DNA of 64,000 bases from Candidatus Bathyarchaeota archaeon (GTDB lineage: Archaea; Thermoproteota; Bathyarchaeia; Bathyarchaeales; Bathycorpusculaceae), in assembly GCA_963707955.1 (NCBI GenBank), contig OY970176.1:128001-192000 (forward strand), written 5' to 3'. Positions 1 through 64,000 of this stretch are shown piece by piece. Positions within the stretch are counted from its first letter, which is position 1, and each line of letters starts with the position of its first letter. Below the pieces are notes generated by a model. It was not told the origin of the DNA. It did no database searches and saw nothing but the letters and a program-made list of their open reading frames with translations. The position numbers were made by a program, and so were the translations under genes.

Positions 1-2
1 GG

Positions 3-1046
3 TCGTCAATCGCGGGCTGGATTGCGCCCAAGTATGGAAACTTGTCCTTGCTCGCACGCGGCGAGACTCTTGAGGTCATTAAGAACCGGGGACTGAAGTC
101 TTACTTGAAAGGAGGGAGATTAACCGCAGCAGCGTTGCCTGTGCATGGCATAGGGTCGCTGGTCGAGATCGCACTGCCTGATGTCATCGTTATCACTGTG
201 AAGAATTACGACCTTGACACCACCTCCCACGGCCTGAGGGCACATCTGGGAGATCATGAACCCATCGTCGTAGCTTTGCAGAACGGCGTCCAGAACCAGC
301 AAGTTCTCCCCAGATACTTCGGCAGAGTAGTTTATGGCGTTGTCTGTTACAACGCTTGGCGGGATGGTCCTGGAGAAGTGGGACACGAGCCTCGGGGTTA
401 TGTCATTCTGGGCACGCCTGCAAATGACCTACAAGACGAGGCGCAAGCGGTTGCGAGGATCTTTGGGTTGGGCTTGGACTGCGTGACCACGGATCGCTTG
501 CAAGACGCAGTCCACTGTAAATTGGTGATCAACCTTGCGAATGCTTTGATGACGCTCGTGGGGTTTCAGAGGCGCCCAATCGGGTCCTTCAACCTCTTGG
601 TGCGTATGACGTTGAAGCTGTTTTGGGAAGGCATCCAGCTTCTTCAAGCAGCCGGGTTCCATGAACACTCTCTAGGGCCGATTCCGTCGTGGAGATCCAT
701 CAAGATGGGGGCCACGCTGCCAGCCTTCATGATGGGCGCCCTGTATAGGCTTAACACAAAAAGGCTCGGTCTGAACAGCATGGCTCAAGACGTTTTCGGA
801 GGCAGGACTACCACGGAATTGGAAACGCTGAACGGGTACATGCTGGACCTTGCCCGGCGAGCGGGATTCTCCACACCGATTAACGAAACCATTTACGAGG
901 TCGCGAAAGAGCGCTTTGGCCCGAATTTTCAGCCCATCTCTGAGCAGGAGTTGTGGGGTATGATTGAGCGAAAAGTGCGCCGGATGAAATCGAAGGGCAA
1001 CCTACAAAGCACAGCGCGATCTCTGCAGTCTTTAGCGTGCTTCTAA
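3..1046 (+). CDS. Ketopantoate reductase (PanE/ApbA)-family oxidoreductase, 5'-truncated by the window edge
   Basis: Frame is open from position 3 (SSIAGWIAPKYGNLSLLARG), the tail of a Rossmann GxGxxG helix. Motifs TVK.YD, LQNG, KLVIN, SMAQD and TE..LNG match PanE/ApbA. Confidence 0.8.
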   Translation, partial: SSIAGWIAPKYGNLSLLARGETLEVIKNRGLKSYLKGGRLTAAALPVHGIGSLVEIALPDVIVITVKNYDLDTTSHGLRAHLGDHEPIVVALQNGVQNQQVLPRYFGRVVYGVVCYNAWRDGPGEVGHEPRGYVILGTPANDLQDEAQAVARIFGLGLDCVTTDRLQDAVHCKLVINLANALMTLVGFQRRPIGSFNLLVRMTLKLFWEGIQLLQAAGFHEHSLGPIPSWRSIKMGATLPAFMMGALYRLNTKRLGLNSMAQDVFGGRTTTELETLNGYMLDLARRAGFSTPINETIYEVAKERFGPNFQPISEQELWGMIERKVRRMKSKGNLQSTARSLQSLACF

Positions 1047-1966
1047 CGGTTTTCCATTGCGTCTGCGATTATCAGATAGAAGGCTGCTAGTCCTTTCCAT
1101 TTTCCCCATTTCTCGGCGACTTTGCGAGCTTCTGTGCCTGAGATTTTTTTGTCGTGGCAGTAGTGGTGGGAAATGATTCTTCTCAAGCCCAGGTCATCAG
1201 CGGGGACAACGTCAAGCTTGCCCATTCCTCTGGCTATAGTGAGTTCAGCCGTCCAGACTCCTATTCCGCGTATCTTGTCGAGTTCGCTGATGATCTTTTG
1301 GGCATCATCGTAGCGTTTGAAACCCTCCAAGTCCAGCTTTCCGTCGGCAATCATCTTGGAAACCTCGTTGACGTACTCCGCTTTCTTCTGAGACAAGCCG
1401 CATCTGCGCAGTTGTTCAGGCTTTACAGAAGCCAGCTCCCGTGGCGTTGGATAAGCATAATACTCTTCGCCATCCAATCTGAGTGTCTTGCCGAAGGCTT
1501 TGACCAGTTTTGTCTCTAGAACGTGTGCTACGTTGAGCGAGATCTGCTGTTCGGTGATCGAGTCGATTAGAGCTTCAAAGACATTAGGCGTAGTAGGGAT
1601 TTTCAGCCCTCTCAACCTGTGGACGATGTGTGCAAGGACTTCGTCTTTCTTGGCGTGTTCGTAGAAGGGTTTGAGGTCCAAATCGATGTTAAGCAGGCCA
1701 CTCACCGTCTGTTTGGCGGCTGTTTTGTCGGCCTCCGATATGCTTTGATCTGATCTCAATTCAACTGATATTTTCGGGTCGTCTACGGTTCCTAACGCTT
1801 TCATGGTGGCGAGAATCAGCCTATCGTCGACTCGTACGATTTGCCAGAATTTTCCGTTTTCATACTTGCGGATGTTTCTGTCACCGTTAGAAAAGATGAT
1901 GGCGCTCAGGTTGAAATCAAAGGGTGGTGCGCACTTCAGAGTCAATGTTTCGGTGTGGGCCAACAT
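1043..1966 (-). CDS. alkA: DNA-3-methyladenine glycosylase II (AlkA family, HhH-GPD)
   Basis: FEALIDSITEQQIS, YPTP, GLSQKKAEY, HhH IRGIGVWTAE, PADDLG. Confidence 0.9.
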   Translation of the reverse strand: MLAHTETLTLKCAPPFDFNLSAIIFSNGDRNIRKYENGKFWQIVRVDDRLILATMKALGTVDDPKISVELRSDQSISEADKTAAKQTVSGLLNIDLDLKPFYEHAKKDEVLAHIVHRLRGLKIPTTPNVFEALIDSITEQQISLNVAHVLETKLVKAFGKTLRLDGEEYYAYPTPRELASVKPEQLRRCGLSQKKAEYVNEVSKMIADGKLDLEGFKRYDDAQKIISELDKIRGIGVWTAELTIARGMGKLDVVPADDLGLRRIISHHYCHDKKISGTEARKVAEKWGKWKGLAAFYLIIADAMENR

Positions 1967-2081
1967 GGTTCTCCTGCGGAGATTTGCCTACTCTTTTCAG
2001 ATTCATGTTAAAAAGGCTGCCCCTAGGACGTTTTCGCGAGGCCGCAAGGCAAAAATCAGTGATTGGCTAACCTAATCAGTT

Positions 2082-2912
2082 ATGAGACCTGATTATCAAA
2101 TAGTGTTTCTCGGGACGGGTGGCGGCCGGTTTGTGACAATGACGCAGAGGCGACGCACTGCCGGTATTCGGATCATTGGTGATGGACTGAATTTACACTT
2201 GGACCCTGGTCCCGGGGCGCTTGTGCATTCGATAGAGGAAGGGCTTAGCCCTCAGCGTATCAACGCTGTGCTTGTTTCACATTGCCATCCGGACCATTAC
2301 ACCGATGCGGAGATGCTGATTGAAGCAATGACGAGAGGTATGACTCGAAGACAAGGCTTGCTTGCTGCGCCTAAGAGTGTTTTGGAGGGCAGCGACGCGT
2401 GTGAGGTTTCGATCTCCAGGTATCATCAGCAAATGGTCGGACAAAAAATAGAAGTGGCGCCAGGGCTGAAGTTCGAAGTTGGTAACATCACCGTCTCAAC
2501 TACTGAAGCGAGGCACACTGATCCTGACGCAGTCGGTTTCAGGTTTGAAACTGGGCTCGGGGATTTCGCCTACACGAGCGACACGGAATATTATGAAGGC
2601 ATAGCCAAATATTATCAGGGACTCCGTCTGTTGGCTCTGTGCGTCATGAGACCTTCAGGGAAACCTTGGAAGGGCCACATGTCCACAGAAGACGCGATAA
2701 GAATTGTTGATGAAACTCATCCTGAGCAGGCTGTCCTGACGCATCTTGGGATGAGCATGCTTCTTCGGGGACCCGAAAAAGAGGCAATGCTGATTCAGGA
2801 GAAGACAGGTGTTCCAGCAATCTCTGCGGTGGACGGCATGGTCGTTCTTTTCGGCGAAAGCATCAAGATGGAGACAGGAAAGGGTCAGAAGGACCTGACA
2901 GGTTTTTTGTGA
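2082..2912 (+). CDS. MBL-fold metallo-hydrolase with C-terminal PIP-like motif
   Basis: FLGTGGG, DPGPG, HxHxDH (SHCHPDH), SDT, GH, THLG; ends QKDLTGFL. Confidence 0.85.
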   Translation: MRPDYQIVFLGTGGGRFVTMTQRRRTAGIRIIGDGLNLHLDPGPGALVHSIEEGLSPQRINAVLVSHCHPDHYTDAEMLIEAMTRGMTRRQGLLAAPKSVLEGSDACEVSISRYHQQMVGQKIEVAPGLKFEVGNITVSTTEARHTDPDAVGFRFETGLGDFAYTSDTEYYEGIAKYYQGLRLLALCVMRPSGKPWKGHMSTEDAIRIVDETHPEQAVLTHLGMSMLLRGPEKEAMLIQEKTGVPAISAVDGMVVLFGESIKMETGKGQKDLTGFL

Positions 2913-2964
2913 AGGATTTTTAACTCGCACCGCTTCATAGTTAGGCGTGAAGGATGTAAGGTCC

Positions 2965-3639
2965 ATGCGAATCGTGCTGCGAATAGGCGGTTCCATCGTT
3001 GCTTCGCCAATTAACCCGGTCTTAATACGCGAGTACGCTAATCTCTTGAGGGAATTGAAAGCGCAGAAGCATGAGTTGGTCGTTGTTGTCGGCGGTGGAA
3101 ACTTGGCGAGAGAGTTGATTGCTGTTGCTAAGGACGTCGGACTTGACGAACCAGCTCAGGACGAAATCGGGATTTCCATCTCAAGAGCCTTCGCCCAGCT
3201 TCTCATGAAAAAACTGGGCACCCTTAGCTGTGAAAGGGTTCCGCTGACGGTGGAGGACGCTGCAGAATGTCTCGCTAAGGGAAAGGTCGCCATCATGGGT
3301 GGTTTGAAGCCCGGCATGACAACCGACACGGTTGCAGCGATGGTCGCCGAGAGAGTGAAAGCCGACCTGCTGCTGAAAGCAACGGATCAAGAAGGTGTCT
3401 ATGATAAAGACCCAAGGAACCACCCAGATGCGGTGAAGCTAGATCATCTGAGCTTTGAAGACTTGGCGAGAGTGTTCTCCCAAGGCAAGCACGCGGCTGG
3501 TATTCATCAGATAATCGACCCCGAAGCCGTCAAGATTCTGAAGCGTCATCACGTTAGGGTTGCAGTTGTCAACGGGTTCAAAATCGAGAATGTCTTAATG
3601 GTCATCAAAGGAAAACATGTTGGCACATTGATTGACTAG
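2965..3639 (+). CDS. pyrH: UMP kinase
   Basis: [26 protein letters not shown]; ATG at 2965 chosen as start. Confidence 0.92.
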
Positions 3640-3805
3640 GCAAAATTCCTGTTCTCTTTCCAACAGGCTTGGCCGTCACTGTTTATGAGTCTGCGTAGAG
3701 ATATCAGTGCGCATTCGGGGCTATCCGAAATGGCGACGCAAAAACTTAAGGCCGTAGAAGCGCTGAAAACCTGTGGAAGAGCTGTGCGCAGGAGGTTTCA
3801 AAGGT

Positions 3806-4258
3806 TTGAGTAGACTTTACCCGAACCGGCCGATTGTGGGCGTCGGCGCAATTATCATACAGAATGGTAAGATTCTGCTCGAGAAGAGGAAAAATGACCC
3901 AGGAAGGGGCAAGTGGAGCATTCCTGGGGGCTTAGTGGAACTGGGTGAAAGTCTCGAAGAGACCGTGATAAGAGAGGTCCAAGAAGAGACTGGCCTCGTG
4001 GTTGATGCGCCTAAACTTATCGATGTTGTCAGCCAAGCTACTTTAGACGAAAGCGGTAAGGTGAAGTATCACTTCGTAATAGTCGACTACCTCGTCAAGC
4101 TTAAGGGCGGAACGGTTAGAGCCGCAAGTGACGCTGCAGAACTTGAGTGGGTCCCGTTTGACGAAGTTGAACAGAAGGATCTTATAAGAAGTTTCAGAGG
4201 CTTTTTCGAGAAGAACAGGAAGAGACTAGAGAAGATGATTTCTTCTTCCGGAGAATGA
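3806..4258 (+). CDS. NUDIX hydrolase (ADP-ribose pyrophosphatase-like)
   Basis: Nudix box GGLVELGESLEETVIREVQEETG; TTG start after GGAGG at 3791-3795. Confidence 0.9.
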   Translation: MSRLYPNRPIVGVGAIIIQNGKILLEKRKNDPGRGKWSIPGGLVELGESLEETVIREVQEETGLVVDAPKLIDVVSQATLDESGKVKYHFVIVDYLVKLKGGTVRAASDAAELEWVPFDEVEQKDLIRSFRGFFEKNRKRLEKMISSSGE

Positions 4259-4291
4259 CCAATGCTTATGCGATGTGCGATCATTAGTCAA

Positions 4292-5743
4292 TCATTCGAA
4301 GAAAAGTCTCGTTTCTCCCATGGTTTTCACATCCATTGCTTTGATTTTAGCAACGATCGGAAAGTCTCTCACTGCTTTTCCGAGGACGAGACAATTGTGC
4401 GGTGGCAGGTCTCTGGCTATTGATCTCACCGTTTCTGCATCTACTCTCGAAGCTCTTGAAACGACGTCCAAATCATGCTCGTTCGTGAAGTTGAAGAGGA
4501 ATATGTTGTCTGCTTGACGATAGATGTTTTCCCTTATCGTGTCAGGTTGATTGGTTATGAATGTTGTGAAGATGCCGAAATGGCGCATGCGTGTGACGAT
4601 GTCGTCCCAATAAGTCTCACGTAAGTAGAGGTGGGCTTCTTCTGCGAAGAGGAACACCGCCTTGAGCTTCCAGTTCGTCAGGGATTCAACGAGTCTTCCA
4701 AGAATGTGCTCGACGACTATCTGCCGGTCAATCGTCGAAGTGTTCCGCAGGTTTATGACTATGGCACCACCTTCTTCTTTTGCCTTCAGCAAGGATTCTT
4801 CTAGTAAAGCGGCCTCAGCAAGGTTGTCTGTGAAAAAGCCCGAGTTTACTAACGTGTGGTATCGTGAGAACAGTGCGTCGCGAACGTGTTGGTTGCAGTT
4901 GCAATTACGTATCGCTTCTCCTAAGTCATGCAATGTCAGGCTGTCTCTCTGTTTCAGTTCTTTCCATATGTGTCTAAATTCACGAGCAGATGTGCCTGGG
5001 AGATGAAGCGCGTGAACAAGGATGCCGAGTAAGACGTGTAAGCTCATCTGTTTCAGGGCTACCTTGAAGTTTTGTGAAGGCGTTAAAACGTGTATCTTGT
5101 CATGGTTGGTGTTTCTTTTGCCTTCAGATGTTATCCCCAGGCTGAGGTACTCACCGTTCAAGTCGAAGACGACGACTGTGGCCTTGTAGCCCAGCAGGTT
5201 TATCATCAACAGCTTGGACAGGTGGGATTTGCCTGTTTCCTTTTTTCCTGTTATGATGTTCAGTCTTCCATCTAGTGATGTGGCGTCTATCGTTAGAAGT
5301 GAGGAGTCTTTCATGGCGCCCAGGACTATTGGGAGTTTTCCGCTTATCTTGGCGAGCTTGAGCAGTGTCGAGATCGGTAGTTTTTTTATTGTCGATTGTG
5401 AGCGTGAGGGAAGCCAAGAGCTACTCGGGTTCAAGCTGTCGTTCTCGACGGTTGCTCTGATCTTGCAGATGAGCAGGCTGGCGTCTTGAATGTAGGTGAT
5501 GTGTGGAGCAATTTCAAGAGGATCAATGTCCTCGCCTTGAAGCAGTTCTCCACCGTCTGGCAGACTGCGAAGAAGCTCTTCTAGGACGCCTGGAACTGCG
5601 GCAAATTGCACGTCGATTACCTGCGCGATCAGGGCTCTTCTTGCTTCTTCGTCTTGAACGAGCAAGTAATCTCCTTTTTCGACGGTTTCGTTCGGGAAAC
5701 TCAGAACGTAGATCGCATTGCCCTCTTTTTTGTAGAGCTTCAT
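4292..5743 (-). CDS. herA: HerA-family ATPase/translocase (divergent)
   Basis: N-terminal HAS-barrel-like region, Walker A GKKETGKS, FDLNGEY, Walker B FAEEAH, MRHFG arginine-finger region. Start at MKLYKK (5743), directly after nurA. Confidence 0.8.
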   Translation of the reverse strand: MKLYKKEGNAIYVLSFPNETVEKGDYLLVQDEEARRALIAQVIDVQFAAVPGVLEELLRSLPDGGELLQGEDIDPLEIAPHITYIQDASLLICKIRATVENDSLNPSSSWLPSRSQSTIKKLPISTLLKLAKISGKLPIVLGAMKDSSLLTIDATSLDGRLNIITGKKETGKSHLSKLLMINLLGYKATVVVFDLNGEYLSLGITSEGKRNTNHDKIHVLTPSQNFKVALKQMSLHVLLGILVHALHLPGTSAREFRHIWKELKQRDSLTLHDLGEAIRNCNCNQHVRDALFSRYHTLVNSGFFTDNLAEAALLEESLLKAKEEGGAIVINLRNTSTIDRQIVVEHILGRLVESLTNWKLKAVFLFAEEAHLYLRETYWDDIVTRMRHFGIFTTFITNQPDTIRENIYRQADNIFLFNFTNEHDLDVVSRASRVDAETVRSIARDLPPHNCLVLGKAVRDFPIVAKIKAMDVKTMGETRLFFE

Positions 5744-5745
5744 GG

Positions 5746-6822
5746 TTAGCTCTCTCCTTTGCCGAAGGGTCCGAACAGAAGTTTGTGCATGTCTGGTCTG
5801 TTGATGATCTGAAGCCCGCATTTGCGCGTGATGAAGTGCTGCATTGCTAGCACTTCGTTGGCTGTGAATGTGCACAGGATGTGAGCTAACCGGAGGGTTT
5901 CAGGGTAGCTCTGCGAGATCAGGTCGTTGCCTAGTAGTCTCTCAACTGCTTCGACTCTCAGCTCGTGAGGAACCTCTGTGTCGATGTCGAGTCTGAAGGC
6001 ACAGTTTCCACTGCTTAACTTGGCAACGTAGACTTCTCCCAACGGAACCATTGGAGGCTTGAGTCTAAAACCGATGGTCTCAACCAGGTATGGAGGTCTT
6101 TGTTCGAACGTGAGATCTGTTATGAGGGAACCGTTGACTCTGAGGTTTGTCATTTTTGAAAAAGCCAAGATAACATTGCCTCTTTCCCTTCCGTCTTTCA
6201 GGATTTCTTTCATGCGACGTGTCGGCGTGTCTGCTGTTCCAGCGGTTAAGGAGCCGTCGAAAAGGATCAGTCCGTTGTTCAGGGTTTTTGTGAGCATCGC
6301 TTGTAACCATCTTTCGAGGAGGTTTGCTATTCGTGTCGGCATCTGCAAGAGGCTCGGCGCGCTTTGGTGGCCTGGTTCCCGTGTAGAAGCTAAATATGCT
6401 CTTTCCAGGGTGTTGTAGACTTCCCTTTTGTTTTCTTCCGTCACCTGAAAGATGAATGGGCCTATTCGAGTGTACCTGTAGTTTTCTCTCTGTTTCCAGA
6501 CATTTGCGCCTCTGACGGCTATCACTATTCCTGCGCATGTTTCGGCAATCTTCATGGTTGACGTGTCTACTGCTGCAACAACAGTTTGTTCATGTCGGGG
6601 TTTGAGGAGCATGGGTTCAAGTTTAAGCTTTAGTGTTTCAACGGTTTCCTCTGTGCTGACTTGTTGAATTAATTGCTCCTTTTGTTGAAAGTAGTGATTG
6701 TGTCGGTAACCTAACGAATATAAACTAAGTGTGGTGAACTGGTGTGGGAGCGTGGTGTCCATTGCAGGTTGTGGAAAGTTATATTTTGGTGTTGTTGCAA
6801 TAGGGTATTGTGCAATCACCAA
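5746..6822 (-). CDS. nurA: NurA-family nuclease
   Basis: AAVDTS, ILFDGSL, AFSK, FRLDI and YPETLRLAH match the NurA RNase H-fold motifs; adjacent to herA; start uncertain. Confidence 0.8.
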   Translation of the reverse strand: MVIAQYPIATTPKYNFPQPAMDTTLPHQFTTLSLYSLGYRHNHYFQQKEQLIQQVSTEETVETLKLKLEPMLLKPRHEQTVVAAVDTSTMKIAETCAGIVIAVRGANVWKQRENYRYTRIGPFIFQVTEENKREVYNTLERAYLASTREPGHQSAPSLLQMPTRIANLLERWLQAMLTKTLNNGLILFDGSLTAGTADTPTRRMKEILKDGRERGNVILAFSKMTNLRVNGSLITDLTFEQRPPYLVETIGFRLKPPMVPLGEVYVAKLSSGNCAFRLDIDTEVPHELRVEAVERLLGNDLISQSYPETLRLAHILCTFTANEVLAMQHFITRKCGLQIINRPDMHKLLFGPFGKGES

Positions 6823-6862
6823 GATTCACCAATAGCCAATTGTTTGAGGAGGACATATTTAA

Positions 6863-6891
6863 GTGTTGTGCATGTACAAGATGTACAACAC
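6863..6891. promoter_or_regulatory. Palindromic operator candidate in the nurA / wHTH-A divergent promoter
   Basis: GTGTTGTGCAT-N7-ATGTACAACAC (10/11 inverted repeat) immediately downstream of TATA-like ATTTAA (6857-6862). Confidence 0.5.
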
Positions 6892-6912
6892 AATAAACAA
6901 CAAGGTGAGCCA

Positions 6913-7314
6913 TTGACGGAGACAGAAGCAAAACAGCCGATACGGTTAAAGATGAAGATAGGTGAAATAGAGTTCGAGATTGAGTGCCAAGAAGATCAGC
7001 TGCAGACAACCGTAGACAAGATTCTCTCAACTGTGACTGAGAGGTTGAGAGAAACTCCTCTAATGATGGAGAGGTCCGCCCAGCCGCCAAGGGCTGAAAC
7101 CTGCAAGGGCATAATTCAGAAACTGTGGGAGGAAGGCTGGTTCGCAGTTGCCAAGGGCCTAAGCGAGGTGCACAGCGAGTTGGCAAGACGGGGCTTCCAC
7201 TATGACCGGACCGCGGTCGCCCATGCCCTGATCGACTTGGTCAAGGACGGCGTCTTGACGAGAGAAGGAAAACCCCGCAGGTACCAATACGCTCAAAAAA
7301 GACCGGCTTCCTAA
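6913..7314 (+). CDS. Hairpin + C-terminal winged-helix protein A
   Basis: TTG start after SD AGGTGA (6903-6908). N-terminus RLKMKIGEIEFEIE; C-terminus LSEVHSELARRG..AVAHALIDLVKDGVLTREG..YQY is wHTH-like. Confidence 0.75.
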   Translation: MTETEAKQPIRLKMKIGEIEFEIECQEDQLQTTVDKILSTVTERLRETPLMMERSAQPPRAETCKGIIQKLWEEGWFAVAKGLSEVHSELARRGFHYDRTAVAHALIDLVKDGVLTREGKPRRYQYAQKRPAS

Positions 7315-7333
7315 ACGATCTGCAATTGTATTG

Positions 7334-7852
7334 CTAGGCTAGAATGCCAGTTCTTGCCTTGATTCTTGGTAGAATGTCTTTTTGAAGCTGAACTAGGCCA
7401 AAGGTTGTGATCTTGTAAGTGTCGTCAGGGGTTTTCGTCACCATCTCGTTTTTTACGAGTTCGCCCAATCGTGTGCTCGTTATTTTTGCGTCTTTTCCGA
7501 GTTTTGCTTGGAGTTCTTCCTTGGAAAGACCATCGACTTGGGTCTTGCCCATTCGGCGTCCCATATGATTAGCTAGAAGCAGCAAGGCGAGAGTCTCGTT
7601 GTCCGTCAACTTGTTTCTTGGCACGAGTATGTAGGGGCCCTCTTCTGCAAAGGCCAAGACTTTCTCGCTGTCCTTAGCTAGGGTTTTCAGGTCAACGCTT
7701 AACGTCAGTTTTCTTGCAATTTCAAACGAAGGAAGTAGCTCGCCAAAGAATTTGTTCAGTAGCAACCAAACTTCTTCTGGGTTCCCTGAGAGTGTTTTTT
7801 CAACGTCCTTGTACCTGATGTGAACCATCAAGCTGCTTGGTTCTTCACTCAA
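7334..7852 (-). CDS. Hairpin + winged-helix protein B
   Basis: N-terminus HIRYKDVEKTLSG; C-terminus LSKEELQAKLG..TSTRLGELVKNEMV..YKITTFG is wHTH-like. Confidence 0.75.
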   Translation of the reverse strand: MSEEPSSLMVHIRYKDVEKTLSGNPEEVWLLLNKFFGELLPSFEIARKLTLSVDLKTLAKDSEKVLAFAEEGPYILVPRNKLTDNETLALLLLANHMGRRMGKTQVDGLSKEELQAKLGKDAKITSTRLGELVKNEMVTKTPDDTYKITTFGLVQLQKDILPRIKARTGILA

Positions 7853-8319
7853 CCGATCTTACCCCTGAGCTTGGCTAGGACTTCGTTTTCAACCCATCTG
7901 TCGCCTTGAATCGTGAGCTTAAATTCAGGTCTGTTGGGATCTGGTTTGAACACTTGCCCTCGCTTCGTCATTTCGTTTAGTCGAGCTGGGACCATGCATT
8001 TTATTCCGCTTGACTCTAGAAGCTTCGTTGTCTGCGCCGCAGTGTTCTTCTTCCCTTCTGAAGCATACAATGTCAAGCCTATCGCTTCATAGTGTGTTAG
8101 GTTTTCGTGGGCTACTATTACAGGCCCCTCTGTTGTGGATTCAACGATACCTTTCAGTTGAACCCCTGACGGAATCAAACGGCTTGAGACAAGGTCAGAC
8201 ACTTTTTGCATGAAATTGTCTGGAAAGTTCTCGAGTATCTTGAGGACTTCTTGGGGGTTCTCGCCCTCAACTATGATTTCACCGAAGGGCGTTTTGATTC
8301 GTGCTTCAACCCTGTTCAT
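7849..8319 (-). CDS. Hairpin + winged-helix protein C
   Basis: N-terminus RIKTPFGEIIVEG; C-terminus PARLNEMTKRGQV..FKLTIQG; 4-nt overlaps with both neighbours. Confidence 0.75.
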   Translation of the reverse strand: MNRVEARIKTPFGEIIVEGENPQEVLKILENFPDNFMQKVSDLVSSRLIPSGVQLKGIVESTTEGPVIVAHENLTHYEAIGLTLYASEGKKNTAAQTTKLLESSGIKCMVPARLNEMTKRGQVFKPDPNRPEFKLTIQGDRWVENEVLAKLRGKIG

Positions 8320-8816
8320 TCAGCGTCTCCTCGTGAACGTAGAGCTTCTTTTTCAGCGAGGATGTATACGTAGCCGGTGTTGGTGCTCCAACGTCTGATC
8401 TTTTCTTTCTTGACTAGCTCCATCAGGACCGCTGCGAGCGTGCGCACTGAGTGTTCCAGTTCATTTGCCTTTAATGCTTCGCTTAGCTCGTCGATCGTGC
8501 GTGGGCGCCACTTTCCCCAATCGGTTTCGAGAATTTTTAAGAGTGCCTCATCGAGTTTTGCCGTATACGATATCTGTGGGTATTGTTGGGATGGAGGTCT
8601 TTCTGCGTTGGGAGCCCCAGTCTTGACGGTTAGTGTTGCCACCTTCTTAGGTTTCACTTTTTCAAATGCCTTGTCGATGTCGCTTATCAGGCTCGGCAAG
8701 GCTTTCATCGTATCAAGAACTTGTTCGTAGGCCCCGGTGACCTCGACCTCATAGTCCCCCATCTTCACTCGAAGGGCAAAACTTCCACTGGTTTTTCTCG
8801 GTTTCTTCTGCTGCAA
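8316..8816 (-). CDS. Hairpin + winged-helix protein D
   Basis: N-terminus RVKMGDYEVEVTG; C-terminus PRTIDELSEAL..LAAVLMELVKKEKIRR..YVY. Confidence 0.75.
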   Translation of the reverse strand: MQQKKPRKTSGSFALRVKMGDYEVEVTGAYEQVLDTMKALPSLISDIDKAFEKVKPKKVATLTVKTGAPNAERPPSQQYPQISYTAKLDEALLKILETDWGKWRPRTIDELSEALKANELEHSVRTLAAVLMELVKKEKIRRWSTNTGYVYILAEKEALRSRGDAE

Positions 8817-8909
8817 ACCTATCCCAAGATATAGGAAAGTGACAACTCCTTTTAGGATTTGCGCATTTGGACATGTTACGATTTTCGATATATGTTGCAG
8901 GTGGGAAGC

Positions 8910-8949
8910 ATTGTATTAAATATTAAGATACAATAGTTGACGTTGTATC
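8910..8949. promoter_or_regulatory. Overlapping inverted repeats (TTGTAT/ATACAA half-sites) over a TATA-like box
   Basis: ATTGTAT-N11-ATACAAT (8910-8934) and GATACAA-N9-TTGTATC (8927-8949). Confidence 0.45.
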
Positions 8950-8974
8950 GCCTTCTCAAAGATGGTGAAAATCC

Positions 8975-9610
8975 TTGGCAAAGAAAGGGCTTTCCGTCTG
9001 GATCTTCAGCTCCCTGACGTTCGTATCGGTTGCGCACCTGATTGAGGCGATTTACGTTTTGGTTTCTGGAAGCGAAATCAAGCTTCTTAAGCTCTATCCC
9101 TTTGTCGGCGGGAGTTTGAGCGGTGTTTCGCCCGTTCTGTATCTATGGCTATCTGCTTTGGCGAGCTTGGTTTTTTGGGGGATGACATGTGCAATAGCTT
9201 TTGAGAACCCTATGGAAAAGCTCTTGAAGAAGGCGGTTGCAGACGCCAAGAAGCAGAGTGTTGCTGAGACCAAGGTGGTTGAAGATAAGAGTGAAATTCT
9301 CGATGCGATGTACGAAACGTTAGAGTCTAGCAGTGAGACTATCGCAAATGTTAAGGACATGATCTGCAACGTGAGGACAGAAGTGAAAGAAATTCAGCCC
9401 TTGGCGACGACCGTTGATCTGATCAGGCTAGAGTTGAACGACTTGGCGAAAGAAGTGGAAAAGCTCGAGGATAATGTGAAGTACTCTTATGTATGCTTGG
9501 CATGCGGAAAGCCTTTGTTGCCTGAATTCAAGATATGCCCATACTGTGGCGAGGATGCCAGACTGCTGAGGACTCCTGTCATAGCTGTGACTGATCAAAA
9601 GCAGAAGTAG
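8975..9610 (+). CDS. Membrane protein with coiled coil and C-terminal zinc ribbon
   Basis: Two hydrophobic N-terminal segments, heptad region, CxxC-x10-CPYCG. Confidence 0.75.
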   Translation: MAKKGLSVWIFSSLTFVSVAHLIEAIYVLVSGSEIKLLKLYPFVGGSLSGVSPVLYLWLSALASLVFWGMTCAIAFENPMEKLLKKAVADAKKQSVAETKVVEDKSEILDAMYETLESSSETIANVKDMICNVRTEVKEIQPLATTVDLIRLELNDLAKEVEKLEDNVKYSYVCLACGKPLLPEFKICPYCGEDARLLRTPVIAVTDQKQK

Positions 9611-9623
9611 GTTTCCATTGTTT

Positions 9624-11528
9624 CTATTCTAGGGCTTCTTTAAGCCTTTGTTTCAGCACCTTACTTACAAGTGCTGCGTTCGCCTTGCCCCGCAAGTTGT
9701 TCATGGCTATGCCCATTAGGACGCTGAAGCTACTTTCTCCATGCTTCTTGATCAATTCCTTGTTTTCCTCAACAATCTTGGTCACCAACTTCTCCAGTTC
9801 AGCCTGAGGGATGGCTTGCAAGCCAAGCTCTCTGATAGCTTCTTCAATAGTTCTGTCCTCATTCTTTGACAGCCAAGTGAACACTTCCGAGATTGCTTCT
9901 TTCGCAAGTTTTCCTTCCCCTACGAGGCTGAAGATGCCGCTCAGTTGTCTGTCTGACACTTTTTCCACTCTGATGCCGTCTCGTTTTATTGCCTTCAGAG
10001 TCTCGGTCATGAATGCTGCGATGGTTGTTGGTGGGACTTTACTCTGACTTACTATGTTTTCAAACAGTTCACTGTATTCGGAGTTCAAGACCTGCCTAGC
10101 CAGCTTGTCATTAAGCCTGTACTCTTTCTGCAGCCGTTCGAGTTTCTGTTCTGGGAGTTCTGGTAGATGAGAACGAATTTCGTCCACGTAGTCTTGTGAG
10201 ATTTGAACGGGTGGGATGTCTGTTTCCGGATACATTCTTGCTGCACCGGGGCGAGGTCTCATGTAGCGTGTTGTCCCGTCAGGGTTTGGTCCTCGCGTTT
10301 CTTGAGGTACGCCTGCTATCGCTTCTCGTGCTCTTTCAACCACGGCTCTTAACGCGTCTTCAGCGTTTTCCTGATTGTCTGCGACAAGAACCACGGCGTC
10401 CTCGTCATGGGCTTCAAGGTTCTTTCTCAGTTTTTCAACCTCTTCTGTCGTTATTCCGTAAGCTGGTAGCTCATCCGTGTGGAATATCCCCCCTACTCTT
10501 CCCCAAAACTTGGCTCTGTCAGCCATCTCTGTTCCCAGCCGCAGTCCAGGGCCTAGTTCCCATTTCAGGAGGCCCTTGAACTTCGGCAATTTAACGGCCA
10601 GAACTTGCTGCTTTTTCTCTAGGGCTTTTTGAATCACTTTGCACTTCGTATTCTTGAAGACATCTTCCACGTTGAAGAACTCGGCCTTCACTTGGTCGTC
10701 TTCAACTCCGCTCTTCCTTAGTTCTTCGCTTATTCTTATGAGGTTCAGCTGACGACGAACTTCGTACTCGACGACGATTGAAACAAGTTCGAGTTCTTGT
10801 AGACCTTTGATTTCTATGAGAGCTCCTCTAGGGATCGATATGTTTACGTCTTGGCGGATTGAGCCGAGGCCGCGTATTACTTTTCCAGTTGCTCTCAGTA
10901 TCCTTCCGATTGCGAGTGCCACTTCTTCGGCTTCATTAGGCGACTTTATGACTGGCGCGGTGGCAACTTCTATCAGTGGTATGCCCAAGCGGTCAATGCG
11001 ATATTTTATTGTGCTTCCTTTCTCTTCGCCTGTTTTTCTCGCAGCGTCCTCTTCTAGGCTTGCATGTTGAATTGGAACCGTTTTTTCTCCCACTTTGATT
11101 TCTCCGTTGAGGGCTACTACGCATGTTCTTTGAAAACCTGTGGTGTTTGAGCCGTCTATCACTGTCTTGCGCATCACGTGTATTTCGCCAACGGGGTTAG
11201 CATTCATCATTAGAGCCGCTGTCAGGACTGTTTTGACGGCTTCCTTGTTCAAGGCGTGGGGAGGTTCTTCATCCATCTCAACAAGGCATGACGTCGCATT
11301 GTTTGCCTCGTAGAGGATTTTGACTCCCTTTTGAAATTCGAAGAAAGCCGCAGGGTCCACTTGACCCAGCTCGCTCTGGGTCGGTCTGAGTCTGCGCAGA
11401 AAAGTTATTTCTGGTTCTTCTTTGAAGAGTGCTGGCTTGCAGCTACAGAACAGTTTCGTCGAAGTGTTCAGTTGCTGGTGGATTTCTAAGCCGACTATCA
11501 ACCCGATTTTTCCGTAATCTAGCTCCAA
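9624..11528 (-). CDS. gatE: Glu-tRNA(Gln) amidotransferase subunit E
   Basis: GLEIHQQL, DGSNTTGFQRT, DRLGIPLIE, RPGAARMYPETD. Confidence 0.97.
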   Translation of the reverse strand: MELDYGKIGLIVGLEIHQQLNTSTKLFCSCKPALFKEEPEITFLRRLRPTQSELGQVDPAAFFEFQKGVKILYEANNATSCLVEMDEEPPHALNKEAVKTVLTAALMMNANPVGEIHVMRKTVIDGSNTTGFQRTCVVALNGEIKVGEKTVPIQHASLEEDAARKTGEEKGSTIKYRIDRLGIPLIEVATAPVIKSPNEAEEVALAIGRILRATGKVIRGLGSIRQDVNISIPRGALIEIKGLQELELVSIVVEYEVRRQLNLIRISEELRKSGVEDDQVKAEFFNVEDVFKNTKCKVIQKALEKKQQVLAVKLPKFKGLLKWELGPGLRLGTEMADRAKFWGRVGGIFHTDELPAYGITTEEVEKLRKNLEAHDEDAVVLVADNQENAEDALRAVVERAREAIAGVPQETRGPNPDGTTRYMRPRPGAARMYPETDIPPVQISQDYVDEIRSHLPELPEQKLERLQKEYRLNDKLARQVLNSEYSELFENIVSQSKVPPTTIAAFMTETLKAIKRDGIRVEKVSDRQLSGIFSLVGEGKLAKEAISEVFTWLSKNEDRTIEEAIRELGLQAIPQAELEKLVTKIVEENKELIKKHGESSFSVLMGIAMNNLRGKANAALVSKVLKQRLKEALE

Positions 11529-12880
11529 TCGCAGCCACCTTTGTGTTGCTCACAACTCATCTTCTCCGCAAGGGTTCTTAGCGAAAACTCTCCCGCAATG
11601 TTTGTTTTCAATAGTCTCTTTGCCTCTTCGCTGTCCTCGGTCTGTCCAAGAACCCACATGAGTTTGACAAGAGCCGTCTCGGGAAGCATGTCCTCCAAGG
11701 GGATCACGCCTAGAGCTTGTAAATCACGACCTGCGTCGTAAACGTTCATGTTTACGCGTCCCCAGATACACTGAGACGTCATTGCAATGATAATGCCCTG
11801 TCCAACAGCTTTTCTCAAGGCCTCGTAACAGGCTTTGCTGATGTGACCCAGACCTGTGCCTTCAATGACTATGCCCTTGTACTTTTTCTCTGTATAGAAA
11901 TGTATGATTGCCGGGTCCATTCCAGGGTAGAATTTTATCAACGAGACGTTTTCTTGGAAGTCTGGCCTTAGCATGAGTGTTCTTGATCGGTCTCGTTTCT
12001 GATAGTCTTGTGTTAGCATGACTATTTTGTCTTTTTCTACCCTCGCAATCGGTGTTGCATTCACAGACTTGAAAGCGTCTCTTCTGCTCGTGTGGCATTT
12101 TCGGACTTTTGTTCCCCTGTGAAATGCTATGTAGTTGTCTGAGGGCGTCTCATGCATTGCTACTACTACTTCAGCGAACGGCGCTTTGGCCGCGGCCCAG
12201 ACAGCTCCCAAGAGATTTGTAGCGGCATCTGAGCTCGGGCGATCTGCTGAACGTTGCGAGCCAACGATTATAACTGGGGCTGGAAGGCTTTGTAATGCGA
12301 AGCTAAGGGCTGCGGCAGTGTATCCCATGGTGTCTGTTCCGTGGGCTACGACGACGCCGTCGACTCCTTCTGACATCTGCTTTGCAACGGCATGAGCGAT
12401 TTGAGTCCATTGTTGGGACCCAATGTTTTCGCTGAAAAGGCTCAGAAGTATCTGGGTTTCTATGCGTGCCACGTCTGCCAGTTCGGGGACAACGCTGTAG
12501 AGGTCGTTTGCGGTCAAAGCTGGCCTAACGCCGCCTGTTCGGTAATCCACGCGGCTGGCTATTGTTCCACCCGTGCTTATTATGGTGGTTCTTGGAAGCT
12601 CTGGCTTCTGTTGTGGAAGAGGTGGCGCTGCAAAGGTCGGTTCTATGCCTTCTCCGACTTTCTCAACCTTCGTGTCTGCCGTTATGGCTATGCCGATGTT
12701 GTAACCATTTTTCAGCTTCACGACAACGTGCTTTTCATCACCGTACTCAGATCGCGGGATCAGAATTCCTTCGTAGACCTCGTTTTCTCTGGTTACACGA
12801 ATCACATCGCCTATGTTAGCCCGAGCCTTTTTGATTGCCTCAAGGGCTTTGCCTCGGTAGCCCGTTTCTTTTTCAGCCAT
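11519..12880 (-). CDS. gatD: Glu-tRNA(Gln) amidotransferase subunit D
   Basis: KLKNGYNIG, STGGTIASRVDY, HGTDT, GSQRSADRPSSD. Confidence 0.97.
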   Translation of the reverse strand: MAEKETGYRGKALEAIKKARANIGDVIRVTRENEVYEGILIPRSEYGDEKHVVVKLKNGYNIGIAITADTKVEKVGEGIEPTFAAPPLPQQKPELPRTTIISTGGTIASRVDYRTGGVRPALTANDLYSVVPELADVARIETQILLSLFSENIGSQQWTQIAHAVAKQMSEGVDGVVVAHGTDTMGYTAAALSFALQSLPAPVIIVGSQRSADRPSSDAATNLLGAVWAAAKAPFAEVVVAMHETPSDNYIAFHRGTKVRKCHTSRRDAFKSVNATPIARVEKDKIVMLTQDYQKRDRSRTLMLRPDFQENVSLIKFYPGMDPAIIHFYTEKKYKGIVIEGTGLGHISKACYEALRKAVGQGIIIAMTSQCIWGRVNMNVYDAGRDLQALGVIPLEDMLPETALVKLMWVLGQTEDSEEAKRLLKTNIAGEFSLRTLAEKMSCEQHKGGCDWS

Positions 12881-12882
12881 TT

Positions 12883-14478
12883 TTAATTCTCCAACGTTTT
12901 TGACATGTAAACTCCATCGTAATCGTAACCGAACCGCTTGTAGTATTGCTTTGTACCAAGGGCACTTATAACTAAAATCTTCTTAAAACTGTACTCTTCC
13001 AGAGTTATGCGCTCCGCTTGGGCGAGCAGAATGCCTCCGTAGCCCTTGTGCTGCCAGGCTTTTGCAAAGTGTTCGCCAACGGGGACAAGTGAACCGTAAA
13101 CATGCAGTTCCCGCACTATTGTGCACATTGTGGCTTTCACTTCTGGTCTGTGCGCCTTTTCAGAGGGAACCCTAAGTCTCAGATAGCCGATCAGGATGTC
13201 GCTTTCAGGGTCTTCTGCGGATATGAAGATTTCTTGGCCTTCTGAGGCCTTGTATCGTGTGGTTAGAGTCCGGATTTTTTCTGGGTCAACGTTTACGTTA
13301 TCGCTTCTCAGCCTGTGGCCGACTTCTCTGCAGCGTATACACCTGCATCTAAAGCCTTTTTCTTGAACCTTCTTCTGCACTAGTTGGCGGAGGTTGCTCT
13401 TGTTGACGCCTGCAACTATCAGGGGCGCAGGGATATCGCGCTGGACTCGCATCACGCGTATCCACGGCGGTATGATTCTTTTGACTTCTGCGATGAGGTC
13501 TGCTGCTTCCTCGTTTGTGTAGGGTGTGAACGTGCCTTGACGGTACCATTCATAGGCTTTTGTGTCTTTCAAAACTAAGCATGGATAGATTTTGACCATG
13601 TCTGGTTTGAATTTCGGGTTGGTGAAAATTGTCTTGAAGGCTTCAAGATCTTGTTCTCGGTTGGTGCCGGGAAACCCAGGCATCAGATGGTAGACGACTT
13701 TCAGCCCAGCGTCCTTCATTATTCGTGTTGCCTCAACAACTTCTGCGAGTGTATGTTTTCTACCAACGAGATGATAGATTCTGTCGCTTGGGTATTGAAC
13801 GCCCATTTCCACACGGGTTACACCCATGTTGAGCATTTGGTCCACGTGTGCTTCTTTCGCCCAATCTGGACGCGTTTCAACAGTTAATCCCACGTTACGC
13901 ATTCTGCTCGTTTCTGCGTTCTTCTTCGCCTCTTCCAGACTGGCTGAATCTTTCTGAGTGATTGCATCCAGGCAGCGTTGGATGAACCAGGTTTGGTAAT
14001 CTGCTGGAGTGGCAGGAAAAGTTCCTCCCATGATTATCAGTTCTACCTTGTCAACTTGGTGTCCTATTGCTTTCAACTGTTGGATGCGCGTCTTCACTTG
14101 CAAGTAGGGGTTGAAGTCGTTTTGCAGGCCTCGCATTGCTGCGGGTTCAAAGCCAGTGTAGCTCTGGGGAACTCCCTGTTTTGGTCCTCCTGGGCAGTAG
14201 GCGCAGGGCTCATCTTGTGGGCATGGGTATGGCTTAGTCATTGCGGCCAAGACTGTGACGCCTGACATTGTCCGTGTTGCCTTTCTTCGTAGCAGTGGGA
14301 GAAGTTTGCGTTTTTCTTCTTGCTTGAGTATGTTTATTATTTCCGAGTTTGAGGGTATCCTTTGGAGCCGGTACTTGGAGGCCGCTTTTGCCTTTGCGCG
14401 GTCCAGATCGCTGGAGCTAGGTGCGGGAATGTGCATGAGATTTCTGATTATTTCTTCTATTGGTTTGTCCTCGTTCAA
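12883..14478 (-). CDS. elp3: Elp3 radical SAM/GNAT tRNA U34 acetyltransferase
   Basis: CP-x4-CAYCPGG, ETRPD, KIYPCLV, CIRCRE, RELHVYG, QHKGYG. Confidence 0.95.
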   Translation of the reverse strand: MNEDKPIEEIIRNLMHIPAPSSSDLDRAKAKAASKYRLQRIPSNSEIINILKQEEKRKLLPLLRRKATRTMSGVTVLAAMTKPYPCPQDEPCAYCPGGPKQGVPQSYTGFEPAAMRGLQNDFNPYLQVKTRIQQLKAIGHQVDKVELIIMGGTFPATPADYQTWFIQRCLDAITQKDSASLEEAKKNAETSRMRNVGLTVETRPDWAKEAHVDQMLNMGVTRVEMGVQYPSDRIYHLVGRKHTLAEVVEATRIMKDAGLKVVYHLMPGFPGTNREQDLEAFKTIFTNPKFKPDMVKIYPCLVLKDTKAYEWYRQGTFTPYTNEEAADLIAEVKRIIPPWIRVMRVQRDIPAPLIVAGVNKSNLRQLVQKKVQEKGFRCRCIRCREVGHRLRSDNVNVDPEKIRTLTTRYKASEGQEIFISAEDPESDILIGYLRLRVPSEKAHRPEVKATMCTIVRELHVYGSLVPVGEHFAKAWQHKGYGGILLAQAERITLEEYSFKKILVISALGTKQYYKRFGYDYDGVYMSKTLEN

Positions 14479-14536
14479 CTTGAAGGCGACCGTTATGGAT
14501 TAATTTGAAACATGCAAATAAACCGAGCTTCCAGCT

Positions 14537-16105
14537 TTACCGTTTAGAGTAGACGATCTTTCCATCGACGATGACCATTTCCACCGTTACATCGCGTATC
14601 TTCTCCGGCGGAATCTTCGTCAGATCATGTGACACTATCGTGAGGTCTGCATGTTTTCCAGCTTCAATCGTCCCTTTCTTCTCCTCATCGAAGGAGGCAT
14701 AGGTTGCGTTCAACGTGTACGTTTTCAAAGCCTCTTCAACATTGAGTCTTTCCTCCACGTTGTCTTTCCTTGTCACGGCTGCCCATATGCCAAGCAGGGG
14801 ACTGATCTGTTCAATTGGGCAGTCTGAGCCAGAGGCAACTGTCACTCCTTCCTCTAGAAGTGTTTTGAATGGGTAAGCCCAGCGTGCTCTTCTGCGGCCG
14901 ACACGGTCGTGGATCCAGAAGTCGGAAGCGACGAAGTGAGGTTGCACTGAGGCCACTAAGCTTAGGCGCTTCATGCGGGGAATGAGTTCTGGGTTCAAAA
15001 TGGAACAGTGTTCGATTCTATGTCTGTGATTTTGTCTTGGCACCTTTTTCAGGGCTTCTTCAAAGGCTTTCAGAACGTTTTCCATTGCTCGGTCGCCTAT
15101 GGCGTGAACGCCGAGCTGCAGCTCGCCACTGTGAGCTTTCAAAACAATTTGACATAGCTCTTTTTGGGTGTAGAGCATCATCCCCCGTTTTTCAGGGTCA
15201 TCAGAATAGGGTTTTTTCAGTGCGGCCGTGCGGGCTCCCAGTGAGCCGTCCGCCAAGACTTTGATGAAGCCAATTCTTATCATGTCGTTTCCAAAGTTCG
15301 GAAGCAATCCTAAGCTAAGAGTCTCATCCAAGAGCTTCACGGGCACACCAATGTAAACTCTCAACAGTAGCATGCCCTCGGAGTACAGCCTTTGCAAGAC
15401 GCGCATTTCTTCAGCGGACCTTACAAGCCAATGGACTCCTGTAAGCCCAGCCTCCACGGCTTTCCTGCAGGCCAAAAGGCATGCTTTCTTAAGCTCTTCC
15501 TTGCTTGGTTTTGGGATTACTTTCCAAACAAGACTCATGGCGTTTCCTCGAACGATGCCGTTAGGTTGACCGGTGGCTTCTTCTAGGTCTATCTTTCCTC
15601 CTTTGACCGTCGTTTCCTTTGTTATCCCAGCAAGTTGCAAGGTTTTGGTGTTAGCGACGCCTAAGCATCCGCAGACACGGCTCAGGAAGACAGGTTTATC
15701 TGCAACCGCGGCGTCCAGGTCCATGCGGGTTGGATATCGTTTTTCTGCAAGTTTCTCTTGGTCCCAACGTCCTCCGAGAATCCAGTCTAGTTCAGGACTC
15801 TTATCGATATGTTCGCGCAGTTTTTCTTGGATCTCCCGTATCGATTTTACCTGTCTCAGGTCTAGGTTCTGCAGAGAAAAGCCAAATTCTAGCATATGCG
15901 CGTGGCAGTCAACAAGTCCTGGAATAATGGTCCTGTTCCTGCACTCGATAACCTTTGTGTTTTGGCCCTCGTGTTTGTGGATTTCCTGGTTGGAACCTAC
16001 GGCAGTTATCTTGCCGTCTTGAATAGCAATTGCTTGGGCCCTGGGCTGCTTAGGATTTAGCGTCACCACATTGGCATCAAGAAGTATAAAGTTAGATTCT
16101 GACAT
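14537..16105 (-). CDS. Metal-dependent amidohydrolase (YtcJ-like)
   Basis: PGLVDCHAH, DGSLGARTA, HAIGD, RIEH, GSDCP. Confidence 0.9.
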   Translation of the reverse strand: MSESNFILLDANVVTLNPKQPRAQAIAIQDGKITAVGSNQEIHKHEGQNTKVIECRNRTIIPGLVDCHAHMLEFGFSLQNLDLRQVKSIREIQEKLREHIDKSPELDWILGGRWDQEKLAEKRYPTRMDLDAAVADKPVFLSRVCGCLGVANTKTLQLAGITKETTVKGGKIDLEEATGQPNGIVRGNAMSLVWKVIPKPSKEELKKACLLACRKAVEAGLTGVHWLVRSAEEMRVLQRLYSEGMLLLRVYIGVPVKLLDETLSLGLLPNFGNDMIRIGFIKVLADGSLGARTAALKKPYSDDPEKRGMMLYTQKELCQIVLKAHSGELQLGVHAIGDRAMENVLKAFEEALKKVPRQNHRHRIEHCSILNPELIPRMKRLSLVASVQPHFVASDFWIHDRVGRRRARWAYPFKTLLEEGVTVASGSDCPIEQISPLLGIWAAVTRKDNVEERLNVEEALKTYTLNATYASFDEEKKGTIEAGKHADLTIVSHDLTKIPPEKIRDVTVEMVIVDGKIVYSKR

Positions 16106-16138
16106 GCTCAGGAATATTGAGTGAGAAAAATAAAAACC

Positions 16139-16300
16139 TTAAACCCAGTTTTGTCCAGGCTTTCTCTGAAGAATTACCCTTTTCTCGTAGTTCCGCCTGT
16201 TTCTATACCTTGGACTCGGGCTCTTCTTGGATGTAGCCTGTATTTTTGGAGTTTGAGACCTGACTTTTCCGGCTTTGGAAAGCGAACCGTGAGTAGGCAT
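16139..16300 (-). CDS. rps30e: 30S ribosomal protein S30e (absent from the ORF track)
   Basis: Hand translation gives [53 protein letters not shown] (53 aa), containing the eS30 signature HGSLxKAGKVRxQTPK. Confidence 0.95.
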
Positions 16301-16373
16301 TTATGTACACCGTCTCTACGTAGAACGTAGAGTAACTCTTAAACATTTCCAGTTGTCATTCTGTTAGGATCAG

Positions 16374-16483
16374 GCGGGGGTCGCCGAGCATGGCCAAAGG
16401 CGCAGAGTCGCCTAGTGCGACGCGGTAGCTTCAGGAGCCTGTCCTGTAGAGGTTCGTGGGTTCAAATCCCACCCCCCGCACCA
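16374..16483 (+). tRNA. tRNA-Leu(CAG) with a 22-nt intron (16406-16427) at position 29/30
   Basis: Acceptor GCGGGGG/CCCCCGC, encoded CCA, TTCAAAT T-loop, long variable arm. Removing 16406-16427 restores the arm CAGGC-TTCAGGA-GCCTG, anticodon at 16432-16434. Confidence 0.93.
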
Positions 16484-16511
16484 CAGTTCGCGCGCGCTAC
16501 TCCTTTCTTTC

Positions 16512-17720
16512 TTACCTTGTCATCATTCTTCTGAAAACGGGCACGGCTATTGCTGTCATGATCGCTCCGAACACTATCATTATTGTAAGCTCAGTGGTTA
16601 TGTCCGGTATTCCTGCGCCTAGAACCATGACTTTTCTGAGGGCTTGCGATGCGTAGGTAAGGGGAAGTACTTTTGAGATGTCTTGCATGTACCAGGGCAT
16701 TTGCTGTATAGGGAAGAATACTCCGCTGAGGAACATCATGGGGAACATCAGCGTCATCATCATCATCTGCGCTGTCTCTTGGTCTTTTGCGAAGGACGTT
16801 ATTACGATGCCGAGGCCGACGAAGCTGAACACGCCCAACAAGAGCAGCGCGAAGACAAGCAGGATGCTTCCTTGAATTGAGACGCGAAACAAAACGGTAG
16901 CCATCACTAGTATAATGGTTCCCTGCAGCAGGCCTCTGGCAGTCTGACCTAGGGTTTTCCCAAGTATTATGGACAGCCTGTTGATTGGTGCAACCATCAT
17001 TCCGTCCAAAGTGCCGATTTCCTTCTCTTGGGATATGGCCACAGGAAGCCCTGTCATGACGCTCATCATTACGGTCATGGCCATTATTCCTGGCGCGATG
17101 AAGTCGAAGTAACTGGGGGTTCCTGGTACAACTCCTTCTGTCTGAACACTGTAAGGCTGCACGTAGGCGAGGGAGTTGTTGTCGTTGACTACCGCCGGGT
17201 TTAAGCCCGTAACCTTATTTCGGGCTATCGATGTGCCCATCTGGTCGAAAACACCTGTCAAAGCTGCCTGAATGGTAGCCGATACTTGCGGGTTAGACTG
17301 GTCGATTATGATGATCAGAGTACCTTGTTCTCCGTTCAAGATGCTCTCAGTGAAATTGCTTGGGATGACTATGCCTCCTTCGATATCGCCTTTCTGAACC
17401 ATGCTTTTGATATCGCTCACACTTGATGCGTTGGAAAGAGCAATCATTCTTGGGCTTGTCCCGCTGTTAATCTGTTGCAATGCCATTGTAAAATTCTTTC
17501 CCAAAAAAATGGAATTACCATAACCTATATCCTCATTCACGAGGGCAACTGGCAAGTTGGTCGGGGCGCTACTACTTGATGGATATATAAAGCCAACCAT
17601 GACCATCATGAACAACGGCATCAGGATAAGTAAGACTAGCCCCAACCGGTTCCTGAACAATTCCGTTAAATCTTTCCAAGCTATCCTGAAACTGTGTGAA
17701 AGCAAAGTTCTTGCACCCAT
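16512..17720 (-). CDS. ABC-2 type exporter permease
   Basis: EKEIGTL, FPMMFLSGVFFP, PLTY, large extracellular loop. Confidence 0.9.
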   Translation of the reverse strand: MGARTLLSHSFRIAWKDLTELFRNRLGLVLLILMPLFMMVMVGFIYPSSSSAPTNLPVALVNEDIGYGNSIFLGKNFTMALQQINSGTSPRMIALSNASSVSDIKSMVQKGDIEGGIVIPSNFTESILNGEQGTLIIIIDQSNPQVSATIQAALTGVFDQMGTSIARNKVTGLNPAVVNDNNSLAYVQPYSVQTEGVVPGTPSYFDFIAPGIMAMTVMMSVMTGLPVAISQEKEIGTLDGMMVAPINRLSIILGKTLGQTARGLLQGTIILVMATVLFRVSIQGSILLVFALLLLGVFSFVGLGIVITSFAKDQETAQMMMMTLMFPMMFLSGVFFPIQQMPWYMQDISKVLPLTYASQALRKVMVLGAGIPDITTELTIMIVFGAIMTAIAVPVFRRMMTR

Positions 17721-17726
17721 GTTATA

Positions 17727-18749
17727 TCACCTTATCCTTCCTTGGGGAGCCCCAAAGCGTCGACGACCCATCGCCATCGGTATCTTCTGGTCTGCGCTAT
17801 CTCTTACCTCGTGACCAGTTATGTGCAAGAACACGTCCTCAAGTGTGGGCTGAAGGTTTTCAATAGAGTTTATCTTTCCGCCTTTCGCCCTCACTGCGTC
17901 AATTACTGAGTCGAACGCCTCATCGCCGTGGACGATGATTCTCAAGTGGGTAGAATTTTCTTGAGTAACAGCATCGGTGCATTGACACGCCCGGATTGCC
18001 TCAATAATACTAGGTGATAAATTTCCAATCTCCAGTTTCAATATTGTTGTGTCGGCTCCAGAAATCACTCTTTTCAAATTCGTTGACGTATCAAGCGCAA
18101 CTATCTTAGCATGGTCCATGATGCCGATGCGGTCGCATAGCAAATCAGCATCCACCATCATGTGCGTCGTTATGATAATCGAGGTGTGATTTTCTCTATT
18201 GAGTTTCTTTATGAACTCTCTGATCTCAACGGACGACTGAGGATCCAAACCTAAAGTAGGCTCATCCAAGAATAGCACTTGGGGCATGTTGAGCAACGCC
18301 CGTATTACGTTCATCCTCTGTCGCATGCCAGTGGAAAACGTACCTGCTTGAGCGTTCTTCCATTTGGTAAGCTGAACCAGCTCTAGCAGATCGTCAATTC
18401 TCTTATTTAAGATATCTTTAGGGATGTTGAAGAGATTTCCGAAGAAAACCAAGTTCTCTTTGGCTGTCAACCGGTTGTACAATATCATTTTTTCGGACAC
18501 GATGCCTATTAGTTTCCGCACCTCGGTATCATCCTTCACTATGTCGTAACCGCCAACCGTGGCGGTTCCCTTCGTGGGCCTCGCTAACGTGGAGAGCATG
18601 CGTAAGGTTGTGCTCTTACCAGCTCCGTTAGGACCGAGCAGACCAAATATCTCGCCTTTTTTCACATCAAACGAGATGCTGTCAACCGCAACGAAATCGC
18701 CGAAGGACTTCGTCAAGTTCTTGACATCGATTATTGGGTCATTTTCCAA
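17727..18749 (-). CDS. ABC exporter ATP-binding subunit (DrrA-like)
   Basis: GPNGAGKS, FSTGMRQR, FLDEPT, TTH; TTG start after SD GGTGAT. Confidence 0.9.
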   Translation of the reverse strand: MENDPIIDVKNLTKSFGDFVAVDSISFDVKKGEIFGLLGPNGAGKSTTLRMLSTLARPTKGTATVGGYDIVKDDTEVRKLIGIVSEKMILYNRLTAKENLVFFGNLFNIPKDILNKRIDDLLELVQLTKWKNAQAGTFSTGMRQRMNVIRALLNMPQVLFLDEPTLGLDPQSSVEIREFIKKLNRENHTSIIITTHMMVDADLLCDRIGIMDHAKIVALDTSTNLKRVISGADTTILKLEIGNLSPSIIEAIRACQCTDAVTQENSTHLRIIVHGDEAFDSVIDAVRAKGGKINSIENLQPTLEDVFLHITGHEVRDSADQKIPMAMGRRRFGAPQGRIR

Positions 18750-18766
18750 GAGAGCATCACCGCCAG

Positions 18767-18785
18767 ATATTGTTCGTTGCAATAT
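18767..18785. promoter_or_regulatory. Candidate PadR operator
   Basis: ATATTG-N7-CAATAT inverted repeat between the divergent ABC and padR genes. Confidence 0.4.
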
Positions 18786-18841
18786 ATCGTAGTAAAATAT
18801 AAATATTCCGATAATACTCAGATGAGAAAGATGAACCCAAA

Positions 18842-19453
18842 ATGCAGTGCGAAGACGAAATAACTGCTGGGCACTGGCTTAAGGAAACGCAGAAGGGCTA
18901 TATACGCATTGCCGCGCTGATTCTTCTCAACAAGAAGCCGTATCACGGCTATGAAATAATGAGAGAGATCAAGGAAAGAACCATGGGTTTTTGGAGACCA
19001 ACCGCTGGCGGCATCTATCCCATACTTCGAAACCTAGAAGACTCTAGATATATCGAGGGAAAATGGGAGGTTCAGAAGAAAAGGAAAAGAAAGATATTTC
19101 GAATCACAGAAGCGGGCAAGCAGGTTCTGAGGCGGTCTCTGGCCAAAGAGAGTCAAATTGCCAATAGTATGAGCGGCTTGTTCACGGAATTTATGAAAGA
19201 CGTGTTGGATTTGGAGAAGACCGTTTCAATCCCAAGAATACCGAACCTTTTCTCAGTCTTCCTTGAAGAGAGAAAAGAAAAACCAGATGATACGATGAAC
19301 GTCTTACAAAGCAAGCGTAAACAGATTGAGAAAATGATAAAAGAGTTACAGAAAGAGCTAGCGGCAATCAAAAGAAGAGTAACCCAAGCAGAACGGTTTG
19401 AACAAAAGGGCAGAAAGCGAATCTTAACAATGGAAGCAAGCAACGCAGAATGA
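18842..19453 (+). CDS. PadR-family transcriptional regulator
   Basis: HGYEIM..I..PTAGGIYPIL..LE, RITEAG, coiled-coil C-terminus. Confidence 0.9.
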   Translation: MQCEDEITAGHWLKETQKGYIRIAALILLNKKPYHGYEIMREIKERTMGFWRPTAGGIYPILRNLEDSRYIEGKWEVQKKRKRKIFRITEAGKQVLRRSLAKESQIANSMSGLFTEFMKDVLDLEKTVSIPRIPNLFSVFLEERKEKPDDTMNVLQSKRKQIEKMIKELQKELAAIKRRVTQAERFEQKGRKRILTMEASNAE

Positions 19454-19512
19454 TGATTAAGCTTGACATTAACTCTAATTCTAATGATCAGAAGGCAAAT
19501 CAGGTGTGAAAT

Positions 19513-19923
19513 TTGAGTTTTGTCAAAGTCGCTGAGACTTCGGAGATTCCTCTGGGCAAGATGAAGCACGTTGAAGTAAACGGAAAAGAGATGATGCTCG
19601 CAAACGTGGATGGCAAAATCTATGCAACAAGTGACCGATGCAGTCACATGAACGCGAGGCTTTCTATGGGCACTTTGGACAAGAACATCGTGACTTGTCC
19701 CCAACACTTCTCACGATTTGATGTGATTACGGGGAAAATGGTCTCGGGGCCAGTAGAAATGACAGGCAGAGCAAACATATTTGAAAAGTGCCCCGAAGAA
19801 GTCCAGAAGACCATATCGCAATTGGTCCAACGTCAAAGAGAAATACAAAAGTTTATCAAAACCTATGATCAGCCCACCTACGAAGTAAAGGCAGAGGGCA
19901 ATGACATCTTGGTAAGAGTTTAA
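19513..19923 (+). CDS. Rieske [2Fe-2S] ferredoxin with helical insertion
   Basis: CSH...CPQH, FDVITG. Confidence 0.88.
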   Translation: MSFVKVAETSEIPLGKMKHVEVNGKEMMLANVDGKIYATSDRCSHMNARLSMGTLDKNIVTCPQHFSRFDVITGKMVSGPVEMTGRANIFEKCPEEVQKTISQLVQRQREIQKFIKTYDQPTYEVKAEGNDILVRV

Positions 19924-19938
19924 GGTTAATGTGATGAC

Positions 19939-20571
19939 ATGAGAATCGCCGTTTTTGGCGCAACTGGGAACACAGGCATACGACTCGTCGAACAGGCACT
20001 TGCAGCCGGAGATTATGTTGTAGCTTATGTTCGTAATCCATCCAAGCTAAACATTAGCCATGAGCATTTGAAGGTTATTCAAGGCGAATTGACTGATGAG
20101 CCTTTGATCGAAAGTGCAGTAAGCGGGGCAGACGCGGTGATTAGTGCTCTCGGTCCAAGAGGCGATTCTAAAAACAAACCAATTACGCGCGGAATGCAGA
20201 GCATCATTACGGCCATGAAGAAACAAGGCATACGGAGACTAATCATAACTTCAACCCTTAGCGCTAAGGATCCAAACGACCCGCTGAATTTCAGAACCAA
20301 AGCTCTGGTCAACCTTGTTAAAGTCACGATGCATGATGCGTATGAAGAAATAGTCAGCGTCGCAGAAACGGTACGCGACTCCGATCTTGATTGGACCATC
20401 GTGCGTTTGACAATGCTTAACAATAATCCCAAATCTGGAAAAGTCAAAGCTGGCTATGTAGGCAAGGGCGAAGTGGGGACGTGGATTTCACGTGCAGATT
20501 TGGCCGATTTCCTGCTCAGACAAGTGCAGGATACGAAGTATCTGCGGCAAGCGCCTGCCATTAGCAATTAA
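19939..20571 (+). CDS. NAD(P)H-binding atypical SDR (flavin/biliverdin reductase B-like)
   Basis: GATGNTG, VRNPSK, LDWTIVR, ISRADLA. Confidence 0.88.
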   Translation: MRIAVFGATGNTGIRLVEQALAAGDYVVAYVRNPSKLNISHEHLKVIQGELTDEPLIESAVSGADAVISALGPRGDSKNKPITRGMQSIITAMKKQGIRRLIITSTLSAKDPNDPLNFRTKALVNLVKVTMHDAYEEIVSVAETVRDSDLDWTIVRLTMLNNNPKSGKVKAGYVGKGEVGTWISRADLADFLLRQVQDTKYLRQAPAISN

Positions 20572-20629
20572 TAGCGATTCAAAATAGCCGAGAAAAGCAC
20601 GAAGAACGATTGAAGGTGAAAAACAGACT

Positions 20630-20952
20630 TTTGTGAAAGTTGTGGAAACGTCTGAGATCCCTCTGGGACAAATGAAGGACTTCAAGTTCGTGTAAAAACA
20701 GATTTTGATTTCGAACGTAAAAGGTATTTATTACGTCGTCGGAAACATTTGCACACACAGGAATGGGGAACTATCAAAAGGAACACTTGAGGGAGACATG
20801 GTAACGTGCCCCAATCACAAAGCAAAATTCGACGTCACAACGGCAAAGTGGTCTCAGGCCCAAGGGTTCTCCTCATGCACCCAAAAATCAAAGACGAGCC
20901 TACTTACGCGGTGAAAGTTGAAGGAAAAGACATCCTACTGGAACACGACTAG
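20630..20952 (+). pseudogene. Degraded Rieske ferredoxin paralogue
   Basis: FVKVVETSEIPLGQMK, in-frame TAA at 20693-20695, CTH..CPNH, single-base frameshift near 20842, then KVVSGP..PTYAVKVEGKDIL to TAG at 20950-20952. Confidence 0.85.
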
Positions 20953-21118
20953 TTTTTTGTCTTGGTAAAGCGAACGGAACTGAAGTCAAAAGACCTGATT
21001 TGCAGCACTTTCATCTGCCCTCAAGATTTGGACGTCAAGTCAGCAGACTACCATAGCGCGGATCGCGTATTCCAGAATTCTCTTGGGAAGTAGCTTGTGC
21101 TACTCATTTTGCTCATCA

Positions 21119-21159
21119 ACCATATTTGGACCATATAGGATACCCGGAGGGGAGGGCGT
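21119..21159 (+). repeat. Dispersed intergenic repeat, copy 1 (core)
   Basis: ACCATATTTGGACCATATAGGATACCCGGAGGGGAGGGCGT; 33/42 aligned identities with the reverse complement of 52276-52316. Confidence 0.65.
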
Positions 21160-21472
21160 GAGCAAGCAAGCACCCACTCGAGCCCTAACGGTAGTCGTCA
21201 GAAAACGTCATGCCTGTCTCCTGAACAGAATTTAGGAATAAGCATGCGTGCGAAACGGCCACCAATGTCTGCGTAGCGGTCAAGGCCGACGCAAATCCGG
21301 TCTAATTCTGGGAGAACAGCAGGCTCACCGTGGCACTGAACGAGCAGAGAATCAGCATCATTTGGACAACAAGCCATCCGCCAAAACACGTATTAGATCA
21401 TGTGAGCAATCTGCCTCTTAAGCCAGGTGATATCTCGGCTCTTGCGCTTCAAGGTCAACGGAGGCAAAGGTC

Positions 21473-24121
21473 ATGGAAGTTGCGGGTGCATCCAAAAAGA
21501 AGGAAACGAAGAAGACACCGAGCCGGTCTCAATCAACCAGCCTAGATGAGATTCTGGCCTTGCCCGCCGAAGACGTTCTTGCAAGGTTGGGCACTTCTCC
21601 GTCAGGCCTGACCTCTCAAGAGGCAAGAAGCCGCCTTCAAACGTACGGCCCTAACGAACTTGCTCGGAGAAGAAAACGTACTGGCGCCATCGAGTTCTTC
21701 TACCACCTCAGGAATCCGCTTGTATTCATACTGCTTCTTGCCGGTGTGATCTCAATTCCTATTGGACAGATAACAGATGCCATAATCATATTCATAATAG
21801 TGCTCTTTAGTGTGGTTCTTGATGTCTATCAAGAGTCCAAGGCTGAAAAGTCCGCTGAGATGCTGCAGAAAAGGGTGGTCACAACCGCAACGGTCCTTAG
21901 AGACTCTGTCAAGACTGAAGTGAGGCTTTCCGAGGTAGTTCCAGGCGACATAGTCTATCTTTCTGCCGGAGATGTCGTGCCGGGTGACTCGAGGTTGATA
22001 AGCCTGAAGGACCTGTACGTGGACCAGTCAGGATTGACAGGCGAGTCGTTCCCAGCGGAAAAAGCGGTGGCAGCACCGGCAACGCCTAAGGGTGCAACGA
22101 TCACCGAAGCAGATAACCTCGTGTTCCTAGGAACCTCGATCGTAAGCGGAACTGCAACCGCGGTTGTAGTGAGAACCGGGGGCTCAACCGAGTACGGAAA
22201 AATCGCAAAAGAGCTCGTTGCAAGAGCACCTGAAACGGAATTCGAAAGAGGGCTTAGGAGATTCGGTTTTCTCATAATGGAAGTCGCCTTGGTTCTCGTC
22301 ATATTCATTTTCTTCGTAAACGTCTTCCTCAAACCAGTGTTTTTGGGCGCGCTCGGCCAATCAGACGTTCTAACATCCCTTCTATTCGCCGTGGCCATTG
22401 CAGTAGGGCTGACGCCTGAACTTTTGCCCATGATAGTTTCGGTGAACCTTTCAAAGGGAGCCCTCGAAATGTCGAAGAAGGACGTCATAGTCAAGCGTCT
22501 GGCGTCCATTCAGAATTTCGGGAACATGGATGTCTTATGCACTGACAAGACAGGTACGCTAACGCAGAACATGATTACGCTTACTCTGCACGTTGATATG
22601 GAAGGAAGAGACGATGAAAAAGTGCTGTTGTATGCCTTCGTTAACAGCTACTATGAAACGGGGCTGAAGAGCCCTCTTGACGATGCTATACTTCGGTACA
22701 AGCAATTGGATGTGAAGAACTTCGACAAAGTGGACGAAGTGCCATTCGATTTCATAAGAAGGCGTGTCTCCATCGTTGTCGAACATGAAAACGCGCGATT
22801 AATGATCACTAAGGGAGCCCTTGAAGAAATTGCCGATGTGTGTACGAAGTTTGAATTTGGAAACGAGATAACTCCCTTGACAAGTGAAGAGCAGAAGAGA
22901 ATGAAGGACAACTATAACAAGTTAAGCTCACAGGGGTTCAGAGTTATCGGAGTCTCCTACAAATGGGTCGAAGAAAAATCAACCTATTCCGTGAATGATG
23001 AGACGAACATGATTTTCTTGGGCTTTGCAGCTTTTATGGACCCACCTAAAGAGAGTTCTAGAGAATCGCTACAGCTCTTAAAAGAAGCTGGAATAGAGTT
23101 GAAGATTCTTACCGGTGATAATGAGCTAGTCACCAAGAAAGTCTGTGAACAGCTCGGATTCGAGATCAAAGGGGTTGTTCTCGGAAACGATGTTGCTAAG
23201 GTTCAAGATCATGCTCTTGCAAGAATTGTGGAAGGAGCCAACGTCTTTGCAAGGGTTAGCCCAGCCCAAAAGGATAGAATCATGAGCGCTTTGAAAAGGA
23301 ATGGACACGTCGTTGGTTTTCTCGGAGACGGAATAAACGATGCAACGTCAATGCATACAGCAGACGTTGGGATATCCGTTGAGAACGCCGTTGACGTTGC
23401 CAAGGAGTCAGCTGACATCATATTGCTGCACAAAGACCTGACGGTGTTGGGTGCGGGGGTTCTTGAAGGTAGAAAGACTTTCGGTAACACGATGAAGTAC
23501 ATTTTGATGGCCATTAGCTCGAATTTCGGAAACATGTTCAGCGCCGCTGGAGCATCCATGTTCCTGACATTCTACCCAATGCTTCCAACACAAATACTTC
23601 TTAACAACATGCTGTACGACGTGTCCGAGGTGACCATCCCAACAGACAACGTCGACAAAGAATACATCCAAAAACCAAAGAGACTAGATACTACTTATAT
23701 AAGGAATTTCATGCTTTTCTTCGGACCGATAAGCTCGATCTTCGACTTCTTAACATTCCTCATCATGTTTCAAGTTTTCAGCATGTACACTCCAAACTAT
23801 TTCCATTCGCTGTTTCAGACGGCCTGGTTCATCGAGTCCTTGTGCACGCAGACGCTAGTCATATTTGCAATAAGAACAAGGAAGTCACCCTTCTACAGAA
23901 GCAAACCGAGCAAGCCTTTATTGGTGACAAGCATAGCGATCGTCGGCGTAGCTCTAGTCTTGCCTTTCACACCATTAGGTGGCCTGTTTGGATTTGTCGC
24001 ACCTCCGCTCAAGTTCTTCCCGTTCCTAGCAGCTTTCATCGTGGCCTACTTAACACTAGTGGAGTCTCTGAAAAGGGTGTTCTACAGGCGGTACGCCCAA
24101 CGCCTAGAGCATTACGCGTAA
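21473..24121 (+). CDS. mgtA: Mg2+-translocating P-type ATPase
   Basis: TGES, VGLTPELLP, DKTGTLT, GDGIND, SSNFGNMFS, FQTAWFIESL. Confidence 0.93.
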   Translation: MEVAGASKKKETKKTPSRSQSTSLDEILALPAEDVLARLGTSPSGLTSQEARSRLQTYGPNELARRRKRTGAIEFFYHLRNPLVFILLLAGVISIPIGQITDAIIIFIIVLFSVVLDVYQESKAEKSAEMLQKRVVTTATVLRDSVKTEVRLSEVVPGDIVYLSAGDVVPGDSRLISLKDLYVDQSGLTGESFPAEKAVAAPATPKGATITEADNLVFLGTSIVSGTATAVVVRTGGSTEYGKIAKELVARAPETEFERGLRRFGFLIMEVALVLVIFIFFVNVFLKPVFLGALGQSDVLTSLLFAVAIAVGLTPELLPMIVSVNLSKGALEMSKKDVIVKRLASIQNFGNMDVLCTDKTGTLTQNMITLTLHVDMEGRDDEKVLLYAFVNSYYETGLKSPLDDAILRYKQLDVKNFDKVDEVPFDFIRRRVSIVVEHENARLMITKGALEEIADVCTKFEFGNEITPLTSEEQKRMKDNYNKLSSQGFRVIGVSYKWVEEKSTYSVNDETNMIFLGFAAFMDPPKESSRESLQLLKEAGIELKILTGDNELVTKKVCEQLGFEIKGVVLGNDVAKVQDHALARIVEGANVFARVSPAQKDRIMSALKRNGHVVGFLGDGINDATSMHTADVGISVENAVDVAKESADIILLHKDLTVLGAGVLEGRKTFGNTMKYILMAISSNFGNMFSAAGASMFLTFYPMLPTQILLNNMLYDVSEVTIPTDNVDKEYIQKPKRLDTTYIRNFMLFFGPISSIFDFLTFLIMFQVFSMYTPNYFHSLFQTAWFIESLCTQTLVIFAIRTRKSPFYRSKPSKPLLVTSIAIVGVALVLPFTPLGGLFGFVAPPLKFFPFLAAFIVAYLTLVESLKRVFYRRYAQRLEHYA

Positions 24122-24414
24122 CAGTCCTAGGCCAAACGGAAGTCGTGTTGCCATGCTTCACGGCGCTCACGTTCCCTTCCTTGGCTTCGAAAAAGCGGAG
24201 ATTGAGCGCACAAGAAAAACCTATTCCAGTGTGTAGTTGACGCGTCACCAAGAAACAAGGGATATGCTTCTGTATAAGTATTAACCGTGAAGAAACATGC
24301 GGAATCAGTCACGAATGTATTTTGAGCTCGGAATCCCCGTGCTGACATGCCTTTCCAAGAAAGAGTCAGCATTACCATTGGAAACCTATAAATTCTTAAC
24401 GATAAGGAATAGGC

Positions 24415-24606
24415 GTGGTGAACGACAGGATAAAAGAATACTTGACTGCAGGGATTGCGCTAATAATCATCTCTCTAGGCAATTTCGCTTACATCGTGGT
24501 CCGGGTGTTATCGTATCCTGAAAGCGCGACCAACTTCAGACAGTCTCTTCTATGGTTGCTGCTTCAGTTTTCAGCTTCCTTGCTATGCGCTGTTCTCGGC
24601 GGATAA
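24415..24606 (+). CDS. Small two-TM membrane protein (possibly truncated)
   Basis: Hydrophobic 63-aa ORF with TATA-like CCTATAAA upstream; frame stays open after the TAA. Confidence 0.35.
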   Translation: MVNDRIKEYLTAGIALIIISLGNFAYIVVRVLSYPESATNFRQSLLWLLLQFSASLLCAVLGG

Positions 24607-24659
24607 CTTCTTGCTATTCATACGGAAAGGCAAAAAGCCTCAAGTCAATCGCCATTGTC

Positions 24660-24986
24660 CTAGGATTGCTCTGTCCAAGAGTACGAGCACTTTGTGCATC
24701 TGAAATGCTCCAATGTTCTTTCTCGCGCGATACCCGCGTGCTCGCCAAGAATTCCGGAGGACGAGCGGAACGCTTCCTTGTTTCCACATCTTGGACATCG
24801 ACGGGAAACCTTTGAATAGCCGCCTCCTGAGGGTCCGGACACATAAATGTACCCAGAATCATTTCTTTTCTTTTGCTTCCCCAGCGGCGTTTCAGACTTC
24901 GCGGGAATTACGATTCGGCACTTTGGACACAGAAAGCCTTCCTTTGTTCTGGTCATGCGGGAGCCGCATTTATCACAAAACTCCAT
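24660..24986 (-). CDS. TFS/RPA12-like double zinc-ribbon protein lacking the catalytic hairpin
   Basis: MEFCDKCGSRM..CPKC and CPRCGNKEAF..FRCTKCSYSW; QTRSADE is absent. Confidence 0.75.
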   Translation of the reverse strand: MEFCDKCGSRMTRTKEGFLCPKCRIVIPAKSETPLGKQKKRNDSGYIYVSGPSGGGYSKVSRRCPRCGNKEAFRSSSGILGEHAGIARERTLEHFRCTKCSYSWTEQS

Positions 24987-25080
24987 GATCATCCACGCAG
25001 TTGTTTCCAAAGAATAATGATAAAGGTTCCTTCAATACCTTTCTGATAGCGTGCGCTAACATGTGTGTTTAGTTGCGTTT

Positions 25081-25578
25081 CTAGGGAACCTTTTCAAAGG
25101 CCGATTTGGATGCGCCGCAGATTGGGCATGTCTCGGGCGGTTCGCGTTCGGAGATGTGGCCGCAGACCGTGCAGACATAGTAATCTGTAGAGCGCTGTGC
25201 TATCAAGTGGCTCAGAGCTCTTTTGTACAGGCTAGCATGCTCCGCCTCGACGTCCCGGGCCTGCGAGAAAACTGAAACGGCTGCCTCTTCACCTTCCTGT
25301 TCGGCTTCTTGGAGCATCCTCAGGTAGTAGACTCCGTTCACTGCGTTCTCTGATTGGAATGCTCTCTCCAGATTGGTCTGCGTGTCTGCAACGGACTCCA
25401 GCAAAGCGAAATGCCTGCGCGCATGGACGCCTTCAGCCGCAGCGACAGCCCTGAACAAGTGAGCTATCTGCGGTAACTCTTCCATTTCTGCTTTTTTTGC
25501 GAACATCAAAAGCCTTTGATAGGCCTTGGCTTCGCCGACGAAAGCCTCATGAACATTGTTTGAGGTTCTCTCTTTCAC
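25081..25578 (-). CDS. Rubrerythrin
   Basis: AFVGEAKA, AEGVHA, EAEH, CTVCG..CPICG; GTG start after GGAGG. Confidence 0.9.
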   Translation of the reverse strand: MKERTSNNVHEAFVGEAKAYQRLLMFAKKAEMEELPQIAHLFRAVAAAEGVHARRHFALLESVADTQTNLERAFQSENAVNGVYYLRMLQEAEQEGEEAAVSVFSQARDVEAEHASLYKRALSHLIAQRSTDYYVCTVCGHISEREPPETCPICGASKSAFEKVP

Positions 25579-25892
25579 GAGTAATCCTCCTTCTAATAGA
25601 TTGTTTTCCACGGGATAAGTTTTTGCACACCACTGCAGTGTGTGCACAGAGAATATGGCTAGCCGTTTTTGGGGCTGAGGCTGCCAACATGAAGAGTCCC
25701 GAAGAATAACCGAGAATGTTTTGTTTGAGAAACTGCTAGTCATTGGTCTTCAGGCCATTGTTGTCTAACGTCAGTCACGTATACAAGAAATCGGGCTTCT
25801 GAGTCTTAGCAGTTTTCAAAGAGAACGACTTTTTAAAAAGGCAACTTTGGGACGAGTGCAGAGTGGCGAAATTTGCCAAATTGCGAATTGTG

Positions 25893-26099
25893 TTAGTCGT
25901 ACTTTTTCAGTTTTATCATTTTCCTATAGTTTCTCAGGTCTGCGGCCACTTTCTTCAGCATGTATAGTTCTTCCATCGTGTTGTGGAAACTAGTGAATTC
26001 TTCGTGGATTTTTTGTACGACTGCGCTGTTTTGGTCCATGGCTTTGGTCTCCGCGGTTTGTGGTGCGCTGAGGGTTTTCATCGTTTTTTGGCTAACCAC
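25893..26099 (-). CDS. Small hypothetical protein
   Basis: 68-aa ORF behind a structured leader; TATA TTTTTATA on the minus strand at 26228-26235. Confidence 0.5.
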   Translation of the reverse strand: MVSQKTMKTLSAPQTAETKAMDQNSAVVQKIHEEFTSFHNTMEELYMLKKVAADLRNYRKMIKLKKYD

Positions 26100-26196
26100 T
26101 CAGCCATTTTCCGTCACTGAGGAGAAAGGAGAAGGCTTCGAGAACGGAAAAAAACCGTTTTGGCTTTCGTGGTTAGCCTTCAACCTTGAACCTCCA
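26090..26196 (-). ncRNA. Structured leader/sRNA candidate A
   Basis: Nested inverted repeats GGCTAACCAC/GTGGTTAGCC, AGCCA/TGGCT, TTTTCCGT/ACGGAAAA; shares TGGAGG, GAAAGCCA and TTCTCCTCAGTGA with 38493-38570. Confidence 0.4.
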
Positions 26197-26276
26197 GCAC
26201 ATCGTAAGACTTAAGAGTTGAGTCCTCTATAAAAACCTTGTTTAGTTAGAAAACATATGCCAATTTGAAAATGATG

Positions 26277-26831
26277 CTAGCCTATGGCCAAAATGCCTTC
26301 TAAAATCTTCTTTTCTGGAACGTCCAGCTGTTTCGACAGCCATGCTTTCAACATTGATGCTTCCTTAGGAAGCTGGCCGCTGTACGTGATGACCTGGTTA
26401 TCCTTTACTGCGTCTACTTGGAACGCTTTCTCTGCCTCTCGGTACATGAAAGACAATGTATGAGCCTGAGTAGCCATCGTCTGAAAGTCTTCCCACAGCT
26501 TGCATCGAAGAATCACCGGAGGCCCTCGGGTTTCTTTAACCTGCACGTTTTCGCTTTTTGTTCTTTCCAAGAGTTGCGGCGCGCCTGGCTGTGACTCTTG
26601 TGACGCAGAAAGGTAAGTGATGAGGTTTGTTATTTCGTTCTGCAACGTGGTCAATCGCTCCTCGACTTTTTCGACTTTTCCGCTAAGTTCGCCTGTGTCG
26701 CCCATCCTTTCTGTCACGTTGCCCAGTTCGTTGATCAGCCTGTCCAAGTCCTTTTCGTGCTCCTTGAGAACGTTGACAATGAAGTCAAGGGCTTCTAGGG
26801 CTTCATCCTTCGATGGAATCTTCTTCGACAT
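26277..26831 (-). CDS. Coiled-coil hypothetical protein
   Basis: Long heptad N-terminus plus a small globular C-terminus. Confidence 0.7.
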   Translation of the reverse strand: MSKKIPSKDEALEALDFIVNVLKEHEKDLDRLINELGNVTERMGDTGELSGKVEKVEERLTTLQNEITNLITYLSASQESQPGAPQLLERTKSENVQVKETRGPPVILRCKLWEDFQTMATQAHTLSFMYREAEKAFQVDAVKDNQVITYSGQLPKEASMLKAWLSKQLDVPEKKILEGILAIG

Positions 26832-27037
26832 CGCTGTTTCTCCGCTGTTTGGTCATCCTATTACACACCATGCTTTGTAAATAAACTTAGCGAATCCTCA
26901 AAATGTATCGTTGTGAAGAGCTACCTATCCTTATTAACAATAATGTGCAGCAGGTTGTGCTGAATGGAAGATCCCCCTGGAGAGAGTTAAAATATCGGTT
27001 TCTAGAGTCACTTAGGTGCTCGCTGGAAGGCGTATTC

Positions 27038-28459
27038 ATGCACGACACGTTGAACTTCTCTGGAAAAGAGGCCGTCCTCAAGTTCATCTTAGAAAACAAC
27101 ATAAAGATACTGAACCTATGCCACATTCCCGAGGAGGGGAGGCTGAAGACCCTTAGCTTTTCCACTGCAAATAAGGACAGGGTTCATGACATATTGGAGT
27201 TCGGCGAAAGGGTTGATGGCTCAAGCTTGTTTTCGTTTATTGACCCTGCGAAGAGTGACATTTACATATCGCCTCGTCTGGGCAAAGCTTTTGCAAACCC
27301 TTTTGCGACACTGCCAACGTTGAACATTTTGTGCGAGTATTTGGATGAGAATGGGAAACCGTTGAACATTGCTCCCGAAAACGTATTGGCTAAGGCCGAA
27401 GAAAAGCTTCGGTCTTCGAGCGGTATTGCCTTAAAAGCTTTGGCTGAGCTTGAATTTTACATAATTGCTGAAAGACAGACTGAAATGCTATTTCCAGGTG
27501 CACCAGACAAGAATTATCATGAATCCTCCCCCTTCGCAAGGTTTGAAGACATTCGAAACGAAGTCTTGGCCACGCTAGATGTCATTGGAGTACCGACTAA
27601 GTACGGGCATGGTGAAGTTGGCCGCGCAGTGGAAAGTGACGGCAAGATTTTGGAGCAGCATGAAATCGAGTTCGCACCGGAGAACCTCTCAGACATGGCT
27701 GACACGATAGCAGTGTCAAAGTGGGTTATCCGAAATGTCTGCCTGAGACACGGTGTGTCTGTCTCGTTTGTTCCAAAGATTGACTTGAACCATGCGGGAA
27801 GTGGAATGCACGTTCACATGTGCGCGCTGAAGGATGGGAAAAACATCGTTGTCAACCATGAAGGAGACGTCAGCATCGAAGCCCTGAGCATGATTGGTGG
27901 ACTGTTGAAGTTCGCTCCAAGCCTCGCAGCCTTCGGAAACCCAACCCCAGTATCGTACTTGCGCCTTATTGCGCGCAGTGAATCGCCCATGCACATCTGC
28001 TGGAGTGCGAGAAACCGTCTCGCCCTGATCCGGATACCTCTCTGGTGGAAGTTCAAGCAAAAAATCGGCAAGACTGAAAGTTGCCGAGAGACCTTCGAAT
28101 ACAGGGCTCCCGACGCCTTCGCTAATGCTCACCTGCTCTTTGCAGGATTAGCCATAGCCGCAAACTACGGGTTGGAAAACTCTAAGGAATCGCTGAAGAT
28201 CGCCGAAGACTTGCATGCAGACCCTGCGCGTCATGAAGAGAAGCGATTCCGGGTTTTGCCTCGCTCGTGTGCCGAGGCTGCAAAGAACCTTGCGAAAAAC
28301 AGAAAGTACTACGAAGCTAGTGGAGTCTTTCCGCGACCGCTGATTGACAAGACAATTTCAAAGCTGAACAGCTACAAGGATGGAAACCTGTGGAAGGAAC
28401 TTTCCAACAAACCAGAGGCAATGCAGAAGGCGCTATCGCAGTATTTACAATACGGCTAG
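27038..28459 (+). CDS. glnA: Glutamine synthetase-family protein
   Basis: DGSS, ELEFY, HGEVG, QHEIE, GSGMHVH, NR..IRIP, EYRAPD; ATG at 27038 chosen. Confidence 0.85.
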   Translation: MHDTLNFSGKEAVLKFILENNIKILNLCHIPEEGRLKTLSFSTANKDRVHDILEFGERVDGSSLFSFIDPAKSDIYISPRLGKAFANPFATLPTLNILCEYLDENGKPLNIAPENVLAKAEEKLRSSSGIALKALAELEFYIIAERQTEMLFPGAPDKNYHESSPFARFEDIRNEVLATLDVIGVPTKYGHGEVGRAVESDGKILEQHEIEFAPENLSDMADTIAVSKWVIRNVCLRHGVSVSFVPKIDLNHAGSGMHVHMCALKDGKNIVVNHEGDVSIEALSMIGGLLKFAPSLAAFGNPTPVSYLRLIARSESPMHICWSARNRLALIRIPLWWKFKQKIGKTESCRETFEYRAPDAFANAHLLFAGLAIAANYGLENSKESLKIAEDLHADPARHEEKRFRVLPRSCAEAAKNLAKNRKYYEASGVFPRPLIDKTISKLNSYKDGNLWKELSNKPEAMQKALSQYLQYG

Positions 28460-28480
28460 TTGTGCTGGCACCGTTAAGAA

Positions 28481-28507
28481 ATGCTTATATTTTAACTAAT
28501 AAGACAA
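28481..28507. repeat. attL candidate: core ATGCTTATA plus inverted arm CTAATAAGACAA
   Basis: Core 28481-28489 is identical to 38260-38268; 28496-28507 is an 11/12 inverted match to 38241-38252. Confidence 0.7.
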
Positions 28508-28553
28508 GAAACTTTATATCCTTCACTGACACATGTCTTATTCGTGAACAAAC

Positions 28554-29663
28554 ATGGAAAACTTGTCTAACGTCCAGACGTGGATAATGAAATGTTGCGG
28601 ACCACGATCACAAGAGACGTATCGGAAAGAGATTCGGAATTTCAGAAACTTTATACTCGCGCGCGGCGTTGACGTTGAAACTCTCAAAGACGAATACAGA
28701 AAAGCCAAGTACGCGGGCGAGATGGAGAAAGAGAAGTTTCTCGACCAAATACACGATCTTGTTGAAGTCTACGGTTGCCACATCAAAACCCTCGCGTACT
28801 CTTCGATGCATGAGGCACTAATCTTAAGCGTGATCCGCAGTTATCTAGTGAAAGGATGCGGCATGAAAGACGTTGAAGTGACACTGCCTAAACATGTTTT
28901 CGTCAAGTACCATAACAGAGACCTGAAGAAAGAGGATATTCGGAAAATCGTTGACCACGCGACATTGAGAGACAGAACCTTTTTCCTGATGATGGCCGAA
29001 AGTGGCATGAGACCTGAGACTCTTTGTGAACTCAGTTACGCCGACATTAAAGAAGAATTTGAAAGTGGCAAAGTGCCTATGAAAGTTGAGTTGCCTAGTC
29101 TCATTTTGAAAGACAATCCGAGCGCGCGATTCACTTTCATCGGCGAAGACAGTCTGCATTTTCTCAAGGAATACCTCGCGGGAAAGAAACTGTCAGACAA
29201 GGACTTGATTTTTTCGGCGATACGGCCAGCGAGTTTAACTGCAAACTTGCGCCCGAGCGCGTTTAGTAGTAGTTTCGGGAGGATCGCAACGCAGACAGGA
29301 CTAGCTGAAAGAGGCAAGAAAGGCGAACGGAAAGCGCCAAGACCGATTAGACTTTATGGGTTTCGGAAATATTTCAACAACAATATGAGGACAGATCGCG
29401 CTTACGTCGAGTTTTGGCTCGGACACACCGACGCAAAGCAACACTATGTCAGCAACGACGTTGAGGAACATCGGAAACGGTATTCCGAAGGTTATCCGTT
29501 CTTGAGGGTGTATGAGTCCGTCATTGACAACGCGTCAATCATTGAGGATCAGAAGAAGAAGATCAACAAGTTAGAAGAGCTGATTGTTGACATATCGAAA
29601 CAAATAGTAGAACAACAGAAACAGATTGACAGACTCGCGGAACTCGATGAGAAGAAAACCTGA
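28554..29663 (+). CDS. Tyrosine recombinase/integrase (Int1)
   Basis: SGMRP (R), YGFRKYF (variant HxxR), LGHT, HY (catalytic Tyr), coiled-coil tail. Confidence 0.9.
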   Translation: MENLSNVQTWIMKCCGPRSQETYRKEIRNFRNFILARGVDVETLKDEYRKAKYAGEMEKEKFLDQIHDLVEVYGCHIKTLAYSSMHEALILSVIRSYLVKGCGMKDVEVTLPKHVFVKYHNRDLKKEDIRKIVDHATLRDRTFFLMMAESGMRPETLCELSYADIKEEFESGKVPMKVELPSLILKDNPSARFTFIGEDSLHFLKEYLAGKKLSDKDLIFSAIRPASLTANLRPSAFSSSFGRIATQTGLAERGKKGERKAPRPIRLYGFRKYFNNNMRTDRAYVEFWLGHTDAKQHYVSNDVEEHRKRYSEGYPFLRVYESVIDNASIIEDQKKKINKLEELIVDISKQIVEQQKQIDRLAELDEKKT

Positions 29664-29691
29664 ACGGCTCAACCTTCCCTTTTCTTTCTAA

Positions 29692-30210
29692 TCAAGACTC
29701 ATTGAGTAAACTAGAAAACTCGGCGAGCAGAATCCGAACGACGTTATTTTTCAGAAGTGCGTGTCGTTGTCTCGCGCGTCCTATGGGGCTGAAAGGCGGA
29801 AAACGTTTCAGTTCTCCCGCTAAGAATGTTTCCGCCGCCTTCACAAACATGTTGAACTTCCCCCTAGACGGTTCTGGAAACATCTGACCCGCATAGACGA
29901 GTAACTCGTAAGACTTCTCAGGATCGCCGTAAACAAGTTCGGCTGTGACTTCCCGAGCCACACTCAACAATTCTGCTCGCAAGTCGTTCTGAATCAAAGC
30001 TGATGGTTCTGTTTCATGGTTTGACTCTGAGACTTCGCTCTTCTTAGGCTTGAACGATTCTTCCAAACATCTGTCAAGTTGCCTCAGTTTAGTCGAATCT
30101 TTCGTTAGGTTATTCTCAAGTCGAATCAGTTTTCTAAGAAGGTCTCTGTCCAAATCAGGGTACTTGAGTCTGTATTTTTCAACGAGTTGAGAGACAGTTG
30201 TGTCGCGCAT
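29692..30210 (-). CDS. Hypothetical helical protein (possible regulator)
   Basis: 172-aa ORF divergent from the AbrB-led operon. Confidence 0.6.
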   Translation of the reverse strand: MRDTTVSQLVEKYRLKYPDLDRDLLRKLIRLENNLTKDSTKLRQLDRCLEESFKPKKSEVSESNHETEPSALIQNDLRAELLSVAREVTAELVYGDPEKSYELLVYAGQMFPEPSRGKFNMFVKAAETFLAGELKRFPPFSPIGRARQRHALLKNNVVRILLAEFSSLLNES

Positions 30211-30246
30211 ACTGACATTTCTCCAACGATTTTCCGTGAAGTCAGA

Positions 30247-30297
30247 GACATTTTAATGTCGGTGAACGGTGATATAAACGTTCGTACATATCACTGT
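30247..30297. promoter_or_regulatory. Divergent promoter with two operators
   Basis: GACATT-TT-AATGTC (30247-30260) and ACGGTGATAT..ATATCACTGT (30266-30297, 9/10) spanning TATA-like GATATAAA. Confidence 0.55.
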
Positions 30298-30312
30298 CTT
30301 GGTGAACAAAAA

Positions 30313-30498
30313 ATGCCGTCTGAAGAAATTCACAAAGTCATCCGACTTGGCCATTCTCTTGTTGTTGTGCTTCCGAAACCTTGGACTACATATTTCAAGT
30401 TAACCGACAAAGACAAAGTCCGCGTCATCTGCAACGGTTCTGTTCAAATCAGCATTATGAAACCTCAACCCAACGAGGAGAGTGCGCCACATGACTGA
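30313..30498 (+). CDS. AbrB/MazE/SpoVT-like DNA-binding protein
   Basis: KVIRLGHSLVVVLPKPW..FKLTDKDKV; ATG at 30313. Confidence 0.8.
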   Translation: MPSEEIHKVIRLGHSLVVVLPKPWTTYFKLTDKDKVRVICNGSVQISIMKPQPNEESAPHD

Positions 30499-30589
30499 AG
30501 ACTCAACCGAACGACGTGAGATCATTAAACGCCTTCAAGACTCCACGAAAGAACTGCTCGCGAAAATTGACAAGATTCTGACCGAGTGA
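30491..30589 (+). CDS. 32-aa helical peptide (absent from the ORF track)
   Basis: MTEDSTERREIIKRLQDSTKELLAKIDKILTE; SD-like GAGGAG upstream; overlaps the abrB stop. Confidence 0.5.
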   Translation: MTEDSTERREIIKRLQDSTKELLAKIDKILTE

Positions 30590-30607
30590 GTACACGGCGG
30601 CGGAATC

Positions 30608-30727
30608 ATGGGCGAATCTCTTGAGGGATGTATTGGTTTCTACGGACATCCGTTGCCGCCGAACAAGTGCAAGACGTGCCGCGAACGCGACTTATGTAGA
30701 CGTACGACAAAGGCGGCGAGAAAATGA
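30608..30727 (+). CDS. 39-aa four-Cys peptide (absent from the ORF track)
   Basis: C-IGFYG..CKTC-x5-C; ATGA overlap with the primase start. Confidence 0.55.
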   Translation: MGESLEGCIGFYGHPLPPNKCKTCRERDLCRRTTKAARK

Positions 30728-31764
30728 CTGAGGAAGAAACTGTCAGGTTGATAGGCGAACTCTTTGTTGCGAGAAGAGATTGTCACTGCGTTCAGACACA
30801 ACACGGATACGTAAAAATCGATGAACCTTTAACCGACGATATCCTCAGAGAACACGTTCAAGGGAAGAAAACCCTCGGTAGTTATCAGCTCACGAAAGAC
30901 AGTCACGTAAAGTGGTTGTGTTTTGACTTTGACCCTGAGAAACTACACGATCCGAAAGAGGCGGTTCTGAAGGTTCTCAAAGTTTGTTCTGAAGAGAAAG
31001 GAGACACAGATGGAAAGAAGACACCGCGAATCTTTCCGAAAGCAATCTTGTTAGAGGCAAGTCGTTTTCCTGATCCGTCTTATCACGTTTGGGTATTGTT
31101 TCAACCTGACGTACCCGCTAAGGTTGCTCACTGGCTCGGACTCAGAATGTTAGAACTCGGAAGTCTGAACCCTAAAGAAGTCGAGGTCTTTCCGAAACAA
31201 ACAGAGCTTTCAGTTGATAGGCCGTTTGGGAACTTTGTCAAACTACCGTGTGGCTTTCATCAGGTAGAAAAGAAGTGGTCTCGGTTTCTTGATCCGTCAA
31301 CCTTTGAACCCTTGTCTCTCTCGATACTCAGTGACGTTCAAGGGATAAACTTCCTTGAGTCCGACTTGAAAGAGATAGAGGCGTTTGAAGAGAAGAGACA
31401 CGTTCAAGTCACGTTTACTCTCCCACAAGAACGCGAACCGTTGAAAGACAAAGAGGAAGAACGCATCGCACGGTTTCTCGCGAAATACTGGCGACAACCC
31501 ACACCAGATAATAAAAGCGGAAACAGAAACTATCTTGAAATGGCCTTTCTCGGATGGGCGATCAAAAAAGGCATACCATTCGAGTCCGCATACAGAATCG
31601 TTGAACAAGTCACGACTCTGACTTCAGACGAGGAACGTGAACAGAGACTTCAACTTGTTCGGTATCACTATCAGAACCGACGAAACATCGGGTCGAACCT
31701 TCTCGGCATCAGCGGTTTGAAAGAAGTCATAGGGGAAACTCTGACGGAGGGTCTGACGACATGA
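30724..31764 (+). CDS. Archaeo-eukaryotic primase (prim-pol) with PriCT-like C-terminus
   Basis: CFDFD (motif I), YHVW (motif II), VFPKQ..GNFVKLP, C-terminal GNRN helical domain. Confidence 0.8.
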   Translation: MTEEETVRLIGELFVARRDCHCVQTQHGYVKIDEPLTDDILREHVQGKKTLGSYQLTKDSHVKWLCFDFDPEKLHDPKEAVLKVLKVCSEEKGDTDGKKTPRIFPKAILLEASRFPDPSYHVWVLFQPDVPAKVAHWLGLRMLELGSLNPKEVEVFPKQTELSVDRPFGNFVKLPCGFHQVEKKWSRFLDPSTFEPLSLSILSDVQGINFLESDLKEIEAFEEKRHVQVTFTLPQEREPLKDKEEERIARFLAKYWRQPTPDNKSGNRNYLEMAFLGWAIKKGIPFESAYRIVEQVTTLTSDEEREQRLQLVRYHYQNRRNIGSNLLGISGLKEVIGETLTEGLTT

Positions 31765-33593
31765 GTGCGCGTGAACTTGAACACGCCGAACAATCTGAAA
31801 GATCAAGACTCTTACAAGCTCAGCCGCATGTTCTACATCCCGCTGGCGGCATCTATGAAAACTTTGTCTACGAACCCATCTCCGCGAGAGAATATGTCTG
31901 GGCGACGATAGAAGGCCACAAAGGGATCAGTCAGAAACAGACCGAGTATGAAGATGATGAACATCAGAAAAGACCTCACTTCTCAATCAACATCGACGGA
32001 CAGCGTTATTATTTCTCTCGAAGTCCGCCGTTAGGATGGATTTTTAATCTTCCGAACAGAGACGCCGTTGACAGTTGGGTCTACGGACAGAAGACAAGTC
32101 TGAACTTAACGGACTTGTGGAAACTGAATCGAGTGTTTCTCCAGACGTTCATCGACCTTCCGAAAGTCTACGAGTACGACACCGCATTGTTATTCATCAG
32201 TGAGTCATGGTTGATAGACTTGCTCAACGTAGTTTTCTATGCTGATTGTGAAGGCGCGTTCGGAGGCGGTAAAACCGTCTTAGCAGAAGCACTATCGCAT
32301 GTCTGCAAACACGGATATTTAACAGGAAACTTGAGTCCATCGTTTATCGCGCGTGCGACTGAAGAACAGAAAATCACACTGATGGTCGATGAGCTTGACA
32401 GTGTAGCTGGAACGAAAGACTCAGACTTGAACAGCATTTTCCGTCAGGGTTACAGACGCGGCACAAAGTACAGTCGAGTGAACCCTGACAGTTTAATGAT
32501 TGAGACGTTTGAAATCTTCGGCTGTAAATTCTTCACTGTTCACGACGAGGCAGAACAAGCACTTCAAACTAGAACGGTTCCTCATCACACTAGAGAAACG
32601 ATTGATGCGGCTTATCCGATTATAGGCTCTGACAAACTCTCTTTCGCGAGAGATGTCTACACTGAAAACTTTCTCTGGTACATGGATAACATTCTACTCT
32701 TACGCGACAGCGCCACAAACATGTTCAGCGGTTCAAACGGTCTATTTGACACACTTGACCAACTTAACCTAAAAATAGGCGACCCTGATATCTCTGAACA
32801 TCCCAAGAAAATTCGGGCATGGTTATTTTCTGAACGTAAGAGGGCCTTGAAAAACAATCAAGTCGAACAAGTGTGTCAAGTCAGTGGTCGAAACACGGAA
32901 CTGATGTATCTCTGCTTTGCTCTTGCAGACACTATCGGGGTAAACTGCGACGACTCTATTGTTCAAGCGTTCGCGCAGAAACAAATCGAAGAAGGCGAAA
33001 GAACTGAACTCGGCTATCTCGGTATCTTGAAAGATGTGCTCGCGACAAAGTACAGCGAGAAGAAAGCCTTCAACGCGAAACTACGCATGAGTTACACAAC
33101 GTCAGACGGACTGATCAAGATCAGCAATAAAGAACTCTACGACACGCTCAACGAGAAATTGAAACAAGAAGTCGGTCAAGGTGTGTCGCCTGCGACGTTC
33201 AAAGGATACATGACTGAGTTCGGTTTCACTGACGGTCTGAACAGAATTAAACTGGAAGTGCCGATACCGAGCGATAAACCCGACGACGACCCAACGTCGA
33301 GACTGTGCAACATCTTCACAGGTCACGTCTTGCGGAAACTCGGAATAGAAGAGAAGGAACAACATCACGGTAATAATGACGGAAGCTACAAGGCCGAGGG
33401 TTCTGCGGAAGAACCCTGCAAACTCAATGATTTGACGTCGGTCTACTTCACACAAGACCGCGCTAAGAAACTATGCGGTGTCTGCGGATACGAGAAAGAA
33501 ACTTCTTGGGAAACTATCACGGTTAAGTCGCAGACAATCGCGATTTGCGAGGACTGCGCTCAGCAGTTCGCGAAGGAGAGAGATAAAGCATGA
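31761..33593 (+). CDS. Primase-associated P-loop NTPase (helicase-like) with C-terminal zinc finger
   Basis: Walker A GAFGGGKT, Walker B LMVDE, GYRRG, CGVC..CEDC; ATGA-coupled to the primase. Confidence 0.75.
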   Translation: MSARELEHAEQSERSRLLQAQPHVLHPAGGIYENFVYEPISAREYVWATIEGHKGISQKQTEYEDDEHQKRPHFSINIDGQRYYFSRSPPLGWIFNLPNRDAVDSWVYGQKTSLNLTDLWKLNRVFLQTFIDLPKVYEYDTALLFISESWLIDLLNVVFYADCEGAFGGGKTVLAEALSHVCKHGYLTGNLSPSFIARATEEQKITLMVDELDSVAGTKDSDLNSIFRQGYRRGTKYSRVNPDSLMIETFEIFGCKFFTVHDEAEQALQTRTVPHHTRETIDAAYPIIGSDKLSFARDVYTENFLWYMDNILLLRDSATNMFSGSNGLFDTLDQLNLKIGDPDISEHPKKIRAWLFSERKRALKNNQVEQVCQVSGRNTELMYLCFALADTIGVNCDDSIVQAFAQKQIEEGERTELGYLGILKDVLATKYSEKKAFNAKLRMSYTTSDGLIKISNKELYDTLNEKLKQEVGQGVSPATFKGYMTEFGFTDGLNRIKLEVPIPSDKPDDDPTSRLCNIFTGHVLRKLGIEEKEQHHGNNDGSYKAEGSAEEPCKLNDLTSVYFTQDRAKKLCGVCGYEKETSWETITVKSQTIAICEDCAQQFAKERDKA

Positions 33594-33997
33594 TTGAGAC
33601 TTCGCCGCTACCGAATGTTGAACCATGCTGTTGGGAAATTGACCGTGCGCATGGAACTCTGTTCTATGTAGACGAAGGCGTCGAATATAGAGTTATCAAG
33701 TCCACGATCATCGCGAACGGAACGCACGACTTATGTGTCGCAGTCAAAGACGACGGTTCTCCAACGATTCGGAAACTCTGCGAAACGCCGAAAAACAAAG
33801 TCATGATGACAAGCAAGTACGATTTTCTCTGGGTTAAATTTGAGAAACCTGTACGAGGCACACAGTGGTGCCTCATCACTGAAATAACCCCTGACGTGAA
33901 AAGGATGCTTGACTTAGTGATGCCGTTCATGAAGACAGAGATGAAAGGTGATTTGTTTGACATGTACGCGCGAGACGTGTACGCGGTGAAAACATGA
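33590..33997 (+). CDS. Hypothetical protein (element)
   Basis: ATGA overlaps at both ends. Confidence 0.6.
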   Translation: MIETSPLPNVEPCCWEIDRAHGTLFYVDEGVEYRVIKSTIIANGTHDLCVAVKDDGSPTIRKLCETPKNKVMMTSKYDFLWVKFEKPVRGTQWCLITEITPDVKRMLDLVMPFMKTEMKGDLFDMYARDVYAVKT

Positions 33998-34401
33998 GTA
34001 GAGGTCTCGGAGAACTGCAAAGAAGAATAATTGAACGACTGAAGGTTAGAAAACCTGAGGATGGAATGTTCTATCATTTTGAAACTTCACTAAGCCTTGA
34101 AAGAACTGTTGATAACGGATGGCACAGTCTTGGAAATCTGATAGGAGAAGTTCAAGATGATTCGGCGACACACAACATAGAAGGCAAAGATTATGATTGG
34201 AGTAAACTAACGGTATCGGACAGACAGTCTTTTTGGCGCGCGATTCGCAACTTGGAGAAAAAGCATCTGATTGAATCGCAGTTCTTTGAGAGAATGTCGC
34301 TTCATCGCGTGTGTTCGGACGAACATAGGAGGGGCGGGGTAAGCAGAGTGAAGGCTATACGTTTAGTTCATATCCGTCACACATATGAACTAAACTCTTA
34401 G
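33994..34401 (+). CDS. Hypothetical winged-helix-like protein (element)
   Basis: MSRGLGELQRRI..RQSFWRAIRNLEKKHLI resembles a wHTH recognition helix. Confidence 0.55.
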   Translation: MSRGLGELQRRIIERLKVRKPEDGMFYHFETSLSLERTVDNGWHSLGNLIGEVQDDSATHNIEGKDYDWSKLTVSDRQSFWRAIRNLEKKHLIESQFFERMSLHRVCSDEHRRGGVSRVKAIRLVHIRHTYELNS

Positions 34402-34440
34402 GAGATAAAGAGAAAATGACGCTTAGAGGCAACCGAAAAC

Positions 34441-34737
34441 TTGAAATTGAAACAAAACCTCAATAGTCTACCGTTGACGGTGAACACTACGCCACATCGT
34501 TACCGAATCAGCACGCGAATAATGACAAAATTGTGTCACCGACTCGGACACTCTTTAACATGTTTCAGTTGCGCGCAACCGATTTTAGTCGGCGACGACG
34601 TTGTGACAAAGCGCGCTGGAAGAATACAAAGCGCACGCGTTTATCATCAAACTTGTTTTGACAAATTGTTCATAGACATTCCCGACTCAGAAGTCGAGGC
34701 GGAAGTTGAGGCGATGGAACTTGAGATCACAGCGTAG
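34441..34737 (+). CDS. Small zinc-finger protein (element)
   Basis: CFSC..I..GD..YHQTC (CxxC..HxxC); acidic tail; start uncertain. Confidence 0.6.
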   Translation: MKLKQNLNSLPLTVNTTPHRYRISTRIMTKLCHRLGHSLTCFSCAQPILVGDDVVTKRAGRIQSARVYHQTCFDKLFIDIPDSEVEAEVEAMELEITA

Positions 34738-34815
34738 ACTTGACTACTCTGAAAAGGTGTTCGGATTTCTCGGAAGAGAGACACCGAATTATCGGCGGAA
34801 GCGGAGGCGTTACTC

Positions 34816-35187
34816 TTGAAGAAACCGATCAGAGTCACAAGTCTAGAACTCGGAATCAACGACCGACTTTTGAACGTTCCGAATCTTGAACTCATCAACA
34901 AACTTGCGCGCGACAACGATACACTATTAGAGACAGATGCCGCGTTTTGGTTGTTCAAAGATAATCTTGCTTTTCGGTGCTTGAAAGAATCGGCGAAACC
35001 TCTGACGTTCCACTGTACTGATCTTCAGATTAATCCTGATTCATGCAGAGTTCGCGCGACGATCAGTGTTGAGGAAATGTTTGCTCACAGTCTCAAAAAT
35101 GAGATTCCATTGCTTGAAACTGCTTCGGAATATTACATCTGCGGTGACGTGACTCTTGTCGCGAAGAAACCGAAAGGAGGCGAGTGA
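34816..35187 (+). CDS. Hypothetical protein (element)
   Basis: TTG start after GGAGG; co-directional with the cluster. Confidence 0.55.
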   Translation: MKKPIRVTSLELGINDRLLNVPNLELINKLARDNDTLLETDAAFWLFKDNLAFRCLKESAKPLTFHCTDLQINPDSCRVRATISVEEMFAHSLKNEIPLLETASEYYICGDVTLVAKKPKGGE

Positions 35188-35189
35188 TC

Positions 35190-35270
35190 ATGGGCAGAAA
35201 CAGAGGCCTAAGAAGTTCGGGAAGACATAGTTCAAACATGTCAAAACGGAAGAACCGAGTCAGCAAGTAA
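35190..35270 (+). CDS. 26-aa highly basic peptide (absent from the ORF track)
   Basis: MGRNRGLRSSGRHSSNMSKRKNRVSK; GGAGG upstream; fills the gap between neighbouring genes. Confidence 0.45.
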   Translation: MGRNRGLRSSGRHSSNMSKRKNRVSK

Positions 35271-35283
35271 GAGGTGAGAAAAC

Positions 35284-35712
35284 ATGGCTGAAGAATCTGA
35301 TAAAATCGGCTGGACTACACCGACTTATACGTCTATTATCTGTTTTCAACTGAGGCAAGTTCTCGAAACGCGCGCAGACGGCGATCCGATTCAAAGTTTC
35401 GTCGTCATGCGAGACCTGATTCTACTTTTACCGCCTGAGATCAGTTTGAAACTTGTTGAGAATGACATCACACACATCAACCAAAGACTCGGCACGATCG
35501 ACGATGCCGCCGCAGATATAATTCTCAAAAAAGCGTTCAACTCAACACAAACAAGAAAAATCTTAGCGGAAGAAAATCTCGCATTGTTTCAGAAAGTTAT
35601 GCTTGAACTGCATAAGAGTGGACTGTTGATCGAACACATCTCGCCGCGTTACAAAGCGCCGAAAGAATCCGTCGGTCAACATCAAGAGAACACCGCGCCG
35701 AAACAAGAGTGA
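35284..35712 (+). CDS. Hypothetical helical protein (element)
   Basis: SD GAGGTGA; 4-nt overlap with the ATPase. Confidence 0.65.
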   Translation: MAEESDKIGWTTPTYTSIICFQLRQVLETRADGDPIQSFVVMRDLILLLPPEISLKLVENDITHINQRLGTIDDAAADIILKKAFNSTQTRKILAEENLALFQKVMLELHKSGLLIEHISPRYKAPKESVGQHQENTAPKQE

Positions 35713-36686
35713 CCCTCATGGTTCTTGAACAACAGAAGTATGATCCCACAAAACGATTCGTTATTCCAGAAGACTGCATCTTGTTCAAAGACGTGTTCGA
35801 CACGGTTCTCGAAGACAAGTGGGCGTTCATGGTGATCTGGGGGCCTCAGAGAACAGGAAAGAGTACGTGTGCGTTGTGGATTCCGTACTTCTTTTGGCGA
35901 ATGAAAGAACCTGACTTGAGTGAGAACGAGATTTGGGAACGCGTGTACGACGCGATCGTGTTCAACCTTGAGCAACTCATCTATAAGATTCAGGACAAGA
36001 CTATGCAGAGAGTTTGGGACTGGAAGGCGAGACATCGGCGAATACCGATCATCGTTTGGGATGACTTTGGAGTCTCTTCAAACAAAGCTGTCACTCAGCA
36101 TCTTGAAGCATGGGATCATTTTAAAGGTTCTTTCGACGCGCTAGGCACAGAGTTCGGCGTTATCGTCGCGACTATGGCGAGTCCTGAAGAACCCACTCTT
36201 CAGCTTGAGAACAAAATTACAGCGGAGATCATGGTTGAAAATCGCGGAACATACAAATATGATAAAGTTGTTTGGCAACAAGACTTCAAAGGTTGGAGTC
36301 CGAGACATTCAAAGAATTGGATGCAGACACATAGTTTCGCTGAGATTCCTATTGAACGGTTCAAGCCGTATGACGATCTCAGATTGTCTCTCGCGGCCGA
36401 GGCGATTGAGCGTATTCAAAATTCAATGACTCAGCAAACCCCGAACATTCTGAAACGACTCAACGCTGACGATATTGTGACTCTTCAGGAACTTGTTGAT
36501 CGTGGAGAGATGACTGAGTGGAAACGTCGAGACTGGTTCAAGGGGGAACGGAAAAACATTGAAGTGAAACTGAAGGCTCATCAGCTTGTCACGATTGTTC
36601 CACGCGGAACGGTGCATCATCTTGACATAACCGCGTACGGACTTGACGTTCTCAACGAATGGAAACGAAAGCAAGAAACCACGTAA
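35709..36686 (+). CDS. P-loop ATPase (viral/Zot-like) with C-terminal winged helix
   Basis: Walker A GPQRTGKS, Walker B IIVWDD, C-terminal KLKAHQLV..ITAYG. Confidence 0.75.
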   Translation: MTLMVLEQQKYDPTKRFVIPEDCILFKDVFDTVLEDKWAFMVIWGPQRTGKSTCALWIPYFFWRMKEPDLSENEIWERVYDAIVFNLEQLIYKIQDKTMQRVWDWKARHRRIPIIVWDDFGVSSNKAVTQHLEAWDHFKGSFDALGTEFGVIVATMASPEEPTLQLENKITAEIMVENRGTYKYDKVVWQQDFKGWSPRHSKNWMQTHSFAEIPIERFKPYDDLRLSLAAEAIERIQNSMTQQTPNILKRLNADDIVTLQELVDRGEMTEWKRRDWFKGERKNIEVKLKAHQLVTIVPRGTVHHLDITAYGLDVLNEWKRKQETT

Positions 36687-36693
36687 TCAAGAC

Positions 36694-36963
36694 TCAAGTT
36701 TCCGTTTTCTCTTCAGCTCTCAGTCGAAACTCTTTCGTCTTGAAATCATAGACGTATTGTGAATCATCAGGAACGTCTAGGATCAGTCTTAGATAAGTGT
36801 CATGAATCCACTCTTTCTGACATTTCAGACAAGCATATCGATACTCATGATAGACTGGCGCGACGTTTGGTTCACGAATGTCTTTCGGATAGAACGGCTT
36901 TCCGACTTCTATACAGACAGAATCACAGTCAGGACACTTGAAAGGCTTCTTCATTCGCGTCAT
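36694..36963 (-). CDS. Small zinc-ribbon protein (element)
   Basis: CPDC..YACLKCQKEW. Confidence 0.65.
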   Translation of the reverse strand: MTRMKKPFKCPDCDSVCIEVGKPFYPKDIREPNVAPVYHEYRYACLKCQKEWIHDTYLRLILDVPDDSQYVYDFKTKEFRLRAEEKTET

Positions 36964-36970
36964 TCTTAGC

Positions 36971-37618
36971 TCACCGTTTTCTCAACAGCTTCGGAAAGTA
37001 GTCCAGATAATCCGCGCTCAGGTCTTGATACCGTTGCATCACACTTGTTATTCGCGGATCAGCCGTCCTCATAGTCCAGCCGCAGTACGCGGCGAGTTCA
37101 TCCGCATGAAAGTGATAGAACCGTCGAAGTTCCGTCGCGCGCAGATGTCGGAGACTGTGAAGAGTGAACGGTCTGACATGTCTTTCAACCTTAGCATGAC
37201 CAGTTATCTTGTACGGTTCAATCGGACACTTGAAACCTTCAAACGTCGGTTGAGCATCCTTCCATACTTTCTGACGCGTGAACGGAAACACAAACTCGGT
37301 CTTAACGTCTTTGAAATAGTTGTACAGCGGCAACGCCCATGGTTCACACTCAGTCGGCAACGCGATGATTCGTTCTAGCCCTTTCCGTTTAGCTGTGCGA
37401 ACTTTGAAAAGTACCGCGTCATGTCCCTCTATCTGATCGAGACTCGCATCCGTTCCGCGTGGGCCTCGCGCAACGGTCATGTCGCTCGGGCTTACTTTAC
37501 CGACAACTTCACTGATTCTTCCCGCGTATAGAAACGCGGTTCTCAAAACCATGCTTGTCGGTACGTCATTTATTCCGTCTATTCTCTTGCGAACTTCACG
37601 GACAGTTGGGAGACTCAT
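36971..37618 (-). CDS. Minimal tyrosine recombinase (Int2), catalytic domain only
   Basis: AGRISE (R), TAK (K), HSLRH (HxxR), CGW (W variant), RY (Tyr); 215 aa. Confidence 0.88.
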   Translation of the reverse strand: MSLPTVREVRKRIDGINDVPTSMVLRTAFLYAGRISEVVGKVSPSDMTVARGPRGTDASLDQIEGHDAVLFKVRTAKRKGLERIIALPTECEPWALPLYNYFKDVKTEFVFPFTRQKVWKDAQPTFEGFKCPIEPYKITGHAKVERHVRPFTLHSLRHLRATELRRFYHFHADELAAYCGWTMRTADPRITSVMQRYQDLSADYLDYFPKLLRKR

Positions 37619-37651
37619 ATCCGCAGAGTAGTACGGTTCTCACATTTAAAG

Positions 37652-37676
37652 TTTACAGTTTATTACAAACTGTAAA
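37652..37676. other. Candidate recombination (res/lox-like) or operator site
   Basis: Perfect TTTACAGTTT-ATTAC-AAACTGTAAA abutting the Int2 TATA box (TTTAAA 37645-37650). Confidence 0.6.
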
Positions 37677-37786
37677 AGACCGTGTTCAAGAACAAATCGA
37701 ACGGAGATTCTAACTCTATTAGGATCATCTATGAATCTATTTTATGAGTAGTGCTTGAATCGGACAGTTTCAAAAGAACTTGAGAC

Positions 37787-38068
37787 TCAGAGACATTCGA
37801 TTTTGCCGTGAACGAACTCGACGACGCGTTCAAGTTCTTCTAGGGCTGACGGCGTTTGCTCTTTCCAGTAGTGTCTCGCGGCGGCCTTCAATACGACATC
37901 TTGATAGAGCATGATTTCGCGGAAGTTTGTCATCACCATGAGTTCTCTAGTCTCAGGATCGTCGGCGAGTAGAACATCAGTCAACTGGTCACAATCTTGA
38001 GGCGAACATGTCTCCGCGCGTTTTCTGTCAGAATAGAAGCATTGATAACACGGTAGTTCTGTTTTCAT
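37787..38068 (-). CDS. Small Cys-containing hypothetical protein (element)
   Basis: CYQC-x10-C-x4-C. Confidence 0.55.
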   Translation of the reverse strand: MKTELPCYQCFYSDRKRAETCSPQDCDQLTDVLLADDPETRELMVMTNFREIMLYQDVVLKAAARHYWKEQTPSALEELERVVEFVHGKIECL

Positions 38069-38240
38069 GCAGAACGCCCTTGCGTACTGTTTTGTGAGTT
38101 CTGGATTTAAAGTTTCGCGATTGATTCAAAGCGCAAAGTTTAAGAATCTTCCAAAGCAGTTTCCGTTTACACGTCAAGAATGGAAACTGCTCAAAGCGTA
38201 CGGTGACAAGTCCAAACGGCGACCTATACTAGACAATAGT

Positions 38241-38268
38241 TTGTCTAATTAGGTAGTCTATGCTTATA
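38241..38268. repeat. attR candidate: arm TTGTCTAATTAG plus core ATGCTTATA (also the tRNA TATA box)
   Basis: Matches attL; core lies about 40 nt upstream of the mature tRNA-Ala. Confidence 0.7.
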
Positions 38269-38307
38269 GCTTGTCATAAACGGTTAAGTTGCAGAAACAA
38301 CGTCAAC

Positions 38308-38385
38308 GGGCGGGTAGATCAGCCTGGTACGATCGCCACGTTGGCATCGTGGAGGCCCCGGGTTCAAATCCCGGCCCGTCCACCA
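38308..38385 (+). tRNA. tRNA-Ala(GGC)
   Basis: GGGCGGG/CCCGTCC acceptor with G3.U70, anticodon arm CCACG-TTGGCAT-CGTGG, GGTTCAAATCC, encoded CCA. Confidence 0.97.
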
Positions 38386-38492
38386 GAAACTTGCCGTTGT
38401 CTCTTATGAGTCCCATCTGTCATGGAATAAGGTTCCGAAGAGTCAGAAATTGACGACAAAGTTAAGAGTATAACACAATTTAATTTTTAACG

Positions 38493-38570
38493 TGGAGGAT
38501 GGTAGAAAGCCAGTTTTTTGATTTTCTCCTTTCCCCGCTCAAAAAGCTGTTCTACCATTCTCCTCAGTGA
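38493..38570 (+). ncRNA. Long hairpin / sRNA candidate B
   Basis: GGAGGATGGTAGAA..CAGTTTTTTGA pairs with TCAAAAAGCTGTTCTACCATTCTCC; AT-rich promoter-like region upstream; related to 26090-26196. Confidence 0.4.
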
Positions 38571-38589
38571 ACCCAAAACAACAAGGGTT

Positions 38590-40203
38590 TTAGCATTCTC
38601 GTCCTAGCGCCCAACTGAACTTCTTTCTCAAGGTCTTCGGGTAAAACTTCTCCAAAGGAAAGTCTACCTGTTCAGCCCATTTCACGTAAGTCATGGGATC
38701 AATGTAGGATCTAAGAGAAGTTCCAAGGTTGTACTCTTTTGTTTCCTCCGAAAGTTTCACATCAAGTTTGCTCTTTTCCAATCTTCTAACAAGAGTGTCT
38801 GTCTTCTTGCCTTGTTCTGTTTTCTCTTTTAGGTTCATTTCGAGTTCTTTGACTCTGTCACGCTTCTTGGCGAGTCTCTCCTCGAAATTTGGAGGGATCT
38901 TCCGCTTGTGGTTGGCTATTTTGGCCGCTTCCAGATTGGCCTTCTTTGCACAATATTGCTTCGCATATTCTGGATCGTCTTTCTTTGTTTTGCAGTTTTG
39001 CAGGTTTTCACAGACAGTGGTTGTACATCTCCAAGTTCTAAACACCTTGGCTGTTAAGCCCTCCATTTTTTCGGAGAGGAATCTGGACACTTTTCTTGAG
39101 TTTATTCCTTCGAAAAGATACTCTTTGCATTCTTTTGAGAATCTCTCGATGTTCTTGATGACGACAGGCGGAGCTTCAACTTTCTTGGTCCATCTGACGC
39201 AGTCTTTGCCCAAAAAATCGAAGTTCAAAGTGTTTCCTTCAATCTTGACGTGTTCCGGCCTTAGGGTTATTGCTCCGACAGTGTCTGCTTCTCCAGGATC
39301 TTTCTCGTCGCCTACCCTCATGTTCACTTCAAGAATCAGCCAACTCACAGTGGCCAGTTTTCGCCTATCCAAATCCTCAGATTCCAAGTTTTTCATTATG
39401 TGAGTTTTAATCTTTGGAATCTCTTTGCTCAGCTTCTCAGCCTTTCTGAACTTCTCTTCCTCAGCCTTCTGTTTTAAGAAGGCGGAATCGGAAAACCAGA
39501 CGTATTTCACCTTTCCAGTAAGTTTGTCCTCCCACTTGGCAAGGTACATCTTTTCGGGTTCCCAGACTCTGCCCTTCCAGTTCCCTGAAGGCATGGGGCT
39601 GTCATGATGCAGGTTGAGAATTATGTCCTCTTGCCTTGGCCCCTCTTTCCACTTCCCCCGTTTCGGATGTTCTCCCCTGCCTGCGAATATGCATGATGGC
39701 TCTGCAGTCCAGTTCGCTATCTCAAGCCTGTTTCCATCGACCAGAGCGTAACCATACTTTTCTCTCAAAACTTCTCTTGCGGCTTTCCTCTGGGCTGCAA
39801 GTCTCTTCTTTTCCTCTTTAGGCATATTGAGCCTTTTTTGTTGTTCCTGTAGCAGATAAGCCGCCACTTCGGAGAAGTCGACCCCGGCGTTTCCGTCGTT
39901 CAGCCATTCGTTATAATCTCTGTCCAGGCAGCTCAAATGCTTGGTTTCGAAGCTTTCAAGAAACTGCAGCGAGGCGTTTTCTGACCTCAAAGTTGTCAAG
40001 AAATTCTGAATGAAATTCCTGTAGAAAACCTTGTCGGGAGGAGAAGTTGGTGACTGCCTCTTTCTTATCCAGAAGACTGCCATTTGCTCTGTCTTCAGAC
40101 CCAACTTTACAGGTTGTCCCTGAATCTTGACGGAAAACCCTTTGTATTCATACTGGGGAACATAGATTCCGTTATGAGCCAGACTTTTCATGCAGTATTT
40201 CAT
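38590..40203 (-). CDS. top1: DNA topoisomerase IB (eukaryote-like archaeal type)
   Basis: HNG, GRGEHPKRG, MRVGDEK, DTVG, FDFLGKD, AKVFRT, ANH, LGTSLRSYIDP. Confidence 0.93.
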   Translation of the reverse strand: MKYCMKSLAHNGIYVPQYEYKGFSVKIQGQPVKLGLKTEQMAVFWIRKRQSPTSPPDKVFYRNFIQNFLTTLRSENASLQFLESFETKHLSCLDRDYNEWLNDGNAGVDFSEVAAYLLQEQQKRLNMPKEEKKRLAAQRKAAREVLREKYGYALVDGNRLEIANWTAEPSCIFAGRGEHPKRGKWKEGPRQEDIILNLHHDSPMPSGNWKGRVWEPEKMYLAKWEDKLTGKVKYVWFSDSAFLKQKAEEEKFRKAEKLSKEIPKIKTHIMKNLESEDLDRRKLATVSWLILEVNMRVGDEKDPGEADTVGAITLRPEHVKIEGNTLNFDFLGKDCVRWTKKVEAPPVVIKNIERFSKECKEYLFEGINSRKVSRFLSEKMEGLTAKVFRTWRCTTTVCENLQNCKTKKDDPEYAKQYCAKKANLEAAKIANHKRKIPPNFEERLAKKRDRVKELEMNLKEKTEQGKKTDTLVRRLEKSKLDVKLSEETKEYNLGTSLRSYIDPMTYVKWAEQVDFPLEKFYPKTLRKKFSWALGREC

Positions 40204-40254
40204 TTCTTGTCTCTCATGATGCTGCGTGAACCGTGATACTGAGGTTCTTTTCTC

Positions 40255-40683
40255 TCATTCTTCGTGCGCCTTAAAAAGTTGTCCTCTGGAACGTCTCTCT
40301 TTCTGAAAAGTTCTGTGCAGATGTTCCACGATTTGGTTGTCGATGTACCCTTTGTGGGGTCGGAATCCGCCTGCAAACGCTTTTGGGATGTGCAGGAGCT
40401 CATGGATTATGGTTTTCTCCTTATCTTCCTCGGTCATTTTGTCGTATTTTTCAGAGATCACTTCGATCACGTATGAGGCTGGAAGGTTGAGAGTTTCCTG
40501 CCAGACTTTGCCAAGGCCGTGAATCCGAGCGATCGTGCGTCTAGATGCGGACCCTCTGCTTCTGACGCAGAACACGTACTGTGGAACAACGTGGAACAAC
40601 CCGAGACTTTCTGCAATCTCATCGGTCAGTTTCTTCACGTCTGGAGCTTCGGAATACACTATCGGTATGGTTGTCACCGCCAT
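40255..40683 (-). CDS. Putative metallopeptidase (HExxH)
   Basis: ARIHG, YVIEVISE, IHELLHIP..GGFRPH. Confidence 0.8.
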   Translation of the reverse strand: MAVTTIPIVYSEAPDVKKLTDEIAESLGLFHVVPQYVFCVRSRGSASRRTIARIHGLGKVWQETLNLPASYVIEVISEKYDKMTEEDKEKTIIHELLHIPKAFAGGFRPHKGYIDNQIVEHLHRTFQKERRSRGQLFKAHEE

Positions 40684-40716
40684 CTTTGTCTGTTGGTCTG
40701 ACCTTCTGTTCCTGTC

Positions 40717-41262
40717 TTATGCGTATTCTCTTCTGTAAGCAGCCAGGCAGATTGCTCTAACAATCAGAGATGCCCCTATTAGCACTATTATCATGGACCA
40801 GAACTCAAACCATGGTTGAGCGTTTGTTGGGTAGGGTAAGCTGTTCGTGGGGTCTATAAGCCACGTCTGGATCAGATAGATCGCTCCGAACCAGAAGACA
40901 ATGTTTGAGATGTTCTGTGCCTTTCTGCGCCATGTTGAATCAAATGCAAACCTCATAACTAGTAGTGCTATGAGGAAGATTCCCCAAGCCACGCTGAATT
41001 GCTGTGCTGCTGAGTAAACGGCCAAATTCGCCTCGTGCACAGTAGAGTTAGTTGCTGAACGCTGAGCGTCGGGAGCAGGAAGCTGTATTTGCGTGTTGGG
41101 AACAGCTGATGTGGCGTTGAAGTTGTTGAAGAATGTGACCGTGTCAGCGTAGAGATTGGGTTTGATCACAAAAAGGACACCGATCAACAGCAAAAAGAAA
41201 CCTGCTGAGACGGCACTCAAAAGTCCTTCTCTGCGTCTTCGTGAAATACCTCCGAAATTCAT
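40717..41262 (-). CDS. Four-TM membrane protein
   Basis: Four hydrophobic segments. Confidence 0.7.
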   Translation of the reverse strand: MNFGGISRRRREGLLSAVSAGFFLLLIGVLFVIKPNLYADTVTFFNNFNATSAVPNTQIQLPAPDAQRSATNSTVHEANLAVYSAAQQFSVAWGIFLIALLVMRFAFDSTWRRKAQNISNIVFWFGAIYLIQTWLIDPTNSLPYPTNAQPWFEFWSMIIVLIGASLIVRAICLAAYRREYA

Positions 41263-41378
41263 TCAATTTTCTCCTTTTGGACTATTCTCAACACGTGAAT
41301 ATATAACATTTCTCGGGATGGACATGTTTTAAATATAAGTGTTTAAAATAGAAAGGCAGAAAACAGGAGTGAAGAATT

Positions 41379-41765
41379 ATGTCATACTGTCCAAAATGTG
41401 GTGCCGTGGTCACAGAAGAGATGAGTTTTTGCCCCAAATGCGGTGCCCCATTGAAAGCGGCACAAGCTCCTGCTGAGCCGAGATTCAGAGAGTATCGAAG
41501 AGGCGAAAAATCCGAGAAAAGCGAAAAGGCCGAGAAACGCGAGAAAGGCGAAAAAGGGGAGAAGCACGAGCTTGGGTTTTTCGGTCCACTGATCGGGGGT
41601 TTAATCCTCATATTTCTGGGTGTAGCAGCTTTCGTTGGAGTTTCTTATCCGCGCTACGATTTGAGAACGTTCTGGGCTTTCTTCCTTCTCTTGATTGGAG
41701 TGATAGTGATCGTCGTGGCAATTTATTACGCTTTCGTGCTGCGCAAGAGGCACCCGAGGCCTTAG
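41379..41765 (+). CDS. Zinc ribbon - EK repeat - two-TM membrane protein
   Basis: CPKCG..FCPKCG, repeated xEK triplets, two C-terminal TM helices. Confidence 0.8.
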   Translation: MSYCPKCGAVVTEEMSFCPKCGAPLKAAQAPAEPRFREYRRGEKSEKSEKAEKREKGEKGEKHELGFFGPLIGGLILIFLGVAAFVGVSYPRYDLRTFWAFFLLLIGVIVIVVAIYYAFVLRKRHPRP

Positions 41766-42907
41766 AGTAGCCATCCGAGAAAGAACCTGTGAAGCCTATG
41801 CTCGAGAAGCGTTTGAGCATTGCGTCTGCCAAACACTCGAAAATAATTCTTCCCCGCAGACTCGATCATATCTCCGATGGCGTACCTCGGGAACAGGCAT
41901 GAGGACACTATCAACTCACCCCATTCTCCGCGGTCAAGTTCATGCAGCATCTTTATCCCTCGGCCCGTTTTTACCTCGAAGAAATAGGTGTCATAGTTCG
42001 GAGTAACGTATGGCAACTCGTCGAGTTGCTGACCGAAAACTCCCTCCGTTGCGCTGTATATCTCCACCACTGGGACATCTCCGAAGTATTCTCTGAGCCT
42101 TGGTGCATACCTGAACTGGATCTTTCGAACACTCGTGCAGAATAGTGCGCGCAATTTCCAAAGTCCTTTCGGTCTTTCACCGTGTTTTCGCATAACGTAC
42201 TTAGCAAAAGACAGGATCACAGGAGTCACGCCCATCGCGCCAGTCACGTTTTCGTGAAGCGCACGTTGGTAAACCAGCTCAAACCTTTTTTCCCAATCCC
42301 GCGTGGTGATTCCTGATCCCAGCTCATCTATTTCCTCTTGCCTTGGTAGAAGTCCGACCCTGTCAAGTGCAGGGATCAATTTTGCGTAGGTTCCTGAACT
42401 GTAGCCGTAAGTCATCGTTTGCCCGTTCATCACGATTGTGTGGACATTGGACGGAAAGTTTAGGTTCAGAATTTTGCCATCAAGAAGCTCATAGTCCTTG
42501 TTTCTTAGCGCATGGTTTATCAAAGCTCTGGATCCGCATGTCAGGATCTGCTCAATGTGTGTCTTTGTGGCGGGCAACACTTTTGCGGGGCCAGTGGAAC
42601 CCCGTGTCATCACCCAACACACCATTGGTTCTGGGAGAATTGAGCTGTAATCGCCTTTCATTATGTCTGACAAGTAGGAGCTAAGTCCATCGTAGTTGAT
42701 TATTGGGAAGTTTCTCCTGAAGTCTTCGATGTCTTCTGTCTGGGACGCGTGGTGCCCTTCTCCGTAACGCGTCTTTGCGCATTCTTTCATTAAGCCAGAA
42801 AGCACTTGCCTCTGGGTCTCTTGAGGGGTCTTCAGGGACTCGTACCAAGGCCCTATCAACGGCCAGAAAACTGTGCCACTTCTTTCTTCAGGTAACATCT
42901 CGTTCAA
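41762..42907 (-). CDS. GH3-family acyl-acid amido synthetase-like protein
   Basis: TRGSTGPAK, YSATEG, FFE, RYAIGD, FGR adenylate-forming motifs. Confidence 0.8.
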   Translation of the reverse strand: MNEMLPEERSGTVFWPLIGPWYESLKTPQETQRQVLSGLMKECAKTRYGEGHHASQTEDIEDFRRNFPIINYDGLSSYLSDIMKGDYSSILPEPMVCWVMTRGSTGPAKVLPATKTHIEQILTCGSRALINHALRNKDYELLDGKILNLNFPSNVHTIVMNGQTMTYGYSSGTYAKLIPALDRVGLLPRQEEIDELGSGITTRDWEKRFELVYQRALHENVTGAMGVTPVILSFAKYVMRKHGERPKGLWKLRALFCTSVRKIQFRYAPRLREYFGDVPVVEIYSATEGVFGQQLDELPYVTPNYDTYFFEVKTGRGIKMLHELDRGEWGELIVSSCLFPRYAIGDMIESAGKNYFRVFGRRNAQTLLEHRLHRFFLGWLL

Positions 42908-43012
42908 AGACCATTCTGGCCTAGTTGCTTTATATGTTTCCTCGTTGAGGAGCGGAATATGAAATCTCCTCTGTCTTTGAGTTGAGAGAAAAATGGAGGA
43001 TGGAAGAAGCGC

Positions 43013-43588
43013 CTACGCGTACTTCTGTTCCTTGTCGCAGTACCATCTCTGGTATTGCTGAATGTATCTTAGTGGACTGCTGCAGCTCGCACAGGTCATC
43101 GCGGTGCTTGGTGGTGGCGGGGGTGGTGGTGGAGGTGGATGTTGTCCTCCAAACACTTGCTTGACCGAGACTACAGTGGTTCCTGCAATGCGATCAGTGT
43201 ATTTCTGACGTGGATCTGGTCCCGGGGTGATTATAGCCACTAGCCAATCCAAGATTAGGAATATGCCGAACAGCTTGCTGATATTGCGGATGAATGATTT
43301 GTCAAAAGTGACCTTGCTTCCGTTGGTCATCTGAACTTCGAGTCCAAGGATTTTCTTCCCTACTGTAGCGCCGATTGTCACTTCCATGATTATAAAGTAC
43401 AGCAATGCAAATATCCCGTAGAGAAGTGGAAAGAGCAGAATCCATGCCCACCACAGTGGAGCTATAGCAAACCAGAAAATAACGTAAGCTATGATCGTGA
43501 GAGGTATGCTGTCAATGAGTAACGCGATGAATCGTAGTAGCCAGTGACCGAAGTCGACTTGTGTACTGCTTCTATTTTCGACTGACAT
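43013..43588 (-). CDS. RDD-family membrane protein with poly-Pro linker and C-terminal QYQRWYC module
   Basis: RFIALLID, GATVGKKILGL, IRN, RQ..DRIAGT. Confidence 0.88.
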   Translation of the reverse strand: MSVENRSSTQVDFGHWLLRFIALLIDSIPLTIIAYVIFWFAIAPLWWAWILLFPLLYGIFALLYFIIMEVTIGATVGKKILGLEVQMTNGSKVTFDKSFIRNISKLFGIFLILDWLVAIITPGPDPRQKYTDRIAGTTVVSVKQVFGGQHPPPPPPPPPPSTAMTCASCSSPLRYIQQYQRWYCDKEQKYA

Positions 43589-43791
43589 TTTAATCGTGCT
43601 AGTATTTTCGACTCCACATGTTATTATCATTTTCTGTTAATGTTGCGCGCGCATGGAAATCATCTAGCTAGTGATGCAATCTTAAACTACGACTAGCGCG
43701 CGCTGATGCATGATGGCCTATCCTAAACCTTAGTGCGTATGGCTGTTCCTACATTCCGTTTAGATGCGATTTGTGTCGCTGGTCTTGCTTC

Positions 43792-43841
43792 CTGAGCATA
43801 TTTGGATCGTATGGAGACGCGGCGCAGGTTGTGCGCGCACA
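43792..43841 (+). repeat. Dispersed intergenic repeat, copy 2 (core)
   Basis: CTGAGCATATTTGGATCGTATGGAGACGCGG..GTGCGCGCACA versus CTGACCATATTTGTATCATATGTCAGACCGG..GTACGCGCACA (reverse complement of 52267-52319). Confidence 0.6.
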
Positions 43842-43982
43842 CATTAGTTCAGCCAAGCACCTCACAAGAACCATCAGAAAAGCGCGTGGCTACCGCATCT
43901 GAATCGTGCTGAATTCAGGAATGCGCATGCGCGGTCGTTGACATTGCAAAAAGTGTAGAGTGTTATTTAGGATTGTGTTCTC

Positions 43983-44369
43983 CTAAACGTATTTTTTGTC
44001 TTTGTAGCAGTACCATCTTTGGTATTGCGCAATGTAGGTGAGTGGTCCTCCGCACGTGGGACATACTGGCGTCTGTGACTGCTGGGGCTGCTGAGTTGTT
44101 GGTTGTGGTCCGAAGGTTTGTGGTTGAACAGTCTGTGGTTGAGTGGCTCGAGGCTTGAGGAGGATGTAGTCTCCTGCAGCCTGAATTTCCTCCCAGGGGA
44201 CTTCTCTCGTTTCGCCTTTCTTCGTTTCTACGATCATGGTCATGCCCATTTTTCCCACAGTGAATGCGATATCCTGCACGGTCCCCGCGTCATTACCGTC
44301 GCTGTCAATCACCTGCATACCGATAAGTCGATCCTTTGTCATCGCTTTCTTCTCTTTCTCTTTAGACAT
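43983..44369 (-). CDS. PRC-barrel protein with Gln/Pro linker and C-terminal QYQRWYC module
   Basis: LIGMQVIDSDG..GTVQDI, VPWEEI..GDYILL. Confidence 0.88.
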   Translation of the reverse strand: MSKEKEKKAMTKDRLIGMQVIDSDGNDAGTVQDIAFTVGKMGMTMIVETKKGETREVPWEEIQAAGDYILLKPRATQPQTVQPQTFGPQPTTQQPQQSQTPVCPTCGGPLTYIAQYQRWYCYKDKKYV

Positions 44370-44595
44370 TTCAATCGCTTCGAATCGTTGGAACTATAAT
44401 CAGCGGCATATCTTATATATTTTAGGACTTCTGAATCGGTTTTCTCTAGCAATACTCTTCTCAAGTAAGGTTGTGTTCTGCGGTTGTGGTGTTTGCCGAT
44501 TACACAGACAGAAAACGATGTAAACGATCAACCTGAAATGGGCCGTGCATTTCGGGTAATGCTATAATGCTTAAATATGTTCCATCGCTAGTTCT

Positions 44596-46035
44596 ATGGG
44601 AAAACTCATGAAAACATCAGAGGCTGAAAACCTGCGCTTTTTCAACACTTTAACGCGCACAAAGGAGAAGTTCGTCCCGATTGAAGGAGGAAAAGTCAAG
44701 ATATACACCTGCGGGCCAACAGTCTATGACGACAGTCACATAGGAAACTTCAGAGCCTTCCTCTTCGAAGACCTCCTGAGGAGGTGGCTCGAATACCGCG
44801 GGTTCAAGGTCACCCAAGTGATGAACCTGACAGATGTGGACGACAAAACGATTAAGGGTTCAAGAGAAGAGGGCATACCACTTAACGAGTACACGGAACG
44901 CTACATAAAGGCCTTCTTTGAAGATGTGACAAGACTGAACATTCAAAAAGCAGAGTACTACCCAAGAGCCACGGAAAACATTCCTGAAATGGTCTCCCTG
45001 ATCAAGAAACTGTTCGAGAAGGGTTACGCCTACCGAGGCAAGGATGGCTCAGTCTATTATGACATTTCAAAATTTAAGGACTACGGCAAGCTTGCAAGAA
45101 TCAAGGTTGAAGAGCTCAAGGTCGGCGCCAGAGTGAAGGCTGACGAGTACGCGAAAGAGGAAGCTCGCGATTTTGCCCTATGGAAAGCTTGGGACGAACA
45201 GGACGGCCCCGTTTTCTGGGAGACAGAGGTTGGCAAGGGCAGACCCGGATGGCACATCGAGTGCTCGGCAATGTCGATGAAATACTTGGGCGAAACCTTA
45301 GACATTCACTGCGGCGGCGTGGACAACCTGTTTCCGCACCACGAAAACGAGATTGCCCAGAGCGAAGCGGTCACGGGCAAGAAGTTCGTGAATTATTGGC
45401 TTCACAACGAGTGGTTGCTATCTGAAGGAAAGCGAATGGCCAAAAGCTTCCACAACTATTACACGCTGAGCGACTTAATGAAGAAGGGTTATGACGCGAA
45501 AGCCGTTCGTTATCTGCTGTTAGCAACTCACTACAGACAACAATTCAATTTCACTCTTGAAGGGCTCGAGGCTGCGAAGGGAGCCGTTGAACGTCTGACC
45601 AATTTCATGCACCGACTTAGAGATTCGGATGGAGAGGGTTCTGGAGAGAGAGCAAAGCTGCTCATGGAACACGTGGAAAAAGACTTCGCCGAAGCAATGG
45701 ATGACGACCTAGGCATAAGTGAGGCCCTGGCGGCACTTTTTGATTTCGTAAGGGAAGTCAACGTCCTTCTGGACAGCAATTTGCTCAGCAAGGAAGAGGC
45801 ACAGCAAGTCCAGAGTCTGATGAATAGTTTCGACGGGGTTCTCGGCGTAATCGGCGAAGTCAAGAAGGAAGCGAAGCTTTCGAAAGAGGCTGAAGAACTT
45901 GTCCAGAAGAGAGAGCAGGCCAGAAAGGCCAAAGACTGGAAGACAGCTGACCAGATTAGAATGCAGCTTAAGGCTATGGGCGTGATAATAGAGGACACTT
46001 CTCAAGGTGTTAAATGGAGACTTGAGAAGCGCTAG
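44596..46035 (+). CDS. cysS: Cysteinyl-tRNA synthetase
   Basis: CGPTVY, HIGN, GRPGWHIEC, FPHHENE, RMAKS. Confidence 0.97.
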   Translation: MGKLMKTSEAENLRFFNTLTRTKEKFVPIEGGKVKIYTCGPTVYDDSHIGNFRAFLFEDLLRRWLEYRGFKVTQVMNLTDVDDKTIKGSREEGIPLNEYTERYIKAFFEDVTRLNIQKAEYYPRATENIPEMVSLIKKLFEKGYAYRGKDGSVYYDISKFKDYGKLARIKVEELKVGARVKADEYAKEEARDFALWKAWDEQDGPVFWETEVGKGRPGWHIECSAMSMKYLGETLDIHCGGVDNLFPHHENEIAQSEAVTGKKFVNYWLHNEWLLSEGKRMAKSFHNYYTLSDLMKKGYDAKAVRYLLLATHYRQQFNFTLEGLEAAKGAVERLTNFMHRLRDSDGEGSGERAKLLMEHVEKDFAEAMDDDLGISEALAALFDFVREVNVLLDSNLLSKEEAQQVQSLMNSFDGVLGVIGEVKKEAKLSKEAEELVQKREQARKAKDWKTADQIRMQLKAMGVIIEDTSQGVKWRLEKR

Positions 46036-46092
46036 CTGAGCAGTTCTTTTATTCAGAGAACTTCCTCAAACAGAGAAAGGTGTAGAGCAATC

Positions 46093-46638
46093 ATGGATTG
46101 GCGCGAGCAACTGATGCTCAACATGTTTCGCATTCTCAGAGTGCTCCGCATGGATAGAATACTAGCACACGCGCTGCAGTTGAGCACTTCAACGCATAGG
46201 TTCACGGATTACTTCACCGGCATGGAGAGAGTAGAGGCTGTCAGGGAGATCTTTGGAGAAAGGACAAATGAGGTTTTGCGCAATCTCAAGGTTGACTTAA
46301 CCTGGGCAGGCGGCTACATGTGGGTCAACGGGGCAGACGGTCGCCTCATGATAAGCTCCAAATACCTTAACCAAGGCGACAGAGTTGACATATACCTTGA
46401 CCTCATACATGAGCTCGTTCACGTGAAACAGTTCATGGAAGGCAAGGAGCTTTTCGACTCTCATTACAGCTACGCCGCGAGGCCAACTGAGGTTGAAGCC
46501 TACCGCGTTGCGGTCCGAGAGGCAAGAAGAATGGGACTGAGTGATGAGAGAATATGCGAATACCTAAAAACAGAGTGGATGAGCGATGAAGACCTAGGAC
46601 GGCTGGCAAAGACTTTGAACGTCGACTGCAAGCATTAA
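46093..46638 (+). CDS. HExxH zincin-like protein
   Basis: IHELVHVKQ..PTEVEAY; start uncertain. Confidence 0.7.
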   Translation: MDWREQLMLNMFRILRVLRMDRILAHALQLSTSTHRFTDYFTGMERVEAVREIFGERTNEVLRNLKVDLTWAGGYMWVNGADGRLMISSKYLNQGDRVDIYLDLIHELVHVKQFMEGKELFDSHYSYAARPTEVEAYRVAVREARRMGLSDERICEYLKTEWMSDEDLGRLAKTLNVDCKH

Positions 46639-46674
46639 TTGCTACGTCGGCAAATGACTTTGTTCTCACCTGTT

Positions 46675-47516
46675 TTAATGCAGCACGCGTCTTGCAAAGT
46701 CTTCTTGCTTCTGATCGTTGGTTATGCCGTGGAAGTTCCAGTCGTCAGTGGCGTATTTTTCCATGCAAAGATGTTTAGAAAGCTCTAGCTCACCCGCGGT
46801 TAACTGTCCGCTCGTGAGTCTGTTGCCTAAGGCTTTTTCGAAACCCTTAACCAGAGCATCGTTGAGTTCCGCTGCTGAAACAGTTTTTCCAAGTTCAGCG
46901 TTTATTGAAGTGATTCTATTCTCTGCAATGCGCACGATTTGCATACGTGTTTTGGCCCAAGGAACGCGGAGGAAAGTAAACATCCTTTTCAGGTTGACTT
47001 CAGAGAGAAGCGTCCCGTGCTGCAGAAAGGCCCCGCTTCTGTGGGCTTGAGCGCTTCCAGAGATTTTCTTTCCGTTGACCGTTAAGTTTGGGCAGGCTTT
47101 GCTGTGCCTTGGTTGAAATCTGCGTGAATACCAAGTATTCGGAGTGATTCAGCTAGGCCAGCGTAGATTCTCGAGTAGACCGCGGCTATTTCTTCAGCTC
47201 CCAAGTCCTCTTTTCTGGCGATCACGCTGTACGTGATCTCGTCTTGAGCGTCATGGTAGACTGTGCCTCCGCCTGTTATCCGTCTTACGACATCAACGTT
47301 GTGTTTTCTACAGTTGTCCAGTTGGACTTCTTTCTCGATTTCTTGGAATCTTCCAACAGAAACGGCGGAGGGTTTCCAGCGATAGAATCTTAGAGTGTTC
47401 GGAACCACGCTTTGAATTCTTGCTCTTAGAATAGCTTCGTCCATAGCCATGTTCATGAACGCGTCATAAATTTCAAGTTCTAGCAGACGCCAAGCAGTCA
47501 AGTTAATATCCGCCAA
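46675..47516 (-). pseudogene. lplA: Lipoate-protein ligase/octanoyltransferase (LplA/LipM) split by a 1-nt frameshift
   Basis: NMAMDEA and RRITGGGTVYHD in one frame; CPNLTVNGKKISGSAQ..LQHGTLL continues in another frame after about 47097. Confidence 0.8.
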
Positions 47517-47914
47517 GACTGAAGCTCATACTGCTCTTAATTACGTTTTGATCTCATCAGATACTATCTTTGCCGTCTCACAGCTATTTTAGGGTCAGAA
47601 AGAAGAAGAACAAGGCTTAGAACCTTGAAGGGCACTCAAGACTTTGCTGAGACCGGAAAGCCGAGGGCAAAAAGGGGCTTTCCGACCGAAACAAGGCGCC
47701 CAAGGTAGACAAATCGCGCTCGCGAACTCTGTTCTGCGGCGCAGGTTCTCAAAAGCGGCTGTGGGTCGACGTGCTTTCGCTTGTGTTTTCTGTTTTCATG
47801 GCAACTCTTATATCTGGCTTTCATGAATGGGAAACGAAGCTGAAAGTCGTCAGCGTCTCTTTGCATGAGAACTGTTGTTGTGTTGGTTTAGCATGCTTGA
47901 AGGAGCATAAAGCG

Positions 47915-48832
47915 ATGGAAGCCGTGAAAACTGTTGACCTAGTTAAGGTTTACAAGGGCAAAGAGACTGTTGAGGCTCTAAAAGGGGTAAGTCTCTCTGT
48001 AAAGAAGGGTGAGCTTTTCACTCTCTTGGGGCCAAACGGTGCGGGAAAGACCACTTTTCTGAGGATAATTGCCACGCAGCTTCTGCTGACCAGAGGGGAG
48101 GCGTATGTTTTTCAGCTTAACGTGACGTCGGAGCCGAAGGATGTGCGTAGGCACATTGCTGTTGTTCCGCAGGACGTTCAGACCTATGGCAGCTTTACGC
48201 CTTGGGAGTACTGCTACTACTTCTCGATGTTGCGTGGCATGTCAAGGAATGAGGTGCAGAGAAACGGCGAGAAGGCTTTGAAGGCTGTTGACTTATGGGG
48301 TCTGAGAAACCGGCAGTGCACGAGCCTTTCCGGCGGGGAGAGGAAACGTGCAGTTATAGCTTCTGTGCTGTGTTCTGATGCTGACCTTCTGATGCTTGAT
48401 GAGCCGACGAGTGGGTTGGATGCAGTTGCAAGAAGAAAGGTCTGGGCGGTTCTTAGGGAAATGGTTGGACAAGGAAGGTCCATCCTGTTGACGACCCACA
48501 TCATGGAGGAAGCCGAAATGCTGTCCGACAGGCTTGCAGTGATCAACAAGGGACTGGTCGTTGCTGAAGGAACTCCTCAGGAGATAAGGGGTTTGGCACA
48601 GGAGAAGTATCGCGTCGTCGTGGAAGGCAAACTGGAGGACATTTCTGCTCTTCAGGCGATTTGTCGTACTGCGAAGTTTGGCAGCAGGCAAATCTTCTAT
48701 TTCAAGGCTGAGGATGAGGCTTTGGGACTTGCGAAGGCGGCTCTGAAGAGGGGGTTGAAGGCCGAGATAGCGCCGACCACGCTTGAAGACGTTTTTGTTG
48801 AGCTTGTCGGTGGAGAACAGTATGAACCTTAA
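47915..48832 (+). CDS. ABC transporter ATP-binding protein
   Basis: GPNGAGKT, LSGGE, LDEPTSGLD, TTH. Confidence 0.9.
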   Translation: MEAVKTVDLVKVYKGKETVEALKGVSLSVKKGELFTLLGPNGAGKTTFLRIIATQLLLTRGEAYVFQLNVTSEPKDVRRHIAVVPQDVQTYGSFTPWEYCYYFSMLRGMSRNEVQRNGEKALKAVDLWGLRNRQCTSLSGGERKRAVIASVLCSDADLLMLDEPTSGLDAVARRKVWAVLREMVGQGRSILLTTHIMEEAEMLSDRLAVINKGLVVAEGTPQEIRGLAQEKYRVVVEGKLEDISALQAICRTAKFGSRQIFYFKAEDEALGLAKAALKRGLKAEIAPTTLEDVFVELVGGEQYEP

Positions 48833-49565
48833 ACCCTTGAAAGACGTCTACATTATCGCTACGATGAAGGCCATTCCGGACATTAAGAGACAGCCGTTGT
48901 CGTTGATCATCATAACCTTCTTGAGTTTTATTCCGCTGTTCTTCACCTACTTCTTCGGGGGGCAAAACTACGCCTACGCCCTCGTTGGTGGAATGGTCGG
49001 TTCCATCGGTTTCATCGGTTTGGCCTCAGCAGTGCAGGACATTACTTGGGACAGGTACGTGAAAATAAGAGAGATGATCGTGGCCATGCCTGTTCACCCT
49101 CTTTCCTACTCCTTCGGTGTGGCATTGTCCAAGCTGTTGTACGCGTCTCCTGGTTTCATAATCTTCGTAGTGATTTCCACTGTTTTTCGGATCCTTCCTC
49201 TTTCGTCGCTGGGCTGGGTTGTAGCCGCGGTGTTTCTGTGCTGGGCGGCTTTAAGCAGCATCGGGTTCGTCATGTCGACCTATCTGAGGAACGCGAACAT
49301 AAACACGCTGAACAATGTGTCCAACATCCTTGGAATACTGTTCATTTTCCTGCCACCCGTGTTCTATTCTGAGCAGGTTTGGGGTAGTTTCCATTGGTTA
49401 GCAATCGTTTTTCCAACTTCGAATGCTGCTGGATTAATAAAGTCTTACGCAGGTATTTCGCCCTTGACGTCTGAAATAGTGCTGATTCGCTGGCTCGTTC
49501 TTATCATAACGACCGTAGTCTCGTTGCTGTTGGTGGCTCTTAAGAGTAGGTGGAGAGAAGAATAG
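48822..49565 (+). CDS. ABC-2 permease
   Basis: Six hydrophobic segments, PPVFY; overlaps the ATPase gene. Confidence 0.85.
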   Translation: MNLKPLKDVYIIATMKAIPDIKRQPLSLIIITFLSFIPLFFTYFFGGQNYAYALVGGMVGSIGFIGLASAVQDITWDRYVKIREMIVAMPVHPLSYSFGVALSKLLYASPGFIIFVVISTVFRILPLSSLGWVVAAVFLCWAALSSIGFVMSTYLRNANINTLNNVSNILGILFIFLPPVFYSEQVWGSFHWLAIVFPTSNAAGLIKSYAGISPLTSEIVLIRWLVLIITTVVSLLLVALKSRWREE

Positions 49566-49614
49566 CGATTTGTAAATGCAACATGGATCAAACATTAGAA
49601 AGCTTGTGAAGGTC

Positions 49615-50007
49615 ATGAACGAGGGTTTGACAATTTCTATAAACAAAGAGTTGCTTGAAGCAATTCTTGAGGGTGCAAGGAGGCTATATCCTAAGGAAAC
49701 TATGTTGCTTCTCAGAGGAAAAAAAAGCAAGAAGTCTGTAGAAATAAGTGACCTTCTCATTCCCCCGCTTGCCACGTATGGTCGGGGCTTTTCAAGCCTT
49801 CCGCTTCACATGCTGCCCATGGACTTCTCTCTTGTGGGAACAGCGCATAGTCACCCTTCAGGGAACCTGATGCCCTCGTACACTGACCTGAACCATTTCT
49901 TCGGCGTGGTACTCATGATCACAGCGTTCCCTTTTAGAAACAAGGAAAACGTGGCCGTCTACAATCGCAGCGGAGAGAAGCTGACGCTTCACGTGACCGA
50001 AGCCTAA
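49615..50007 (+). CDS. JAMM/MPN+ metalloprotease
   Basis: PKE..HSHPSG..PSYTD (E..HxH-x7-S-xx-D). Confidence 0.88.
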   Translation: MNEGLTISINKELLEAILEGARRLYPKETMLLLRGKKSKKSVEISDLLIPPLATYGRGFSSLPLHMLPMDFSLVGTAHSHPSGNLMPSYTDLNHFFGVVLMITAFPFRNKENVAVYNRSGEKLTLHVTEA

Positions 50008-50071
50008 AGAAAAATCAAGAGAGGAAAAACGTAAATCATCTTATTGATTTTTCATCCATCTGTGGCAGCCT

Positions 50072-51175
50072 TTGTTGACAAGAGTCATAATGCTGGTTGA
50101 CTTGGACTACTTCTTTGCGCAATGCGAGGAGCTGCGAAACCCAGCGCTCAGGGACAAACCAGTAGTGGTCTGCGTCTATTCTGGGCGCAGCAAAGACAGC
50201 GGAGCCGTGAGCACTGCAAACTACATCGCTCGAAAATACGGAGTGAAGTCTGGCATACCGATTTTTTTGGCGAAAAAGAAACTCGAAAGCGGTGATGCCG
50301 CATTTCTGGCCGTTGACCATCAGTTCTACGAGGAAGTTTCAGAGAAGGTTATGAACCTGCTCGAAGCCTACGCTGACCAATTCGAGCAGGTGGGCATAGA
50401 TGAAGCGTACCTTGACGTGACCGAACGGGTAGGTGGAAGCTTTCAAGAAGCCAAACTGCTGGCTGAGACGGTAAAGACTGAGATGCGAAATCAGCTGAAA
50501 CTCACCTGTTCAGTCGGGGTTGGGCCCAACAAGCTTGTCGCAAAGATCGCCGCCGACGAGAAAAAACCGGGCGGTCTAACCGTGATAGCCCCCAATCAAG
50601 TCAAGAGCTTCCTGGCACCGCTTCCGGTAGATCGGCTCATCGGTGTTGGAACCAAGACACTGGAAAAGATGCAGACGCTGGGAATAAGCAAGGTCGGCGA
50701 CCTGGCAAACTATGACGTGCAGAAGTTGATTGCAGTTTTCGGCAAGACCCTTGGAACCTATTTCCACAACGCCTCACTCGGCATGGACAACGAGCCTGTC
50801 CAGGAAAGGGGCGAAGCAGAATCCATAAGCAGGATTGCCACTTTGAAACAGGACACTATGGATCTGACTCTAATCTTGGAGCAGACTGATCGCATCTGTA
50901 ACGAGGTGTACGACAGAATTATGGAGGAAAAGCTCACTTTCAAAACAGTAGGCATAGTTGCGATCACGAAAGACATGAAAGTTCACACTAGGTCCAGGAC
51001 GTTCGAAAACTCGTCGAACAGCCTTGAACTGATAAAGAAAACTGTGGTTGAGCTTTTTGAAAAGTTTCAGAGCGACACTCAGCTCGAGACGCGAAGAGTC
51101 GGTGTTAAGGTGTCAAACTTTGCTGGATTGGAGAAAGGTCAGAAGCAGATAACAAGCTTCATTGAACCAGCTTGA
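50072..51175 (+). CDS. dinB: DNA polymerase IV (Y family, Dbh/Dpo4)
   Basis: DLDYFFAQ, TANYIAR, IDEAYLD, NKLVAKIA; C-terminal PIP QKQITSFI. Confidence 0.95.
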   Translation: MLTRVIMLVDLDYFFAQCEELRNPALRDKPVVVCVYSGRSKDSGAVSTANYIARKYGVKSGIPIFLAKKKLESGDAAFLAVDHQFYEEVSEKVMNLLEAYADQFEQVGIDEAYLDVTERVGGSFQEAKLLAETVKTEMRNQLKLTCSVGVGPNKLVAKIAADEKKPGGLTVIAPNQVKSFLAPLPVDRLIGVGTKTLEKMQTLGISKVGDLANYDVQKLIAVFGKTLGTYFHNASLGMDNEPVQERGEAESISRIATLKQDTMDLTLILEQTDRICNEVYDRIMEEKLTFKTVGIVAITKDMKVHTRSRTFENSSNSLELIKKTVVELFEKFQSDTQLETRRVGVKVSNFAGLEKGQKQITSFIEPA

Positions 51176-51344
51176 GGCCAACTCTAGCTCAACGGTTCAA
51201 GAAGTTGTCAGCAATCGTCAAGGGGAGTTATGTGACTGTCCACGCGGAGAACTGACACCGTAAGGCGGAGGATAATGTCTTAGGGCTGGAAGAACACGGA
51301 AACCTATTCTACGCAATCGATGCAGGATTAACCGTGCGTTCAGC

Positions 51345-52034
51345 CTATGGGAGGGTTAAGACCTCGACTTTAGCCTTGTGTCCATCCTTGAGCTTGAGGT
51401 GTTTTCTCAGGGGAATTGGAGCGATGATTTCGAGCACGGAAGCATCGTAGTGGCTTCTGAGCGCTAGGATCAGGGCGCCTTTTGCCTTGTTGTCTATTAT
51501 CACAGGGTAACATTTCACCGGTCCGAACGTTCGGTCTTCACTCTTGAAGCCTTCGATCTCCACAGCGGGGTAAGCTTCAAGTTCGCTTCGAGCCTTGATG
51601 TCATAATCAGTTGTGAGCCTCAGGTTGAGGGTTCCTGGGTAAGGGTCAAACCCCAGTTTCTCGATGAACTGCTTTCTGTACCCTTCTTTTGAGATGTAGT
51701 AGGCTCCTTCGCCGAGGCCGGTGAAAACCGTTCCCTCCAAGGTTATCGACGGTGGGTAGGTTGCCTCCATCAGGAAGCGCAGGGTTGAATAGAGCTTGTT
51801 CAACTCTGTGATGCCTGTCTGCGTGATTTTTATGAGGCAGCCCTCAGGCGTTATGGTCCTGTTGATCCACCCCTTACGGTCAAGCTCGATAAGATATCTC
51901 GACGCTGTCTGCTGAGATATGTTCAGCTTCTGAGCCAAGTACTCAGTTGATATTTTGGCGGTCCTTCGATGAGCTCCCATTTCGGCCAGCTTAAGCAGCG
52001 TGAACACGTGCCGAGAAGAATAGTTTTCAATCAT
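51345..52034 (-). CDS. ribK: CTP-dependent riboflavin kinase with N-terminal wHTH (RbkR type)
   Basis: SQQTASR, GLGEGAYY, PYPGTLN. Confidence 0.92.
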   Translation of the reverse strand: MIENYSSRHVFTLLKLAEMGAHRRTAKISTEYLAQKLNISQQTASRYLIELDRKGWINRTITPEGCLIKITQTGITELNKLYSTLRFLMEATYPPSITLEGTVFTGLGEGAYYISKEGYRKQFIEKLGFDPYPGTLNLRLTTDYDIKARSELEAYPAVEIEGFKSEDRTFGPVKCYPVIIDNKAKGALILALRSHYDASVLEIIAPIPLRKHLKLKDGHKAKVEVLTLP

Positions 52035-52266
52035 CTAGGAGCCCCGGTTCGCGTTTAGTACGAAGTAGACGTTTCCATATTTAAGCGGCTCGAAAGCACC
52101 CGATGAGCGAGTGAAACACGTTTCGGCGGCGCACGAAACAAAGATGGGCCTAACCTTGGTTAAACAAACTGCGCAAGATGAAGATATATCCCGTACAATT
52201 CTATTTTTTCTTGTTCGGCCTTGACGATTGCGTGATTCCCGATGATGGCCGCCACCTTTCTGGTCA

Positions 52267-52319
52267 TGTGCGCGTACGGCCTACCCCTCCGGTCTGACAT
52301 ATGATACAAATATGGTCAG
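52267..52319 (-). repeat. Dispersed intergenic repeat, copy 3 (core)
   Basis: Reverse complement aligns with 21119-21159 and 43792-43841. Confidence 0.65.
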
Positions 52320-52512
52320 CGTTTACTACGACACCAAACGTGGAAATAGAGCGGAGACCATCCCAAGCGATGGAAACGTCCCGACTTTGGCTGCGGATTC
52401 AATGGCCAATCCTAGGAGGGTTCAGTAAAAGCCATGGGAAGTTTATACATGTTTAAACAGTCCATACAGAATTTTTATTTGAAGCTATTTCATTAAACTT
52501 GATCTCTGGGCG

Positions 52513-53430
52513 TTGAGTATGGAAGAAGCTGCGGCGTTTGCACCCTGCCACATCACCGGGATCTTCCAGATATTTGATCAATCAGCAGACCTTTTGAGCG
52601 CTGGCTCCAAAGGTGCTGGCGTTTCATTGAATTTAGGGGCCAAAACAACCGTTAAAGTCGAAAAAGGTCCTAGACACCGTTTGCACGTGAACATTAACCA
52701 TCAAGCCGCAGACTGTGCGTACCTATCAGAGCGTGTTGTCAGCGCTTTTCTTTCGCGTTTGAGCGAGGCATTTCACTTTGAAATCACAGTCGAACATCAG
52801 ATAGAAGCTCCAATAGGCGCAGGTTTCGGGACGAGTGGAGCTGCAGCGCTAAGTCTTGCCCTTGCCTTGAACGAAGCCCTAGGGTTGGGCATGTCAAAAA
52901 TACAGTCTGCACAAATTGCACACGTCGCTGAAATCGAATGTAAGACTGGGCTTGGAACAGTCATAGCCGAAACGTTCGGCGGGCTTGAAATCAGGATCAA
53001 ACCGGGGGCGCCTGGAATCGGGGAGATCAAGTGCCTTCCAATCTCAGAAAACGCTGTGGTTGCCTGCCATGTTTTCGGACCTCTTTCTACGAGAAAGTAC
53101 CTGACCGACGCCGAAACTCGCTCGCGGATAAACAGGTTTGGCGGGGAGCTAGTGAACGAATTGGTCAAAGCACCAACTATCATCAACTTCTTGAGGCTCT
53201 CTCGCCGGTTCGCTGAACATGTTGGACTGATAACTGAAAAAGTCAGAAACATCTTAAACGCAGCGGACGAAGCTGGCGTAGTGTGCAGTATGCCGATGTT
53301 CGGAGAATGCGCGTTCACAATAACCGATGTGGATAGGCTCGGGCGAATTCTTCAGGTCTTCCGTAAAGATGGCTCAGGTGGTCATACAGTCGTAAGCAAG
53401 GTGGATCATGAAGGAGTGCGACTTCAGTGA
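52513..53430 (+). CDS. pok: Pantoate kinase (GHMP family)
   Basis: PCHITG, GSKGAG, PIGAGFGTSGA, AHVAE..TGLG. Confidence 0.92.
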   Translation: MSMEEAAAFAPCHITGIFQIFDQSADLLSAGSKGAGVSLNLGAKTTVKVEKGPRHRLHVNINHQAADCAYLSERVVSAFLSRLSEAFHFEITVEHQIEAPIGAGFGTSGAAALSLALALNEALGLGMSKIQSAQIAHVAEIECKTGLGTVIAETFGGLEIRIKPGAPGIGEIKCLPISENAVVACHVFGPLSTRKYLTDAETRSRINRFGGELVNELVKAPTIINFLRLSRRFAEHVGLITEKVRNILNAADEAGVVCSMPMFGECAFTITDVDRLGRILQVFRKDGSGGHTVVSKVDHEGVRLQ

Positions 53431-54221
53431 CTGATACTAAGATCCCCGATGATCATCCTAGAGCAAAGTCCTTGTACACACGAGAGAAGCTAATCAATAG
53501 TTATCTCGAAGGAATTGTCGCTGCTTCAGGCCTCATTGCGCATGGCCGTGGAGAAGCTTTCGATTACTTGCTGGGCGAAAAAACCAGCAAACCGGCTCTG
53601 GAAGCCATTGAAGCTGCAGCAGCCATGTTTCTGACAGCAAGAAACCCTGTTATCTCTGTCAACGGGAACACTGCGGCTTTAGTTGCTGAAGAAGTTGTGA
53701 AGCTCGCTAACGTTACAGGATCGAAGATTGAAGTCAACCTCTTCTATAGGTCCCGTGCAAGGGAGCTTGCAATAAGGAAGTTGCTTGAAAAAGCAGGTGC
53801 ACATGAAGTTCTTGGAGTGGGAAAAAACGCGTCTGCAAGAATTCCAGAGTTAAGCAGCGAGAGGCGACGCGTTGATCCAAGGGGGATACTTGCGGCTGAT
53901 GTGGTCATGGTGCCATTGGAAGATGGAGATAGGACGGAAACTCTTGTTAAGATCGGGAAAAAGGTGATAGCAATAGACTTGAACCCTCTTTCTCGGACGG
54001 CGGTAAAAGCGACCATCACGATAGTCGACAACATCGTAAGATCAGCGCCGAAGCTCGTTGAAACTGTTGAGAAGCTGAAAAATCAAGGCGTGGGCAAGTG
54101 TAGAGAAATCTTGAGAAACTTTGACAACAGAAAAAACCTTGCCAAATCCATAATTCTGATCAAAGAAAACCTCTCAAAGTTCGTAGCAGAAGGGGTTACT
54201 GAGCGGGGGCGAGCAATGTGA
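53427..54221 (+). CDS. pps: Phosphopantothenate synthetase
   Basis: HPR..SL..RE, GLIAHGRGEAFDYLLGE, VPLEDGDR, DLNPLSRT. Confidence 0.95.
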   Translation: MTDTKIPDDHPRAKSLYTREKLINSYLEGIVAASGLIAHGRGEAFDYLLGEKTSKPALEAIEAAAAMFLTARNPVISVNGNTAALVAEEVVKLANVTGSKIEVNLFYRSRARELAIRKLLEKAGAHEVLGVGKNASARIPELSSERRRVDPRGILAADVVMVPLEDGDRTETLVKIGKKVIAIDLNPLSRTAVKATITIVDNIVRSAPKLVETVEKLKNQGVGKCREILRNFDNRKNLAKSIILIKENLSKFVAEGVTERGRAM

Positions 54222-55126
54222 CATTCAACAAGATTTTCATCCTAGGCGCTGGTGGCATAGGAAGTGTCATCGGCGCTCTGCTATCAAAAAAGAATGATGC
54301 AACTCTAATTGGAAACAAGGCACACGTAGACGCCGTAAAATCAAAGGGTTTGTTAGTCGCAAGTAACATTAATGAAACTTTTCGCTTAGGGGCTGACACG
54401 CAAATTCGAGAAATACCTCAGGGAACTCTGATTTTCCTGACCACAAAGGCTTATGACTCGAAAAAGGCGGTGGAAGGAATAAGTAGACTTCTCAGGAAAG
54501 ACACGGCCATTCTGGTTCTGCAGAATGGTCTTGAAAACGAAGAGATTGTCAAACGCGCTGTCGGCTACAAAGCCAAGGTTTTAAGAGGAATAACAAACAT
54601 GGCAGCAGAGTTCTTCAAAGCAGGAGAGATAAAGTATTGGACAGGTGAAACAACGATCGAACACGATGGTGTGGCGGAGGAAATCGCAGCCATAATGAAT
54701 AACTCCGGTCTCAAGGCAAGCGTTTCCAACAACATCAAAAACGAAGCATGGAGCAAGGTCGTCCTCAACAGCGTGATAAACCCGCTGACCGCAATCTTTC
54801 GCGTTAAAAATCGCGAAATCTCCACGCAACCTCTGGCAGAAGTTAGGCATCAGATTATCCGAGAATGCGTCCAAGTTGGAAATTCTGAAGGCGTAACCTT
54901 TCCGAAGGATTTAGAAAAAGGAATCGGCAAAGAGATCATCAGCTACACAAATTACTCTTCGATGTGCCAAGACATAATGAGGGGAAAGAGAACAGAAATT
55001 GACTTCCTCAACGGAAAAATAGTTGAGCTCGGTGCAAGACACAGTATTCCAACACCAGTGAACGAAACCCTCGTCCATCTGATAAAATTTCTGGAGGAAA
55101 AAGGTGAACTTCCAAGAAAAAATTAA
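54218..55126 (+). CDS. panE: Ketopantoate reductase
   Basis: GAGGIG, TKAYD, LQNGL, W.KVVLN, SSMCQD, TEIDFLNG; within the CoA operon. Confidence 0.92.
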   Translation: MTFNKIFILGAGGIGSVIGALLSKKNDATLIGNKAHVDAVKSKGLLVASNINETFRLGADTQIREIPQGTLIFLTTKAYDSKKAVEGISRLLRKDTAILVLQNGLENEEIVKRAVGYKAKVLRGITNMAAEFFKAGEIKYWTGETTIEHDGVAEEIAAIMNNSGLKASVSNNIKNEAWSKVVLNSVINPLTAIFRVKNREISTQPLAEVRHQIIRECVQVGNSEGVTFPKDLEKGIGKEIISYTNYSSMCQDIMRGKRTEIDFLNGKIVELGARHSIPTPVNETLVHLIKFLEEKGELPRKN

Positions 55127-55874
55127 GCAAAAGAAAGGCAGAGAAAAAATCACAATGTTGACGGCCTACGACTTTCAGATGGGCAGGATACTGGATCACA
55201 CTGACGTCGACTTGATTCTTGTAGGCGACAGTTCAGGCATGGTAGTGCAGGGTTATAGCGACACCAAGAGCGTGACGATGGCAGACATGATTTTTCACGT
55301 GAAGGCAGTGGCAAGAGGAGTCAAATCCAAGCCGATAATCGGAGACATGCCGATCAACAGTTGCAACGCCGTACAAGACTGCCTAAAGAACGCCAGACAA
55401 TTTCTGGAAGCAGGAGCGCACGGAGTCAAAATCGAAGGAAAGAAAACAGATGCCATAAGAGCCTTGATAAGCAGCGGAATTCCCGTGATGGGTCACGTCG
55501 GAATGCTCCCTCAAATGGCAGAAGCCTACCACGTTAAAGGAAAAAATCCTGAAGAAGCCGCACAGATTTTGCAGGACGCTCAGGCTCTGGATAGACTCGG
55601 CGTGTTTTCCATAGTGCTAGAATGCATTCCTCAAAGTCTGGCAAAAACGATAACCGAATCCGTAACTGTTCCCACGATAGGCATCGGAGCCGGAAAACAC
55701 TGTGACGGGCAGGTCTTGGTTGTAAATGATATGCTTGGTTTCGACGAGATCTTCAAACCGAAATATGTAAAGGCGTATGCAAATCTGAATAAGACGATAA
55801 CGAAAGCTGTGGCGAAGTTCATCAAAGAAGTCTCCACGGGCAAATACCCGGACGAGGAACACACCTACCATTAG
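55104..55874 (+). CDS. panB: Ketopantoate hydroxymethyltransferase
   Basis: MLTAYD, LVGDS, DMP, KIEG, GHVG..PQ, IGIGAG..DGQVLV. Confidence 0.96.
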   Translation: MNFQEKIKQKKGREKITMLTAYDFQMGRILDHTDVDLILVGDSSGMVVQGYSDTKSVTMADMIFHVKAVARGVKSKPIIGDMPINSCNAVQDCLKNARQFLEAGAHGVKIEGKKTDAIRALISSGIPVMGHVGMLPQMAEAYHVKGKNPEEAAQILQDAQALDRLGVFSIVLECIPQSLAKTITESVTVPTIGIGAGKHCDGQVLVVNDMLGFDEIFKPKYVKAYANLNKTITKAVAKFIKEVSTGKYPDEEHTYH

Positions 55875-55895
55875 GCTACATGGCGGTCGTGAAGA

Positions 55896-57059
55896 ATGAA
55901 TGCCAAAGGCTTGCCTGAAAAAACACTCATGGAAGACCTTGAGTCAAGGCTGCAAGAAGATTTCACGTACAATTCTGGAAGAATCATCGGTTCAATGTGC
56001 ACTAGCCCGCATCCACTAGCCAGAAGAGTATACGCTCGTTTTCTCGAGAAGAACCTGGGAGACTCCGGACTTTTCCCTGCTGTGGCAGAAATAGAAAGAG
56101 AAACAATTAGCATGCTCGGCACTCTTCTATCGAATCCAGAAGCATCAGGGCAAATAGTTACAGGGGGAACAGAAGCAAACGTTCTCGCACTATGGACCGC
56201 CAAGAAGCTTGCGAAGAAAACCAGCTGTGAAGTGGTAGTGCCCGCATCAGCCCACTGCTCCTTCGACAAAGCCGCAGATCTGCTAGGATTGAAACTTGTC
56301 AAGGCAAGGTTGAACAGCAAGTTCCAAGTTGATGTGGGAGCCGTCAAAAAAGCAATAAATCAGAGAACTATAGCGATCGTGGGCATAGCCGGCTCAACGG
56401 GGCTAGGTGCAGTCGATCCGATAGACGAGCTCTCCGAACTCGCCTTGGAAAAGAACCTGTACTTCCACGTGGACGCCGCTTTCGGAGGGTTCGTGCTTCC
56501 GTTTTTGAAAGACTTAGGATATAACGTGCAGAATTTTGACTTTGCAGTCCCCGGAGTCCTTTCCATGACAATTGACCCTCACAAGATGGGGTTAGCTGCA
56601 ATCCCGGCTGGCGGGTTATTGTTCCGTAACGAAAACCTTAGAAAAAAAGTGGCATGGGACATCGCTTATCTATCGGGCGGAGAAACCGAACAAGCGACAC
56701 TTGTCGGAACACGTTCAGGCGCCTCAGCCATCGCTGTCTGGACCGTGATGAAACACTTTGGAAGAGAAGGCTATAAAAAAATCGTTGGAAAGTGCATGCG
56801 GCTAACGCTGCGGCTTGCGAAAGATATTCCGAAGATTAAGGGGTTGAACGTTGCAATGGAGCCGACAATGAACATTGTTGGATTGACATCGGACGTGTTC
56901 GATATCCGTAGTATAGCTGAGGAATTGAGGCTTAGAAAATGGGCCATCTCTCTCTTTCCGCGCCACATTCGAATCGTCATAATGCCTCACGTTCAGGAGC
57001 GGCACGTTGAGGATTTGCTGCAAGATTTAAACAAGATAGTCAAACAATTAAAAGGGTAG
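55896..57059 (+). CDS. mfnA: PLP-dependent tyrosine/aspartate decarboxylase
   Basis: GSMCT.PH, NLGD.GL, GGTEAN, HVDAAFGG, DPHKMG, GTRSG. Confidence 0.93.
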   Translation: MNAKGLPEKTLMEDLESRLQEDFTYNSGRIIGSMCTSPHPLARRVYARFLEKNLGDSGLFPAVAEIERETISMLGTLLSNPEASGQIVTGGTEANVLALWTAKKLAKKTSCEVVVPASAHCSFDKAADLLGLKLVKARLNSKFQVDVGAVKKAINQRTIAIVGIAGSTGLGAVDPIDELSELALEKNLYFHVDAAFGGFVLPFLKDLGYNVQNFDFAVPGVLSMTIDPHKMGLAAIPAGGLLFRNENLRKKVAWDIAYLSGGETEQATLVGTRSGASAIAVWTVMKHFGREGYKKIVGKCMRLTLRLAKDIPKIKGLNVAMEPTMNIVGLTSDVFDIRSIAEELRLRKWAISLFPRHIRIVIMPHVQERHVEDLLQDLNKIVKQLKG

Positions 57060-57060
57060 G

Positions 57061-58329
57061 TTGGAGGGATCAATTACGTCAACGCATCCGTCGAAGCAAA
57101 TTATTGGAACTCAAGGCAGTGAGCTGAGGGCAAAGCGTATAGTTCTATGTGTAACCGGCAGCGTGGCGGCTGTTCAGAGTCCAGAGATTGCACGTGCCAT
57201 CATGCGACACGGCGCCGAAGTGTTCGCTGTGATGTCGCCGATGGCCAAGAAAATTGTTCACCCTTATCTGATGGAATGGGCGACGGGGAACGAGGTGATA
57301 ACAGAGCTGACTGGCAAAATTGAGCACGTGGCCTTGGTCGGAGAGCACTCCTTGAGGGTAGACCTTGTTCTGGTGGCGCCTGCCACAGCAAACACCATAA
57401 GCAAGATCGCCTGCGGAATTGATGACACCACGGTCACATCCGTCGTCTCAACCGCCTTCGGTTCAAACTGTCCAATAATCATTGTTCCAGCGATGCATGA
57501 ATCCATGTACAACCATCCGATATTGACTAAGAACGTTAAAGAACTCAAAGCTCTGGGAGTAGAATTTGCAGGTCCAAGATTCGAGGAGGGGAAGGCAAAA
57601 ATCGCTAAAACCGAAGAAATCGTTGACGTGGTCATCCGTAGACTCACGGTCAGACAGGATTTCTCGGGTCTGAATGTGTTGATCACGGCGGGCGCAACCC
57701 TGGAGCACATAGACCCAGTTCGCGTCATCACGAACAAAAGCTCTGGAAAAATGGGTGTTGCAATAGCAGAGGAAGCCTTGAGCCGGGGAGCAGAGGTGAC
57801 ACTCGTCTACGGTTCAGGTACAGAAGCTCCTCCTTCAAGAGCTCATGTGCTCAGAGTTGAGTCAACACGGCAGATGCATGAGGCGGTCGTTTCTGAACTG
57901 AATTCTAGGAAGTATGATTTGGTTATAGCTGTTGCTGCGGCTGCTGATTGGGCGCTTGAGAAACCGTTTTCGTACAAGGTTTCGTCGCACGAGTTGCGTT
58001 CGCTTGATTTGAAGCTTAAGCCCACAGCGAAGATCATAGACAGCGTGAAAAAGGTAAGTCCCCGAACTTTTCTCGTAGCATTCCGCGCTGAATACAGGCT
58101 GCCCAAGAAGAGGTTGATTGAGAGCGCGTACGAGAGACTACTGAAAGCCAATGCAGATATTATCGTCGTTAACGACGTGGGAAAGAAGGGGGTTGGCTTC
58201 GCAACCGATACGAACGAGGTTTTCATAATTGACAAGGAGAAGAGCATAGTGCATGTGCCGCTGGCCAAGAAGCGAGAAGTTGCAAGGAAGATACTCGATG
58301 TTACGATTGACAGGATGAAACCAAAATAG
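57061..58329 (+). CDS. coaBC: Phosphopantothenoylcysteine decarboxylase/ligase
   Basis: TGSVAA, APATANT, PAMHESM, DPVR.ITNKSSGKMG. Confidence 0.96.
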   Translation: MEGSITSTHPSKQIIGTQGSELRAKRIVLCVTGSVAAVQSPEIARAIMRHGAEVFAVMSPMAKKIVHPYLMEWATGNEVITELTGKIEHVALVGEHSLRVDLVLVAPATANTISKIACGIDDTTVTSVVSTAFGSNCPIIIVPAMHESMYNHPILTKNVKELKALGVEFAGPRFEEGKAKIAKTEEIVDVVIRRLTVRQDFSGLNVLITAGATLEHIDPVRVITNKSSGKMGVAIAEEALSRGAEVTLVYGSGTEAPPSRAHVLRVESTRQMHEAVVSELNSRKYDLVIAVAAAADWALEKPFSYKVSSHELRSLDLKLKPTAKIIDSVKKVSPRTFLVAFRAEYRLPKKRLIESAYERLLKANADIIVVNDVGKKGVGFATDTNEVFIIDKEKSIVHVPLAKKREVARKILDVTIDRMKPK

Positions 58330-58357
58330 TCTTAATAACAGTTCAGACGCGTTAAAC

Positions 58358-58855
58358 GTGAAATCGATGCAGAAAAGGTTCAGAACTGTCGGTCTTGGCG
58401 GTACTTTCGACGAGTTTCACAAGGGACACAGAGCATTGCTCATAAAAGCTTTTGAAATAGGCGAAAACGTGATGATCGGCGTCTCTTCAGACGAATTTGT
58501 ACGGAAAATGGACAAGTCTCACCAGACAGCGTCTTACGAGGAGCGCACGAAAGAGCTGAGAGATTTCCTAAGACAGCAGGGAGTACTGCAGAGAGCGGAA
58601 ATAATTCCGATAGATGATGCTTATGGCGGTGTGCTGCTCTCTAAAGATCCTATCGAAGCATTAGTCGTCAGCAGGGAGACGGAGCCCGTCGCTCTTAAAA
58701 TCAACCAAAAGAGAAAAGAAATCGGAATAGGTCCACTTGAAATAATTGTGATTGACATGGTTCCCTCCCAAAATCACGCGGCAATCTCGACAACACGGAT
58801 TCGCACGGGCGAGATTGACCGAGAAGGTCACATTCTGAAGAAGAAAGGAAAATGA
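58358..58855 (+). CDS. coaD: Archaeal phosphopantetheine adenylyltransferase
   Basis: GGTFDEFHKGH, VVSRET, ISTTRIR.GEID. Confidence 0.93.
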   Translation: MKSMQKRFRTVGLGGTFDEFHKGHRALLIKAFEIGENVMIGVSSDEFVRKMDKSHQTASYEERTKELRDFLRQQGVLQRAEIIPIDDAYGGVLLSKDPIEALVVSRETEPVALKINQKRKEIGIGPLEIIVIDMVPSQNHAAISTTRIRTGEIDREGHILKKKGK

Positions 58856-58897
58856 TTAAACCATTTGTTGAGCACTTGTATTAAGAGCGGTGTTCCG

Positions 58898-60022
58898 GTG
58901 CAGAGAACAGGGATTGCTAAGCTTCCACTTCATTACGGAAAAGCACCGATGTACCTCATCGTTCGAATGAGAAAACTCGCCAAAGAAATGGTCACGATCA
59001 TCGTCGACGAGTATGGTTCAGACGAGTTTTTGAGGCGGATCTCTGACCCTTTCTGGTTTCAGGCCTTAGGCTGTGTTCTAGGATATGACTGGCACTCGTC
59101 AGGAGTGACCACCGTTGTCACGGCGATCCTGAAACAGGTGATTATTCCTGAGGAGCACGGGGTCGCGGTCTGCGGCGGGAAGGGCAAGTTCTCCCGTCTG
59201 GCGCCTGAGGAGATCCAAACTGTTGGAGAGAAGTTTGGCTTTCCAACTGAAAGCATCGAGAGTCTGCGTTATGCAAGCAGGATGAGCGCAAAGGTTGACA
59301 ACACTGCGATCCAAGCGGGCTATCAGCTCTATCATCATGCGTTCTTCGTTGCGGAGAACCGGAAATGGGCAGTTGTCCAACAAGGCATGTGCGCACAAGA
59401 TCGAACCGCAAGACGCTATCACTGGCTCTCCGAGAAACTGGAAGAGTTCGTCGTCGAACCTCACAGCGCAATCGTCGGCGACACGAAACGCCAGTGCGTG
59501 TTGGACATGACCGCTCGAGAAAGTGAAGGAAGCAGGAAAGCTTCCGTAGACGTGGCCAAGGAACCCACCAGGAAGCTCATGCGACTGGTCGTGTCTGTGA
59601 GGCCTTATCTTCAAAAATCGCTGAGTGAATGGTTGCCAGCAACGGCAGATGCCAGATGGAACAAAGACCTGCCGGATGTTCTGTGCATGCCATGGAACAC
59701 AAACTGGAGAACGATGAAGCAAGTCTACGAGTTTCAACCCAGCAACTACGAGGAGCTGCTTGGCTTCAAGGGTGTCGGACCGGCTACGGTTAGAGGACTT
59801 GCGTTGATTGCAGAACTGCTTTATGGCGAAAAGCCAAGCTGGAAAGACCCTGTCAAGTACTCCTTCGCGTACGGAGGAAAGGACGGCGTGCCCTACGCTG
59901 TTAACCGCGGGGCAATGGACGAGTCCATCCAAATCCTGAGACAATCAGTTCAAGAGGCAAGGATTGGCAACGCGGAGAAATTACGGTGTTTGCAGAGGCT
60001 TAGACGATTTGTTTCCGTCTGA
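58898..60022 (+). CDS. DUF763-family protein
   Basis: LPLHYG, SDPFWFQ, DWHSSG, AKVD, VQQGM, RRYHW, HhH GVGPAT, GGKDG. Confidence 0.85.
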   Translation: MQRTGIAKLPLHYGKAPMYLIVRMRKLAKEMVTIIVDEYGSDEFLRRISDPFWFQALGCVLGYDWHSSGVTTVVTAILKQVIIPEEHGVAVCGGKGKFSRLAPEEIQTVGEKFGFPTESIESLRYASRMSAKVDNTAIQAGYQLYHHAFFVAENRKWAVVQQGMCAQDRTARRYHWLSEKLEEFVVEPHSAIVGDTKRQCVLDMTARESEGSRKASVDVAKEPTRKLMRLVVSVRPYLQKSLSEWLPATADARWNKDLPDVLCMPWNTNWRTMKQVYEFQPSNYEELLGFKGVGPATVRGLALIAELLYGEKPSWKDPVKYSFAYGGKDGVPYAVNRGAMDESIQILRQSVQEARIGNAEKLRCLQRLRRFVSV

Positions 60023-60127
60023 TCCGACTGAGACACATAAGCTCATATCTTTCAAAAACAGTCAGTGGCGATAAGATAAACCGAGGAGGACAACGTCACG
60101 AATTCAAAAGGCAGTAATTGGCAGAGA

Positions 60128-60706
60128 ATGTTTGGCTTTTGTGGCATCCTCACGCCGCTAGTTGCGTTCACTTGCACGTTGCTTGCAGTCGCCTTGTCCC
60201 CTCACTTCAGCTGGGCTGACAATGCTCTCAGCGACTTGGGCGTCATTGCAGGTTCCCCGTCGATCCTGTTCAATTCAGGCCTGATGGTCAGCGGAGCACT
60301 GGCACTGTTGTTCGCTCTAGGACTGTTGGTCTTTTTCAAGAAATCCCTGCCAGGCCGTGTTGGCGCTCTCCTCTTCTCCTTCGATTCCGTAGCCCTGATC
60401 GCCATAGGGGTTTTTTCTGAGAATGCGAGGCCAATGCATCTTTATGCCTCCGTGGCTTTCTTTGTGCTCGCGCCTGTTTCCATGTTGTTTCTGACGGCGT
60501 CTTTTCTTCTGGCATCCAAGGTAGCTAAGGGGCTACTTACTCTCGGGGCTGCCATGTTTGCAGCGGCTGTGTGGATCGCAGAGTTCCTGTGGCGGTATGT
60601 TCCTGGTGTTGCTATTCCGGAGGCACTGTCTGCGCTTTCAGCATCACTTTGGGTTGTGATCATTGGTTTCGACATGGTAAGAGGCATTTCGGGTTCCAGT
60701 GACTAA
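60128..60706 (+). CDS. DUF998-like membrane protein
   Basis: NALSDLG, FN.GL, GVF, H, PE; six TM segments. Confidence 0.8.
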   Translation: MFGFCGILTPLVAFTCTLLAVALSPHFSWADNALSDLGVIAGSPSILFNSGLMVSGALALLFALGLLVFFKKSLPGRVGALLFSFDSVALIAIGVFSENARPMHLYASVAFFVLAPVSMLFLTASFLLASKVAKGLLTLGAAMFAAAVWIAEFLWRYVPGVAIPEALSALSASLWVVIIGFDMVRGISGSSD

Positions 60707-60807
60707 CCAATTGTTCGGTTACCCTGTGACAGAACCCACAGGTCATGCACTTCGAACGTGTTCGAAGCCTATGGTCAGGTTGTGCCAGTTGGCGCGCGCG
60801 CTAAGAG

Positions 60808-61500
60808 CTAGAGTTTCCTGAGAAATCTAACTGCAGAGTTGTTCAAGACTAGCAATCTCAACTTGAAATATCCCAAGATTAATCTTGGAGTGAAGCTCCT
60901 CAGCCTGACTCTTGTTATGGACGACTTGAAGCCTCTTTCAACAATATTTGACATCTTCCCCATGTCAAACAGAACACAGTCGATTCCATCGCTCATGACA
61001 AGATAACCTGAGCCTGTTCCCATGATCAACCCACTGTCAGCCAATTCTCCCAACCTTGAACGACCAATTGCAGTATCAAGTCTCTCTAGAAATCTCATAT
61101 CAACATTCCATCTGATTCCTTTCAGTAATGGAGAGAACAACTCTATTACCGCTTTGGCAGGTATGAAATCGACTTCAAGGTCTGCCCACTTTGGATCGTC
61201 AGTCTTGACAATTTGAAAGATGGATCTCCAATTACGTCTCATTTCCTGAAATACCCTTCCCATGAGAAACTGCCAATCAAACTCTATCTCTATCAATGCG
61301 AGATGCTTGTGCGTATCTTCGAAAGTCTCATGGAAGTCAATCAGTGATCCACGAATGAAGAGTGAATAGTGGACATTCTTGTGGGCAAGATCTTTGAACA
61401 GCATGAGGTTCTTTCTCATAGAAAGAAACAGAACATCAGCTAGTTTGATCTCCATAGGCTTTGGAAATTGAATTGCGTTGTCTTTCTTTGGACTAGACAA
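60808..61500 (-). CDS. Hypothetical protein (accessory run)
   Basis: 230-aa ORF, SD-like GGAGAGG upstream, no recognised motif. Confidence 0.6.
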   Translation of the reverse strand: MSSPKKDNAIQFPKPMEIKLADVLFLSMRKNLMLFKDLAHKNVHYSLFIRGSLIDFHETFEDTHKHLALIEIEFDWQFLMGRVFQEMRRNWRSIFQIVKTDDPKWADLEVDFIPAKAVIELFSPLLKGIRWNVDMRFLERLDTAIGRSRLGELADSGLIMGTGSGYLVMSDGIDCVLFDMGKMSNIVERGFKSSITRVRLRSFTPRLILGYFKLRLLVLNNSAVRFLRKL

Positions 61501-61558
61501 TTTTTGAGATCCTCTCCCTGTCAGCTTCCTTCTACAGAGTTGTCTGCCAAGACAATCT

Positions 61559-61945
61559 CTACTTCAGAAGATCGATTGTTCTCTTCATAGCAGCAATAGT
61601 TTCCTTGTATTTTGTTCTGTTAGCGTCAGGCGAATTTGAAGGGAACCGCAATCCATCAATCTTAATGTAAGTCTCCAAAACAGCTCTGAAGGCTTTGGCG
61701 TCAAGCTTTCTGATGAGGTCTTGCTTGAGAGCTATAAATCCTTCTGTAAAGAAGGCTCTGCTTTGAAAGGCTTCTTTCTCCAAATCTTCTGTAGCTTCTT
61801 TGAGGATGATTTCAAGCTCCTCTCTTATCCTGTCCTTCAGCTCCTTCTCCTCTCTATCTTCCTTCCACCTGTCAAAGCCTATTGAGCTGAGAAAACCTAT
61901 GACCGCACCAACAATCACCGAGATCAAAGTGTCAACTGCAGACAT
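61559..61945 (-). CDS. Single-TM helical hypothetical protein
   Basis: MSAVDTLISVIVGAVIGFLSSIG TM segment followed by a charged helix. Confidence 0.65.
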   Translation of the reverse strand: MSAVDTLISVIVGAVIGFLSSIGFDRWKEDREEKELKDRIREELEIILKEATEDLEKEAFQSRAFFTEGFIALKQDLIRKLDAKAFRAVLETYIKIDGLRFPSNSPDANRTKYKETIAAMKRTIDLLK

Positions 61946-61984
61946 GACGGGAACCTCAAGCAAACTGAATGAGCATCCATGAGT

Positions 61985-62206
61985 CTAGCTCACAAAGAAA
62001 ACAGGTTTTGGATGATACCAATACAGAGTTATTGGAGTCTTGCACGTCAAGCAGTTATGCACTATCTTGATGACGCTACTAGCAACTGCATTTGATGGTT
62101 CATTCAGAGACACAGTTGTGTGAATATCGTCAGGTGGATATACTTCATAAGGATCACCACATTTGGAACAAGCAAAGATCCTCTTTCCAGAAGATTTATC
62201 ATTCAT
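61985..62206 (-). CDS. Small zinc-ribbon protein
   Basis: CSKCG..YPPD..CLTC. Confidence 0.65.
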   Translation of the reverse strand: MNDKSSGKRIFACSKCGDPYEVYPPDDIHTTVSLNEPSNAVASSVIKIVHNCLTCKTPITLYWYHPKPVFFVS

Positions 62207-62241
62207 TTGATCACACTCCAGCGCGCGCTAAAAAAGTGGAT

Positions 62242-63024
62242 TTAGTAGTGGTATGTTATCGTTACGGTTTGAGTTGCTCCGCCACTTAAGTTCCCATTTC
62301 CGACTCCAACTGTTATGCTCGAAGAGGGTAAAACGGGAAAATACGCGGTTCCACCTGTGCCAACATTTATCTCAACGTTATAGTCAACGCCATACGCGGA
62401 GTAGACTACGTGAGTCCATGCTCCCGTTGTTGATGATAGAACGTCAATCGTAACATATCCTGCATAGCTTGCTGAGTACGTCCAATCATTCCAAGCAATC
62501 CCGAGTCCACCTGCAGGTTCACTCACGGTCTGATCATCGACCCAAATCGTAGAATCTGCTAGGTTGACAATATTCAGAAGATTTGTGTATTGTTCGTCAG
62601 TGTAGTGATGATCAGCAACATAGGCGTTATATTGTTCGTTAGTATAGCTATGGTCGGCAACATAGGCGTTATATTGATTCTGAAGAGAATTGTATTCGCC
62701 ATTCGTGTGAGTGTGATTTCCCTCGTAGTCTTGATATATTGAGTTCAATGAATTGTATTCTTCGTCAGTATAGTGATGATCGCTAACGTAGTTGTTATAA
62801 GCAGTGATGTTACCAGCGAGCCACGATTGAAGATTTGTATTATTAGTTGTCAATTGAGAAATCTGAGTGTTTAATGAAGAAATCGTGTTGTTCTTGTCGT
62901 TTATCATTGGCATGATATATGTAACTGCTCCGACTAAACCGACTACCACCAGAATGATGCAGATTGCTCCTAATGCAATAGCGACACTTCTCCTAACCAT
63001 TTTCTTCGGTTTTATTTCACTCAT
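62242..63024 (-). CDS. Membrane-anchored coiled-coil protein with Tyr/His repeats
   Basis: N-terminal TM, N/T/Q coiled coil, four Y..Y..(D/N)H.(Y/H)T..(E/Q)Y units including a 42-bp tandem DNA repeat near 62590-62675, beta-rich C-terminus; ATG at 63024. Confidence 0.8.
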   Translation of the reverse strand: MSEIKPKKMVRRSVAIALGAICIILVVVGLVGAVTYIMPMINDKNNTISSLNTQISQLTTNNTNLQSWLAGNITAYNNYVSDHHYTDEEYNSLNSIYQDYEGNHTHTNGEYNSLQNQYNAYVADHSYTNEQYNAYVADHHYTDEQYTNLLNIVNLADSTIWVDDQTVSEPAGGLGIAWNDWTYSASYAGYVTIDVLSSTTGAWTHVVYSAYGVDYNVEINVGTGGTAYFPVLPSSSITVGVGNGNLSGGATQTVTITYHY

Positions 63025-63161
63025 TTTTGAACCTCTGGTTTGTCTTCTGTTGCTGTGAGGATTTAAGATTTTTGTAATTTTGATTTTTGTTTTAGTCTCA
63101 CGTTCCGCATTCGTCAATTATAAAATGCTTATAAGTTGATTCTGCGAAGGTCTTTCAAGGT

Positions 63162-63195
63162 CAATCACAGAAAGGAGAGTTTCAACTGCAGACAT
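63162..63195 (-). pseudogene. 5' fragment of a paralogue of the 61559-61945 gene
   Basis: MSAVETLLSVI versus MSAVDTLISVI; 28/34 nt identical to 61912-61945. Confidence 0.7.
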
Positions 63196-63199
63196 TAAG

Positions 63200-63724
63200 T
63201 CACTCCCAAATATCTTCTTTGAGATAGTCGTCAATGTGTTTCTTCAAGCCTTTCTCAGTCTCTATAAGCGTGATTGAGAGCGTGTACCAAAGTAACTCAG
63301 TAAAAGTATAAGGCGATTCAACAACAGTAGTCTTGCCATCCTGCTCGATCTCAACGTCTGCCTTGGGTTTCTCACCTTTGGTAGTCCGTGAAAGAATGCT
63401 TACATCTCTGACCTTCACTGCTTCATAGTTGTGACTCCCTATTGCAAAATAGGTTGCAGCAAACTTGATCTTCACTTCATGAGAGAGCAGACTCAGAAAT
63501 CCTGATGATTTACCACTCTCCCACATATCAGTTGGAAGAAGCTGTCCTGTTCCTGTCAACAATGAGGAAACTGTTTCAAGCTCATGCTTGAGGTCTTTGA
63601 GGAATTTCTTTCTATCCTGGTTTCTATCATATCTTCTGCCAAGCCACTGAAAGAAGAAAGCTGCAAGCACACCAAAGAAAGAGGCAAAGAACGGAATGAA
63701 TGGAACGAGAATTTGCCAATCCAC
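63200..63724 (-). CDS. Single-TM helical hypothetical protein
   Basis: N-terminal TM followed by RNQDRKKFLKDLKHELE. Confidence 0.7.
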   Translation of the reverse strand: MDWQILVPFIPFFASFFGVLAAFFFQWLGRRYDRNQDRKKFLKDLKHELETVSSLLTGTGQLLPTDMWESGKSSGFLSLLSHEVKIKFAATYFAIGSHNYEAVKVRDVSILSRTTKGEKPKADVEIEQDGKTTVVESPYTFTELLWYTLSITLIETEKGLKKHIDDYLKEDIWE

Positions 63725-63846
63725 AAATCCACACTCCCAAGGAGAGGATCAAGCCCAATGACAGTTTAAGATTTCTCCTCACGTGGATGGAGAATCAAAT
63801 GAACGTATGTTCTGGCAATTGAAGGAATAAGAAGTCCAACTCTGAG

Positions 63847-63999
63847 TCAAAACTGAAGTGAGTGGAACATCTTCACTACTCCTGAATGCCTCACTTCTTC
63901 AATCTCTGATATTCTCTTGACTAGAAAATTCTTCCACTTCTTCTCTTCTTTGTAGAGATGAACAAAGACGACAACGACACCATTCTTTCTGTATATCTG
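63847..63999 (-). CDS. Possible 3' end of a gene entering from beyond the window
   Basis: Open frame QIYRKNGVVVVFVHLY..HSLQF then stop; frame choice uncertain. Confidence 0.3.
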   Translation of the reverse strand, partial: QIYRKNGVVVVFVHLYKEEKKWKNFLVKRISEIEEVRHSGVVKMFHSLQF

Positions 64000-64000
64000 T

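Follow-up and report, generated by a model that had tools for sequence, protein, structure and literature searches.

The canonical archaeal HerA-NurA machinery of DNA end resection is encoded in herA-mre11-rad50-nurA operons in Sulfolobus and Pyrococcus (PMC3326311, PMC4351679); as far as the available portions of these papers go, it has no set of four winged-helix (wH) paralogs, and the accessible part of a 2026 NurA review (PMC13748450) contains neither "winged" nor "paralog". We studied a 64,000-nt stretch of Candidatus Bathyarchaeota archaeon (the window, to which all coordinates refer unless the genome is named), in which four small genes, A to D (6913-8816), lie beside a nuclease-motor pair, nurA2-herA2. 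The locus resembles the canonical one in that a NurA-domain nuclease gene is followed by a HerA/FtsK-type ATPase gene and, in one relative (locus L142), Mre11-like and Rad50-like genes come after a pair of the NurA2-HerA2 type. Unlike it, the pair at the A-D locus is a divergent second copy with no mre11-rad50 beside it. What is new is an undescribed DNA-binding-type protein family tied to archaeal NurA-HerA.

Organization of the locus

The features are listed in Table 1. Genes A and nurA2 diverge across 6766-6912, A and B converge with a gap of 19 bp, and 5 nt separate the end of nurA2 from the start of herA2. An earlier sequence-only reading had described D, C and B as coupled by 4-nt overlaps, and these are ATGA for D/C and TTGA for C/B; the four peptide strings that it quoted are all present in the window. 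The Nudix hydrolase gene adjoins herA2 in 60 of the 64 Bathyarchaeia loci with enough sequence. Its product does not reach the MutT model (45 vs 97.9 bits), and we regard it as a conserved neighbour and at most a candidate associate of the module. UMP kinase, gatDE and elp3 form the fixed housekeeping surroundings of the locus in dozens of species (80 species compared).

Table 1 Features of the A-D locus and its surroundings (window coordinates)
Feature	Position	Strand	Basis or remark
Nudix hydrolase, convergent with herA2	3773-4258	+	generic Nudix matches
HerA2, divergent HerA/FtsK-type ATPase	4292-5740	-	Pfam DUF87
NurA2, divergent NurA-type nuclease	5746-6765	-	Pfam NurA, N-terminal half
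A-nurA2 divergent control region, 147 bp	6766-6912	.	cross-species alignments
nurA2 TATA	about 6778-6787	-	spacer reading
TTGTGCAA box	6808-6815		
CACCAA repeats, two, 10-bp period	6817-6822, 6827-6832		
CAATTG	spacer, listed between CACCAA repeats and A's TATA		
A's TATA	about 6855-6863		
TTGTGCAT box, immediately past A's TATA	6866-6873		
TGTACA repeats	6873-6888		
GGTGA Shine-Dalgarno-like site	6904-6908		
A, A/D type, 133 aa, TTG start	6913-7314	+	hairpin-helix module + wH
B, B/C type, 172 aa, last in D-C-B operon	7334-7852	-	module + wH + C-terminal helix
C, B/C type, 156 aa	7849-8319	-	best conserved of the four
D, A/D type, 166 aa, first in D-C-B operon	8316-8816	-	homology
Conserved promoter element upstream of D	8848-8866	-	D-upstream regions of related species
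gatE, gatD, elp3, conserved co-directional neighbours of D-C-B	9624-14478	-	gene context

The second NurA-HerA pair

HerA2 scored 49.7 bits against Pfam DUF87 (cut-off 23.2) and has a visible Walker A motif, GKKETGKS, and the alignment of its orthologues begins at residue 1 of a 482-aa form; its matches to the HerA equivalogs were weak and partial (24-40 bits vs cut-offs of 800-970). NurA2 matched Pfam NurA with 22.6 bits (cut-off 21), at profile positions 2-118 only. An alignment of 19 NurA2 sequences showed that the Asp of xVDxS, a DG motif, a Lys and YPxxL..AH/AD are kept, positions which we take to be catalytic. By sequence, both the NurA nuclease and the adjoining HerA-type ATPase of the canonical system are recognizable here; linkage to mre11/rad50 was absent within the window. 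Another HerA gene (genome positions 913949-915490) belongs to a cluster of Rad50-like, phosphoesterase, HerA and NurA genes in the canonical layout (910667-916621), about 780 kb away from the A-D locus. NurA2-HerA2 is a second, divergent pair, distinct from the Rad50-linked one.

An anti-virus defence role, with HerA-NurA as effector and the wH proteins as sensors, looks very unlikely. HerA2 does have weak partial matches among the PADLOC models (those for HerA, and mad8; E 5.7e-16 to 1e-3) and scores 40 bits against NCBIfam HerA_antiphage (cut-off 800), but in PADLOC nothing matched NurA2, A, C or D, and B had only chance-level matches. Moreover, the locus keeps its position among the housekeeping genes and is retained across classes, searches with A, B and NurA2 found a single copy of each in genome G000, and a repair glycosylase or Mre11/Rad50-like genes occur in the operon.

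Four paralogs with a common architecture

Profile comparisons (hhalign) confirmed the two sub-pairs previously suggested from shared residues: the A and D families aligned with a probability of 97.1% (E 4.7e-11, 127 columns) and B and C with 97.4% (E 1.1e-11, 152 columns). Over the whole length the cross-pair relationships were weak (A-C, E 0.08; B-D, E 0.0047); the N-modules only, A/D vs B/C, gave 96.6% (E 6.5e-10, 39 columns), and a control comparison of N-module vs wH gave 0.2%. A and D, and B and C, are clear paralog pairs, and their N-modules, of ~45 residues each and followed by the winged helix, are homologous between pairs. Against the 2.35-Mb genome, the N-module profile returned exactly these four genes at E <= 1.

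The AF2 model of C (pLDDT 88.7) shows a hairpin (residues 4-19), helices (22-48), a small hairpin (59-68), the wH (76-135) and a C-terminal helix. In that of A (pLDDT 74.1, low in the N-module at 67-70) a hairpin (10-25) and a helix (27-47) are followed by a disordered linker and the wH (64-128). With B and D assigned by homology, the single architecture claimed for the four proteins, an N-terminal hairpin plus helix and a C-terminal wH, is borne out. In C, residues about 70-156 resemble wH structures of the MarR/PadR/AspA/F-93 kind (Z 9-10.7); the wH of A has many structural matches to other wH domains, the best at Z 10.0 and further ones within 1 Z unit of it. Both models have the wH fold of MarR/PadR/BlaI-type regulators (Z 8-10.7); by sequence, all models of these families stayed below their cut-offs.

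None of Pfam, NCBIfam, PDB-sequence and PADLOC has a family fitting A-D, and our literature search found no description of one, in agreement with the earlier statement that no named system has this layout. All Pfam/NCBIfam matches were under cut-off (MarR, 12.3 vs 24.6 bits; Penicillinase_R, 16.6 vs 22.6; Lrs14, 14 vs 90), PDB profile searches gave no match below E 0.02, and a family search with the hairpin-helix module found no match. Homologues of C fill 3802 database clusters, labelled only "hypothetical" or "predicted transcriptional regulator". C is the most conserved of the four, B has a match in 35 of 41 relatives, and A carries, where its wH begins, a Thr-Cys that varies little or not at all among 20 sequences drawn from several classes. 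A-D are ancient paralogs, four members of a two-domain protein type that is predicted to bind DNA and has no published description that we found.

Control regions

The sequence-only reading had also placed a divergent promoter between A and nurA-herA. Across 76 Bathyarchaeia species this spacer has a majority-base fraction of 0.89 (blocks 0.93-0.96) vs 0.63 at the third codon positions of A, i.e., its conservation far exceeds that of synonymous sites; TTGNNCAA-type boxes lie just past A's TATA. A TTG(C/T)(G/T)CA(A/T)-type box also follows the TATA in most of the 11 other-class loci (read by eye). The palindrome-like boxes by A's TATA would be compatible with operator binding at its own promoter. 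The nurA2 transcript is probably leaderless, since the ATG at 6765 is ~20 nt past the TATA. With nhmmer, the spacer region was found once in the genome; TATA + TTGYGCA occurs at only 5 loci, among which no regulon is visible.

Inspection by eye of 48 D-upstream regions showed the element ACGTAAATYCTAAAAG in related species and a close variant in the window, with no A-type box upstream of D. With a promoter element of its own that lacks such a box, the D-C-B operon need not be under the control of A.

The dense box array of the spacer could be read as centromere-like, with an AspA-like wH bound to it and an FtsK/HerA-type motor moving DNA in chromosome segregation or condensation. The wH of C does match the pNOB8 centromere-binding AspA (TM 0.71-0.75 normalised by target, Z 9.2; Foldseek, VIA), but its likeness to this member of the AspA-ParB-ParA segrosome is no better than to MarR/PadR regulators, dozens of which tie. 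Such a role fits neither the nuclease partner, whose active-site motifs are conserved, nor the presence of repair genes in the operon, and no ParA/ParB-like gene was seen among the ORFs of window 1-14000 (read by eye). We consider it highly improbable; the chromatin and segregation functions proposed earlier received no specific support.

Linkage across archaea

A and NurA2 occur in the same 35 of 41 relatives and are adjacent and divergent in all 35 genomes having either gene; five relatives have neither, and the remaining one (G033) has weak A-like matches only. In a set of 80 Bathyarchaeia species, the adjacency holds in 71/71 further loci that extend far enough upstream, and HerA2 comes next after NurA2 in 69/69. 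The A profile matched 83 of 301 genomes of the phylum at E <= 2e-28 (own count), 59 of them labelled as other classes. In the 11 loci fetched from other classes, A is always divergent from a NurA-HerA pair and always accompanied by 1-3 B/C-type genes.

In other orders of Bathyarchaeia, the wH paralogs share a single co-directional operon with nurA and herA, with overlapping frames (L139-L143), and within it a D-type gene immediately precedes nurA. The gene order is C-B-B-nurA-herA in L140 and L141 (nurA of the latter split over two reading frames, 143 + 230 aa), C-B-B-D-nurA-herA in L143, C-B-B-D and then a more divergent NurA-HerA pair in L139, and C-B-D-nurA-herA-metallophosphoesterase-AAA_23 in L142, where the downstream genes are the Mre11/Rad50-like ones. 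At least two subtypes of NurA-HerA have wH paralogs associated with them. In L044-L048 (5/5 loci) the gene next after herA2 encodes an 8-oxoguanine glycosylase/lyase, and gatDE immediately precedes the wH genes in L020, L031, L046, L052, L056, L142 and L143.

The linkage of A-D to NurA-HerA proposed from the sequence is real and old, extending over several orders and classes. It did not stand equally for all four genes: A alone is strictly tied to nurA2-herA2, itself a second copy, and D-C-B is a separable operon, 26 to 5836 bp from A in related species and linked more frequently to gatDE. B/C-type genes without detected A and NurA2 are present in G023 (75% complete), G027, G033 and G040, and in 5/6 genomes of genus g33. 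Their persistence implies at least one role independent of the pair.

These genomes, together with the separate, conserved promoter of D-C-B and its equal linkage to gatDE-elp3, could mean that A-D are independent small wH regulators or chromatin proteins, with the nurA-herA and gatDE neighbourhood an inherited order (uber-operon, tandem duplication). We judge this improbable. Gene order without selection seldom outlasts class-level divergence, and the strict co-occurrence and adjacency of A and NurA2, the B/C-type genes beside A-NurA-HerA in all 11 other-class loci and the reading frames overlapping nurA in other orders speak against it.

Possible roles of the A-D proteins

In the reading to which we give even chances, A-D serve NurA-HerA of Bathyarchaeia and other classes of the phylum as a dedicated DNA-binding module, not described before, for its control or targeting. 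They would probably be the pair's own module because many archaeal lineages retain the arrangement. Within the 147-bp spacer, the palindrome-like TTGNNCAA boxes, themselves conserved, are the probable target of A, although its identity as the box-binding protein is a guess. A protein on the box directly past A's TATA would block polymerase recruitment; in this way both the gene of A and the nurA2-herA2 operon would come under the control of A. D, C and B would be produced from one translationally coupled operon and probably associate with one another, perhaps also with A, via the shared N-module.

For plain transcription factors, translational coupling of three or four paralogs to an enzyme pair is unusual, and such coupling also fits structural subunits. 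A-D might form a hetero-oligomer via the hairpin-helix, bind DNA (ends, lesions or specific sites) and recruit, load or restrain the HerA2 hexamer and NurA2 dimer, as a targeting subunit and not, or not only, a transcription factor. The overlapping co-directional operons and the linkage to more than one NurA-HerA subtype, once also to Mre11/Rad50-like genes, point this way, as does the identity of C across the order (47-84%), which is above what is usual for local regulators. Indirect hints come from wH-wH fusions, namely P0388, joining a B/C-type (E 6e-23) and a D-type wH (E 3.5e-17) but lacking the hairpin module of either, and P0392 and P0393, similar but with a weak B/C half (E 1.7e-5, 1.7e-3), and from P0241, in which a kinase is followed by two tandem B-type wH units. 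However, the fusions are rare (3 of 333 candidate clusters), no wH paralog is fused to NurA or HerA in the loci read, some genomes have B/C-type genes without NurA2, and D-C-B lies up to 5.8 kb from A in this order. On balance, we hold this role to be possible but rather doubtful.

Comparison with known systems

Membership in the known HerA-based anti-phage systems (HerA with an effector partner such as Sir2 or DUF4297, in a variable island) was considered and rejected: the A-D locus is syntenic in 80 species, and NurA2, A, C and D have no PADLOC match. With the MarR/PadR/AspA/F-93/Lrs14 DNA binders, A-D share a wH that superposes in C and A (Z about 8-10.7), and the B/C types bear the C-terminal helix typical of PadR/AspA-like proteins; unlike these binders, A-D add the N-terminal hairpin-helix module and have a fixed linkage to a nuclease-motor pair.

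In eukaryotes, the paralogous wH proteins Hop2 and Mnd1 form a heterodimer (Hop2-Mnd1) that assists recombinases. Paralogous wH subunits and a DNA recombination/repair setting are common to both systems, and of all structures matched by the wH of A, that of the Hop2 wH (2mh2) ranks first (Z 10.0, rmsd 1.7, 64 aligned), with Fur-type regulators tying within 1 Z unit. Hop2 and Mnd1 have an N-terminal wH and then coiled coils, the opposite domain order to A-D, and no sequence relation was found; the likeness is an analogy only. The gamma domain of FtsK, also a wH, recognizes KOPS sites and gives direction to a motor of the FtsK/HerA superfamily. Gamma is fused to its motor, whereas A-D are encoded by genes separate from HerA2; given their predicted DNA binding, A-D would likewise set a wH DNA reader beside a motor of the same ATPase superfamily.

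Gene organization and the two NurA-HerA pairs

Six genes were recognized between positions 4292 and 8816 of the window by reading open reading frames together with orthologues: those of a nuclease-motor pair, NurA2 and HerA2, and those of four small paralogs, A to D, each made of an N-terminal hairpin-helix module (N-module) and a winged helix (wH). For three of the genes the longest ORF (527 aa for HerA, 358 aa for NurA, 190 aa for A) reaches beyond the start placed here.

Positions and placed starts of the six genes (window coordinates)
Gene	Position	Strand	Start
HerA2	4292-5740	-	ATG at 5740; placed from orthologues and promoter geometry
NurA2	5746-6765	-	ATG at 6765, ~20 nt past the TATA box; placed from orthologues and promoter geometry
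A	6913-7314	+	TTG at 6913, preceded by GGTGA; placed from orthologues and promoter geometry
B	7334-7852	-	
C	7849-8319	-	
D	8316-8816	-	

Within the D-C-B operon the genes overlap by ATGA (D/C) and by TTGA (C/B), and A and B are convergent with a 19-bp gap between them (7314-7334). The tail-to-tail arrangement of A and an adjoining B-type gene was seen in several classes, with 3' overlaps of 26-62 nt in three loci from other genomes (L047, L048 and L053). Divergent from D, and sharing a conserved promoter region with it, is a gene (8975-9610, + strand) kept in most close relatives; its 211-aa product, which has hydrophobic segments near the N-terminus, a coiled coil and, at the C-terminus, a zinc ribbon, matched no family above cut-off.

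The window corresponds to positions 128001-192000 of this genome, which is one contig of 2.35 Mb, and its NurA-HerA pair is a second one. Genes for a Rad50-like protein, a phosphoesterase (with an Mre11-like N-terminus, by eye), HerA and NurA lie in a row at genome positions 910667-916621. NurA2 scored just above the Pfam NurA cut-off, with its N-terminal half only, and across an alignment of 19 sequences its Asp and Lys and the motifs DG and YPxxL..AH/AD are conserved; HerA2 presents a Walker A motif and a DUF87 domain.

Paralogy, folds and family membership

The sequence-only reading had described A to D as four paralogs falling into two sub-pairs, and this was confirmed by profile comparisons, by wH models and by the restriction of the N-module profile to these four genes. 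With family profiles built from orthologue alignments (20 loci of the same order), hhalign paired A with D (probability 97.1%, E 4.7e-11) and B with C (97.4%, E 1.1e-11), the cross-pair whole-length scores being weak (E 0.08 and 0.0047). The N-modules alone, A+D versus B+C, aligned over 39 columns with 96.6% probability and E 6.5e-10, as against 0.2% for the control comparison of N-module with wH, and a search of the genome with the N-module profile returned these four genes only. Two of the proteins, C and A, were modelled with AlphaFold2. The C model (pLDDT 88.7) opens with a beta-hairpin, followed by two helices and another, small hairpin ahead of the winged helix and a C-terminal helix; in that of A (pLDDT 74.1, N-module 67-70) a single long helix follows the hairpin, and a disordered linker leads on to the winged helix. 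In fold searches with the wH parts, C matched MarR, PadR, AspA, F-93 and RosR at Z 9-10.7, and the top match of A was the Hop2 wH (Z 10.0), tied with Fur-type regulators. The N-module is a candidate oligomerization domain, possibly a new one; the complex prediction that combined B, C and D with A as partner scored 0.01 against a mark of 0.32, a value that counts neither for nor against an assembly.

None of the four proteins matched a Pfam, NCBIfam or PADLOC family above cut-off, the N-modules alone gave only chance-level matches in Pfam (E at least 0.15), and profile searches of PDB sequences with the four alignments returned nothing below E 0.02. Related database clusters are numerous (3802 for C and 2414 for A), all annotated as 'hypothetical' or 'predicted transcriptional regulator', and the B/C superfamily comprises 657 representatives at 50% clustering. 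The ESM Atlas held only unnamed archaeal clusters (Bathyarchaeota, Nitrososphaerota), the A-like ones mostly labelled Nitrososphaerota, and HTH families with a low share. Readings as ESCRT-II, GINS or TFIIF-like proteins seem unlikely, since those architectures would not agree with the modelled one wH per protein plus an N-module of ~45 residues. Full-text literature searches brought up no account of wH proteins that partner NurA-HerA. An anti-virus defence system fits the data less well and we regard it as very improbable; the same holds for a chromosome segregation device.

Fusions of A-D proteins are rare and may offer hints on assembly and function. In the database protein P0388 a B/C-type wH is fused to a D-type wH and both N-modules are absent; P0392 and P0393 resemble it, but their B/C half is weak. 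In P0241 two B-type wH units come after a Ser/Thr kinase. P0284 and P0301 begin with an unassigned domain of 200 residues, in which a PD-(D/E)xK-like motif was noted by eye, and continue as a complete B-type protein. P0346 is a B-type protein fused to DUF488, and in P0333 and P0359 hydrophobic N-termini (membrane segments by eye) are fused to a C-type wH.

Linkage to nurA-herA across genomes

Synteny and co-occurrence with nurA-herA were strictest for A. A and NurA2 were both found in the same 35 of 41 relatives, from genus to order, always adjacent and divergent. Five genomes had neither: G010 (63% complete), G017 (64%), G023 (75%), G027 (93%) and G040 (97%). The remaining one, G033, gave only weak A-like matches, coming from a D-like paralog, and NurA2 was not found in it. 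Among 80 Bathyarchaeia species retrieved with the A profile, NurA2 adjoined A in all 71 loci having at least 1.3 kb upstream; HerA2 was present in 69/69 loci and a Nudix gene in 60/64. B, C and D were located within ~9 kb downstream of A in 39 of the 48 loci with full flanks, and B was no more than 150 bp from A in 15 of the 58 loci having B (range 26-5836 bp). One contig, L095, of 4.1 kb and binned as an acidobacterium (record titled Candidatus Acidoferrum sp.), carries HerA2, NurA2, A (82% identical to A of the window) and the start of B, and is probably a mis-binned Bathyarchaeia contig.

A-type matches (E <= 2e-28) occurred in 83 of 301 genomes of the phylum, 59 of them labelled as other classes (by our count). 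In 11/11 loci from other classes (L044-L054) A faces a NurA-HerA pair and is adjoined by one to three B/C-type genes; gatDE is nearby in three of them. The pair in L049-L051 and L054 is of a more divergent type, missed by tblastn with NurA2 and HerA2, and was assigned by Pfam for both genes in L049 and L050 and for HerA in L051, the rest by sequence likeness. The HerA-type gene adjoining A in L051 (3342-5852, - strand) bears an intein (Pfam Intein_splicing, E 5.9e-20).

In other Bathyarchaeia orders (L139-L143) three or four wH paralogs are followed by nurA and herA in co-directional, partly overlapping operons. The L142 operon runs on into metallophosphoesterase and AAA_23 (Mre11/Rad50-like) genes, and in L143 a single wH quartet precedes two different NurA-HerA pairs in tandem (1-2176 and 2233-4736). 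At least two NurA-HerA subtypes occur with the wH module. These shared operons favour the view that A-D are physical targeting or gating subunits of NurA-HerA, which we hold as a tentative alternative. Three counter-examples (L055-L057) had A/D- or B/C-type genes but no NurA in the stretch examined, and B/C-type genes were found in 199/301 genomes of the phylum, some without A, many of these matches having weak E-values and being possibly generic wH cross-matches. That A-D are simply independent regulators is a weaker fit and seems improbable.

Directly after herA2, and overlapping it in places, an N-glycosylase/DNA lyase gene of the 8-oxoguanine type (NF002305) was present in 5/5 loci of L044-L048, four above the NCBIfam cut-off and the fifth at 176.9 versus 183. 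In L044 an RsmB-like methyltransferase gene (Pfam) follows, the next gene in L045-L048 being alike by eye only. This order suggests a nurA-herA-ogg operon. The wH of A begins with a Thr-Cys (residues ~63-64) that was invariant or nearly so in 20 sequences of several classes, and another Cys, located in the hairpin, is conserved within Bathyarchaeia alone; the Thr-Cys might, speculatively, be a redox-sensing site.

The A-nurA2 control region

The 147-bp spacer between A and nurA2 (6766-6912) was nearly invariant across the order, with a majority-base fraction of 0.89 and blocks of 0.93-0.96, compared with 0.63 at third codon positions of A (76 species). It holds two TATA boxes, CAATTG, two CACCAA repeats 10 bp apart and palindromic boxes of the TTGNNCAA type, of which one comes right after the TATA of A. 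The spacer as a whole occurs once in the genome. By eye, TTGCGCAA, TTGCTCAA or a similar box lies right after the TATA upstream of A in most of the 11 other-class loci, being less exact or farther from the TATA in L049, L051 and L054. D has a conserved upstream element unlike that of A. The reading that we favour, at about even chances, is that in this genome A controls the divergent A-nurA2 promoter.

Two other candidates were discarded. A regulon of the A-type box gave TATA plus TTGYGCA at five genome loci with unrelated neighbours (ABC-transporter-like, rubrerythrin-like and others, by eye). An RNA hairpin in the 5' region of A was dropped because its halves are non-complementary in most of the 76 species; apparent compensatory pairs (TGAACA..TGTTCA, TGTTCA..TGAACA and TGTACA..TGTACA) were present in three sequences.

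Outside the window, at C1:910270-910330 of the same genome, tandem 10-bp ATTCACCAAT-type repeats (two exact and, by eye, a third that is looser) precede a small wH-like ORF that is ~380 bp beyond the rad50 3' end and has a RelE-like ORF (by eye) beside it. Their 10-mer is also that of the A-nurA2 spacer; it has only six copies in the genome, which gives a rough chance estimate of 0.01-0.02.

Significance and comparison with known systems

Resection of DNA ends in archaea is generally ascribed to NurA-HerA as its core machine, for which no subunits dedicated to DNA recognition or to control have been described to our knowledge. The best supported conclusion is that A-D are an undescribed, dedicated module of NurA-HerA, predicted to bind DNA: an unnamed family of thousands of clusters that stands beside NurA-HerA across orders and classes and, in some lineages, inside its operon. 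If A-D regulate or target the nuclease-motor, they would provide a handle on where and when archaea resect DNA, and on the two or three NurA-HerA pairs of many genomes.

Possible, if doubtful, is a more specific proposal, in which the four paralogs would form through their hairpin-helix module a hetero-oligomeric reader of DNA lesions or DNA ends that physically loads or gates NurA-HerA. It would supply a targeting subunit so far missing from archaeal end resection and kept throughout Thermoproteota. Were this true, the wH cysteine of A and the 8-oxoguanine glycosylase or Nudix genes by herA2 would connect this machinery with oxidative damage to DNA. The function of such a reader would be comparable to that of Ku, Nbs1 and CtIP-type adaptors, and to that of the FtsK gamma domain.

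Follow-up and report, generated by a model that had tools for sequence, protein, structure and literature searches.

The window, by which we mean the whole 64,000-nucleotide stretch of archaeal DNA analysed here, holds a single tRNA gene, an intact tRNA-Ala(GGC), and upstream of it an integrated element bounded by two direct copies of a 9-bp core, the right one ending 39 nt before the tRNA (Table 1). On its other side the element adjoins the host glutamine synthetase gene, and to the right of the tRNA lies a gene for a eukaryote-type topoisomerase IB. The GGC anticodon is carried by just one of the 43 tRNA genes that ARAGORN predicts in the genome; with introns allowed, the program also returned three tRNAs with implausibly long introns (386-782 nt). 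Just past the topoisomerase IB gene, a minus-strand ORF (40255-40683) matches the "putative phage metallopeptidase" family PF18894 (E 5e-21) and may be a remnant of another mobile element.

Table 1. Features of the integrated element and its flanks, in window coordinates.
Feature	Position	Strand	Evidence or remark
Host glutamine synthetase, left flank	26903..28459	+	PF00120 E 6e-61, PF03951; contiguous with the tRNA in empty-site genomes
Host A-rich CCGTTAAGAA, predicted BRE side of the tRNA-Ala promoter	28471..28480	+	continuous with core and tRNA in empty sites
attL core ATGCTTATA	28481..28489	+	repeat, empty sites
Integrated element	28490..38268	+	9,779 bp, absent from empty sites
Left-end inverted arm CTAATAAGACAA, presumed integrase-binding site	28496..28507	+	6 nt inside the core
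Element's own promoter-like motif ACAAGAAACTTTATAT before int	28504..28519	+	score 8.1, best in 28440-28560
Int1, tyrosine recombinase, 369 aa, intact	28554..29663	+	PF00589, phrog_1
Archaeo-eukaryotic primase (AEP) domain protein, replication module	30724..31764	+	PF22548 E 7e-23; phrog_5362 DNA primase E 9e-19
DnaA-like replication-initiator-like protein	35709..36686	+	phrog_5484 E 7e-16
Small second recombinase-like ORF, 215 aa	36971..37618	-	phrog_1 E 7e-7
Right-end inverted arm TTGTCTAATTAG	38241..38252	+	7 nt from the core; the stop of the final element ORF (38067-38252) overlaps it
attR core; with G38269, predicted TATA box CTTATAG of tRNA-Ala(GGC)	38260..38268	+	
Intact tRNA-Ala(GGC)	38308..38385	+	ARAGORN

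The original prediction was of an element lying 5' of an intact tRNA-Ala, with no tRNA fragment at its far end, with the 9-mer repeated at 28481 and 38260, and recognisable by an empty site that would join 28480 to 38260. Both copies of the 9-mer are exact, and neither a long direct repeat nor a tRNA fragment is present at the far (left) end of the element; a search of the organism's own genome with positions 38269-38900 as query returned only the region itself and two other tRNA-Ala genes. Taken alone, the repeat is only suggestive because about 2% of controls share such a word: between the two intergenic gaps, of 94 and 55 nt, shuffling produced a common word of at least 9 nt in 44 of 2000 trials, and 33 of 2000 window pairs drawn at random from the genome had one. 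It is the empty sites, in congeners and in one metagenomic contig, that settle the boundaries. All three close congeners (G010, G001 and G007; flanks 92-93% identical), which are nearly identical and count as one lineage, hold the glutamine synthetase stop, 21 nt, a single ATGCTTATA, 39 nt and the tRNA in that order, and the window is colinear with them through the last base of the left copy and resumes at the first base of the right copy. Another sample, run X4, includes a contig that joins 28480 to 38260 exactly as anticipated, omitting 9779 bases and leaving 9 letters compatible with both sides; its SNPs mark it as a related strain. The identity between the two ends is exactly 9 bp and extends no further on either side. 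No circular attP junction was seen in the contigs of four runs; excision of the element and its attP form are therefore putative.

A third exact copy of the 9-mer lies at 63125-63133, bringing the total in the window to 3 where 0.13 is expected, a number that none of 100 shuffles reached. Two minus-strand ORFs flank this plus-strand copy, the G+C content around it (61-64 kb) is reduced to 0.40-0.42, and no arms resembling those of the element are found beside it. This copy may be due to chance or may be the trace of another element.

The first gene of the element begins 64 nt past the end of the left core. Its product, Int1, scores 31.4 bits against PF00589 (cut-off 27.1, E 1.9e-7, residues 124-295), matches the integrase families phrog_1 and phrog_216, and has a weak match to XerA (4a8e). 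Residues R153, K186, R271, H291 and Y298 are invariant in 10-11 Int1 homologues and the position three before R271 is Y or H, the first Arg alone being anchored through an alignment with a solved structure and the other, putative catalytic residues being assigned by motif order. Judged by its profile match, and in keeping with the conserved residues, Int1 is a tyrosine recombinase. The remaining cargo includes an AEP-domain protein and a DnaA-like protein; apart from these and the second recombinase-like ORF, the ORFs between the core copies could be assigned to no family. No capsid or virion family was found among the 17 element ORFs, all compared with Pfam and 10 of them also with PHROGs.

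At E ≤1e-10 Int1 is matched in 102 of 301 genomes of the order, the best full-length matches being only 36-43% identical; none of the 10 other genomes of the genus holds a close copy, and the viral contigs searched hold no relative at all. Genome contigs yielded 0 relatives with a single-protein query and 30 loci with an alignment query. Closer relatives came from a scan of metagenome contigs, in which three integrases, those of L097, L098 and L099, are 78%, 57% and 66% identical to Int1. Each of their genes starts about 65-70 nt past A[TC]GCTTATA, with a glutamine synthetase gene immediately upstream, and in L098 and L099 a second core copy lies 41 and 40 nt upstream of tRNA-Ala(GGC), delimiting elements of 6,190 bp and 5,811 bp. 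In each of the three complete elements (window, L098 and L099) the identity between the ends is exactly 9 bp, and in L099 both copies are the host variant ACGCTTATA. The hosts have diverged considerably, with glutamine synthetases 65% identical in amino-acid sequence to that of the window, and L099 retains the topoisomerase downstream. Compared at E 1e-3, the cargo of these elements shares only int with the window element, except for a weak 61-residue match in L097, and no clear homology was seen for the small ORFs that precede attR in the window, in L098 and in L099. Counting that of the window, four different elements thus lie at one site in diverged hosts. That three closer homologues of Int1 occupy the same predicted promoter site agrees with the original idea of a promoter-targeting integrase.

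More distant homologues (36-43% identical) use other sites. Empty sites resolved three further targets, none of them in a tRNA body, so that the expectation that Int1 homologues avoid tRNA bodies holds for the resolved members of both the closer and the more distant group. In every resolved element an Int1 homologue lies about 40-100 nt from the left core, and int is all that the elements of the distant homologues have in common with that of the window. The first of these targets is occupied in G285 (43%) by a 16,565-bp element whose 8-bp core falls near the 3' end of a gene and within it, with 16 codons left before the stop; the site is empty in G317, and by position and sequence the gene looks like that of ribosomal protein P0. 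The arm beside this core, CTACCTAATTAG, is the reverse complement of window positions 38244-38255, which overlap the right arm. Integration there replaced the last 16 codons of the host gene by 4 element codons and a stop. In contigs L086 and L063, which carry the G285 element, the core AAGTAGTA occurs again 23 nt inside the right end. Because this element lies inside the 3' end of a protein-coding gene, not all distant homologues target promoters.

The second target is shared by G227, G299 (40-41%), G318, L111, L113 and L114, which have one common site with a 10-14-bp core that is empty in G320, G259 and G319. The integrases of this G227 type form a sister subfamily, its members about 40% identical to Int1, which uses this one site repeatedly; the core contains CTTATGAA, and the loci recorded for the subfamily and its site are L066 (2903-2916 and 9331-9344), L065, L088, L089, L093, L111, L113, L114 and L120. 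Next to the core stands a TATA-like ATTTAA, and some 30 nt separate this box from GGAGG, the ribosome-binding site of a conserved divergent gene of 60 aa. The minus-strand ATTTAA reading falls outside the two best minus-strand matches of the promoter motif described below, and a plus-strand register scores 3.7-5.9. That this site is the promoter of the small divergent gene is only a suggestion. The third target, in G241 (37%), has a 17-bp core and an empty site in G332; to the right of its att, at about 8977-9292 of L069, there are three tandem units of about 110 nt, of which the empty-site genome has one copy. A tRNA within 3 kb upstream or 15 kb downstream of int was found at 2 of 15 homologue loci (G144a and G057), and Rfam searches of eight homologue loci returned one tRNA and no other RNA gene at att sites. 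The att-site survey leaves out G144a, G057, G124, G269, G109, G086, G058, G117, G216 and G220.

What the site occupied by Int1 and its closest relatives might be was approached through the upstream regions of tRNA genes. A Gibbs sampler set to find one 16-nt motif in the 80-nt upstream regions of the genome's 42 other predicted tRNAs gave the consensus AGGAAAACACTTAAAT, an A-rich stretch followed by about 2 bases and CTTAAAT, with a median start at -46.5 (interquartile range -51 to -42). A literature search gave no usable mapped promoter consensus for Nitrososphaera. The same tRNA-derived motif is enriched 4-5 fold at -80 to -41 before long ORFs (43 and 33 against 8-9 per 1000), as expected of the genome's general BRE/TATA promoter. 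From a motif start about 46 nt before the mature 5' end, the 5' leaders of this genome's tRNAs would be roughly 10-15 nt long.

In the 80 nt before tRNA-Ala(GGC) at the empty sites, the best match to this motif is AGAAATGCTTATAGCT, which starts at -52, near the modal position of the genome's tRNA promoters, and spans the whole 9-mer. Its score of 3.8 is modest, the best match in 80 nt of null sequence averaging 1.3 with a 95th percentile of 5.0, and shuffling this upstream region gives an equally high score in 20-36% of cases. Orthologous regions from other genomes of the order are more informative: the best match lies at -57 to -38 in 18 of 21 and elsewhere in the other 3, and 11 score above the 95% level of the null. 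What is conserved is an A-rich block followed by CTTATAG, CTTAATAG or CTTAAA, with AAGAAA or CAAAA kept at the place of the BRE, while the neighbouring sequence has diverged among the orthologues. We therefore predict that AAGAAA is the BRE, TG the spacer and CTTATAG the TATA box, in which case the core would take in the final A of the BRE, both spacer bases and six bases belonging to the TATA box. Motif and conservation point to the core being a functional part of this BRE/TATA pair, and the reading as a promoter, which draws on motif position, orthologous conservation and reuse of the site by the integrase subfamily, appears well supported. The claim that the 9-mer sits in the TATA box of the tRNA about 40 nt upstream thus coincides with the predicted BRE-spacer-TATA arrangement.

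The most serious alternative is that the 9-mer is simply a conserved AT-rich intergenic word that the integrase recognises, that the tRNA promoter lies elsewhere and that no promoter is split. Such a view draws strength from the motif score of the site, which is not significant in the genus when taken alone, and from the sister-subfamily cores, which also hold CTTAT, so that a sequence preference could drive the choice of site. It has to contend with the fact that no better promoter-like match exists in the 80 nt before the empty-site tRNA, where the next best scores are ≤2.8, that the A-rich and CTTATAG block is in place in most orthologues although the flanks have diverged, and that the motif behaves like the general promoter motif of the genome. 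On balance we regard this alternative as improbable.

The two arms in the window, TTGTCTAATTAG and CTAATAAGACAA, are complementary at 11 of 12 positions, and those of L098 and L099 at 11 of 12 and 10 of 12, with the spacing to the core fixed at 7 and 6 nt. Relative to the window, arm positions 0 and 2 are changed in both L098 and L099, and in both arms together; this co-variation is the pattern expected of paired protein-binding sites and suggests that the arms may be such sites. The best dyad in the window has 15-nt arms with 13 of 15 matches, equalled by 4 of 5000 shuffles. Thus the dyad centred on the core that was proposed for attP stands, and the arms support its layout; the proposed count of 16 matches in 21 does not. 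Tyrosine recombinases usually have an overlap of 6-8 bp, and the 22 bp between the arms exceed this.

The exchange falls within the core, and the tRNA for that reason keeps CTTATAG and everything downstream of it. What changes is the sequence before the TATA box, from AAGAA to AGTCT in the window and L098 or to AGCCT in L099. The motif scores at the tRNA, computed for attB on the reconstructed site, fall from 3.8, 2.6 and 1.5 at attB to -2.6, -3.9 and -4.2 at attR in the window, L098 and L099, respectively, and the occupied window offers no better match within 80 nt of the tRNA. The host stretch CCGTTAAGAA, which lies within the best motif match of the empty sites, is now upstream of int and away from the tRNA. 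At attL, host BRE and core face int and score 5.1, 5.9 and 1.4 when the register is kept, the value for L099 being 4.0 if the -6 register is used. Structurally, then, it is correct that the BRE of the tRNA is swapped and that the host BRE-TATA is pointed at the integrase gene.

Taken together, the data make it likely that a plasmid-like element was integrated by recombination between its attP and a 9-bp core in the predicted BRE/TATA of tRNA-Ala(GGC), and that the integrase subfamily is specific for this promoter. According to this scheme, a plasmid-like element with a tyrosine integrase, an AEP primase and a DnaA-like protein would enter the chromosome by site-specific recombination between attP, laid out as a 12-nt arm, 7 nt, the 9-bp core, 6 nt and an inverted 12-nt arm, and the identical 9-bp core of the host. 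A crossover within the core would rebuild the TATA box and all that follows it before the tRNA, which would be given AGTCT from the element instead of its BRE, while the host BRE would be moved to the other junction, where it would face int together with a rebuilt TATA box. The subfamily to which Int1 belongs would be specific for the tRNA-Ala(GGC) promoter.

It could be argued that the protein encoded at 36971-37618, rather than Int1, performed the integration, since it matches phrog_1 and its translation holds an HSLRH motif. This is very unlikely given that the ORF, which has no Pfam match at 0.01, has no counterpart in the L097, L098 and L099 elements at the same site, whereas an Int1 homologue stands beside the left core of every resolved element. 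The ORF is outside the conserved integration module and could instead encode a resolver of multimers. A 9-bp direct repeat accompanied by imperfect inverted repeats close to the termini would equally fit many DDE transposons, but it is barely conceivable that the repeat is the target-site duplication of a transposase and the arms its terminal inverted repeats, with no transposase or casposase and only tyrosine-recombinase matches among the 17 element ORFs, with arms that are 6-7 nt inside the repeats and hence not terminal, and with four elements of different cargo at an identical site in diverged hosts that share the integrase as their sole common gene.

Between the host BRE-TATA and the int ATG the element has a promoter-like motif of its own, which scores higher than the host-derived one (8.1 against 5.1) and overlaps the outer end of the left arm. 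An equivalent motif, at +23 from the start of the core, is the best match in L097 and L099 and is not among the two best in L098. Owing to this motif, capture of a host promoter would be unnecessary for the integrase, and binding of Int to the overlapping arm could regulate its own promoter. Expression of tRNA-Ala(GGC), in turn, must survive the swap because no other gene has the GGC anticodon. Predicted routes are initiation at a TATA box without a BRE, or read-through out of the final ORF of the element, whose end is 8 nt short of the core. A bolder and rather doubtful extension is that integration rewires the locus: in the lysogen the host BRE-TATA, strong and constitutive as befits an essential tRNA with one gene copy, would serve as an extra promoter for int and the plus-strand genes, the tRNA, left with a TATA box lacking its BRE, would depend on the element through read-through or an element factor, and promoter DNA bent by TBP and TFB might be an architectural cofactor of recombination. 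With the sister-subfamily core next to another TATA-like box, promoter targeting would on this view be a trait of the clade. Were this true, the element would gain leverage over its host.

Integrative elements classically land in tRNA genes, with recombination as a rule taking place within the gene body. Here an archaeal integrase clade uses what we predict to be a tRNA core promoter, through 9 bp of identity and repeatedly in diverged hosts. A single recombination event that parts a BRE from its TATA box would be a sequence-defined case supplied by nature: one TATA box could be compared with and without its BRE, both in vivo and in vitro, and the share of the BRE in the strength and direction of archaeal transcription thereby assessed. 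It is, moreover, one of the first mobile elements of Bathyarchaeia to be delimited precisely, and to our knowledge this group has no cultured model strains. Furthermore, searches for tRNA fragments at element ends would miss elements of this kind.

Several known systems resemble the present one in part. Ty3-type eukaryotic retrotransposons insert at or upstream of the RNA polymerase III start sites of tRNA genes and thus home, like the element described here, to the transcription-initiation region. Theirs are retroviral-type integrases tethered by transcription factors, with no sequence-specific core, unlike the tyrosine recombinase acting on a sequence-defined core proposed here. DDE transposons and casposases bring a transposase or casposase gene and use varied sites; no such gene was found among the 17 element ORFs scanned, and four related elements lie at one site. 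In SSV-type (suicidal, type I) integration attP is inside int, whereas Int1 is intact and its attP lies outside the gene.

Classical integration into the 3' half of tRNA genes, whether lambda-like or pNOB8-type, likewise takes a conserved, single-copy, essential target and restores it conservatively, as described in PMC8371274. There the att of 40-60 bp lies in the tRNA body, as compared with 9 bp wholly outside it and no duplicated tRNA fragment in the window. With the pNOB8-type (type II) the element shares an intact int, and it lacks the att of about 40-50 bp in the tRNA gene that the text of PMC8371274 gives for this type. In Thermococcales, pTN3-like integrases act on the 5' half of tRNA genes, and the tRNA is then read from the integrase promoter (PMC8371274): in both cases the element lies upstream of the tRNA and the original promoter context of the tRNA is lost. 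The pTN3-like integrases are SSV-type, with a split int, a crossover in the tRNA body and a long att (PMC8371274). In the window, by contrast, the int gene is whole, recombination takes place 39 nt away from the tRNA, the TATA box is restored and the exchange affects the BRE side alone. PMC8371274 lists intergenic sites as well, and the word "TATA" does not occur in its text; the TATA boxes discussed in the text of PMC5861418 are those of the int operon. In the limited literature collection consulted, which includes PMC5861418, no paper describing an att core placed within a TATA box was found.

There is also a likeness to the cryptic elements of Thaumarchaeota. For 68 elements with defined sites in that sister group, the main text of Krupovic et al. 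2019 (PMC6563490) gives 39 in tRNA genes, all but one of these in the 3' part, 15 in intergenic regions and 14 at the 3' ends of protein genes, with att sites down to 8 bp and a median of 17. Intergenic targets and an att of 8 bp are therefore already known from Thaumarchaeota (PMC6563490). The word "promoter" is absent from the main text of that paper, and its supplementary Table S2, which is outside that scope, might hold comparable cases. Like the cryptic elements described there (PMC6563490), the window element has a short att, an intact tyrosine integrase and cargo that is non-viral and includes an AEP primase, with no recognisable virion genes. It differs from them in that its host is a member of Bathyarchaeia rather than of Thaumarchaeota, and in that its target is a predicted tRNA core promoter that one integrase subfamily reuses.
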